Assembly (NCBI GenBank): GCA_000934665.2
Contig: JYFJ02002351.1
Coordinates: forward strand, 1-58,581
DNA from: Catajapyx aquilonaris
Lineage: Eukaryota
Length of the DNA: 58,581 bases
Direction: 5' to 3'
Below, piece after piece: positions 1 to 58,581 of the stretch. Both the position numbers and the translations under genes were made by a program. How positions within the stretch are numbered: the stretch's first letter is position 1; each line of letters begins with the position of its first letter. The notes under the pieces are model-generated. The model saw only the letters and a program-made list of their open reading frames with translations, was not told the DNA's origin and did no database searches.

Positions 1-288
1 CAGGTAACTATAGGTGCGTTTTTCATCCCTTGGTGTGGGCTACCAATGCACCGAATTTGAAAAAAATCCGGTGAGGTCGAAATTTGACCTCTGCCCCCCT
101 CAAAATTGGGTCACGAGGTCATTTTGATCAGGTTACTATAGGTGCGTTTTTCATCCCTTGGGGTGGGCTACCAATGCACCGAATTTCAAGAAAATCGGTG
201 AGGTTGAAATTTTTTGATTTGAAAAATGACCCAAGTTGGCAGGGCAAATCTCCGGACATCATATGATGGCCGTAGGCAGCAAAGGGTT
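1..288. repeat. ~128-bp tandem repeat, ending in a possible piggyBac-like transposon terminus
   Basis: Unit 'caggt(a/t)actataggtgcgtttttcatcccttgg' starts at 1 and again at 129. The region ends in 'cagcaaagggtt(ga)', resembling an AGGG-TTAA terminus; the other end is outside the window. Confidence 0.5.
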
Positions 289-1107
289 GATGTTGAATTT
301 AGCAAGTTGCCACAGTTATAGTTTTAACTGAAGTTCTGTTAGCATTCAAGTCTTCTAAAAGCAAACGCTAAATAAACAACATTATTTCATTTCAATTGTG
401 TGTTAATAAAATTGCAAATTGGTGGGAGATGGAACAAATGATGTAACAAAGTCTCTTTTCATACCCTTATCTTGAATAGAAGCTGCACTTTCAACATGCT
501 TAGGTGCATGTTCACTTTAGGGACTAGCCACTCAAAAGCAAGCATGCGGAATTTCAAAATGTTGATACCTGACTGGCAAAACCTGGAAACAAACATGAAA
601 TTTCACATGGTATGTGAAAAAAGTGTAAAAATCCTTAGGCCTATTTCTTTTCAACTCTTGAAGCTTTCCAGATGTGCCTCAATGGGATCAGGACATGGCC
701 ATCAATGCCATGTTTGCTAACCGGTAAACCAGATATCTAAAAGCACTGACGTTATTTTTTTCTTCCTGTGTGCCCCATGGAAATATGTCACTTTTGTCAT
801 ATCTGGCTTTGTTGCGAATTCCTCGAAATTACAAAAACAAAAGTTAAAAGTCTTCTGCTTTGAGGGTCAGTTCCATTGCTCACAAGGCATATGAGACAGC
901 AAACAGTACAACGTGTGGAGGAGTGTATGGAGGTAATGAGATGAGACAGAATTTCCTTCTTCAACAACTATGTCTGTGGTAATGGTGGTGCAGTATACCA
1001 CTAGTTGTTGATGTCATTCAAATGTTTAGTAATACACAGAAGTAAGCTGCATAATTTTATGCTGCTCTAAGGCGTATGTGAGTAAATCCAAGTTAATGAA
1101 ACGTCTA

Positions 1108-1659
1108 CAGTAAAACTTCTATAAGTCGAAGTTCTCTACAAGTCAAGGAAAATGATGAGCTTGGTTGGTCCCAATGTAAAATAATAGGAAATAAACTTCC
1201 CTAACTCGAATTTCTACAACTCGAAGTGCAGGCAGGGCCTTACCTTCAGTCTCCCTAAGTCGAAGTTCATGCTGGGGAGTACAGAAAATTTTATAATTCC
1301 CCACCCGAAGGGTCGAGAGTAGGCCACATGTACAGAAAGGCTCAATTTCCTGATCTCCGTCTACCAGACGCAGCGAAAGAAGTGTTTGACTCGATTGTGA
1401 CAATTGAATCCTTGAATCTAAGAGTAGGCAAATGTCCATAACAGAGATTTCTTTTGCAACTAAACAACGAGGAACATTGTAACTGTGATAGTGACAGTTA
1501 TTTTAAAGTTTTGAACACCTTTTGTCGCTGGATATAAAGGTATAGGCTTCCTTATAGAGTTATGTACTTAAAAAATTCCAAACTTCTCTAACTCGAATCT
1601 TCTATAACTCAAAGTTTTTTTCCGGTCCCATGGAGATTCGACTTATGGAAGTTTTACTG
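1108..1659. mobile_element. Tc1/mariner (pogo/Tigger-like) non-autonomous element / MITE
   Basis: TIRs CAGTAAAACTTC(T/C)ATAAGTCGAA at both ends, flanked by TA (1106-1107, 1660-1661); internal 'aactcgaa/aagtcgaa' sub-repeats. Confidence 0.85.
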
Positions 1660-2275
1660 TATTTGTCTAATTTGTAAGAGCTGGTTGACTATGGTAATGG
1701 AATGTTTTTAAATCCAAAGGCTTCAACTTTTGACAAAAATTTGTCTGAGGAAATTAGCCACTCATTAACAACATAGCAGTCTTTTACATACTCCCATCAG
1801 AACTGTAGGCTACAACCAGGTCAAAATTAATCAGAAAAATGTCTGACATAAAGCCAAACTCCTCAAATAGTGCATGCCATCACTACCATATGAAATGTCT
1901 AGCAAATCATGAGTTAAACACATTGTTGTCAAGTGAAGCAAATTAACTTCTTATGAAACATATTTCTCGGCCTCAAATCTTTTTGTAAATTAATCAGTTT
2001 TTTCTCAGATCCCAACGACTGGTTATGACTTGTGGCTACAAGCTTGACGGTACTGTATTATTCATATTGAACTATATTGTCACAATCATTTAAAAGTTCC
2101 CAGGACAAGCAAGGTACTCCCAAGCTAGCATGTTGACTGACAACAAATAGGCATAAAATAGGTACCGTATCAAACTGGATTTAAATTACTAGTGATAAGC
2201 CGAAGAACACCACCACTCACTAGGCTTATACCAAATATACAATAACTATGGGTAGACTACATGTAACTGAAGAAG

Positions 2276-2634
2276 AAGGGAGGCGGAGTGGTGCTGCGGT
2301 AACGTATGCGCCCACGGATGTTAAGGTCTCGGGTTCGATCCCAGCCCGGGGACACCCCCTTCATCTCGTGCAGAGTTGGGTTGTCTCTGGCTTCGTCTCA
2401 GGTGGTATCGCCAATAGACAAACCATCCGGGGGAGTTCACAAAACGACCACACACTAGACATTGCACTGCACCTGGCACATCCCCTCCTGTCATCCTGCC
2501 AGTGGGCCCGGGCAATTCACTCAAGGTTCCAGTATTGTACTGCATTGTACTTCAAGTATAATAAAGGTCCGTGCTCCATACCTGATACGGTCTAATACTA
2601 CCTGGATTGTTGTTGTTATTATTAATTATTATTA

Positions 2635-2671
<37 letters not shown>
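2276..2671 (+). mobile_element. tRNA-derived SINE, full length with (ATT)n tail
   Basis: A-box-like TGGTGCTGCGG and B-box GGTTCGATCCC; (TTA)n tail ~2617-2671; target-site duplication TACATGTAACTGAAGAAG at 2258-2275 and 2672-2689; related copies at 30081 and ~15400. Confidence 0.9.
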
Positions 2672-2674
<3 letters not shown>

Positions 2675-2944
2675 ATGTAACTGAAGAAGCATGAGTTATT
2701 GTTAATTTACATTTATGCAACCAGTTCTAAATCTGAAGCCAGGCTGTCAATTTTATGTTTCTAAAGTGACAAAGGTATAGACAATACTTGCTAAAGGACA
2801 AACCTGTGCGGATGAATTCATCAATCAATGCCAAGGCAGCTTCAGTAGGGCATTTGTCCGTTAAACTGAAAGCCTATGGAAATTGTCCGTCTCCTAATAC
2901 AATAAAAAACAAAAACATATATTGCATGTCCATAATTCGAGGTA

Positions 2945-3242
2945 CGTACACCCAAGAGGGTAGTCACTTCAGAGAGCAGGTGTACACCCTCACTGGTGAG
3001 CGGCAGAGAACCGAGGGAATACTGCGTCATATTGACGTCATATCATTGCCTCTGTCCCTTTGTCCAAGCCTTTGTCCAACCTTTGTCCCTACCCCGTGGG
3101 TTGTGACGTAGTTGGCTCTCCGCGGCATCCATGAGCCCATAAGACCGTGGGTGAGCCTGAGCCGGGGGAGAGCCTTGGAGAGCTGCAACTCAAGAGAGCC
3201 GGTGTACACTTTTTTGTGGAGTGACTACCCCCTTGTGTACAC
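2945..3242. mobile_element. MITE-like element with imperfect terminal inverted repeats
   Basis: Left 'gtacacccaagagggtagtcact...ggtgtacac' mirrors right 'ggtgtacac...agtgactaccccttgtgtac'. Confidence 0.6.
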
Positions 3243-3349
3243 CTGTAAACTGAAATAAAAAGTGTACATATACAAACCTGAGGAAAGTTGCAATTGTTTT
3301 ATCCAAAAACATAATTTTATTGCCAAAAAATGCAGTTGGAACGTCAATC

Positions 3350-6286
3350 TCACTCATCCTTCCCCTTTTTCTTATCCTCCTCCTTCTCCTTTCCTTTCTC
3401 TCGCTTTTGTTTCAACAGCTGTTCATATTTCGCCTTGCTTTTGTGCCACAGCAGAAAAGGGATTCCAAGAGAGGGAAGGGTCATTACTGCAAATGCCAGC
3501 CAGTCCATCTGAAAAAACACAACAGAATTATTTTAAAAATGGTTCCTGTGAATAAGGGCACATTCACATGAGTCCAGGATGTGCCATGTCGATTAAAGAA
3601 CAAATGAGTTTTTCCAATATATTAGTTTCATCATTGTTTAGTACTACAGCATGTATTTAAAAGCATTAGCCATAACACCAGTTTTCAGTGTAAATCTTTC
3701 TGGTAAAGCATATCACTTGACACAGAGCCGGCCCTAGGGAAGGGCAACAGGGGCCCCTGCCCCAGGCCCCGTGCTACTGAAGATCAGGGGCAACTCACAG
3801 AAAAGTCCAAAACTGGGAAAGCCCAACACACTGGTATTCCTTCATTGGCCCACTTAAGAAAACATAACCTTCTCGCATCATAATGTAAAAATCTTGAAAC
3901 CTACACATGTGTAGGCCTACGTTGGTTTATTCCGAAGAACATCAACTTGATGCACATGCACTCCTGATAGAAGGAAATTCCCAAGCCCCAGCCACGCTGT
4001 CATTTGCAAGCCTTCTTCTTCCATAAGGCATCTTAATCCCTTCGTGGGATTTCCTTCACTGATTAATTGGCCAGGCCCCACGCTGCCAAATGCCACTTGT
4101 GATTTTTAAACTCTACTGAGTAGGCCTACTTATTTTCGCATTTTTGCTACGAATCTTAATTACGCTACTAGAAACACCGTCGCTTCGCTCAAATTTTTCT
4201 ATGGCGCAGGCCAAGCACTCAGCAAGACGAGACGTTACCATATCGGCCATCTACACCTCCCCCTAAAGTGCCCACATTATGATAGCAATAACCTGAACAG
4301 TGAAGTGCACTGTGATTGGGAAGCAGCTACCGCTTTCAATTACAGAAGGGTGTCCCTGGTAGTGTCCCTTTCCAGAAGGTACTGTACCAAGAAGTGAGGG
4401 CAGCCTCAGGCCAGGTGCCTGGGGCTTGCTCAGCATGTTCTGGGAAGTGATAACTTGTGACACATGGCAAAGCTAAAAGGATTCCTTATTTCAGACTACA
4501 TGGTCAGTTCGAAAAGGGCTCTGGAAAGTGACGCCCAGTGGCGTGACACGAGTGAGTAAGTGAAGGGTTCTGCTGCATGTGTACTGTTTGAGTGTGTAGG
4601 TGAGCAGTGCGATTGAATACGTGAAGTGGCATATCCAACGCAAGAATTAGCACACACTTGGTATATGCTCCTTTTGTTAGATTTTGTGAACGGAATCAGC
4701 ACAGTGAGTAATTAGACCAGTGCTTCCCAATCTTTTTCATTGGACACCCCAAAAAGTCATCTCATAAAATTTGCGACCCTCCAAGCGTGCACATTTGGAT
4801 CCCCCAACATGAAAAGACAGGTGAACAGTGAAATGAGAAATCATTGACAACATTACTATTGGAGAGTGTCAGAACTGTTTTGTAACTTATCTTGTGGGAA
4901 TAATTTTCATGAGAGATAGCATCATTTGTGGAGGGAAAATTGTTACCATCCCTCGCAACCCCAAATATTAAGTTCACGACCCTCAGGTTGGGAAGCACTG
5001 AATTAGACACTCTTACTGCCAGATATGTCAAGTTGGGAAAGAGACAGATACAGGAAGTAATATTCAGTACTGTACAGTACCATTCAGTGATGCTTTTTCA
5101 TAATTGCTAATTACTCAAAATCGACTTTTAGAAATTATTTTAAAGATTCACCTGTTCAATTTTGCTTTTCTATCTAAAAACATGATTTTATATGCGAAAA
5201 ACTGCTAATAACTATGCACCAACAGAATTATTGGTTCCGTAACTCGTGTTGTATAGAAATTTACTCATTGAGAATTTTCTTGTTACCCTGGGCCCTGCAC
5301 CCGCCTATGGCCAGCACTGACTTGACCAAATATATTATTTTATTAATAGTTTTTTCCCTTTACAAATCTATGAACACTAGCACCACAACAGATCTTCGCA
5401 GTAGGCATTGCATATTCCAAGCCTGGATGAGCTTGTTTATTAGCCAATCTAATTTCAGTGTATTTCTGCACAGTTTATGTGCAACATGGTGTGTCTGGGT
5501 CACTATTTAATCCTGCACTTTCATTTTTCTGCATTTCCTAACTCATGCGAATACACTGAACGCTTATAACCATGCATACCAAATGTGGAGAGAACTTCCT
5601 GTCGTACTCCTTGAAGGACACGATGAACCCTTCTCCAGGTTCGCTGCTGTAAACTACACTAACTTCCTTGCTGTCCTCGGAGGGAAGGTAGCTCACTTCT
5701 GCGGCTGAAAAGTTGTACATCCCGGACTTGGTGGGTCTTACCACAACAGTGTGGGACACATTTGTTCCGGGAGCCATGCGGTCCAACTTGACCTGCGATG
5801 AAGGATCAACTGTTATAATAACCCGGATCACAACCCATGACATTTATGATGTTTCAAATGAAACCTATCACAGTGAGTGGCATGAAGATGTAGTGGTAAT
5901 CGCTCGTGCATTTCATAAATTCATTATTTCTATTGCTCCATACATTGACCCCTACATTACTGTTGTCAGTTTTTAATACGGGCATTCAAGGTCAGTTGCA
6001 TATTCCCTTATTTAAATACTTAAAATGGACATATCACCTTCAACTGCCCGCCCACATCATCAAACTCGCTAGGATGGAAGCTGTGATCAATCAGCTGCAC
6101 GTTGATGGCCGCACTGCTCCCGATATTGTAGATGGTATACTTGACAAGGATATCGACCGACTCCACCAGGAATTTGTTGAACACCTGCTTAGAAACCAGC
6201 AGCCTCGCCTGGGGCTCCTCATCTTGGCTGGACCCCCACGCTCCCGGAGCCACCAGTCCCAACACCACAATAAGTAGAAGCTTCAT
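3350..6286 (-). CDS. SSR2: Translocon-associated protein subunit beta (TRAP-beta), 206 aa, 3 coding exons
   Basis: Exons 6286-6038, 5792-5580, 3508-3350, all phase 0 with GT-AG. Signal peptide [18 protein letters not shown], then [68 protein letters not shown]. The last exon is missing from the ORF track. A non-coding exon 1 has its donor at 6479; AATAAA (-) at 3321-3316. Confidence 0.95.
3723..5319. mobile_element. hAT-type non-autonomous DNA transposon in the last SSR2 intron
   Basis: TIRs CAGAGCCGGCCCTAGG / CAGTGCTGGCCATAGG (13/16); 8-bp TSD ACTTGACA (3715-3722) / ACTTGACC (5320-5327). Confidence 0.75.
4718..5000. mobile_element. hAT (Charlie-like) MITE nested in the previous element
   Basis: Perfect 13-bp TIR CAGTGCTTCCCAA; perfect 8-bp TSD AATTAGAC (4710-4717, 5001-5008). 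Confidence 0.9.
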
Positions 6287-6479
6287 CCTGCAAGAAACCA
6301 TTCATTGTATGCCACGATACAAACGAAGGGATGGAACACTTCTAATCCCAATTATTTTGCCCCCCAATTTCTGAAAACCAAGCGGCATGACCTACATGAT
6401 TTTCGGTTGCGGTGCTAATGACAGTGCCAATCTTCCACATATTTGTGTCCCCCACCCCAGTTGTGCAGGATCGACTCAC

Positions 6480-6994
6480 CTGAACTAGAAGAGGCAGACG
6501 GAGGCTCCACGCTTCCTTCCCTCTCTCCTCCAGCAGCTAAAAGTCCACGTTTCCCACACCACACCAGCGAGACCCAAGGGGGCTTATCTCCAGGCCGCGT
6601 CCAAATGCGCCGCCGTCCTGCCTAGCAACCCACCCTTCCGTCCTAACGCTAATTACAACGACCGCAACGAGCTTATTAATTGGCACACATGTTCATTACA
6701 CAATTGTTGCGAACACTTGCAACAGAACAAAATCTGATCACAAGCCGTGGATAGATGTCAACTTACGAGAACATGTGTGACATTCGGTCGCTGCCATCTC
6801 CACGTCCTTCCAACGATGGCCACAGTTTCCGTCGCCGGTTGTGAGCACAATTTATTAAATTTTTAATATGCAGCCTCGCACGTTTTACTCCATATTAATG
6901 GCAATGAGTATGAGCTGAACGCGTTAGGATGTAATTAATGAGCGTTATGGCACCAGTTGGTTGCGCGTCTGGCAACCCTGCTTGCAGTGCAAAG
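6480..6994. promoter_or_regulatory. SSR2 non-coding first exon and probable bidirectional SSR2/CDK7 promoter
   Basis: SSR2 donor GTGAGT at 6479-6474 and CDK7 ATG at 6995 are ~515 bp apart and divergent; the interval is CpG-rich. TSSs cannot be placed. Confidence 0.6.
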
Positions 6995-8662
6995 ATGGAG
7001 GACAAGTTGAAGCGGTACGAGAAAGTTGACTTCCTCGGAGAAGGACAGGTTGGTCAAGAAAAATGGGGGGAAAAGCGGCCTAAAGGGGCCTTAAACACTC
7101 GACATACAACAGGGTTTCAATACATGAAGCTTTGGTTGCCCATGGATCATACTACATTAAAATATGCTTAATGGTGATTACGGACGACATGATTGTCAAC
7201 AGCACAGCATTCATTAGGAGCATTGCCACATTAGAAATAAACGTTAATTAAGGAATTAACACGCTGGCTTAATTTTCCAGTTTGCGACAGTATACAAGGC
7301 GAAGGACATCGAGGAGGATGGGAAAATTGTTGCTGTCAAGAAGGTACAGAAAGGCACTGGCGCTTACATTTTAGTGTATGCGGATAGTTAAACCGCATTT
7401 TGTAATTTCAGATTAAGCTGGGAAGCCGGGCGGAGGCTCGGGATGGGATCAATCGTACTGCTCTGCGTGAGATCAAGATCCTGCAGGAGCTGAAGCATCC
7501 CAACATAATCGGGCTTCTGGATGTGTTCGGACACAAGTCTAATGTGTCGTTGGTGTTTGACTTCATGGACACTGACCTGGAGGTTATCATTAAGGACACC
7601 ACCATTGTGCTGACTCCGGCAAACATCAAGTCTTACACTATAATGACCCTGAAAGGACTGGAGTATCTGCATTTGAACTGGATCCTGCATCGTGATATGA
7701 AACCAAACAATCTGCTCGTCAACACCCAGGGTGTCTTAAAAATAGGAGATTTCGGTCTGGCCAAATTGTACGGGAGTCCAAACAGGATTTACACGCATCA
7801 GGTGGTCACCAGGTGGTATCGTTGCCCTGAACTGCTGTATGGTGCCCGCATTTATGGAACAGGCGTGGACATGTGGGCTGTCGGCTGCATTCTGGCCGAG
7901 CTGCTTCTGAGGGTACCCTTCTTGCCTGGAGAGTCGGATCTTGACCAGCTGGCACGTATCTTCCAGGTTTTGGGGACGCCCAATGACAAGACATGGCCGG
8001 TAATTGTTGTATTCAAACTATCCAACCGTACTCTCCCTTCAGTGTCAGGCTTCTTGCCAATTAATCGCAGGATTGTTGTAAATTGAACGTTTGTACAATC
8101 AACAGGGCATCATGTCATTGCCAGACTATGTGACCTACAACGAATTCCCTGGAACCCCTCTTCGGAACATCTTCACAGCTGCAGGAGATGATCTGTTGGC
8201 ATTGCTCGAGGCCCTTCTAGCTGTGAATCCGCAGGTTCGATGCAACTGCAGTACAGCTCTCCGCATGCCTTACTTCAGGTAAGTCCTGGTTTTCCACATC
8301 AGTGAGGTATAGAGAGTTCTCGTTACGTGATTCTATGATTCAAGGCTAAGCAAAGTACTTTCTGTGCTCTTATGGGTATATACTTTAGGGGAAAAAGTGC
8401 TGATTATCAGGATATGATGAGAACTGGCTACACACTTTTAAAAATTATTGAAACCCGTCCTAGAAATAATTCGACACTAATTTATACTAACATGACCGTT
8501 CAATTGTTCAGCAACAAGCCTGTGCCAACAGCTGGCCCAAATCTGCCTCTACCAGCAAGCCTTCGGCAGAAGGAGGAAAAAAGTGAGGACAAAACAAGGA
8601 AACGGAAGCATCCAAGAGACAATGGGGGTGAATCATCACTGGTGAAGCGCCTTCAGTTTTGA
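6995..8662 (+). CDS. CDK7: Cyclin-dependent kinase 7 (CAK/TFIIH kinase), 342 aa, 5 exons
   Basis: Exons 6995-7048, 7281-7343, 7412-7999, 8106-8278, 8512-8662 (1029 nt). [11 protein letters not shown] glycine loop, NRTALRE helix, [12 protein letters not shown]-loop [23 protein letters not shown] at 8697-8702. Confidence 0.97.
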
Positions 8663-8788
8663 GCTGTGAATCTTTACTATGCATAATTGTGCAAGTAATA
8701 AAGTTAAGTGTGGACTACAACAGATGCCTCACACAGTATTTAGTGCAAATAATTACCCAGTACTGAAGAGGAAAAAAACATTGGCGGG

Positions 8789-11700
8789 TCAGAGGTTAGG
8801 TGGTGCATCCTGAAGAAAAGAGAGATTTGATTATTAATAAATCATGGCATAAGTGCAAGTGGCCTTCTTAACAGGCATGCAAGTTGTCAGAAGGCTTCAT
8901 TTTCCATTATTATTATTGTGCTTTACTTCTGCTACTATTACTTCAGTATAAGTTGGTTCTACGAAGCAAAAGTTTCAAAATGGCAAAGAGGTTGAACATC
9001 AAGAGTTAGTGGTTACTTTTTTTTCCGACTCTTACCTGCTTTAAGTCAACGTATCCTCCATTGATCACAACTTGGTCGCTCTGCTCAGATGTCACCCTGA
9101 AGTGCACCCTCTCCCTTCCGCTATTCTCCCACATGTCCACTCGAAATGTGTCACCAGGATAGAGTGGTTTTGCAAACCGGCCCTTGACTGCCCTGATTCT
9201 CTCCACGTCATTGCCAGTGTAATTCTGCAAGACAGCCCTAACAGCTATCCCAAAACAACAGAGGCCATGGAGGATTGGACGCTTGAAGCCTCCTAATGCA
9301 GCCGCATCTGGGTTTATGTGCAAGGGGTTGAAGTCGCCAGACAGGCGATACAGAGCAGCCTGGTCCACAGAAGTGGGAAACGAGGCTGATTTGTCTGGGC
9401 TGCGAGACGGAGGCTCTTCCGGCTTGATAGCATGGCAGGAGTTGTGCTTTCCACCAAATCCTCCCCTTCCAACAGAGAAGAGTGAGAACTGGTTGAACAT
9501 CACTTTGTGGCCAACCTTGTCGTATGTGTCCACTGTCAAGAAGAGTTGGGCATGCCATTGGTATTATTGTCCTTCAAATACTGATTAAAACTGGAAAGTG
9601 AGCAGACATAGGATGTGCTAGTCTACCATGAGATATAATGTACTCACCATTGACAATTACAAGGGTTCCAGACCCCTTATCAAGCACATCAACCAATGAG
9701 ACTTGGGAATGCAGTGTATCAGAGGGCTTCAGCGGCTGGAAGAGTTCAATGAATTGCTCTCCATGAAGGATACGTCGGAGATCAAGGTGCAATCCAGGCC
9801 ACCCTCCGAACACCAAGTTGCTGGATACAATAGCATGCTGGGCTGGAACTATCCCAAATGTTGGGATAACAGAAAAGTGCTTCTCCCCTTCAAACAGGAA
9901 CTTTAGGAAGTCTGGCTCCGTAGTGGACACTCCAATGCCCAGAGCATAAACAATTACTTCATGTGGTTTATATGAGTAAGTGCAACGTGGAGGCTTGTAT
10001 GAGAGGGCGCGACTCTGAAAATTAAGAAAAGGAAGACACTCAAGCATGCATTCCGTTCTGGTATGGTGTTGGGTAGACGTGTGGTGCAGTAACTTCATCA
10101 TGACATAAATTTGATACTGAAACAGTAATCATATGCATAGAATACTATACCAAGTCAGTTGTAGCTCTGGAAGGCCCTACTTGTTGAGTCCGAGCCTTCA
10201 TCTCCTCCAGGGTCATCAAAAACGACCCTGTCACCTCCTGAATTGAACTGGGTGGAGTTGCTCCTTCCATGTCTGTTGCTTTGTCCCACTTGGCCTGGAC
10301 ATCTTCCAGCGTAGGTACCTTCAGCAGGTCCCCCCTCAAGGCCACTCCGCCTCCCCTGTACCACTGGTACCTCCCCACCCAGCCTGCTGCGGACTCTATC
10401 ACGCATCCAGAGTCAGAGCATGACTCGTGGCACATCCAGCAAACCACAGGGGCAATCAGCTCAGGCTTCAGCTGCTCCAACAGATCTGGTGGCATTATGT
10501 CTTCAGTAAGACGTGAAGCAGCCATGGGGACAATTACGTTGCAGTGGATGTCGTACTTGCGTCCTTCAATTGCCAAAGTGTTAGCCAGACCAATCAGGGC
10601 CATCTTGACAGCACTAGAATAATGATGTTAAGATATGCCTTACATCAAACTTGTTAGACAAAGTCCCTTTCCAATAAGAAAACCTACCTGCAGCAGGCTT
10701 GTCCAGAGTTGCCAAGTAGACCAACCACAGATGAAGTCATGATGATTCGCCCAAACCCCAGGTTCCTGAAGTGACGCCAAGCAGCCTGTGTGGTGCGGAA
10801 GATCCCCTTCAAGTGAGCCTGCTGCGTCAAATCTGAAAAATAATATTATTGCAGCATTCAAAGTATGTTGGCCAAAGTCCACATGTCTGCTAACAATATG
10901 CAGTCACACAAGTTCAGAAATGTGCCTTCAAATCAAATGCAACCTGAAGCTTACAATGTACGATGTACTATTTTAAAAATTAAATTAACATCTTGAAAAA
11001 TGCAATAGTGCTCAGTGTGTTACCCATGGCATTACCTAACATAGGCCTATTTCCATAAAACAATCATGTTCACACTGTAAGTGTATCGCTTGGTCAGTTA
11101 TGGATCAGTACAGTTACCTAAAATTACTGTAAAGCCTCTGAATCTATTTGAACCTGCTAAAAACGTTGTTAACGATGTTGATGCAACTTACCCCAGTCAC
11201 TGTCACTAATCTGGTCAAAAGAATTATCTTGGAGGATCTCAGTACTGTCAACAAGGATGTCCACATGACCAAACGAACTGAGAGCAGTTTCAATGATCTT
11301 CTCGCCATTTTCAAGTGAGTTGTAATCTGCCACTGCTTTCCCACCTACATGTAAAGGTGATGATGCATTTCACAAGTTTAAAAATCTGAATACGTGTGAA
11401 CCCACCTTTTGCTTTGATCTCATGGACAATGGAGTCGGCTGAGCTTGTGCTGATCCCTTCTCCATTCGTGGACCTCCCTGAATCATTGACAACCACGCTG
11501 GCACCCTTCTCAGCAAAAAGCAAAGCGCATGCTCTGCCCAGCTCTAAAATATAGGTAGAGTGTTGCATTCAATTGCTTTTTTCCCATTGAAACTAGAATC
11601 GCCACTTGCATTGCAGGTGCATTGGCTCACACAGTATGCCAACACCTCTTTGATTAGAAAATCAGGATAGTTGTGCTCTGAATTTCGACTTTCTGACAGA

Positions 11701-11927
11701 TGAGTTGAAAGTTTGTCCGCATTATGTTCTCAGATAATTCCAATGATAGAGAGGACTTCCCTGTTGTTCTTTTTCACATTACATGAAAGGACGTGATAGC
11801 AAGTCCGGTCTGTTAGCACAGTTACTTACTCAATATGCGTCAATGTGCTTAGTTACAAACCTGCACCAGCTCCGGTGATGATGGCAACACGTCCATCAAA
11901 TCTGAGTCTGCTCTGTTCACCCGGCAT
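8789..11927 (-). CDS. HSD17B4: Peroxisomal multifunctional enzyme type 2 paralogue B (degenerate SDR domain + intact hydratase 2, no SCP2), 616 aa, 8 exons
   Basis: Exons 11927-11861, 11543-11406, 11344-11192, 10832-10688, 10613-10151, 10014-9648, 9532-9036, 8809-8789 (1851 nt, phases consistent, no internal stop seen). [49 protein letters not shown]. The terminal microexon (DAPPNL*) is inferred by analogy with copy A. Confidence 0.9.
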
Positions 11928-12414
11928 AGTCTCTGATATCTGTCTGTCCTGGAGAAGCAATCCAAAAGGTGCCTTCAGGATGACTTGTTCCAAGTACGAA
12001 GAGAGCTGGCTCTTCTGCAACTTATGTATTACACACCCTATTGCAAAATGGGAGCTGCACAACCCAGAGGAAAAATGCAGTAATACGTTACATCCACTAT
12101 GCTTTATGATACGATTTCAAAATATGGAATACAACTCCTTTCAGTCCAGTTGTTGTTCCATTCCCATTCGCAACAGAGGAGAGCTAGCAAGAAAGCCAGG
12201 TTAAGGAGGAGGATGCAGCGGGAAGTCGGTATGATTGAATCTACCAGGTTAAAATGTCTGCATTTTGGCCCGAGCTTTATTAAGCATCCCTCAACAAGTA
12301 ATAAAAAGTAACAAAATATTGTGGCCTACACCCAACATAATCATCTTTGGTCCCTAATCCCCCAACAAAACATAAACTGAGCAATTAAAAATGCAGCAGG
12401 GTAATATTGGCAGC

Positions 12415-15400
12415 TCACAGGTTTGATCTTGAGCCCTGAGAAAGAAGAGAGTTCAGATTAACATTAGACATGTCAGGGTAGGTTTTGCCAAACTGGTGTA
12501 TATTTTATGATAGTTTTATCGTCATTATTAATTGCTTTAAAATGCTAAGCCAGATAGATATGCTACCTGTAAATCGTACAGCTGGAGCGGTGAAATGAAA
12601 CCTGAAGAGTTATACTCCTTTCATAAGATTATACATCAGACATCACTACAGTATCTGTACTGATGAAAAAATAGCTCAACAAAAAAACAGAGAAATGGGT
12701 CATAATACAACCATAATTCCTATAAGTACTGCTCTGTTTAGCGTCAGCAGATCTGAGACATACACGTGAGCTACTTAACACATGACGTACTTCTTTAGTT
12801 TCAGTAACTTGTATTGGAAAATATGATATATTTCTCAAGAGGGCGACACTCAACTGTTCATGTTACTGCCTGTGCTAAAATGCCATTCTTGTCTCCTTCA
12901 AAATGTAAATCAAGTTTCCCATGCGTACGGCTGCACTTATTGGATCTCTTCCTGAACTGTTTTTGTCTTTCTTTCAGGGCCCCAATATATTTTTAGTGGC
13001 AGGTGTTCATAATGAATGATGCAAGATGAAAAAGAGAAACTCAGTGTCATCCTAGCTATTGTCATTGTGGAATACCACATCAGATGTTTACATTTTTGCC
13101 ATTTTTCCAATTTAAAATCACTACAGTGGATTCCAGGAACCTCATAAAATCATTATTTTAATTCTTATGGGTATGGTAAAAGGGCATTATATTATTATTT
13201 TTTCAGCTTACCTGATTTAAGTCAATGTAACCTCCACTGAGCACGACTTGGTTGATTGGCTCAGCTGTCACCCTGAAGTGCACCCTGCCTCTCCCTCTGT
13301 TCTCCCACATGTCCACTCGAAGTGTATCACCCGGATAGACTGGTTTTGCAAAACGGGCTTTGACTGCTTTGATTTTCTCAACTTCATTTCCAGCATAGTT
13401 TTTCAGGACAGCCCTCAGTGCTATTCCATAAGTGCAAAGACCATGGAGGATAGGACGCTTAAAGCCTCCCATTAAAGCGAAATCTGGATTTATATGCAAG
13501 GGGTTGAAGTCACCAGACATGCGATACAGGGCAGCTTGGTCCACGGATGTGGTGTATGAGGCTGTCTTGTCTGGGTTACGTGAAGGAGGATCTTCTGGCT
13601 GAATGGCCCCAGATGTAGTGCGTCTCCCACCAAAGCCACCACTTCCAACAGAGAACACCCCAAACTGGTTACGCATCACCTTGCGCCCTGCCTCGTCATA
13701 AGTGTCCACTGTCAAGTAGAAAACAATTTTTTGCAAATAATTTGATAAAGAAATTAGTAAATCGTAAATGATAATGTTCACTTCATCTTACATTACAAGA
13801 AGCTCCAGTTACAAGTAAAATAAGTTGGCATCATTATATTCATCAATAAAATTACCTCAATGGTTAATTTTTATTGGCATCATGTATTCTACAGGGTGAT
13901 TCTCTCGAATGGAAACCCAAACATTGCTCAATAACTTTTTAGCTATGGTATGGTTCCCGATGAAAATTAACATATTATAGTTACCTTGTATCATGCCTAA
14001 CAAGGTCTGACTAAAGAATATACCAAAAGTGGTCCCCTCCAGCATCCAAGAATTTTTAAATCCGAGTCTGCACATTGCCGAAGATTCCTGCAGATTGGCA
14101 GCCGGGATGACCTCCATCCCCCGCCACCGCGTGCCAGTGAAAGTGAAAGTCACTTTTAGTCATCCTGCTGTGGGCTCTGATTGGTCCACTATTCCGTTTC
14201 GCTCGTTTCGTATGCCACCGTCAGCTAGTGATGGTAGCTGACGGCGCGCGGTGGCGGGAGATTGATGCCATTCCCGCCGCCACATCTGCAGGAGTCTTCG
14301 GCAATATGCAGACTTGGATTTAAAAATTCTTGGATGCTGGAGTGGACCACTTTTGGTATATTCTTTAGTCAGACCTTGTTTGGCATGATACAAGGTAAGT
14401 ACATGTCAATTTTCATCGGGAACCATACCATAGTTCAAAAGTTATTGAGGAATGTTTGGGTTTCCATTCGAGAGAATCACCCTGTACAAAAGAGTGTAGA
14501 GTACTTTTTCCAGGTATAGGCCATATTTTCGGCGCTACAGCGACTTGAACCAAGCCGAGGCCATGCCGAACACGTGCAGGCTAGCACGTGTGCAGCGTGT
14601 CCTCGGCTCGGTTTATTTACGAACGATGCTATTGGACCCGGTCCTGCCGTTCGCATGCAGGCTAGGGTTGAAGTCGCAGTAGCTCCGAAAATCCGGCCTG
14701 CATGTGGAAAAGGTACTCTATACTCTTTCGTAGAATACATGTTTCTCTACAACCTTAGTTTGACACATTTCCTCCTGAGAAGCATAGTTAGCTCAGAAAA
14801 GACTTCTAACTCGCTTCAAGGTAGCCAACCTGCAATTACGGGCCTCCAGGGTGAAAACGGCCATGGCAATTGGGAAAGTATGGTCTCAGGGACATTCCCA
14901 CCAAATTTTACCAAGTGCATGGTTTACTCTTTTTTCGTCGCTTAATTGGGTTCAAGCTTGGTTCAAGTCTCTGCAGCTCCGAAAATATGGACTGTACGTG
15001 GAAAAGGTACTATATACTTTTTGTAGGATACATATTTCTCTACCACATTTGTTTGGTACCTATCCGCATGAGCAGCACAGTTCGGTCCGAAAATGACTCT
15101 TCACTCATTTCAGGGTAGCCAACCCGCCTCCGGGACAAATACGGCCATGGCGCCATATCTGCATTTGAAGAGCATGGTCTCAAGGACATTCGTACCAAAT
15201 TCCATCCTTTCATCACCAAATGCACAGTTGACTCATTTTTCGTCCCTTAACGTCCTGAGACTTCTGCCTTCTTTTTTTTATTTTTAAAATATTTTTTTTG
15301 ACAGCACCCCATTCTCAGGCCTTGGGCCCTTCTTATGGGAGTGGAATATCACTATTTTTGGAAACATATAGTGTATATATGTTAATTGTTCCAAGGGTAG

Positions 15401-18400
15401 GTAGGAGCGGATGTGCACAGTGCAATGTCGCATATTGCCGATATTGGTCATTTTGTGAACTCCCCCGGGTGGATTAGTCTAGCGGAAATTTCCACCTGAG
15501 ACGAAGCCAGAGATGGCCCAACTCTGGACGAGATAAAGGGGGGAACCGGGCTGGGATCGAACCCGGGACGTTAACATCCGTGGGCGCATGCGTTAGCAGA
15601 GCACCAGTCCGCCTCCCCGCGACTCCTGACTATTATTATTAGTGTAACCCTTGTTGCCTGTTAACATGAGTCAAACTGATATTACCAACTGAATGCATAT
15701 TTGCATTATTCCATACTCACCATCAATAATTGCAAGAGCACCGGATCCCTTATCAAGCACATCTACCAATGAAACCTGGGAATGCAGAGTGTCCGAGGGC
15801 TTCAGCGGCTGGAAGAATTCAATGTAGTGTTCCCCATGCAGGATAGTGCTGAGGTCAAATTCCAAGCCAGGCCACCCTCCTAGCATGAGGTTGGTGGACA
15901 TCATGGCATGCTGAGCTGGAACTATCCCAAAAGTAGGGATGATGGAGAAATGCTCATCTCCTTCAAACAAGAATTTCAGATAGTCAGGTTCAAGGGTGGA
16001 CACTCCAAGGCCAAGGGCATATATAATTGCTTCTTTAGGTTCATACGAGAAGGTGCTTCGAGGAGGCTTGTACGTAAGGGCTTGACTCTGTTAAAGGAAA
16101 TAAAGAGAATGTTTATTTTATTCCTATTTATTTATTCATTCCCCGTTCATTCCTATCCCTTAAAAGTTGTGTTAATCTTTGCAAAAGTATATCTAAGCAC
16201 ACTCACCACGTTAAGCCCATCTGAGGCTGATGCTTCCCTCGTGCCTATTTTTCCTGTCCCAGCCTTCATCTCCTCCAGGGTCATCAAAAATGAGCCTGTC
16301 ACCTCCTGAATTGAACTGGGTGGAGTTGCTCCTTCCATGTCTGTTGCTTTGTCCCACTTGGCCTGGACATCTTCCAGCGTAGGTACCTTCAGCAGGTCCC
16401 CCCTCAAGGCCACTCCGCCTCCCCTGTACCACTGGTACCTCCCCACCCAGCCTGCTGCGGACTCTATCACGCATCCAGAGTCAGAGCATGACTCGTGGCA
16501 CATCCAGCAAACCACAGGGGCAATCAGCTCAGGCTTCAGCTGCTCCAACAGATCTGGTGGCATTATGTCTTCAGTAAGACGTGAGGCAGCCATGGGGACA
16601 ATTACGTTGCAGTGGATGTCGTACTTGCGTCCTTCAATTGCCAAAGTGTTAGCCAGACCAATCAGGGCCATCTTGGCAGCACTGAAACAAACAGTTAAAA
16701 TAAATTCATTCAATTGGGAAAATAAATTCATGATCTCATAAAGGGCATTTCCACGCAAACACGGACATGGCATCGCAAATTTCAACCCCATAAAATCAAC
16801 CGGAAAGAAACAGGCATTGGAAGGAGAAGGTTCCATGGTTCTGTTTCTCATGGGATTGTGAAATACAATGTCCCGCTAGGCCAGTGGAGACAGTCGAAAA
16901 TGAAGGAAATGTGGAAGCCACGAAAGTTGAGATGGCACATCATATTCAGGCTTATTATTCGACGTTGTTACGCAAGTTGAGTCCGTGGGCCTTGTTACAC
17001 GTCCTTGTGGAGGCCCCAAGGAATGACTGTGCATGCAATTCTTGTAATCTGCAATCAATGTCAATGAGTAATATTGGCACAAACCTGACACGTTTCAGTG
17101 TCCATTCGTTATGGTGAAACATGAATCTGATCATGTGGGGAAACATACGTGCATATGGCAGTTGTATCTTCTCGAATTCAAAGTAAGTCAGTGAGCCGGA
17201 CATTTTCGATCAAATGCATCATCCCTCTCAAATGACTGGAAACATCATTTCTCCGCCGTAACGAACGGATGTCCCATGTAGTGAGGCGCACTTGAGCAGG
17301 CAAACTACTGCTCTGCAGGGTGTGCAGGAATATTTTTATGCACACACATTTACCAGGTGACACAATTGGACATGTAAGTACCAGTTATGAGACCTCCATC
17401 CTACAGTCACTACAGAGCAGTTCCACGAAAAGGTCTTTCCTACATAAATGTGCAAAAACCGAAGTAGTAAGGAAAAATCATGTTAACATAAATTAACATG
17501 ATTAATTCGGAACTAGATAGCTATTGCGTATGATATGCACCTAATTTCCTGCCACTGTATCATTCTCTACATTGGGAAAGTGATACATGTGCAAAAATTA
17601 TGCAGGATACATACCGTGTGCTTCAGAATGAACATGACATAGTGTCATGTACTAAACCTAGGTTCAATGTCTCATTCGCATTGGATGAAACAATGCCGCG
17701 TACCTGCTGGTCACCTTCACGGGGACTTCAAATTATACAGGGCAGAGAGGAACGGGATGGAATGGGAAAGGTAGCGTTCATTCACCTAATTTCTGCATCA
17801 CGATTGGGATTTGAAACATTCAAGTGCTGTCAGCTTGCAGGAGTGTCGATACAATTTCACCTGATACAAATGAGAGTCTCGAATAATTTGGCATCAGATG
17901 ATTTTGAGAAGTGTTCTTGACAAAGAAAGATAGAGTCGTATGTCCAGCAAATTCCTTAAAGTGACTGAAATTTTCTGTATGTGGGTAACTGTCCTTAAGT
18001 CATTGTGAAATAAATTAGTGTCTTCAGAAGTCGGGCTATGAACTTGAAGTTGCCTTCATGACAACAGCATCAAGCTCAATTAGGTTTAAACACAGCCTTT
18101 CTCCACATAAGGTATTTTATTTTCCCTTTCCCAGTCACTCTACAAAAGTTTGCGTTCTGTTGTCATGCACATCGCCATAAAGTAATAATTTAAAAAAAAT
18201 AATAATTCATACCCCGTTATCAGCCATCGGCTCTTTAGAGGGGAAGTTTGTTTTGGCTGCAACTCTTTGCTTTTCATTTTACTGTGCTCTTTGGGATAGG
18301 ATAGGGACGGAAGGAAGCGGCTGTGGCCTATTAATTACGGAAACAACTCCGGAATTTCCCTGGAAGGACCGTGGGAAACCACAGAAAACCACGATAAGAA

Positions 18401-21079
18401 TTGCCGGCCCCGGGATTCGAACCCTGGACCTCCCGATTAGCAGTCGGACGACTTATCCACTATGCCAACCTGCTTCGGTCCACATCGCCATGAAGTAGTA
18501 GTATCCTTGCTGCTGTGTGTATTTATCCCTTTTTTCCAAATAAAAAGAGCTTCACAACTGTCGGTGGCGTACGATGTCCATTCGTTACAATCTGTCCGTT
18601 CGTTACGGCAGCATGGAGAGATCGGCACTGGTGTTGCCATTTTATGAAAATTCGAAGATCATTACGATTTCTCTTCCTTCATTACTTCTCTTGCCAACGT
18701 CGCAAGAAATGGACGTTTCTGACCTTGGAGCTCGCAGATTTTGACATTGTTGGCATGAAGGTGGATTTTCATGTCTCGGATGTGTCAGTTCGTTACGCAG
18801 GTTTTGGAGACGTGTACAATGGTATGTTATCATAACGAAATGCATGCACTGCATGAAATGGATTCAGCATAGCCACATTCTCATGCAGTATACTGCCATT
18901 TTCCTTGACAGTCTATTTATCCTCTCTGCGAACATTTTCATTGGGGAAATAGCGTAAGACTGTCCGTTCGTTACCTGTGGAAATGCCCTAAACCAGTTTC
19001 AAAGCAGGAAGTCAGGCCACAATTTTCATGCAATCATCTCCTAAACCATTTCAAACATACACAAGCAATTTTACCTATAGTTGGCTTGCCCAAAGTTTCC
19101 AAAAACACCAGCTGCTGATGAAGTCATAATTATTCGCCCATACTCTTGCTTCCTGAAGTGAGGCCAAGCAGCCTGAGTTGTTCGGAAGGCTCCCTTCAGG
19201 TGGACCTGTTGGATCAAATCTGAAAAATAATTGATTGCACATGTTCTCAGAATATGATGCAAAAACACTAAAAAAATAATGTCACTTGGTGTAAACTACA
19301 GGCTGCGTGTTTGTTCTCAAAGTACTACCTCGTAACAGCTGCCTACTGTTCTTAATGACCTTTAATGTTTAAACATCCTCTGTTTATGTTACAATAAAAA
19401 GTGACTAAGGAAGCACTTAAGAAAGTATGACATTAATGATTAACGGCATTAATGCAGTCTACGTAAGCAGTCTTCAATTGGTGTTCAAGGAACCTTTGGT
19501 TTCTGCAAGCCTGCTCAAAGGGTTAGCTAAAAAAAATATTCAGTAGGTGTGATACAGTAGTTAGATAAACATTATGACATAGACAGGATAAGTCTGTTAT
19601 TCAGATGCCAGAAAATACGGAAATTGGTCCAGATATGAGTAATTAATTAAAGGAAAGAACTAAACAGTAATTGCAGGTCTTAATCATTGGGCATAATTGA
19701 ACAATATTGTAACGGGTCATGGGAGTGTGTGCAAAGCAAATCAGTTTATAATATATTTATGGTGCAAGGAAGTTCCTGCAACTCACCCCAGTCAGAATCA
19801 CTGATTCGGGCGAAGGAACGATCTCGGAGGATCCCAGCATTGTTGACAAGGATGTCCACTCGACCAAATGATCTGATGGCAGTCTCAATAATCTTCTCAC
19901 CATTTTCAACCGAGTTGTAATCTGCTACAGCTTTTCCACCTAAAGTGTTAAGATAACACAATTCATGAATGAATAATAAGTAATTATTGTAAACAATAAT
20001 GTACACACAAATAGAAACACTCTCTTGCCTGTAACCACTGTGTATAAAAGAATGACCAGCCTTCCAAAGAAATTGAAATAATACTGCAAAACCCATGTAA
20101 TGATATTTCTTCATTTCCTGAAAATTTTTCATAATAGACAAGCTTCTGCTATATGGAACATTTTCATACATTTATTGTCACATGTTGACCTTCTCTTTTT
20201 CAAGGTGCAATAGCACAGCCATTTTTTTTGCACACACACACACACACATACCGAAACCATTTTATCACACAGTCAAGCACATATCAGTCAAGTAGTGGCC
20301 TCCATTATCGCAGAGCTCTGATAACTGCACTTAAGTCAGAGTCCACTCTCATCCTCACTCAATGACCTCTTTACAAGTTGACCTCCAAGTTCAACTCTTT
20401 GCTTAAAAAATCAAATCACCCCTGTTATACCACATCATAATAATTATACGTGTGACATTTTCATAAATACATAGCATACATCACAGTCTCTCAAGGACAC
20501 AAATGGACGCTATCAGTACTTGATCTGGATACTGTGTTCTCTATGTTAGGTAGCAGGACTGAGTAATAGCAAGAGCTAATAACTGTTATTAGCTCTTGGT
20601 AATAGCTTGATTTTGCATCTTGTGAAGAATACAAGTCACTCAGGTGTTTCGCAATAGTAATGCAAAAACTGAAAACAGGATGAGGAAGCTCCTGATGATT
20701 TGCACTATTTAAAAACACCGACTAGTTGCACAGATCCCCTTCTAACCCACTTCTTCTGACCACACTTCCTCACATGCTCATGTGAACCCACCTTTGGCTT
20801 TGATTTCATTAACGACGGTGTCTGCCGCCCTGTTGCTGCTTCCTTCCCCTGACCTGGACCCTCCGAGGTCATTGACAACCACGCTGGCACCTCGCTCAGC
20901 AAACAGCAGTGCATACGCCTTGCCCAGTCCTGTAATAATTGAGCATGCAATTAGGATGCAGGCAACCGATTCCTCCAGCTTTGTTCCAATATAAATGAGT
21001 GCGATGCAGCACCTGCTCCAGCTCCAGTGACCACTGCGACCCTCCCGTCGAACCTGAGCTTGTTCCCTCTTGCAGCCAT
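12415..21079 (-). CDS. HSD17B4: Peroxisomal multifunctional enzyme type 2 paralogue A (3R-hydroxyacyl-CoA dehydrogenase + enoyl-CoA hydratase 2, no SCP2), 620 aa, 8 exons
   Basis: Exons 21079-21013, 20929-20792, 19939-19787, 19219-19075, 16681-16207, 16087-15721, 13708-13212, 12435-12415 (1863 nt). [47 protein letters not shown]-terminal GSRSNL* (PTS1-like); AATAAA (-) at 12281-12276. Confidence 0.93.
13892..14484. mobile_element. Tc1/mariner-type MITE, near-palindromic with >200-bp TIRs
   Basis: TA|CAGGGTGATTCTCTCGAATGGAAACCCAAACATT ... AATGTTTGGGTTTCCATTCGAGAGAATCACCCTG|TA. The ORF track shows mirror-image peptides (13857..14153 - and 14262..14519 +). Confidence 0.9.
14487..15250. repeat. 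Diverged ~295-bp tandem repeat (2 units) plus a partial inverted unit, probably a TE remnant
   Basis: 'gctccgaaaat..gtggaaaaggtact', 'ggtagccaacc' and 'atggtctca.ggacatt' each recur ~295 bp apart; an inverted copy lies at ~14487-14556. Confidence 0.65.
15400..15618 (-). mobile_element. tRNA-derived SINE (same family as 2276 and 30081), diverged and 3'-truncated
   Basis: The reverse complement reads GGGGAGGCGGACTGGTGCT...CCCACGGATGTTAACGTCCCGGGTTCGATCCCAGCCCGG and continues to 'gacattgcactgtgcac'. Confidence 0.85.
16743..18988. mobile_element. Decayed DNA transposon, possibly Sola-like, filling intron 4 of Mfe2 copy A
   Basis: 12-bp TIR GGGCATTTCCAC / GTGGAAATGCCC with TAAA on both flanks. 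Fragmentary + strand peptides [11 protein letters not shown] and PSYSHYR (~17315-17420) resemble Sola transposase motifs; the superfamily call is inference. Confidence 0.65.
18240..18480 (-). mobile_element. Second tRNA-derived SINE family, nested in the transposon
   Basis: The minus strand has a tRNA-like head TTGGCATAGTGG...GGTTCGAATCCC followed by a body 'gtggttttctgtggtttccc...ccaggg...taggccacagccgcttccttcc'. Confidence 0.7.
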
Positions 21080-22257
21080 GGTCCTGGCTACCAAGCTGGT
21101 CACCCTAAGCCCCGCAGGTATTATCCTGGACACGTCTAGTTGGACACTGGGCAGGAAGACTCGAGCAGAGAGAGACGAGGAGAGAGAAGACTTCTCTTCT
21201 TGTGTTCCACTTGTTCCTGCAATCTCATCGAAAGATGGAGAGGCAGGAAGTAGCGCAGCTGTTTCTAGACAGTAAGCGGCTACTCGCTTCATTTAGCTAC
21301 AGACGGCGGCGCGAGGTTTTGAAATGTGCATTGATCAATTATTAATTATATTTAACGGTTCATGAAAAATTGATATCTGGATACATCTTTACCAAATTGA
21401 GTTTTTATTTTTTGGGGGGGACATGAGAAACAGATGTAGGCCTGCCGGAGTTAAAATTGCTGCAGTATGACTTGGGCGATTACTAACAGGAATAATTTAC
21501 AATCACTGCGCTTGTGCATAAGCTCTTATTTGAGCAATTCTGACACCAAGATATACGGACCGTCAGTTGCATGGGCATAATATCAGACTCTGGTAGTAAA
21601 CAATTCGGTGCGAGGTGCTTACCTTTTTCTTTTAGATGCATGTGACTTTGATTCTTGCTTTCATTCCAATGCACAGTATAAATCGGCGTTAAAATAAATG
21701 TGGACTTACATCATCCTGAAAATGAAATTATTTTCGACTAATATTTGAGCCCATGTGCCAATACATCTCCAAAATCACTGCTTTCAAAAATCCTGCAAAC
21801 ATTTTAAAAAATAGTACAAAAATGGGACGCGTTAGAATAATGATACTCTTCATAATGGACACATTATAATTTAACAACAGTTGACAATATGAACGTGAGG
21901 ACGATCATGGCTACATCGACACATCATATAACCACGTCATCAACCTACTTGAAATAGATATTACAAGTGGAACGGAAGGAAACAACAAACAGCAAGTATA
22001 GAAACAACCGGAGAGCTACACGATCGTACACATCCTCGGACACCGTAAAGAAAATGAAATCACGTAATTAATGTGTCCCAATTTCCCAGGCCAATTGAGC
22101 AACCTCTGTCCGCACTGGGGCCCCGCACTTTGAACAATGAAGTATCGCACTATCCGAATATATAATTATTTTTGTTAAAACGCTCTATTACCACACTTAT
22201 TGCACACGCATTCGGAGTCCAGACTCTGAGTTGAATGGGCCTGCCTGTAATGATCAG

Positions 22258-25200
22258 TTAGTTCTTGTACATGTCGCAGAGGACTTTTTCCATGGGAGTG
22301 GAGCCGATGGTGCGCTGGAAGAAGAGCTGCTCGACCCTGCTGGTTGGCACGGATCGGAGCAGGGGCAGCATCAGCAGCAGGCGGCCGAAGCGGGCGGGCT
22401 GCCCCGGGTGCTGGGCGCGGGCGTGTTGCCCCAGCATCACCTGGGCCTGGTCCTGGAGGTTTTCCACCTGCAACGGGTCCTTCAGACCACGGGTCTCTAA
22501 AAGGAATCGGGCAATTATAACAGATCATCAAACTTCTCCTAACTAAAAAATAATATACGCCAAAAAGGAATATAGTGGTTTCCCATATTTTTAGGGCCAC
22601 CTACATTGGGCATAACTTGCAAGAAATCAAATCTTCTGAAATATTATTGTCTCAAGCATATCGGTAATATTACAATAACCATTGTTTTGTAGAACATATT
22701 CCTCAATTTTAATCATTTGGAACCTTATGAATGATAAAACAACATTAAGTCTGCATCGAATTTTAGTGTGACAGTATATTTTAGTCCAACAAAGGTCATT
22801 ATTTTTTCATTCTTTTTTTTGGCAATTTGCATGTTTAGTATAATTTCTATTATAATTATTTCGTGCTGTGTTACTCGGGAGTCACGATATCACGAGTCTG
22901 TCAACTCTCGTACATTGGGGTACCCTACGTATATATGGGTTAAGTCAGATGACAATAATAGGAGGCAGAAAGTTATATCTCTTCAGATATAGCCGGCCCG
23001 CCCTTACTTCGACATTACGTCGTCATTTTGTTTACCAACTCCTAGTCAACAGAAATCTGGCAAACACACCCCAGGAACCTCACACTTTTCAAGTTTTCAT
23101 GGACATGCCCTCATGCGACAATGGGAGTAAAAATTGTTCTACTGTTTAGGCCTACTCCTTATTGCTGTATGAGGGGATTTATTCCATGGAAACTTGAAGC
23201 GTGGGTGGTTCCAGGGGTGCGCTTGGCCCATTTCTGTTGACTAGGAGTTGGTAAACAAAACGATGACGTAAGGTCGAAGTAAGGGCGGGCCGCCTTTTTT
23301 TATAGGCTGAGTTGCTGACCTTTCTCGAGGTAATTGATCCAATTTCCATTAGCTGCTTCAGGCAAGATGGTCCCATCTACAGTATAAAGCGAAGTATTTT
23401 GACAGGTGGTCCTAATAATATGAGCAACCTCTGCAGACATATGCTAAACAAGATCTGAAGCGACACTGACCTGTCTTGAAGAGGACAATGGCCTTCAGGC
23501 AGGCAAACTCTGCCGGGTCGACCCCAACAGCCTTGAAGCGCAACAATGCATCGTTGAGTAACCTGACATCCGCCCCCACTTGACTGGCCTTCCCATTGGG
23601 CGCACCCTGGGCGTGCTCGGCTGCCGAAAAGAGCGGACTGGCATCCAGGGGCAGGCACCACTGGATGGCATTCAGCACAAACAGCTCAGCCCACGCCTCT
23701 TCCAGCAGGATCACCTGAATAAAAGTGACAGAGGTCAGAGAAGTCCTCCCAGGAATAAGACATGTGGTGGGTCACCTGGTCGCGGAAGGGCAGACTGGCG
23801 AAAGAGGGCAGGTTCTTGGCCCATTTGACCGCCATGAAGAGAAGCCTGGCCGATGTCTCGTAGATGGTCTCCTGACCCGTGGAGTAGGTCTGGGCCTCCG
23901 CGGCGAATGCAGGGGCCACACTCGGAGGGGCAGGGGGCATCGAGGCAGATGACCTGCTGGCCGGCTCCTCGCTGGCCACGTCGATGCTGTCCTCTGATGG
24001 CACGAGCGGATCAGACTTTTTGACTCACCCTGCTGGTCACCCACTAGCTGAAGTCACTTAATTAGCAATTATTTGACCGGCAGCAATTATTATTATTAGC
24101 CCCTCCCCAGCTACACATGGCCCTATTCATACATTATGACAGCATGTTATATCACGAAAATCTTTCGAGTGGAAAATTCACTCGAACTTTGAGAGAATTT
24201 CACTCCACAATGATTTTACTTTCACTCAAATCGAGTGGGAATTAGTCGAAAGAAGAGTGAAAATGAGTGGGAAACTACTCTTTCAGTAAGACCCACTTCA
24301 TTCAAATTGAGTGGTCATTTCTCTCACACTGAGTGATTTTCCACTCGATTTTGGAGAAATGATCGGTCTTTTTGAGTGAAAATTTTCACTCGAGTGATAG
24401 CGTTAATTCACTCAAAATGAATGATCATTTGGCCCAAAATGAGTGGGAAAACGCTCGCAATTTTTTTTAGAGTGTAGGTACCTTCGTCCTGCTCCAATTT
24501 GGGGGCGGACTCCAGCGACGGTGGCATGACAGCGGGTGCGTACCGAGTGGAGGCCACGCTCCCGGCAAAGCCCATGGCCAGGGATACGGGTGTTCTGCAA
24601 GTAGTAGAGAACCTGAGGTAAGGTTGGATGCCGGGGTTGAAAAGAGTCGGTGTTTGTGACTGACCCGAAGACCCCGACGGCCACGGCGGCCTCTCGCAGC
24701 GCCCGCTCTTGGTCCATTTCGACCAGCGCTTCAGGCCGGATGGTCGCTGTGTTTCGGGGCTGCCTTTCGTTTTGCACAGCTATGTGGGATGGACCCAAGG
24801 AATCATCAGTCCAGTGGCCAAGACGACTTCCTGCCACGAGGACTGTAAGTCTTCTTTCTATAGTACGCAATTTCAATTTCCCACGCTCAGACCACCCTAC
24901 AGCTCTCCCAATCAAAATCTCAATGTCCTTGCAATAAAGGTGCGGTTACACCCAATTATAGAAATCTGCCAATTATTGTGGGAGAAGTGACTAAATTTTG
25001 AAGCATGCACTGTTTACGTACTTATTAACCAATCTTACTGTACAAAAAAATGTAAAATATCGTGTGGCTGAACATGTGCGTGGCAGAACTTAACACTAGG
25101 CCTCCGTAACCCCTAATAGTAACCACTAACATATTAATGCAACGTAATAATTGCAAACAGGACACCTCACAGCACACTATATAATTTTAAAAAAATAAGG

Positions 25201-28200
25201 CCTACCTCTCATGGATGCAATGAGTGGAATGACCCTTTAAAAGTTGGTCAGCTTAGCGCATCTTATTGACGACGAAGGGCTTTTCCGCTTTGAGCATTTT
25301 TTTCCGGTACGTGCCTTTTATCTGCTGCTGTAATTATTACTTTTGCGGTTATGAGGATTTTCAGTTCCCAGCCCTTGATTGACTCCCTTCAAAGAACCCA
25401 CGGATTTCCAACTCCCCCCGCACATTAATCCCCACCCTCTTCCCCAAAACTCGCCTGAAACATTCAGGATTGCCTGAGAGGAAGCCACAACGACCTCCCC
25501 CCCCCCCTCTCTTTCTGTGTGTATATCTCTCCCTGAGGCGACCGAGTGTGAAAACCCGTTGGTTCCCAACCGGAAAACATTGCCACATGCAGTCATTATT
25601 AATGACACCCCAGCAGCAGCAGCAGCAGGTTTCCCTTTGAGGTTAGGATAAAAAGGAATAAATTGGTTCCGGAGAATAGGTCATCATCATCATCACCGTG
25701 GGCGACACCAAACGACGACTCGACAGCATCTCTGCCGCAATAAGCTTCGTTGGTGTCTGGAAGCGTCTGCCTGAAAACCCCCCGCTGTATGCAAATGTGT
25801 GCCCGGGCCTTTTCCTGCTAATTATGACGCATCCTCTGGCACCAAGCAGATTGGCCTCGTTAGCCAAAATCCTTTCAGGGGACCTGGCTTAAACGCGCAA
25901 CCTGTAAGATCTGACTCACCCTCCTATGTATACAGGCTGGTGTACTATCCAGGAAATCGGCAGTGTATGTAATTCCTAACGCCATTGTCGCAATTTTATT
26001 TGGTGCGAGGGTGGGGCCAAAATGGGTTGGATTTTCTGTGGGGGTGGTGTGGGTGGGAAGAATCGATTCGGCTGCTGCATGCTGCGCACAAAGGTCGGCG
26101 CCAGAAAAGTATGTCCCCCAGCCTGAAACATTCCCCGAGAGATGATGCTTACCGTCCTTGTTCATGCCCATCTGCAAGCACTTTTTCAGGCGGCAGGCCT
26201 GGCACTGGTTGCGATGGGCCTTGTCCACCACGCAGCCTCCGGTTCCGGCCTGGCACCTGTGGAAAACAGAGACCACTGTTTTGTCTATTCTCTATAATCA
26301 AAAAGGACGTCCCTACCTGTAGATGAGCTTCCTTCGGACGCTGCGTTTGAAGAATCCGCTGCAGCCGTTGCAGGCCAGGATTCCGTAGTGCTTACCGGAA
26401 CTGGTGTCCCCGCAGACCACGCAGGTCAGCCCAGTGGCGGCCCTCTTGTTGGCGGCCAGGCCCAGCTGGGGCGGACCCACCCCGGGGGGAGAGCCCAGGG
26501 CGGAGGAGGGGGATGCGGCAGAGAGGAAGACGGAGGTCGGGGGCGGACCAGGGGCGGAGCTGGAGGGGGCGGTCGGGGTCAGGGGCCGGGGAGGGGATCT
26601 GCTGGCCTGGACCACCGTCTGAGGGGGCGAAGGAACAGAGATGTTCCCGGGGCAAACCAGAGGGGACGGGGATGGACTTCTTCTGCCGGGACCATCTGAA
26701 ACCGGACACAACACGACACTTCTATGTTCTATTGTAATCAATGACGCTCCTATTCACTCTAATGAACCGTTTTCAAAAGAGTACGACACGAGCACTTTAT
26801 ATGCTCTTCACATGAGAGATGATAAGTACACACACCATTCGAAACCTGAATCGAGTTCCGTTCATGAATGGGATGTTTCTATGCAATAATTTTAGCACTT
26901 TTTCGTATTATTCGCTTGTGCCCCGCCCCCTTCATGATTAACAACTAATACTTCCTTGAGAAAAGTTGAATTGGGCTCTTGCAGTCTTAACGATTTAATA
27001 GTTTTTATTCATTATTTGTATGCTTCCCGTGTTCACTCATCATGTACCGGTATATTATAGCCTATATAGAGTGCAAGTGGTTGAAATGGCAAAAATTGAT
27101 TTTGGGTCATTTCAATCTGTTGGTAATATTTCTGAAAGATTTATAAAATATCGGGTACATCATGCATATTGTATAAGTAACAAAATACAGTAATATTACT
27201 CCTATTTAAATATAAAATGACAAGGTTAATTCTTCATTCGCCCCTTACTGCAACGGAAAATAATGTACACTCGATTGTCAAATAAGTGTCCCAAATTCTG
27301 GTTTAATTCCAACGATCTGCTGTTCTTATTAAGAGGCCATACTGTGTCGTACACCATCATTATATATGGTGGATACGTAATTATCAACCAATTAATACAC
27401 AAATATCTGGCAGCACCCCCCAAAAACATTGCACTTGACAATTGATTACCAATCTCATCCCCTGTCAAAATGCAACCGCGTAATCCGTGACCCCCCAAGT
27501 GGTTAAAAAGAGGGGGCCATCTGCCAGTGTCCTCTCCCGGCATAAGATACTCCGTAACAAAATAATCCGGGTCGAATAGGGGAGAGGAATAAAAAAGAGA
27601 GGGGACCTGCAATAGAGAGTGCTGTGTCGTGTGTGTGTGTGGAGCAAAGCGTGATTGTGCGCATGGGCCGTGGCTTGTAAGTCTGCGCGCCCCATCTGGC
27701 GAAGGCTTGATTAGCGTGTCAATAGAGTCGCCGTGGGGCCGGAGCAATTCCGGCCTTATTTGCGGCGCGAGTGCCAAGATTGGAGGCCAATCGAAAATTA
27801 ATTATCCCCAGCGGGGGCTGCACTGGCGTTTAATCAAGCTGAAGAGGCACGAGCTGCGGATCTAAGGGTGTTAGGCGGGAATAGATATGCTAATGAAATT
27901 TCGCAAATTGCTCCCCTCCTTTCGGCTGCGAGGCTGAGGGATGAAAAATGGGCGCAAAAAAGGTGAAGGGAGGAAGGAAGTGGGTGGGTGATGGGAAAGG
28001 GAAAAGGGGGGGGACATGTCTTGGAAGGAGAAGGAGGGGGGTTGGAGACTATAGCTCTCCCCCCCCCCCTTCCCCCTTTTCGCCTGTAAACAACATCGAG
28101 GGATTCCTCTTCATATTCACTTGCAAATGTCTTCCCTGCGCTGGGCTTACTTGTCGTTAATCTTCCTTCATTAAGTGGAGCTTCCGGAGTTGCGGTGTCA

Positions 28201-31200
28201 TAATCCCAAGAGCACCTTTTTCACATAGAACTTGCATGTTTATGCCACGATGGCTGACTTGGCGATACTGATGGCAGTTGGCGGTTTATAAACGCGCGAT
28301 TTATGCAGATCATAACTATTTAAAACGGAAGTGATATGAGTTTTTCGACTGAATCAGTTTAATGTGGTCTTGATACATGGCGCTGAAATATAGTGCCGGC
28401 TTACGTTTGCAAAATAATCCCCACCCAACAATGTGGGATTGAAATCATAATGCAGTATTTAGGTGTTTCATCTATAGAGACGGGAGAATAATCACAATTA
28501 TATTAACGTTTGATATGTTATTTTTGGTGCACATATACTTTTAGAAGCAAGTTACACATTAACGAAAACTTACAAGGTAGAAACAACTGATAGTTTTTGA
28601 CAAAGTAAAAGCGATATTCTATACACATCCACATGTTTGACATAGATTTTTCAATGTACGATATGTGCTATAATTAATTTCAGTCATCAGTTACTATTCG
28701 CTTCTGTGTAAGGCTGGTAACTTTGCCTTTGAATGAAGACTGCTATTATATGCTTAAAATATAATCTTTAACTTTCTTCCAGAAATTACGTAATATGAAT
28801 TTTAAAAATCTTGCTCCCAATATTAGCTCAAGATATTTCAAAATGCTTTGTTAGAAGAAAGCTTATAGACTGTGTGCTGTATGATATTCAACAATAATTG
28901 AAGTAATGACTACAGTGAATTCCTAAATGAATGGGCTTACATCTGCTTGAACAGCTAATGAATGACAAGGAAGATAGATTATAATGATTCGCACGAGAAA
29001 AACCAGCGAATTCCCCTTTTATCTTGATTGCGTTCATGTAACCAGGCATAATGCATTGCCGCTCACTAAGCACAATATGCCGCGTAACTACTTAACCTTC
29101 ACTTAACATTTATGCAAATGCAATCACTTTGTTGCGTCCCCAACGTGACAGAACCTCGTCCGCAATTTCCTGCCCAGCTTGTCCTAGCTGGTGTGCGTAT
29201 ATCGTAATTCCCTCTCCAGCCCGAGAGTAACCAGTGCGAGACGACTTGAGTCGGAAAAAGAACGCCAACTCGCATAAAACGTCGCAAGTGCAGTTAGACC
29301 CAGTACAAACACGGAACCCCCGAGTTGGCGCAGGAGGACAAATCCTCAGGGGAGGATCCACTGAATCCGTCGGCCTTATTTCAGATCCCTCCACCAACTC
29401 CAGGGAGAACTCGGAGGGGTGTGTGGGGGGTGGTTGTATATATGTATATACCAGAGAGGTTCTTGTACAAGCAGCAGTCCGCCCTGGTGGATTAAGCCCG
29501 TGCGGCCCTCTTCCTTAATCCCGCCCTCAAAGGCATGCACTTTCCCCCAACCCCTCCTGCCTCGCTCCCAGCTAACCTTTTCCCGTCAAAAGCATCAAAG
29601 AGGTCGCATCTTTTTCCAAGCGTCAGACGTACTACGGAAGAGACGTCGATCGGAAAGGGAAAAAGCCACGTCTTTGGCGGTAGCAAACGATCTGATCCGC
29701 ACCAGTTTCCGAATCTCCCCAGCCATAAATATTTATAGGAAAGTAAGTCCAGGCAGCCTAATCCCGTTCTGATGAGCCACAAAAGAGGAGATTCCCCCCC
29801 CCCCCACCCCCCTCTTCCTCCTCGCCCACTTCATCCACCATATTCGGGCAAAGGATCATGCTGAAAAGTCACCTCCGCATCTGTTATGCATGTGAGCTTG
29901 TGTAGGGGAAAACGCAATGTCATTTCTCCAAAAAGGGGTGGTCTCATGTCAAACAGTATTGTCATGGATATACGTACCAACCATTAGAGAAAGTTGTTTC
30001 AGCCTTCTGCACGCTCCTGATACATGTACAGGGTACTTATGTATAATTAGTAAAGATTCTACCATATATGTTACGTGTGGGGGGAGGCGGAGTGGTGCTG
30101 CGGTAACGTATGCGTCCACGGATGTTAAGGTCCCGGGTTCGATCCCAGCCCGGGGACACCCCCTTCATCTCGTGCAGAGTTCAGGGTCACCTCTGGCTTC
30201 GACTCGGGTGGTATTTCCACAGACTAAACCACCCGGGGGAGTTCACTAAAAATGGCCACATAAAGACATTGCACTGCACCTTGCACATCCCCTCCTGTCA
30301 TCCTGCCCGTGGGCCCGGGCGCTTCAATAATTAGGTTCCAAATATGTAGCCTACATCGTACAAATAAAGGTCCGTGCTACATGCCGAGAAGGCCAAGCAC
30401 TACCCGGATATTTAAATATATAGATTATGTTACGTGTGGTGGTCACTAGTTGTTGCTGACTTTAAAGGGACGAAACCCATATTTTTCACTGTGTCCAATG
30501 GCTTGTGTACTGAACAGAACAATAAATTGGAATCAAAACACTGTAGATGTATTTGGGTGTATTTGATGGGTAATGCAATATTGCGCGCCTTGAGTGAAAG
30601 AGGAGTGGTTTCATCCTAGCTTGTATACAACCGCACCCTTGTATCACGGGAAGTATAATCGACAGGCGCAGAAATTTCCAACATTAGTCGGCTAACTTAT
30701 GCGCCTCTCTTGTGTACTATCGGACGCAAAAAGAATGTCCGGGGAGAGTCTTCGTTCAGCCTGGTGGAGGCAAACCATTGCACAGATGTGTACACACACA
30801 CTTGTGTGTACGTCCGTGCTTATCTGCTGAGCTTTTTCCCTCCTCCCTTAGCTACCCAGGTGCAATGGTTTGCCTCCACCAGGCTGAACGAAGACTCTCC
30901 CCGGACATTCTTTTTGCGTGCCTATGTACCTTATTGCATCCTTCGTAGTGTAGTCAGGGTGCATCAAACAGAAAAATGTTGATCGGCTTATAGACTATCA
31001 TACGCATAGACCTTCAGTTAAGAAAAGTCGGAATATGAAAGCCAAAATGTTGTTCACCCTTCCACGAATGCAATTTGCACAAAGTTTTCTTGAGCTAGGC
31101 AGCAGCACCGCCAACTGGAATTAGGCAATAACTCAGGAGGGTCATCCTCACCGGTGAGTGCAATAAATCCTTGCACCAGAATATACGTACACTCTGTGGC

Positions 31201-34200
31201 TGAAACAGTATTCAAGCGTCTAGCCTAATTCTCAAGAGCCACATGAGTCTCCCCACTTGACCGGTATAGTCTCGCTGTCAAGATGAACTTGCCTTTTCCC
31301 GCGAAATTGTCGTGGTACGTTGATGGCAAGGAAATTGAAACACGGTCATTTTTTAGTCAGAATAATAATGTAACGTGGAGTTCAATATTGAATTTAAGAA
31401 TGATGCGGGCAGAGCCATTATAATTCTTACCAAAATTCTGGCTCATTATTATTTCTTACATCTTGACATTAATTAATCTGCTTTAATTTATTGTTTTACT
31501 CTTGTCATGTTGCCCTTTTATGCAGACGATAAAATAATAATAAGCCTTAGATTGGCCGAACTGCCATACCAGTTCTGCGGATGTGAATAGATTACAAAAG
31601 GAACTCGAGTGACAACATTTTAACATGCATTCTGATCTTATTACCTCTCATCAGTGCAAAGAAAACTGTAGTAATTATTTTTGAAATTATAATGCTTTGC
31701 ATAGGATTTATACGTACACGATGTATTCCAACTAGATTCCGGCACGTAATTATACAATTCAATTGACTAAAAAAAGGAATTGCGCTCTCTAAGCTACACA
31801 GCATATGCGAAAGCAAAACCTTGACGCACTGTAGCGTTCACGAAAATGGAGGACCGCGGAAATAACTTTTTGCACATTGAGGATAAGTTGTATAAATGTA
31901 AGAAGAGCAAATTAAAGGGTTTCAAACTGCCAATTTGCAAAGAGATTTCAAACTGTCAGTCTGACCATTAACTCCTGAAATAATGGTTTCACTTAGGACT
32001 ACCCATGGGTCTATTTTAAACCAAAAGTATACTGTATACTGTACAAGCATACAGGGGAAGAAAAGAATCAAGATGCCAATGGTAAAACCTTATCCAACAA
32101 ATCATAATCATCATCCGAACATTCTGATCGGTGGCAAATTTTTATCCCTGGCATCTTAATTCTATTATTTCTATGCCTGCTCGTTACATACCGGTATTAA
32201 AGAATTGTGTAATTATTTGCTGCGAAGTTTAATTGCTACATGCGGGGCAATTTAACTCTCATTTTGTGTTTGTCACTGCGTAGGAGATAGTCTGCAGATA
32301 TTCAGTCGTTTAGTAGCCGTGGTAGACGGATCGTTTGCTCTGTATAATATTTCCTACCTACACTTCTAACCTAATAAAACTTATTGCGCTCGTCGGGTAT
32401 TGATGGCTCTAAGCCAAACATGTATTTTAATCTCGGAATAAACCAAGGGATCGTCATACCTTAAGTCAATGCGGTTACTGAATAAAGTTATCGACCACAC
32501 TGTATAATCGCAAAATCCAGTTGTAATTGTAATCCTTATGCCATTCGAGGCTTCAAGAGAAAGTCAGACTTGAACAGTATAGCCTTAACGATATTTTAAC
32601 CAATTAAATAGGGATTTCAAACCCATAAACAATTTGTTTCTAGAAAAACTAAGTTTATTGATGATCGCTTGCGTCGTGTTTCAAATGATCATCGGATATT
32701 CTGGATAATTTATTGTTGCCTTTTATTGTGGTCCCAACAAGAGTCGGGGAGTTTTATACATGGACAAAAATTATACAGTATATATATTCTAGTCATATTG
32801 GAAGGTGGAAGAAAAACCTCATTTTCAAGTTATCAGGCATATCCTGTCCATGAACTTTCTAAGCGTCCTGAATATAAAACCGCACAAGGCAATGCGTTTT
32901 ACAATATCAGCTGAGTCCCTACACAATCATTTTTGGCACATATGGCAGTAACATATTAAAGCACTTTGTAGCAATGATTCTTAAATAATTTCGCAAGTCA
33001 GTAACATCACTTCCGAAGAGTGCTTGATATTGGTACACAGTTTCCAGTGAACGAAAAAAGACGTCTAATATATACAGTAGCATAACTGTTGATGTGAAAG
33101 AAAGCCAAAATGGCTAAATTCGCACCAATCGATAAAGTGAGTTTTTGTGAGTGATTCTTGTTTGTGAGGGATGTGGGTGTCTCCGACATTGATGGAATAT
33201 CTGCTCACTAAATCTAACAAAAAACTAAGCCGTATTACCTCTCAATACATATTACACGTCCCTCCCGTATTTTAGGGTCATTCTTTCTCCTTGTTTGCGT
33301 ACCAAAAAGCAAATGGAATTTCCAGCTGGATCTCGCAGGCCATTTTAAACAGCACATAAAAATTATAAACCGACAATAGATATTTACACGCTGAAAGAAT
33401 AAAGAGGCGCATGCATGTTATTTTGATGCTCCTCAATCACGCATTGACTGCGAAACCCTTCAATAATTTCCTAAGTGACGGTATTTTTAACATCACAATG
33501 GGAAATACGCTTCTCATATGCTAACACTACAGTAATACTTCACTATACTGGATTGCTCACGACTGAATTTATGCGACACAATAACATTTTAAACATCCAA
33601 GATCTAAGACCAGTGAAGCGCGCAGAACTTATTGGCAAAAGCAGCACAATTTTGGTGTGCACCTATAAACCGACTGAAAGCAATTGAGGAGCCCTGTAGC
33701 ACAAACATTGTCAATCAAATTCGACATTGTCAATCTGATAATAGTACGCCACATTCCTATAAATCTTACCAACTCTGCAATCTCAGAAAAAATTAGCCAC
33801 GGAAAGTCACACCAATATTAGATCGTAACGCGTCTATACGTACTGCATGGTCTAGTATCTTCCATTAGATTTAAAATAGCGTCCTTGATGTGTTTTAGAA
33901 ACATCGAGCAGTAAAACACGCACTTTTAGACTCTTGTGTTATCATCACCGCATCAGTTAGATCCTGGCAAATTAATTACATCAGTCTATATTGTGTGTTA
34001 TAAAATTTAGCTCACATTGGTAACGCGAACACTTGCCTTGCAGCCGTCTCATCTGCAAATTTGGCCAATAATTACTTATACCAGCGGGGGGAAGAAACTT
34101 TGTAATGGTGTAAGGCAACTTACTAAGTACACTTTCACATGAGACGGAAATGAGCGTCCCGGGGTTTTCGCAATACTGCTGTTAGCTCAGTTCTAAAACA

Positions 34201-34658
34201 CACTCTCAATGACACAACACAGACCTAGCTTATCTCCACCAAATAAAATATTCCAGCACATAATTGTCCGCCTCGCTATTAAAAATTCCTGCAGTGATTC
34301 GGCAAGCACCTGTCGCATCCCTGAATGGCCGCAGCAAGTGCCTTAAAAATCCGGCCTATCAGCACCCCGCCTCTCATCCTACAATCTATCTATCTAACCA
34401 CCTAGGCCCTACCCCTTTTGTAAAATGGGCTCCTCATCCGGAGAAGCAAATACGGGTCCATCCATCCATCCATCCATCCATCCGCATGTATCGATTGGGT
34501 CTTGGTGCAGCCCCTGGAGGAGCTGATGGCCAATGGGCCGGCTACAAGCATTGAAGCTCACCTGCACCACCGTCGTTGACGTCTGCGGCTGCTGCGGCTG
34601 CCGCTGCTGCCGCCGCCGCCGCCGCTGCAACTGCCGCAGCCACGGCTCCAGCCTCCAT
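22258..34658 (-). CDS. NR2E3: Photoreceptor-specific nuclear receptor orthologue (PNR / Hr51 / unfulfilled), ~502 aa, 8 coding exons
   Basis: Exons 34658-34562, 26695-26317, 26256-26153, 24779-24665, 24594-24482, 23993-23776, 23714-23471, 22496-22258 (1509 nt, phases consistent). [34 protein letters not shown]...[36 protein letters not shown]...[12 protein letters not shown]. The first exon (poly-Ala, upstream in-frame TGA, phase-1 GTGAGC donor) is less certain than the rest. Confidence 0.93.
22991..23295. mobile_element. Palindromic MITE in the last NR2E3 intron
   Basis: Arms 'ggcccgcccttacttcgac..tttgtttaccaactcctagtcaacagaaat' and their reverse complement, extending imperfectly for ~100 bp. 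Confidence 0.8.
24155..24476. mobile_element. Repeat-rich MITE fragment (CACTC/GAGTG sub-repeats)
   Basis: Dense 'gagtgaaa/tttcactc' motifs ending in 'tttttttagagtgta'; only one terminus is recognisable. Confidence 0.55.
30081..30425 (+). mobile_element. tRNA-derived SINE, full length, in NR2E3 intron 1
   Basis: Head almost identical to the 2276 copy; 14-bp TSD TATGTTACGTGTGG (30067-30080, 30426-30439). Confidence 0.9.
30721..30922. mobile_element. MITE with a perfect 60-bp inverted repeat (possibly PIF/Harbinger-type)
   Basis: 30724-30783 is the reverse complement of 30860-30919; TAT flanks both sides. Confidence 0.8.
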
Positions 34659-34989
34659 CCTCCTCTTATTCGACTCGAAGATTGGTCAAGCAGTGGGCAA
34701 ACCTTCTTCAGTGATCCCCGGCGCAGCGACTGACTGCCGCCTCGTCAAAGGTTGGTCTATAAGTCCTGGTCATGGCGTCGACGTCGTCAGCAGCAGCGGC
34801 AAAACTTGGCGTCGTGAAGTCACACCCCAACCCCCAAACTGCGGCTGAGACGTCTGTTGCTGCGACCGTTTGCTGCCGCCGCTGCTGCCACACCTCGAGG
34901 GGGTCACTCCTGACCTCTGTCCCGTCCTGAAGCGGCGCGGGGGACTTTTGTTGGCGACGCCCCGTGGAATAAAGTTCCCATCAAAATCC

Positions 34990-35200
34990 GGGGGCTCCGG
35001 GAGTTTGGCGTGTGATTTTTCAAGCCGGTTGCAACAAGGCGCCCTCGTCCTATCATGGCTGATGCGTGCGGGCATCACGCCCATTGATTGGCTGCCGGCT
35101 GCCATATCGTCGAGCTCAGCTAATCCTATTGGCTGCGGCGCTTGTCGTCTGCAGCCTGACGTCGTGATTCCATTGGTCGCCGCGCAGCCGGCGTCGACTT
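34990..35200 (-). promoter_or_regulatory. Candidate NR2E3 proximal promoter
   Basis: GC/CpG-rich; three CCAAT boxes on the - strand (ATTGG at 35087, 35128, 35172), TAATCC at 35121 and a CRE-like TGACGTC at 35157, 430-520 bp upstream of the ATG. Confidence 0.45.
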
Positions 35201-37870
35201 GATGGAAATGGTGGATGATAAGTGTAATTCCCCTTTCCCGCCAGCGCGAATGTGATTTTCGGGTCGATGGCGGCGGGCCCCGGCCCCCATTCGACACAGG
35301 CCCCTCCCTTCCCATCTCTGCCCTCCCATCCTCCTCTCTGCAGCCTTGTGTCTACCCCACCCATTTTCTAGCCTTGCTCGAAAAACGTTGCCAAAATCAT
35401 TTTTCTCCAGTTCGCAATTAATAAGGCGTCATTAATATTAAGCCAAGTGGGTAGAGTGTGCTTGCAATGTGATACGATGCGTAGGGCATATTTACACCGG
35501 ATCTAATCTTAATCACCACGTGGATCAATTATGGCTCAAATTATTGGCGCTTTTAACTGCATGAGTGTCTATTTATAAACACAGATGCAGCATTCTGATT
35601 TTGTGATTGTGGGCATTGTTTAGGTGCACATCTTATTTTTAAAATGAAGTAAAATATTGCGCACACTTTTCAGCATCACCTGTCAGGGGCACATTTATTG
35701 TTATTTTTATACGAAATACACATAACAAAATCGTTAAGTCAAACAAGACCTCGACTTTTTGAATGTCACTTCGTGCAAAGTCACCGAACGAGTACATGTC
35801 ACCTCCAAAAATTGCGGCTAATTCTAAATACGATATACTCGTATTTGCGAGAGGAAACCAATTCTAATCGTCTGTACGTTTCTTCTCTAAGGATAGTGAA
35901 CTGCATGAAATAGGGCAGAATGAGGAGCAATACTCCCTGCTCTTCTTAGTACAAGTAAGTGCTCATGTGCTGATAACAACCCACTTACAATGCATGTGCA
36001 GTGTAGCACTGTAACTGTGAACCTCTTCCGCCCGGAGAGCTACTCTGCATAATTTATTATAGACGTGGTCATTACTGAAATACTGTAACTTATTCGCATT
36101 TTACTGCAGATATTACAGTGCATGGCGCTAACCCGAACGTGGAACACACTGTATAGATAGGCCTATATAGAGAGAGAAAAAAAAAAAACAGAATCTTTGC
36201 TGGTCCAGGTATATGCATGTAAAAGAGTAAAACGAGTTAGGTGCCTGTCGTATAAAGTGCTCTGGTTCTAATTATTACATCAGATGGTCGAGGTATAAGC
36301 ATAAGCCGCAATGCTGAATACACGACACTTTTCATTCATGCTATTTTCAACTTACAGGACAACCCTTCGCAGCAGAATTATTCGCAGCTAAAAGGTAAAT
36401 GCAGAACAATCAACGTCCCACCGGAAGCATATCCAGATATGCCAGTGTGAAATTTGAATAGTGCAGCATTATCTTCAAACATTCTCAAGGAGATGGTCAT
36501 TACTATAGCTAAAAACCTAATATCAGAAAGTCCTGCACCATAATACAATTTACCCAAATCAATGGAACCCAACGCGTGGCACAGATCTACGCATTTCAGG
36601 TTTTCCTATTTAATTAACGGCAAAAAAATTCTTTTGAGTAGTGAATTCCCACAAGATTTTTCCAAATTAATCTTAAAGCAGGAATACAAGTTTTGCATGT
36701 CTGGTCACTGTCCATTAATTAGTTAATCCCATCACCGGATAACCGTGACACCAGCATAATTATAATCTCATAACTGGCTATTCATCTACTGTACATCATT
36801 ATTTTCTGACTTATCAGCATGTCGCACCAGGCCCAACACTCCCAAAATAGGAAAAAAAGGAAGTGCAGGTACCGCATTCAAAGGGAGGGGTATCCTCCTT
36901 ACAAAATCGATGCCCTCTTTAGATTGCTCGGATTGTTTTGCCTCTCAGAAAAGGCGGCAGAGTAAAAGATCTTTCACGGAGAAGGAAAAGGAAGGCACCT
37001 TGAGAGTGCCTAGCAAACAAAAGGCCAATATTCCGTGTCAGCTCGTCGTCGTTTTCCCCGTGTGTTTCTCTTTCCCCCAGTCGTCTCTATACAAAAACAG
37101 CTCCATTACTTTTCATGAAAGGAAAAGGGGGAATGGAATGAGCGTGGGGCGACAGCCACTTTAATTTCTGTCGGATCGACGCTGATTGGCAATGCAAATG
37201 CTGGCCTGATGGTCCTCCCCACTTCTGCATGAGCATTCAATTTATGGTGGGATGGAATTGATTCGCCCGCTGATGCAATGGAAAAGAGCATATTTTGCGT
37301 CCAAATGCCGCTTGCCTATTGTCCCCCAGGCCAACACCAAACTCGTGCACATTCACAGCTGGTTCGTTATTCATGTGCTGGCCAGGGGATGCCAACCTCG
37401 CCCACTGGGAAGTATACGTATATGACCATGCTGCTGGCTGCACACGACATAATTATACGCATGCCTTTTATTTTTAGAAATATATAGAAACCTGCTAATG
37501 CGATTGTGCCGGTTAAATGCAACAAAAACTGATGCCCTTTTTTGAAAGGGAACGAGATTATTAGAGGATTCTGCAGCGACGGCCGCATAGTTCAACCCAT
37601 CTATTGTACAAGCATTATACTTATTACACGTTGCTCCATTTCGATTCTGACTCTGCACAAAGTTGCATTCCAGTCAGCATCCCATTAAACAATTCGATGC
37701 AATGATGAAAGAGCAGATAACGGGAAAACGGACCCTATAATAATAGTAATGTAAACTAAGTTTTTGGAATTTATTATAATTTCTCCACAATAGGCTTCAG
37801 CAGTCGAACTCTGTCGTGAAAGACTATTACGTATATACTGTACATCTTATGACTGGTTGGACGGGCAAGA

Positions 37871-37873
37871 AGA

Positions 37874-37937
<64 letters not shown>
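37871..37937. repeat. (AG)n microsatellite
   Basis: Direct read; one interruption. Confidence 0.95.
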
Positions 37938-37941
<4 letters not shown>

Positions 37942-40900
37942 TCCAGCTTTACATAATACGTATTATTCAACGGTTTTCGGATATTATTCTTTAAGTTGCA
38001 TGGACACAAATGGGTCTTGTTAATAGCTCTATATAGGGAATTTCAAATATCTCTGGTATATAAAAATAGCCTATTAAAATAGCCTATTAAAAATAGCTGA
38101 AGTTCTGACGGGAAGCATCAGCCAACTATAATAAGTTATATCTGCAGAAGAGATTATTCCTCTACTCATAAGTGATATGAAAAATAAAGAGTAGTCTATT
38201 AACATTCTTGTTCCACGGTTAGCCTATGTCGGATTATTTTGTCCATCTGCACAGTAGGTATTCCTGAATGCTTGTCACGTCCACGATTACAATATGGAAG
38301 TTACACAGTCCATAAGCAACATTATCCCATCATGTCTCAGATTTTTAGCTATCACTGTACACAAGCACCATGATCGATCGAAGCATTTTTACGGCTGTGG
38401 TACCAGATTTTGCAAACTTGTGTCGCGCACTCTTGCTGACAAAACTATTCGTTCGTCTCTCAGTCGGTGGCTAATCAAGTGAATATTACTCGGTGTAAAG
38501 TCTGAACCATGATGGTCTGCATATTATGCTGCCCACCTTGAGTAAGGCTTCTGCAAAGACAGATGTGTGCACTATATTGTGGGTCCATCTTTGAAAATTC
38601 AAGTAGGAAAGCTTGAGCCTTTTGCTTGCAGTACGCTGTCCTCCTGTACTACATATCATGAAACGAGTGACCTTCAGCATATTATGTTTCGTCGCTGTCA
38701 AAAAGATTTTGGTAGGTGACAGCCTAAGAAATTGCGACAAACAGAGGACTAGGTTTATCGGTGACAATATATTCTCGACATAGGATTACCCGTAGAATAT
38801 GGCAGAAAAATGCCATACCTGTAGATCAATCGATAGTCAGATAGATACGATAATGCAACTGTTAGATTTTGGAGAAAATACTCTAAAACTTTCTGCCCAA
38901 AAGCATTGGTTTATTAATTGCCACAACTTTTGAATAATATTACCGGTACTACAGTATGCATTCTTGAAGAAGAGACTTTAATACCATCATTGTCTAAATA
39001 TCGTCTAGCGATTCTAATAAGTATATATTACTGTGAAAATCTTCTGTACAACTGCACTTCATGAAGCATTAAACAGCATAGAAATCGGACCTCCACATCC
39101 GAGCCTATCCCCTGCATCAGTAGCTCTGCTGGCCACCAATATTATGCCCCAGGGGCAGGATGAGGAAAAATAAGTTAGTGATTCCTCTGGAGACGGTCTT
39201 TTGTTGTATGAAATATGGAATTACAATCAGCCAAGAAATGTCTCACGCCCTGTAAAGACGTACGCTGGGAATTCGTTCAGTGTGAGTTGCATTAATCCAA
39301 ATGTTTATCGCCACGTAAGTGTGTCTGATTACGATTAGGTGCCCAATTATTTTCATACTCCCCTGAATTTCCAATACATTATTGTTTTGGAAGTCTGTTG
39401 ACATAAAAATGGTATATTTAGCTATTTGTACACCCTTAATTACAAACACTCTGTAGTAATGAAATCTTGTATCTTTGCTTGAGTGACTGTGAAATATGTT
39501 TATCTATCAAACAACTTCATCATATATACTTTTTAATCGCTATAAAATTGCTCCATATAAAAACGTTGCCATAAAATCAAGCCTATAGTAAACATACCGG
39601 TATACCTCGCACTTTGACAAGGCTCCTGATGTGATCCCTTACCAATTATTCCCCAGTTTTCAAAATAATGCTATAATGTAGAATCTAAGACAATTTTGCA
39701 CTAATCAGGGTTGACAATAACCTTCACTAGATAAGCCATGCGTACTAATGATATCAGTATTTAGATTACTTGTTTCTATCACACCAATATTCAGCGATAT
39801 GAAATTTTAAAGTCACAATCAGTATTAGTTTTGTAGCCTGCACAGGGTGGTTCACTTCCAAAGCCCCCAATTCAAGGAGGAGCTAGGCAAAGAAGTTGTG
39901 AATTATTTACTCTACCATTCAATTTTAAGAGGAGAATCGATCACAACAAGTGAAGGTGGTTCTGATTGCACAGATTATAAAAGGTTTCATTTCTTTGAAC
40001 TAGTTGCTAGAATGAACAATCCCAATGTCACAAAACTTGTCGTATTTTAAAGTTAACTACAATGAAAAAAGGTAGCCATTTAACTTATTGAAGTAGAAGA
40101 AATACACGAGTTTTGACTGTACGATGGTCAAGTAAAGTGGTCTGTAATACCACATTTGTTGGCATGCAATAATTTTGCAAACAATCTACAGTACATTGAA
40201 GACACATCATAATAAATTGTAATTTCTTTATCTTTCTTATCTGTAGAGAATATCAGACAAATTTAATGGGAGAGAGACGACTGTCGCAGCTGAAAAATAT
40301 TGCATTGAGGTTCTCTGAATTCCGATCTTCGTGATTTACCCAATTTCTTTCTTTCAGGTGGAGTCAGCAAGCAGCCAATATTAATTTGTTCCCAAGAGCA
40401 ATATACGACTGCTGGGAGTGTTTGCATTGGGGTACAGTAGGTTGCTGCATCATGATGATGAGCAAGGGAAAAGAGCTCACCTGCCAGAAGCAGGTTGATG
40501 TCGACGGGGCGCCTCGTCGGTGGGCACAGATTGCAGTGACGACAAGTGACGTGTGGCGGACTGCGTCGCGACGGGGCGTCGGCAGCGGGTCGGCGGCTGG
40601 AGGGGCGCCAGCGGGGCGCCTCGGGGGCAGCTGCGGCCCCAGCTCGGCCTCTGACAGCGGCGGGGTGCCCACGACTGCATCTGACTGATGCAGCACACGA
40701 CTCATCACTATATTGTACTGCTGCTGCATCCGACTACTACGCTTTACTGTCCGAACCCGACCGACGTCTCTTTCAGCACAGTTTTCCGCTCGAATTGAGC
40801 CGTCTAGGGGCTTTCTGGACGAACAAACATGGATAACCCTCAGAATGATGCTCCCTCTTCAAGCAGGAGAAGGTTTTCTGCACGATATCGGAAAAGAAAC

Positions 40901-43900
40901 CTCCAGCAGTAATCAGTTACAAAGACTGACAACTGAAATGGTCAAAATTGATTTAAGCAATTGATAATACATGCTTATAGGGATTGACTCTTACTTTATG
41001 ATGATCAGGATGTTTTTCTGCTGGTAGAGTAAATAAGTCACTTAGAAAGACATTTGAAGACATTGAAAAATTAAGTGTTACGCCTTCAAACTTGAACCAT
41101 CATGTCTCAAAATCATTATATCTGTATTTCCAGTGTATTTAAGTTTTTAAAATTAATAATTGCCTGCGGGTGATTCAACAATAAATAAAACTGCTTACAG
41201 ATTGTAAATTGCTTATTAATAGATGATACAGTATCACAGTACCGGTAGCAATGGACGTAATTCCCTTCTCATGTAGGGCAAAAAAGAAATAATTAGTCTC
41301 GATTTTACTTCGACTCTGTATATGCCAATCTTAAAGCCCAAGAAACACATTTCTACGTTCAATCGATACATGGACGCATAATTGGGTCATTTCCGAAGTC
41401 TTCAAGACATTTTAATAGTCAAAAGGTTTAGGACTTTAGGTTGAAAAACCTGACTTTTACCCAGCATCCAGGAGAGTGGCGTAAAAAGAATACCATTTGC
41501 GACCGCCATGATTCACCATGTACGTAATAATTATTGTAATGCACATGCAGAACCTTCATCACCACTTACAACGTCGTAAGTCTAGTCATCCAACCTAAAA
41601 TATTGAGAGTAATAAAAATGCTCCCGTAAAATTAGTCTATAAATAAAATACTAAATTTTCAACTCTCTAAGTGGACTATTGGCGTTTTCTATCCGATTTC
41701 GCATTTTTTATCCGGATTTATGACATGTTGATTATGGATATATCTGATAATTATTTTAGCCTTTATTGCGAAGCCAGCAAATACGTAATCATGAAAAGTA
41801 TTAGCTTCTATTAGGTATTATTACGCGGCCGTGAATCATCCTCTCATGCCCTGAACTGTAAAGGATATTTACGATTAGCATTGGTAAAAAAAAAGGGGGG
41901 GGGGGCATCTCACGTCGACGACAAAACCCGTTTTGTTGCATGCGAGACTCTCCTTGGGGATTTAAAAATGATATAATATGAGCGGCTAATGCTGTTGATA
42001 GACATTAATAGCAATTCTGCAAAAGTGACTACTAAAAATAAACAGCTTATAGTGCCAAAAAATATAGCCAACGCATTCGGACCAGGTTTTGGGTCACCCT
42101 GTATAATAAAATGGCAGAATAATATTGTAAATTTAGTTGTAATAATTTAGTGTGACACTGTACCTATATATGTTACAAGGACGAGTGTTCACACTTCGAG
42201 ATTTGCACTTGGAATGGCTAAAATATTATGCCCAAACATGATGAGGTTTACAAGAGAAATCTGCCTGAATCCTCTTACTGACTAACGGAATTACAATATT
42301 AAAACATCGAGCATGAACTGAATATAGCGAGTAATGCACCGGAATATGTGTAATGCAGCCTCAATACACTGGCTGCATACTCAATACCTGCCTAATACTA
42401 TAATCCAATTCATTCAGAGTGGGGGAGGGGGGACATAGGCCAGTTGCTTGGAAAAAGCAAGTTGAAGGATTGTCAAAGGTGTGTTAAGTATTGCACCTAA
42501 ATCATGCACATTTGGGATATTCCTTCCTCTGTTATGCTAACGGTTCAGACGTCTACACTCAACTTCAACAATGATGGACAACAAGGTCAACAACAGCTCG
42601 ATAGACTGGAACTCACTCAAAAGAGTTTCTCATGGTCTGACTTGAAAAATTAGCTTCAAAGATAAGACAATGTAGAGAACACTGCAGATTGCTTCTAGTA
42701 ACAGTGTTCACAATGTATTGAAATAGTTTTCGTAAGGCAACTACAATATAATGGTATTGTACAAAACTTTAGAAGGTTAGATGATATACATGAATGTATT
42801 CATGTCTTCTAAAAATCATGTTTATAAAATGATTATCTAATTCATTAATATTCAAATACTTTATTACAATATAATTTCCAGGAACAAATTCTGCCTCCCG
42901 GAAAGACTGACGCGACAGCACAGACTATGTACGTATATGCCCGTATTTAGTCCGTACAGGTTTTAACAATGCTAAGAGTTAGCGTTAGACTAATTGCCGT
43001 ACAGCCTTTAACAGAGAACGTAGGTATTTCGAAATAATTGCGACTGCAACATCTAGCACAGAATTACAGTAGGCATATCCGTTCCGCAAAACTCGCCATT
43101 TAACTGCATTCAACTGCACAGGAATTAATAATTATCCTACATAATCCTACTGCATACCACAGTTACCATATAGGTACGTACCATAGGTAATTCAGTTTCA
43201 CCCATGTGGCACTGTGGTGCGCATTGGTCATATAGGCACTTCTTTCTTACAAAATGTCTTTACATTGTTACCATTTCACATTGATCGCACTTACAGTTAG
43301 TTTCGACAGACTTCTACGTAAGTAGTCCACTGCTGTACACAGCTCAAAAACCTGCAACCCCTGATATCATCATTACATGCCCTGCGAATATACATCAGTA
43401 TCATATATACACAGGAAAAGTGAAGTGAAGGGTGCACGCTTGACGTGAGCTGAAACGAGTATCGGTCCTCGAAGTATATAAGAGGATTGTGCATTGGGAT
43501 GGGGGAGGGTCCAACAAAAGGCCGAAAGTTGGAGGATTTGGTGCGGCAATGATCGACCTCCATAATGAACCTTGAATCGCTTCCTAATCTTGTCAGAGCA
43601 GCTCAATGGATGAGGAGATTAAAGCTGGGCACCACCATACTCTATCCGCCCTGGCGAATGACCGCACTCCGCGTCCAGCATTTTGCCCTATTCAATCCCC
43701 GCCATGATGGGGATAATTCACTTTGGAAACACGCTGCAACTTTCCTACTGCAAATCAACCCCTGTTAGCAGAAAAAGGATTGCCTCATGGAGAAATGTAC
43801 AGGGTGAGTCATCTATTCATTGCAGTTTTGTCTCACCTTGTACACAAGGCTTCCCCTCTGAGTTTAGTTTATCGTGTTTATGACAGCAATTTAGAGCAGG

Positions 43901-44959
43901 TGACGAACTGTTTCGGGAAGCGCAAAAGTTTAGACGCTGGAGTTAACTCCTACTCAGAGTTGACTTAATTCGGGTAAGAAGCCGATCTGGCAGGGAGTGC
44001 AAAGTTGGAGCAAACTCCGGGAGGGATTAAAATGATAATCCCGGAGGCGAGGTGTGCCGTCTGGATGGTCTGGCAGGCAAAGGGATACTCTCAGAATCCC
44101 CCTCCAACCCCTCCCACTTTCAGTGCCAGCAGCAGCAGCACCCACTTCGATTAGCCAGAATCGATGCTTCTTTCCAGCAAGCATATAAAGAATCCAAAAG
44201 AAGACAATAATAATGACCCTTCTCTAACTTGTTCACTGGAAGCATTTTGGCAGTGAACTGATTAGGTCCTCACAATAGGTTGTCATGACCCTCTTTCTGG
44301 CAGCCAGGCATTTCCAGTCCCCCCCAGCCAGCCTCTCGCACGCACGCCCGCCACTGATTCAATTACCAAACTTCGTTATGGCAGGCGATGGCTGTATGCG
44401 GCCATTAATAAATTGTCCAAATGGGATTCAGCGGGAAGGCAGTGCACGCCTGGCGGACATCAAAGCCACCCACGGCCCTTCGTTAGGCTCCCCCGCCGAG
44501 CTTGCTCTTTCGCAAACCCCCCCGACAGGCTCCTCCTCTAGCTCTCTCTCTCTCACACTCTCCTGCAGCACCAGAGAGACCTAACAGTTATACAATCTGA
44601 ACATAACCCCGGACAGCTTAATATAAAAATGGAGGGAGAGAGAGAGAGCGGGTGGGGGGGGGGGGCACAGGCTCTTAAACCCTGAGGGATATTATGTGGA
44701 CTGTAAGCGACGCATGGTGAATGTTATCATATTAGCGGGAGGTTTATCATCACTGGTGGTGGGGTCATGTGCAACAAGTATAGGGGGCACTCACTGGGAA
44801 GAGGACGAGTTATGTGACCTTTCAAATGGTTGGATGAGTAAGGCCAAGGGATTGAGAAGTAGGAATCGCAGTCCAATGGATCTTGTACAAAAATCTTACA
44901 ATGGCATACCCATCTTTCTTGAGGTAGTAGCATAACTAGGAGACATTGCATAAAAATTC

Positions 44960-45031
<72 letters not shown>
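44960..45031. repeat. (AGT)24 microsatellite
   Basis: Direct read. Confidence 0.95.
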
Positions 45032-45032
<1 letters not shown>

Positions 45033-48000
45033 AGTAAGTACGAGTAAGTACGAGTAAGTAATAATTTAAAGCTTACTTTTGATTCAATGTTACGATTGCT
45101 AATATACTGTACATGTAATTGAAATAATTTATTCTGAAAAAGAAGAATTTGAAATAATTGTCAAGGCGCGTCAATTCCCATTTGTGCAGTTGAACATTAG
45201 CAGCATAAGATGATTATGAAACTTTTGCGAATGTTATTATTTTGACCGCTGTTATAAGGCGATTCTTTTGAAATGTTTTTTTGTTGCAAAACGTTATTCT
45301 CAAAACTATATGAATTGAGAATGGATACGCAGCCTTGAAGGTATCATAATTTCTCCATTATGTGTTTCAGTTTTTCATTTGGAAATAATATTGAGCTCTG
45401 GCATTTTCAGACGAAATGCCAATAAAAAAATCTGGCATAAACAATAACGTCAAGAAATGCTTCTGAAAGTACGTAATACCTAGACTAGAGGGAATAATCA
45501 AATATTCATAACTTTGCTTTGAAACATTGAAGTCTCTCAAAAAATGTAAAATAAAGTATAACACACAATTCAGATATAACGGATAACCAAGACACCTATA
45601 ATGCTCATAACTGTAAACTGCCACGCGTAAGGTGGGTTAATTCGTAATGTAATAGCAGTTATAATCGCAATTTGAAATAAAGTGTAGGTCTATTGGATAA
45701 AAGTAACACCACCAGTATTCCCGAAGCGTTATGTAGGTAAAAAAAGTATGAAAGTTATTCAATTAAAAAGGAGTCATTTCACCATCTAAGAGGGTTATAA
45801 GGAGAGAAGGTGCCGTGTCGTTAGATCTATAGCCTAACGGCTCGGGGTATTCCGAACTTCTCTTTTTCTCCAGACAAGTAGCCTACCCCTCGAAAAAAGA
45901 GAAGGCAAAGTGTAATGAAACTCGGGAGTACTAAAGCGAACCACCTTCATAAACCGGGCCATTGGGCTTTCCAGCAACGCCATTTCATAAAAGTGAAGCA
46001 GTACCAACTTTCATTCACCTTGATTTGATGCGTTAGAAGAGGTTTCTGTCAGGATTATGATCGGCCATAAAGCTCGGTAGACAGAGTAACACTGGAACTA
46101 TGCGTCAGGCTCACATATAGAAACTCAAAGAATCTTATTTAATAGTGACATTCAATAAGAGAAGCACATCACTATAATCAGAACACAAAGCAATGTATAA
46201 GCCTATTAGTTCATTGCGTTGTCAATGCAAAGCCAGCAGCAGCTGATTCTAGTTTTATTTTGTATTTTTCCGTTAAGTCGGTTTTAGAGATAATCTCAGT
46301 TGACTGAAACAAGTGCATGATATGAAATAGGCTACATATTTCACAGGTATAAGATGCTTCTGAAGAGCTCGGCTACATGTTGATTAGCATCTAATATTTA
46401 TGAAAACCATTAAAAGTAACTGATATAAAAATAAGAAGCGTATTGCTGGCGGATGAAATTATAGCTTTCAAATACATGTAATAATTTATAACAGAAAATA
46501 TTCTGCTCCAAACCGAGCACAAACCAATGCAACACATTTTATGACAATTCCCTCAATTGCAACAACCACACATATCCGAAAATAACGCCCGTCCAATTAG
46601 TATTCCCAACGCAAAGTGTAAAACAACGAGCCTTTTGCACGTCCCATGTACTCATATATCACGCATCATTAACTTAACAGTACGTGACTGCTATTTACAT
46701 GAGTGTTAATAGTTAAATAGTAAAAAACCTCGGCAATAAAATGTGTGTGTGTGTTGTGGGTGTGGAGCAGGGCATGTTCCGGTTGCATACCCTCCGGATG
46801 TCTCCATTGTCGCAATTGCAGTGGAAGTTAGTAGTCTATCCGGGTGAGTCGACAAGTGTCTGCATGGCCCGATTACACAGGCAATGACGTCAAGCGGAAA
46901 AGTCCTTTCCCTGGGCTGAATTTCGACGCGTTTCCCCCCCTCTCATGCCCCGGAAAAAAAAGAGAAGTGGTGCCCGTATTGCACACCTGCTACCTCTAGG
47001 CTATACCCGGAGCGTCGGTGGCGTCGGTGGCGTCGTTTCTGAAGGGAGGCTGGGGGTGGAGCCATTTTCCCCGGGCAAGTGGGAATATTAATTGCGTACG
47101 ATTTCCGGGGCATAAAGCCGGGGATCCGGTGGCGGATGGCGTTCCGGGGAGAAGGCTTGCCGTGACAGCCTAAGCCCCGCCGCCTTTGAAGAATGAAACG
47201 TCCTTTTTAATGGCCGCAACCACCATCCCCCCCGCTCCCTCACTCCCACCCGGATTTTCCGGGCACTGGGATGTGCTCTCCTGCCGCAGAGCTGCTTTAC
47301 ATAAAGCACCAGCCTGCTGCTGCATTTGCTGCTGCTGGGATCAATGCGGCGCTACACTGTCATGGCGGAAAAGGGACGCCCCCGACGCTGCTCATGCTGC
47401 ACCGCCAGAGCCAATCTTTACAATGAACAGCACTTTATAAAGTTCAGTTGATTACGCGAAAACTGTTTCACACACTAAAAATATAGCAATAATTACACAT
47501 CACATCGAGGACTCAATTGGTGCTTATATGAGGCGGTATACCAGTAATTAAAACCAGAAACCGTTGAAGGCAGAACATTTCTTCCTTTTTGGTCGCAGCA
47601 TCCTCCCTGGAGGATAAAACTTGGCCCCCCCTCACAGAATTCAGTGGATACAACTTTGCTCCTGTACATTTTCCCTCTTCCACAGCAAAATAAAATCCCC
47701 TCCCTTGCCCCCAGTGTTTGCCAGCCATTTGGAAGCGGAGGCCCACTTCCAACGGCAGTTAAGGAGGAAGACTCTGAAGAATAAGGATGACGGAAGGTGG
47801 GGGAGGTTGGAGGGGGAGGGGGAGGGAGAAGAAGACGACATTCTCGTGGCGACGCCGACGACGGGGAAGCGACAGTTTCCCATCGTCGCGAAAGGAGGAG
47901 GGGGGGACCTGTCGCCCCAGAAAATATATCTTATATTGGGTTGCCATCGGCGCTTTTCTGACTGTAATCGATAAATTCGGTTGGCTGCCTTTAGCTTTCT

Positions 48001-49138
48001 ATACGGACGCACTCTTCCTGTCACCATCACTTGGCTTTCCCCCCAATGATTTTATTTCACTTTTTCTGATTTTCCTTCCGCCTGGGACGGGGCAAGTCCA
48101 ACACACTTTTCGGGTCAGATCCTGAAATACAATGTATTTCACCGGACGAGACTGAATCGCGGCTGTACACAGCAAAATTTTTTTGTTGCTAGGAACCAAA
48201 GGAATCTGTGGAATTGAGATAAAAGGTGGAACTCATCAAAGCAGCACCTGAGTGGAAAAAAATAGACAATTCGAAGCAGGCGTCCTAAAAAGAAACCTGG
48301 CGGGGGTATTGAGGGACACAAAGTAAAGTGGAGGCAATCACACCTACCCTCCCCCGATTTTCAAACTCCCCTACCTCTCTTTTTGATATCCCTCCTCCTC
48401 TCTCCCTCCGGGCGCAGATTTGATTGGATTGCCGGAAGCGAAAAATCCGGGAGCTCCCCGACACGCAGCAAGCAATTAAAGGCGGCCCTCCAATCGCAGA
48501 AGCACCTAATCCGCTTTCCTTTTACGACCCCCGCCGTACAACTCTTGCCCGGAATAAGTAGTTTCAGGGGGATACTTGTGACTTGGGACCCGGAGAGGAT
48601 CCCCTCCTTTTTTGTTGCCCTATTTGCAGGTTAATGAACGTCACACACTGAGACCTCCAAACTTCATAATAAAAAAATGCAGCCTGCTGCTACAATACAG
48701 ACACTGGAAATGTTTGTAGGCTATTGTGTGCTGAAAGGGACACCTCTGCACGCCTTAATTCATCATTATTAATCCAGGTAGGCCTACTGTACAGTTGTTA
48801 AATTTTTAGTCATTTATTATGTTACTTTTTCTGCTCATAAAAGTATTTGTTAAATCTTACAAAAAAATAATTCAGGCATATCTGGGTTAATATAGTGTGG
48901 GAGTTCATATTATAAATTACCCGGATACAAGTACCGAGGTGCAACAACTTAATAGGCCTCAAACTTGAATAAAATAATGTTTTCATCTAAATATGCATGA
49001 ATTATTATGATATTATTTGTTAATTTTTCAATATTTTAATGTGCATATACGAAGAGTTGACATAGGCCTACTGACTTAAAATACAACAACTGTACAGTAC
49101 CAGTGTGTCAGTGTTCCATGTAAAGGAAGCCAGGCTGG

Positions 49139-49139
<1 letters not shown>

Positions 49140-49208
<69 letters not shown>
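49140..49208. repeat. (TTA)23 microsatellite
   Basis: Direct read. Confidence 0.95.
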
Positions 49209-52200
49209 GCAATGGTTACGCAAGCAGTGATGTTGGTGTCGGATAGCAGACCAAGGGGTTGACCACACCTGAATTTTCGGGGATGGCCTCGATCAAAGTG
49301 TCAATTTGCTAAAACTGTCCGGTCCGGGCCCACAGTTGCCGAATGAATAAGTTAATCCCGCGTCACACTAGTAGACTGCACATCCCCGGATTACCAATTG
49401 CGTCACACATATATCCAGCAACTAATTACTGATCTCGGAGATTTTCCCCGGTTGCAGCAGCAGCATCAGGATGGAGGGATGGTCAAATAAGCTAAGGCCC
49501 CAGGAGAACCCTTGTCCACTTTCAACCCGATTTCCCCCTCCCTCTATGCCCCCATGCTCCTCCGGATGGGGCCTTAATCCGGGGCTTAGCACCGAGCGGG
49601 CGCCCCATATCCAATCTGGCTAATGCGCGGCCGCATTTCACCGCGTCCATTTCATTAGCACGATCGATGCCCCGTTCGCCAACCTCCCAAAGATGTGCTC
49701 TTTCAGGGGACCATAGAAAAGACCCCCACCATGCTGGTCACCTCACTCCCTCCACATGCTGCCCCTTCCCCATGGTAGCATCCCCCTGCATCAACTTCCA
49801 GGGTCCGAATCCAATGCCCCTCCTGGGCAATAAATGCATCATTCCCGGACACTTCCCCGACACAAACGATCATAATATTAGCGCCTCCCGACAATGAAAG
49901 TTTGATTAATTCGGTTCGAGGGGTGGTCCTGCTGGGGGAGGGAGGGGGGAGGATAACGCCCCCCTTCCATTGGACAAAGCGCCCACTTTCAGCGCAGATT
50001 TGGGAACGGAGGAGAGCAAAATGTAGCAAACTGACTGAGTGAATTACTTGCCGACTTGTCTGGTTTTCCCCATTGTTATTATGGAAAGATGCGTCAGGTT
50101 TCGGTGTTTGATAATGGGTTCGGTATTCTTGCATGATTGACATTCTCGGCATGCGGATAAAAATTGTCCGAGTCACTTATATGCATATTAGTACCGTATA
50201 TTTCTTCTGAGAAATTCCCAGGAGGTCGGTCGAAAGGTTTTACCACCCTACATTATACAGGATGTACTTCAATTACTTACCAAAATAAATCGGCTTAGAT
50301 AATAATTTTTCCACCGCATGCCTATACGATCACAGGATCGCATGAGAAGTTCAAGAGTTCTCATAGGAATCTTAAATACTCCGATTCAAAGATTAAGAAA
50401 ACATTTCAAAAATATCATTTTCAAAAGCAACAATCAAATACAGTATGTTTATCACATAAGGAAGCTCTTTTACTTCCAGCAGAAATACGGTACTGAAACT
50501 GAATTTTGCAACATATATTTTTATATGCTGTACCGTATATTTCCACCGAGTGATGCCCCTTGGACACTATACTGCGGCACGTCACTGTCACATACGAACT
50601 TCAAACGCAAATATGACTGCCAATTTTATGCTATAAACTTGGTATAGGCTATCTACAAGCGGAATAATTCTGGAAACAATATTTAAAAGCCTTTCTCAGG
50701 TGCTACATGGCACCAGTCAAACATATTCTGGTTAATTGATCGGTTATTTGCAGATAATTCACTGCATAATGTACGTAACTGTATTATTAGGGCGCCAATC
50801 ATGCGAGCGGTCCCACTATTTCCTATGGTTACAAATGGCTCTGTGCCACGCCCCATTGCCGTTGGTTATCACAACTGCTACGATCATATTAGAGTCTGGT
50901 CAGAAGCAGTAACTTGCCATTTAATATCAGTGTGAAATGTCATTTTAATGATTTAAACTGCAATCTCATTAGATGTGGCGGGCAATTGCTGAAGCGATGG
51001 AAGTGCCATAGGCTATGTTGGTGGTAAGTACATGAAGTGATCCTCTGGTTCTCCGGAAGTTCGACCTTAGAAACTGTTGATTATGCAGCGACCAGTTCAG
51101 GTACGTCAAACGGGGCAAAAGTGAGCGTCCTCCAGAGGAAGGAATCCCAGGGGAATCCCAGCTGGTGGCATCAATCTCCCCCCTTCCCCAGCATCACCTC
51201 TTCTCCCCACCGCATATCCGGGGCCATGAAGTGCCCCGCAGCCCCCGATCCGGCGGATTAGGGCCCGCCGATACATCAACCGCCCGTAAGCCCCACCCAG
51301 GCCCCTGATTTATACGGCACTCGATCATCCTTTCAATAAGAGGAGATGGGAGGGGGGCTAATCCCCGGCCACAGTCAAACGCAAAACAATTTACACTAAT
51401 AGGATCGAAAGCAAGCCACCGCTCACCGGCAGCAGCAGCAGCAGCAGGGGAGGGAGAGAGAGAGAGAGAGAGAGAGAGATGCTGGTGCATCTCTCTCATT
51501 CCTCCAGGGAAGGATCAGATGCTGGACATGTGCACCACCGGGCTTCTCCGGATTGTCCTTCTCGGACAAATGCGGTCCTAAATTGTAGGGGTGAGAAATT
51601 CCGAAAACACCAACCCAGATGGAAACGCATGGCTCGGGCCACGGCTACAAGGTAAAAGTTGACTCGATGATCGCGCGGATGCATCAGCAATCATAATTTT
51701 CTTTCAAACATGCGGAAATCTGTCTACATAATATTCATTTTAAGGAAATCACGCCTTTGGTAACGACACAGCTCAGCATATTATTTTAAATGTTTCACCA
51801 TCAGGTATAGGGCTGATGCCACATTTAGGCCAACTAGGCAGGCGCCTAGGGTGCAGACCTAAAGGAGGCGCAATGGTTACAGCTTTATATACAAATTACT
51901 AGCAGCGGAGCCCGTTCTTCACACGGCCTGTTTCCATGGTATAATCACCAACAAAATCCCGTTGCCATTGGCAAACAAAAAAACAAAGGAACTTTTTGTC
52001 TTACATACGTAGATTTTGAAAATATGTTATTTATTAATTTATAGCAGCAAACCCGTGTGTATATACTCGTAGTGTCGGGTACATATAAATGTTGAACTTG
52101 GTGTCAGTCAACGTACGCAGAAGTGATCGAAAGCGGAGGGATAATATCGAATATCTTTATGGGGAGCCTTGGGAGCCCGTTCGTAAGTACAGATCGCAGT

Positions 52201-55200
52201 AAATCACACTAAACACAATAAGTCAGTTGGCCATTATCAAAACCAGGCTACCTATTTCAGAACAAAATTTCCAGGAAATGCGAATTTATGATTTTGCGCT
52301 TTTTTTGATGGCCCATGAAAAAAATTAACATGTTCATTATATGCTCTGCCATGTCTCCTATCACATATATCCAGAGCCTGTCCAGAGCATGAAAATCACA
52401 ATGATCAACTGAAAATATATTATGATACCCTGGTTGTGAAACTGCCAAGGAAGATTTCCTATACTTTGTTCAAGCCAGGCTGATAATGCAGGTCAATACT
52501 AAAAGTTCTACAAAACGCTAATTTTAATAGCATAAGTGACGAATAATGAAAGCATAGTTACAAGAGCAATGAAAAGCCATAATTTGTCATCCAAAGTCGT
52601 CTTCATTACATTGGTTTATTTCCTATAGTTATCTAATTTATCTTTCAATCAACTGGTTTTCAGAAGTTATACTAAAGGCTGGTTCAGACACTCCGGGTGA
52701 TTTTGTTACGTCCATACAAATTTCGCATTTATTGTAAATGATAAATAGGCAGACAAATAAAATCGCACTTCTGAGGAACGATGGTATTTAGCCTGGACTA
52801 TCCAATTCCGTTGCTAACTTATTTTTCGATATTTTCGAAGATAGACTGGTTGTGATAATGACCTACTAATTTAGTACAGTAAGTACCTATTTTTCGCCGC
52901 TCCATTTTACGCCGTTTCATATAAACCCCGGTTTGAAAATGACATGTTAAAAAATTTTAAATGAAAAATTGTTAAAAATTGACGATAACAATACAATCTG
53001 ATAATAAACACATCACTGCAAACACTTCTGGGTCCAAACACACGACTGTAAAGGCTTTTTGTTTTTGTGGTGCTTTGTGGCGGGGACTATTGATAAATGC
53101 AGTACCGTATTGCTGGTCTCGGTATTCCCCGAAGTTTGTTAAATACCCTATGTGTACTGCAGTTCTTGTCAACAGAAGGGAAAAGAGGCCTCAGAACCCG
53201 ATGACCCTCAACCTGGAACCTCCCATTAAATGTGCACAATAAATGTTTCAAATGGCATTAAAAACAGCCATTTTAGTACTGTCTGAGGGAAATTTTTGGA
53301 AATCTTGGAACCAATCTCATTTACTTTTATTATAATATACGTATTGTCTCGTTTTACGCAGTTTCACTTTCCGCATCACATCCTAATGTCTTGTCATGAA
53401 TTACTACATTACCATGTATAATGTACAGGATTTGAAAATAACAGATGCACCGTTACTGAAGAAGGAGAAGAAAAAGGAGGCGAGAGAAATGAAATTTATC
53501 ACGGAAGGACTTCTTGGATAAATAGTTATTTACTGTGACCTCCACTGATAATGATATGATATACAAAATAAAAGACCAGGACATCAAGTAGCAATCATGA
53601 AGTTGATTATACAGTACCATGGCTGGTCAACTTCAAAAGTTTGGAGCTAGGATCTGAAACGCCAATACCTTGAAAGTTACAGGTACCACTAAATATCTGC
53701 AACTGCATCTAGTAGCCTACAATTCAATTGCAGACTCTGAGGTCCACCTCAGGTGAAACTAAGGTATTCAAATTTCATAGGCTCATAAGATTCTATTGTA
53801 AATCCCACTTTCGGGGCCTTCCATTGTGACCTATGATCACTACTCCACAACCACGACCAAACCGTCATCTTCTATGGTAGTGAAACTATCTTCTGAGATG
53901 TGTAACTCAGTTTTGGCAAGAAGAGGACCTTGAGCATTCTTCCCCCAAGGTCTTCAATTAGTTACAGAGCGTATCACATTAACATCTCTAACATTGTACT
54001 ACAAGTTAGTAGTCTGCTATGTTATAAATGGAACACATTTCTACTGTTTGCATTAGCTGTAACAAAATTTCCTACTATCCAACATAATTATCACCAGTAA
54101 ATTTTTTTTAGCAAATTAATGCAGAATTTATCTATCTTGCAAAAATGAGTATTAAACATGCCTTAGGGAGAATGGATCAAATCCCAGATCTATTACTCCA
54201 TGCCCTAGGGCAGATGGCGCAAATAATGTTGCAAAGGAATAAAGTGTATTTCCATATTCAACCTGAATATTATTTTACAACAGAACCAAAGTGACTGCCA
54301 AGAGTTCCATATATGCAGGATCCACACCTATGACACCAGAGTGGAATATAAAGTATCATTTCAGTCAATACACCCATAAAGCAAATAAAATGAAGATAAT
54401 TCAGATCCATTACAACGTTTCATTCATAAAACTTAATCTCCATCCAAAAAGAAAATTACACATTGTATAAGGCAGATGTGTAGTACTTATCACTATTGGC
54501 CCCTATAGTGTTCATTTGCATGCCTACTGACAAGATATTTATCACAGTGGGGTATCCATTATTTTCCCAGGTACATGTGACTGGTACATATATCACATAT
54601 AAAATTCCATAGTCACAAGCATAGTGATGGGTCAGAAGCTACGAGTTTACTGTGAAACTTGTGATGCCTCTCGAACTAAGCTACCATATTTTATGTAGCC
54701 TTATGAACATTGACAATGACACCAATAGTATACAATGTTGTTGGAGTAGAGGCATCATGGTTTTACAGTGAACTCAGCCCTCTTTCCTCAGTCCATACCT
54801 ATCATTATGTTTACAACTGTACATTAGAGAAATTCCATTTCTGCTGACAATGAAATGACCAATTTCCGCCTAAAGGTATAAACTCGCATCAGTGTGTAGC
54901 CCAGTCTTTTGTGAGGGGGTCACACTTTCACAAATGTGATTCCATATCTGTGAGGGTGAAGAGTTTGGTGTGGTACCATATCCACAAAAGTATGACACCC
55001 TCACATCGTTCATCCTGGGTCAGATTTTAAACCAGTGATGCTTATCACAGATTTCATGAGACTAAAATGTTCTTAAAGCACTTGGGGAAGACTTAATTTT
55101 TGCCACAAATGAAGCTCTATTTGGACAAGTGCATATTTTATTGCCAGAAAATAGGTAAGCTTACTATTTTCTGTGATTAAACAGTGAATTGAGGTTCTTC

Positions 55201-55298
55201 ACCAATTACCACACACATGGATAGCCTACCATGTGTACCCAATTTTTTTTGGATGCCTCGATTTTGTTTATGTGCTATTACAATTTTGGAATGAAGTA

Positions 55299-55442
55299 CC
55301 ATTGAATCCAGATATAACAGACTTCAAGGAACTGCGGAAATCAGTCTGTTATAACCAAGCTCTGTTATAGCTGAATACACAGGCCACATATGGAAGTATG
55401 CCGGGAACGGCCTTTCAAGTCTGTTATATCCGAATTCAACTG
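55299..55442. mobile_element. Short Tigger/pogo-like MITE just downstream of the SPG11 stop
   Basis: TA|CCATTGAATCCAGATATAACAGAC ... GTCTGTTATATCCGAATTCAACTG|TA. Confidence 0.7.
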
Positions 55443-55570
55443 TATAAATATTCTTGACAAGTTGTGTGTTGCAATATTTCTTGAAACTTACATACCGGTA
55501 CCTCAAATTTTCCACAACTTCGGAGTTGTTTTAGCCCCCTGGAGATTCAAGCTGAGAAGTTCCAACACAA

Positions 55571-58500
55571 CTAAAAATCCTTTGGCAAACCTTTCTTCCA
55601 CACTGTGTCTTTCAAAAGGGTTACTTCAGGCAAATCTAATATCTCCTGCACAATGTCCTTGAATCCCAGCTGACTTGCCATGCAGTATTTTATTTCCAGG
55701 TCATTTGTTTCAGACACCAGCTGTTTAAGCCTGGATTCCATTCCACGATTCAGCTTAAACTCTTTCTGATATCTGAAAGTGACATAATATGGCATGTCAG
55801 TGACACAGCTGTTATGTGACTCACTGCTCCACTGAAAGTACAGAATAAGCAGCAGGTTTACCTCTTCACAACTTCCTCCACAAGTGAACCAGTTAATGTC
55901 ATGGCCCTGTGGAAGTCTTGCAGAAAAGTCATGGAGCCATTAACGACCACTTGATGATACAAAATTGAAGCCCAGTCCACAGGATGGTTGTATGCCTTTG
56001 CCAGTATTAGGCCCTGGGCTAGGCTGCAAAATTAAGTGCTTGACATGTGAATTGATAAAAAAGTGAAAAATGAAAGAATATGAGAGGCATTAAATAAGTT
56101 ACTGACATAAACCAGTGCAGACATAGCTATGATTTTATGGGACATCACATTTCATATTTTTCATATATTTCATATTTCATCACATTTTCATATTTTCATT
56201 CCTTCAAGGATAAGTTTCCAAGTTATACAGGGTGAAGGGAAACTCACGCCCAATCGCCAGGTAGACTGATAGTACTCGCAAAACTAATATAGGGATGTGC
56301 AATTAGTTTTGGGCGCCGTAGCGTAGTTAATGAGTATGGTGCCTTTAAAGTTTGGTGACGTCACTACCGTTCCGCCAGCTTCTATGAAGCAAAAGCCAGC
56401 TCCGGGTCCCTTGCCTTGGTCCCCTAACACATCATCCATGTGCAATAGGTGATCAAATCCCGTCAGAGTAAGAATCCGGGTACAACACTGGTTCACTTTG
56501 TCGTTTTTACCTCGTATTTTACCATCTGGCCCTTCTACACTTTAAAGGTGCAGTACACATTAACTACACACCCGCGCCCAAAACTAATTGCACGTCCCTA
56601 TATTAGTTTTGCGAGTACTATCAGTCTACCTGGCGATTGGGCGTGAGTTTCCCTTCCCCCTGTATAATGCCACTCATATGTGTGAAACAAAAATTATTGA
56701 TCATTCCATAGTACCAGTCAGCCCCCTGACACAAATATGATACGGTAGTTTATTATAAAAGGCTCCGCCAGGCGGGGACTTTGGCGCTGGTGTGCCCCCA
56801 CAGCCGGCTACCGCTGCCAGCCACCCGAATCCTAATCTGCGAACGCCCTCCAAGGAAAGAATGGTGTGGGTTGGTTCCGAAGGCGCCCAACCTGAACAGA
56901 CTCCCCACTAGCCGGCTGTGGAGGCTCACCAGCGCCAAATTCCCTGCCCAGCGGAGTCTTTTATATTAAACAACCTTCAACACAGGGCTAGGCTGGATGT
57001 GTCAGGGGGGTGGTACCAGTAATAAATTGGAACTGTGCTGTGATAACAATGCAACATAAATTGTTCACAAAATACTGTGCAACACTTTTCTTAAATAACC
57101 ATCCTTACTTGAGCACATTTGACATGAGGTGTGTGATATCCTTAGGTTGAAGAGACAGGACAGAGTAAGCTGGCTTCCCATCTGGCACTAAATTGAGCAA
57201 ATACTGCTGCAATGCCAGCAGCTCTGCTTGATTTGCACAATCTATTGCTCTGCTCAACTTATCAGCTTGCATGTAGTACTCAGCAGCATGGGCGTAATTC
57301 TTCATGGCCACATTCAAACTTTCACTTGATTCCTGTGAGTTAGCAAGTGCAGGACAGCTTCCTTCTGTCTTTAATCCTTCGTTTGAAGCTAACACCTGCT
57401 TCACAACAATGACAGCTTCTGACTTCCACATTTCTGCCACCTCTTTCCCCATCATAAAGTGCTGGGCAACCAGTCTGAATAGCTCCCGGTCATCTGGGCA
57501 GCTGCGCTTCAGGTAGTCCAAGACAGCCATCTTATAAGGGGGATGTTTGTCCACTCCCTTACGCAGAAGGTATTCAAACTGTTCACACTCACGCAGGATG
57601 TCAAATATGTAGTTCAGTTCTGAATAGCGCTTGATGCCTGTCAGCAGGCGTACCTGAAAAATAACAAGATTATAGTAATGATCTGATTCCACTAAATGCA
57701 TTTAGGGTATAACGCAGTTGTACTTGCCACCAATATTTGTCATGTCATAAAATCAGTTAACTATTAATCTATCAACCAAAATAGCTTAAATTACATGATC
57801 AATGCAAAAAAAAATCCTAGATCCTTTGAAAACTAACACTCTGCCAGCAAATTGATAAAAAAACTGGTATTTCCAAATGTAAAAACCTTTTCCATCGCTT
57901 CCAACTCTGAAATCAATATTGCAGTGTTACTTATACTACACAAGTTATACTTGCCAGTAGTCCCCACTGCTGCTCCTGCTTCAGTGTCTCAGCCAAAGAC
58001 CGAGTTTTCCTCAGGACCAAGCATATCCCTTCCATGTTACAGACTTGAGTGTAACAATCATGAGAGCGTACATACAGCTCAACTGCTAATGGCAGAGTAA
58101 CACCTATAAAATTAATAGAAATATTGCTATCAAAATACGTAACCGGAACCTGTGTAATATACCTAGTATTAATCAAATTGGAAAATTTCCAACACTGTAC
58201 CATCTGTACATGATGAAGCCTTTGCCATGAGGCGATTTCCGAGTAGGCTGGGATCCTCACAAATGTTGATGAGAGAGCTGAAATGGGCATCCAATTCAGA
58301 TGACTTCTTAGGACTTTCATTCTCCTCAGCACGTCCATGCTTTTCTGAAATGACAATACCTGCTAGAGAAATACTGGTGCCTTGGTGCTCGATTGCAATA
58401 CAGAGCTGTACCTTTGGTGATAGCAGATACAATCTCACCACACAAGAATTCAGCCAGGTCACTCTGATTTATCAGCATTGAAACTACTATTCCACGTGCC

Positions 58501-58581
58501 AAATCATAACGAGAGTCTAAAGATTCATTCCTCAGGATTTTTCTCATAAGCGAAAATGGATCTAGGCACCGGACAACAGCC
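55571..58581 (-). CDS. SPG11: Spatacsin, 3' part (5' end beyond the window)
   Basis: Exons >58581-58412, ~58344-58201, 58103-57955, 57653-57109, 56023-55862, 55772-55571. Spatacsin C-terminal motifs VELYVRSHDCYT..CNMEGI, VRLLTGIKRYSELNYIFDIL...QFEYLLRK, AVLDYLKR..PDD, LILAKAY...DW. Confidence 0.9.
56228..56662. mobile_element. Tc1/mariner-type MITE in an SPG11 intron
   Basis: ~90-bp near-perfect TIR CAGGG(T/G)GAAGGGAAACTCACGCCCAATCGCCAGG...; TA flanks. Confidence 0.9.
56719..57012. mobile_element. hAT-like MITE in an SPG11 intron
   Basis: TIR CAGCCCCCTGACAC / CACCCCCCTGACAC; perfect 8-bp TSD GTACCAGT (56711-56718, 57013-57020); internal inverted repeat ~56755-56810 / ~56910-56965. Confidence 0.85.

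Follow-up and report, generated by a model that had tools for sequence, protein, structure and literature searches.

Of two tandem MFE-2 genes in the window (i.e., the whole 58,581-nt stretch of Catajapyx aquilonaris DNA that was analyzed), one, copy A, is intact, and the other, copy B, is probably an expressed paralogue under selection that is predicted to work as a hydratase only and to carry a pseudo-dehydrogenase domain. Both genes belong to the MFE-2 (Mfe2, HSD17B4) family, are of the animal peroxisomal type, and in this case lack an SCP2 domain. In peroxisomal beta-oxidation, MFE-2 is the textbook example of a hydratase fused to a dehydrogenase; it is split in worms and plants, and one of its halves is doubled in fungi.

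In the product of copy B, an SDR-like half at the N terminus is followed by a hydratase-2 half at the C terminus; the CDS is 1851 nt long (see the table for all coordinates and the lengths of the B exons). An earlier reading of the same DNA, made from the sequence only, had placed the eight exons of B in frame with GT-AG sites and had given seven of the eight the same length as in copy A. The rebuilt gene model is the same in both respects: GT..AG borders were present at 7/7 introns, and exon 5 alone differs in length (475 nt in A and 463 nt in B). Disabling mutations (i.e., stop codons, frameshifts, or lost splice sites) numbered 0 over 616 codons and 7 introns. A CDK7 gene lies in convergent orientation to copy B, and its exon is 76 to 85% identical to CDK7 of insects, vertebrates, and crustaceans.

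Table. Features of the two MFE-2 copies in the window
Feature	Coordinates	Strand	Description
Copy B gene, start to stop codon	8789..11927	minus	8 exons, 616 aa, GT-AG introns
B exon 1	11861..11927	minus	67 nt; 22 residues plus base 1 of the E23 codon
B exon 2	11406..11543	minus	138 nt; 11543-11542 finish GAG = E23 (Gly of TGxxxGxG replaced)
B exon 3	11192..11344	minus	153 nt; DSTE (11249-11238) at the NNAG site
B exon 4	10688..10832	minus	145 nt; catalytic Ser present; N166C and Y167C = TGC TGC, 10695-10690
B exon 5	10151..10613	minus	463 nt; S168, A169, V170, K171 (K = 10606-10604), SDR C-terminal half, linker
B exon 6	9648..10014	minus	367 nt; hydratase 2 N-terminal hot-dog; PF22622
B exon 7	9036..9532	minus	497 nt; MaoC hot-dog; PF01575; hydratase motif at 9350-9318
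B exon 8	8789..8809	minus	21 nt; DAPPNL and stop; exon 7-8 junction confirmed by X5 contig
Conversion tract in B exon 5	10227..10607	minus	381 bp, 100% identical to A 16295-16675
Copy A, intact tandem paralogue	12415..21079	minus	directly upstream of B; 8 exons, 620 aa
A exons 1-4	21079-21013, 20929-20792, 19939-19787, 19219-19075	minus	gene model
A exons 5-8	16681-16207, 16087-15721, 13708-13212, 12435-12415	minus	gene model

Copy B is a tandem duplicate of copy A. The two were sisters in a tree with outgroup MFE-2 (UFBoot 100 in 3/3 partitions), and their pairwise dS was approximately 0.7 to 1.0 outside a tract in exon 5. Direct repeats between the copies were confined to exons, indicating that the introns have diverged beyond alignment. 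The exon 5 tract, absent from the sequence-only reading, is a recent gene conversion between A and B: the copies shared 31-mers at 10607-10227 only, dS was 0.01 in the tract versus 0.7 to 1.0 elsewhere, and the shared sequence was recovered as a separate 381-nt DNA contig at approximately twofold depth (59 versus 28.5). Because of this conversion, residues 170 to 296 of B are nearly identical to those of A (1 of 127 positions differs).

TGxxxGxG, NNAG, and YxxxK are the cofactor-binding and catalytic motifs of SDRs, and the family requires the Gly-rich loop, NNAG, and the Tyr for dinucleotide binding and proton transfer. Copy A has all of these motifs (TGAGAGLG, NNAG, and YSAAK). The replacements that the sequence-only reading had described in B were recovered at all three sites. 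B has TGAGAELG, with the Glu codon straddling the 11861/11543 junction in the rebuilt model as well; the NNAG stretch of A is replaced by DILVDSTEILQD (DSTE, 11249-11238); and the Tyr stretch is replaced by GNSGQACCSAVK (C167, TGC at 10692-10690). In PDB alignments, DSTE was aligned with the NNAG of rat 1GZ6 and Candida tropicalis 2ET6, and GNSGQA of B was aligned with GNFGQA of 1ZBQ and 2ET6. Among the 120 homologues listed, 53 spanned all SDR motif columns; NNAG, Tyr, Lys, and Ser were each present in 53/53, and all four NNAG residues are gone in B. A Gly occupied the column of E23 in 51 of the 53, the two exceptions having aberrant N termini. Of the catalytic Ser-Tyr-Lys set, Ser153/154 and Lys171 are present in B and the Tyr is Cys167; no compensating Tyr or His was evident beside C166/C167.

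The SDR fold of B was still recognizable by similarity. Exons 3 and 4 matched 2ET6, 1GZ6, 1ZBQ, and 3OML (PDB; E values, 1e-14 to 7e-08), and Pfam adh_short scored 16.5 and 22.7 bits on these exons taken singly, under the cut-off of 26.6. With profiles built from 28 MFE-2 proteins, the N-terminal SDR half scored 295.6 bits in A and 226.0 in B, and the C-terminal SDR half scored 183.0 and 180.1 bits, respectively. Of the 50 residues of exons 1 to 4 that differ between the copies, 34 occur in none of the 28 outgroups. Given the Glu in the Gly-rich loop, the change of NNAG to DSTE, and the change of the catalytic Tyr to Cys, the SDR domain of B is most likely inactive; these residues predict that NAD+ binding and the oxidation of 3R-hydroxyacyl-CoA are most likely both lost. 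A substitution in the Gly loop, G16S, inactivates the dehydrogenase unit of human MFE-2, according to an excerpt of PMC3538638.

The hydratase-2 half was intact. Its 11-residue motif, previously read as unaltered, lies opposite the motif of human 1S9C and includes D511 (9335-9333) and H516 (9320-9318), which we take to be the catalytic pair of hydratase 2; the D..H pair was present in all of the 120 homologues listed and also in B. Exon 6 matched PF22622 (MFE-2_hydrat-2_N; E value, 1.5e-33), and exon 7 matched PF01575 (MaoC; 2.1e-28) and, in the PDB, 1S9C (3.4e-50). The family profile score was 381.1 bits for B versus 384.6 for A; the double hot-dog of B is conserved as well as that of the intact copy. 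Judging by these residues, the C-terminal domain of B has most likely retained the hydration of 2E-enoyl-CoA to 3R-hydroxyacyl-CoA. A release of 3R-hydroxyacyl-CoAs and a modulation of copy A are the putative roles that the sequence-only reading had proposed for B.

The two copies end differently, a point absent from the sequence-only reading. The C terminus is -PNL in B and -SNL in A, and it is [SAPG]K[LM] in 28/28 outgroups, from which B deviates at two positions. In an excerpted table of 41 plant PTS1 tripeptides (PMC9542071), which may not hold for animals, SNL, ANL, PKL, and PSL are present and PNL is absent. The drift from SNL to PNL may leave B, when alone, with poor import into peroxisomes.

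To compare the rates of change, we polarized the unique changes of each copy by the majority state of 28 outgroup MFE-2 proteins. In exons 1 to 4, there were 3 unique changes in A and 27 in B (binomial P = 8e-6); of the 82 columns conserved at ≥90% in this part, 1 was changed in A and 18 were changed in B. In the hydratase, the numbers were 11 in A and 13 in B, with 5 of 80 conserved columns changed in each copy. Maximum likelihood branch lengths were 0.031 (A) and 0.584 (B; 19 times longer) for exons 1 to 4 and 0.127 (A) and 0.208 (B) for the hydratase. The excess change of B is thus restricted to the N-terminal SDR half, exons 1 to 4, as the domain-specific prediction had it.

Neither half of B has evolved neutrally. 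The pairwise omega between A and B was 0.17 to 0.21 for the hydratase and 0.19 to 0.25 for exons 1 to 4, i.e., far from the value of about 1 throughout that had been named as the mark of a pseudogene, and neutrality was rejected for both. When neutral drift was simulated at d = 0.30 to 0.45 (5000 replicates), 77 to 98 amino acid differences were expected in exons 1 to 4 and 126 to 162 were expected in the hydratase; 50 and 70 were observed, respectively, and as few were reached in 0/5000 replicates in either case. A stop-free frame was kept in 0.7 to 2.3% of the neutral replicates for exons 1 to 4 and in 0.06 to 0.3% for the hydratase. All splice dinucleotides of B (14/14) are present, for which the neutral chance is approximately 1e-5 to 3e-4.

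On the B branch alone, the omega of exons 1 to 4 was approximately 0.4, a rough value in which dN was apportioned by branch lengths and dS was halved. This value fits either a lasting weak constraint or a full constraint followed by a complete late release, and in the latter case the release would have lasted for about the final quarter to third of the history of B. The open frame in exons 1 to 4 would be selected anyway because the downstream hydratase needs translation. We suggest that the SDR remnant may be kept as a folded, non-catalytic module and may serve in dimer formation, B with B or B with A, since MFE-2 is dimeric and the C-terminal SDR half of B is identical to that of A; because an omega of approximately 0.4 fits either history, this structural role is offered as a proposal. 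Three conservative substitutions in the hydrophobic core (V17I, V61I, and V79L) were considered as proof of constraint on the fold and were dropped, three cases being too few.

Searches for an orthologue of A or B yielded none in the sets covered. In a search of longer proteins with B exon 7 (1641 matches from 3014 candidates), the best 120 of the 1641 matches were at most 57% identical, and in a search of proteins of near length with the same exon (1425 matches from 1535 candidates), identity was at most 58%. A scan of metagenome contigs gave 54 loci, all of them distant MaoC relatives (25 to 42% identity in long matches; 52 to 63% only across 27 to 31 residues).

Transcription of B was evident in one run, X5, which differs from the DNA runs in both sample and study and which, its library type being unrecorded, was classed as RNA from its intron-less contigs. 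Two X5 contigs matched B with 0 mismatches and joined 9648 to 9532 across intron 6 (span, 9800-9648 joined to 9532) and 9036 to 8809 across intron 7 (span, 9318-9035 joined to 8808/8809). The DNA runs X1 and X4 were without these joined forms. The contigs are specific to B because A and B are only approximately 77 to 78% identical there. Exons 6 to 8 of B are thus transcribed and spliced in X5, a result opposite to the silence that would have marked B as a dead gene. The contigs covered exons 6 to 8 and the 3' UTR, and none fell on exons 1 to 5, the tract shared with A included; the presence of exons 1 to 5 in the mature mRNA is inferred from constraint and splice sites. The depth of the exon 6-7 contig was low (2.5), and the depth of 14.9 of the other contig may not be that of B because this contig extends towards the convergent CDK7 gene.

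The sequence of B was also reproduced in DNA. Contigs of X1 and X4, which possibly come from the very sample that was assembled and are therefore not independent, reproduced exons 1 to 4 with 1 or 2 differences over 10578-12100, located at 11633 (intron) and 11922 (synonymous; X4 only) and in no case at the motif sites. Reads with Gly or Tyr at the altered positions would have undone the reading of B, and X1 and X4, possibly from the source sample, matched the window at the motifs. The Logan contigs of these runs spanned the whole of B with 0 to 2 differences, including one contig of 3337 nt from A exon 7 to B exon 4.

An error of assembly or sequencing, by which the motif changes or the duplicate itself would be unreal, is therefore highly improbable. 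A collapse or a chimera in the assembly could be suspected from the identical 381-bp tract, and the DNA that supports B is from no other sample than the probable source, but the X1 and X4 contigs rebuild the stretch from A to B and all of B, the double depth of the shared tract is what two real copies predict, and X5, from another sample and study, has B-specific sequence of exons 6 to 8 without a mismatch. A transcribed, unprocessed pseudogene in decay, having lost the dehydrogenase first and with the rest still unhit, would account for the destruction of three independent hallmark motifs, the 19-fold branch of the SDR N-terminal half, the C-terminal tripeptide off [SAPG]K[LM] at two positions, and the low RNA depth; gene conversion from A could even prop up part of the frame. 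We nevertheless consider it improbable. The hydratase of B has evolved about as fast as that of A (13 versus 11 unique changes; 5 versus 5 conserved columns) with the same profile score, a stop-free hydratase frame arose in at most 0.3% of neutral replicates and its 70 differences were never reached, the 14/14 splice dinucleotides are intact, the exons contain 0 frameshifting indels although the introns have diverged past alignment, and conversion is limited to 381 bp of exon 5. Transcription, constraint, and the domain-specific pattern of change thus support the earlier view of B as a retained gene and not a pseudogene. There is likewise little probability that only the hydratase part is used, from an internal transcript start or a Met in late exon 5, with exons 1 to 4 a relic. 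These exons hold all of the excess change of B, stand-alone hydratase 2 exists elsewhere (e.g., plant 7MKU), and the X5 contigs lie on exons 6 to 8 and the 3' UTR only, which is no evidence of absence upstream. Against such use, exons 1 to 4 are non-neutral (50 differences versus 77 to 98 expected; 0/5000), have no stop codon or indel, keep all splice sites, and reach 226 bits with the MFE-2 SDR profile, and nothing would preserve the frame of a relic lying 5' of an internal start.

Two further readings give the SDR domain more to do. It might be altered and not dead, with another cofactor, another catalytic arrangement, or a role in ligand binding. Some constraint acts on the domain, Ser153/154 and Lys171 are present, the C-terminal half, which binds the substrate, has the same sequence as in A, and 34 of the 50 differing residues are absent from the 28 outgroups, a pattern that directional change could also yield. 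We regard this as very unlikely, as the Glu in the Gly-rich loop and the loss of NNAG and Tyr remove what the family is held to need (for the Gly loop, see the excerpt of PMC3538638), C166/C167 have no evident Tyr or His beside them that could compensate, and gene conversion explains the C-terminal half without selection. A somewhat less remote, still unlikely reading makes B a regulatory or channelling subunit of A. The two would pair through their SDR and hydratase dimer interfaces, with gene conversion keeping the SDR C-terminal half identical to that of A, and each A:B heterodimer would combine two sites for hydration with a single dehydrogenase site. With its weak -PNL tail, B would rely on A for piggy-back import into the peroxisome, and the B:A ratio would determine the split of 3R-hydroxyacyl-CoA between release and oxidation. 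If true, this could supply 3R-hydroxy fatty acyl units for a use specific to the lineage.

The preferred reading, B as a retained and probably hydratase-only paralogue, would, if confirmed, make the A/B pair a natural experiment on the dismantling of a bifunctional enzyme after duplication, B a potential supplier of free 3R-hydroxyacyl-CoA in an animal, and its SDR domain a further case of a dead SDR retained as a structural module. Our searches of open-access full text yielded no case in which MFE-2/HSD17B4 had been duplicated as a whole gene, with one half of a copy off and the other kept. The pair also carries a warning for annotation: homology would label B "peroxisomal multifunctional enzyme type 2," yet its predicted residues make the dehydrogenase step hardly possible.

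In architecture, B resembles copy A and Drosophila Mfe2 (CG3415, 3OML), i.e., an SDR followed by a hydratase-2 double hot-dog without SCP2, and 3OML matched B exons 3, 4, and 7 (E values, 1.5e-11, 6.6e-08, and 6.2e-45, respectively); unlike both, B is without the nucleotide-loop Gly, NNAG, and the catalytic Tyr and ends in -PNL. In its likely net activity, that of an (R)-specific enoyl-CoA hydratase lacking a dehydrogenase, B would resemble plant peroxisomal enoyl-CoA hydratase 2 (7MKU; match to exon 7, E value 3.2e-26). C. elegans MAOC-1 is also a stand-alone hydratase 2. Such stand-alone proteins are without any SDR domain, whereas B has a full-length degenerate one in the same frame. Isolated loss of the human MFE-2 dehydrogenase unit is a recognized class, D-BP deficiency type III, and the human domains fold and function as stand-alone dimers (both from the excerpt of PMC3538638). 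As in the type III allele with G16S described there, the dehydrogenase unit alone of one polypeptide is inactive, as predicted in B. However, type III concerns a disease allele in a gene present once, and B is a duplicate that is fixed, lies next to an intact copy, and shows several motif losses and signs of long-term retention.

Non-catalytic SDR subunits that serve assembly are also known, as passages of PMC13418739 describe. In petunia benzaldehyde synthase beta, BbsCD, and HSD17B8/CBR4, catalytic or cofactor residues of an SDR fold are substituted as in B, and the subunits are retained for assembly with an active paralogue, a role that is putative for B. These heteromeric subunits are separate and their complexes have been solved, whereas the dead SDR of B is fused to a probably active domain. 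As in B, the dehydrogenase unit of C. tropicalis Mfe2/Fox2 (2ET6) has been duplicated and has diverged, giving two tandem dehydrogenase domains, both of which aligned to B exons 3 and 4. In 2ET6, NNAG and GNFGQA are found in the aligned stretches of both domains, and the duplication lies inside one polypeptide and is not one of the whole gene.

The window derives from an animal and carries spliced genes. A tblastx comparison of the copy B region with the window detected only two MFE-2 copies, arranged head to tail and both encoded by the minus strand. Eight exons were modeled for both the intact copy A (620 aa) and copy B, the coding sequence of which (1851 nt) encodes 616 aa. The gene structure claimed for B by the sequence-only reading held up: all seven introns have GT..AG borders, and exon lengths equal those of A for all but exon 5 (475 nt in A versus 463 nt in B; the 12-nt difference keeps the frame and falls within the linker). 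The final exon is 21 nt in both copies. Pfam assigned MFE-2_hydrat-2_N to exon 6 of B (E 1.5e-33) and MaoC to exon 7 (E 2.1e-28); adh_short matched exons 3 and 4 weakly, under the Pfam cut-off. An SCP2 domain is absent from A and from B.

Exons of the two MFE-2 copies (window coordinates)
Feature	Position	Strand	Basis
B exon 1	11927-11861	-	gene model
B exon 2	11543-11406	-	gene model
B exon 3	11344-11192	-	gene model
B exon 4	10832-10688	-	gene model
B exon 5	10613-10151	-	gene model
B exon 6	10014-9648	-	gene model
B exon 7	9532-9036	-	gene model
B exon 8	8809-8789	-	gene model
A exon 1	21079-21013	-	gene model
A exon 2	20929-20792	-	gene model
A exon 3	19939-19787	-	gene model
A exon 4	19219-19075	-	gene model
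A exon 5	16681-16207	-	gene model
A exon 6	16087-15721	-	gene model
A exon 7	13708-13212	-	gene model
A exon 8	12435-12415	-	gene model

The losses previously read in the dehydrogenase (SDR) half of B were all recovered, namely, TGAGAELG for TGAGAGLG of A in the Gly-rich loop (the Glu codon being split over the exon 1/2 junction), DSTE for NNAG (11249-11238), and Cys166-Cys167 for Asn-Tyr (10695-10690), while Ser of the catalytic set and Lys171 are retained. In phmmer alignments to PDB chains, DSTE fell opposite NNAG of rat 1GZ6 and Candida tropicalis 2ET6, and GNSGQA of B fell opposite GNFGQA of human 1ZBQ and 2ET6; the 11-residue hydratase motif, also reported earlier as intact, aligned with the same motif in human 1S9C. 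A protein search with B exon 7 listed 120 homologues, of which 53 span every SDR motif column; many of the others are partial records. NNAG, Tyr, Lys, and Ser were each present in 53/53, Gly at the E23 column was present in 51/53 (both exceptions have aberrant N-termini), and the hydratase D..H pair was present in all 120 listed. Given this conservation, B is a clear outlier in the family. At columns of exons 1 to 4 conserved at ≥90%, B carries one group of 14 changes (G23E, Y28C, L44S, G46R, N101D, N102S, A103T, G104E, R107Q, Q144L, Y159L, F162S, N166C, and Y167C) and 4 conservative ones (V17I, R35K, V61I, and V79L). From SDR topology, we take many of the 14 to lie in or adjoining the Gly-rich loop, the end of the NNAG strand, and the loop preceding the catalytic Tyr.

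We compared exons 1 to 4 (B residues 1 to 167) with the hydratase half (residues 336 to 609), using 28 named MFE-2 proteins of other animals as outgroups. Changes unique relative to the outgroup majority numbered 3 in A and 27 in B for exons 1 to 4 (p = 8e-6), whereas the hydratase had 11 and 13, respectively. Among columns conserved at ≥90%, 1 (A) and 18 (B) of 82 were changed in exons 1 to 4, versus 5 and 5 of 80 in the hydratase. Maximum-likelihood (ML) branch lengths were 0.031 (A) and 0.584 (B) for exons 1 to 4 and 0.127 and 0.208 for the hydratase. Scores against outgroup profiles were 295.6 and 226.0 bits for exons 1 to 4, 384.6 and 381.1 bits for the hydratase, and 183.0 and 180.1 bits for the C-terminal SDR half. 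On these measures, the asymmetry is domain-specific.

That C-terminal part of the SDR half includes a tract of 381 bp in exon 5 (B 10607-10227) that is 100% identical to A 16675-16295, with flanking sequence about 77% identical. All 31-mers common to B and the A region (n = 320) lie inside it, and in the DNA runs the tract forms a separate 381-nt contig at double depth (59 versus 28.5). The tract is a recent gene conversion. As a result, B residues 170 to 296, which include Lys171, the following helix, and the C-terminal SDR subdomain, equal those of A save A170V at the edge of the tract. The 5' edge lies six bases inside exon 5, and the lost Tyr codon falls just outside the tract; thus, the Tyr in exon 4 was not restored.

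An ML tree of A, B, and the 28 outgroups (insects, molluscs, annelid, bryozoan, echinoderms, hemichordate, amphioxus, tunicate, and vertebrates) placed A and B as sisters (UFBoot 100 for the full set and each half), indicating a lineage-specific duplication. Outside exon 5, pairwise dS was 0.7 to 1.0, and the direct repeats between A and B end within a few bases of exon edges, so that their introns are beyond alignment. The duplication is evidently not young. As the earlier view of B as a retained gene implies, dN/dS is not near 1 (pairwise omega, 0.17 to 0.21 for the hydratase and 0.19 to 0.25 for exons 1 to 4). When neutral drift was simulated from the A sequence (0.30 to 0.45 substitutions per site; 5000 replicates), 77 to 98 differences were expected in exons 1 to 4 versus 50 seen, and 126 to 162 in the hydratase versus 70 seen, with 0/5000 replicates as low in either case; 0.7 to 2.3% and 0.06 to 0.3% of replicates, respectively, were stop-free. 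The chance of keeping all 28 splice-site bases under neutrality is about 1e-5 to 3e-4. Together, these results indicate that B as a whole is under purifying selection.

The constraint on exons 1 to 4 of B can be read in two ways. Rough per-branch omega values, obtained arithmetically (dN apportioned by ML branch lengths, dS halved) rather than from a fitted model, were ~0.4 (B) and about 0.04 (A) for exons 1 to 4 and about 0.2 and 0.13 for the hydratase. The value of 0.4 fits an SDR fold still under weak constraint, and fits equally well full early constraint followed by complete release over the most recent quarter to third of the history of B. Searches of protein databases and metagenome contigs found no orthologues of A or B by which to separate the two histories. 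An open frame in exons 1 to 4 is needed in any case if the hydratase is to be translated from the upstream ATG.

Transcription of B is supported by X5, a run from another sample and study, which was matched along with four DNA runs of one sample that may be the assembly's source. The library type of X5 is not on record; we read it as RNA because of its intron-less contigs. Compared with 8600-12100, one contig (193 nt, 0 mismatches) joins 9648 to 9532, with intron 6 (CT..AC on the plus strand) removed, and another (1406 nt, 0 mismatches) joins 9035/9036 to 8808/8809, with intron 7 removed, and extends 913 nt past 8600. Neither joined form was found in the deep DNA runs X1 and X4. These contigs belong to B, since A and B are merely 77 to 78% identical in the exons covered. 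Thus, B is transcribed, and two of the seven introns are spliced exactly as modeled, including the junction that makes the -DAPPNL end. X5 contained no contig covering exons 1 to 5, a result that counts neither for nor against their expression. Depth was 2.5 for the exon 6-7 contig; the 14.9 of the 1406-nt contig is not creditable to B alone because that contig runs toward a convergent CDK7 exon.

That exon (7406-8086, plus strand), of a gene converging on the 3' end of B, is a single 226-codon open exon encoding most of the kinase domain (Pkinase, E 1.1e-51), with 76 to 85% identity to insect, vertebrate, and crayfish CDK7. At the other end of B, an AATAAA (12276-12281, minus strand) lies 134 nt past the A stop codon, leaving ~350 nt to the B ATG at 11927; the B promoter must then be highly compact, or some transcription of B may come from A by read-through.

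Copy B is a selected gene with an expressed 3' half, an intact hydratase-2 sequence, and three SDR hallmarks lost. By established knowledge of SDRs and MFE-2, its product would be unable to bind NAD+ or abstract a proton, and with this predicted loss it would perform the hydration step only. PMC3538638, on human MFE-2, makes such an enzyme plausible: it describes a recognised deficiency class with the dehydrogenase unit alone lost, inactivation of the dehydrogenase by a single Gly-loop change (G16S), hydrogen bonds from Thr15 to NNAG residues, and domains that fold and act as stand-alone dimers inside the double-dimeric enzyme. Our best guess is that the SDR remnant may serve as a dimerisation or scaffold module, which could act in B homodimers or A:B heterodimers. 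Precedents are the domain dimers of PMC3538638 and, from PMC13418739, petunia benzaldehyde synthase beta, a non-catalytic SDR subunit kept for assembly; BbsCD and HSD17B8/CBR4 are cited as further cases in its reference list.

Judged by sequence, B belongs by descent to the MFE-2 family but lacks three defining dehydrogenase features, and its annotation as a bifunctional MFE-2 should be avoided. It probably resembles stand-alone hydratase 2 (e.g., plant ECH2, 7MKU, a PDB match to B) in activity. Its architecture is like that of a type III D-BP allele, but one fixed beside a good copy. We found no published description of such a paralogue in open-access full-text literature. Based on a single genome and a single RNA run, analyzed at the sequence level, B illustrates domain-wise loss of a subfunction following duplication; the case is clean, well supported, and predictable in kind.

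The C-terminal tripeptide is [SAPG]K[LM] in 28/28 outgroups, -SNL in A (12415-12426), and -PNL in B (8789-8800); as peroxisomal tails, those of A and B are both non-canonical. The 41 PTS1 tripeptides in Table 1 of PMC9542071 include SNL, ANL, PKL, and PSL and lack PNL, although these are plant data and may not hold for animal B.

At position 11922, X4 differs from the window and X1 (A instead of C; CCG to CCT on the minus strand, synonymous, B codon 2), probably a heterozygous site of the sequenced individual. Intron 4 of A, a 2.4-kb intron missing from B, has an ARAGORN call of tRNA-Ser (GCT) at 18402-18473 (minus strand), which could represent either a tRNA gene or the head of a repeat derived from a tRNA. 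In intron 6 of A, two 63-nt direct repeats that are 83% identical occupy 14666-14728 and 14960-15022. A nuclear receptor gene lies ~5 kb upstream of A, where two open frames (25875-26753, minus strand) each encode one half of a C4 zinc-finger DNA-binding domain (zf-C4, E 3.4e-14 and 5.6e-10), and two open frames at 57105-58362 (minus strand) match the C-terminus of spatacsin (PF14649, E 1.3e-51 and 1.4e-12).
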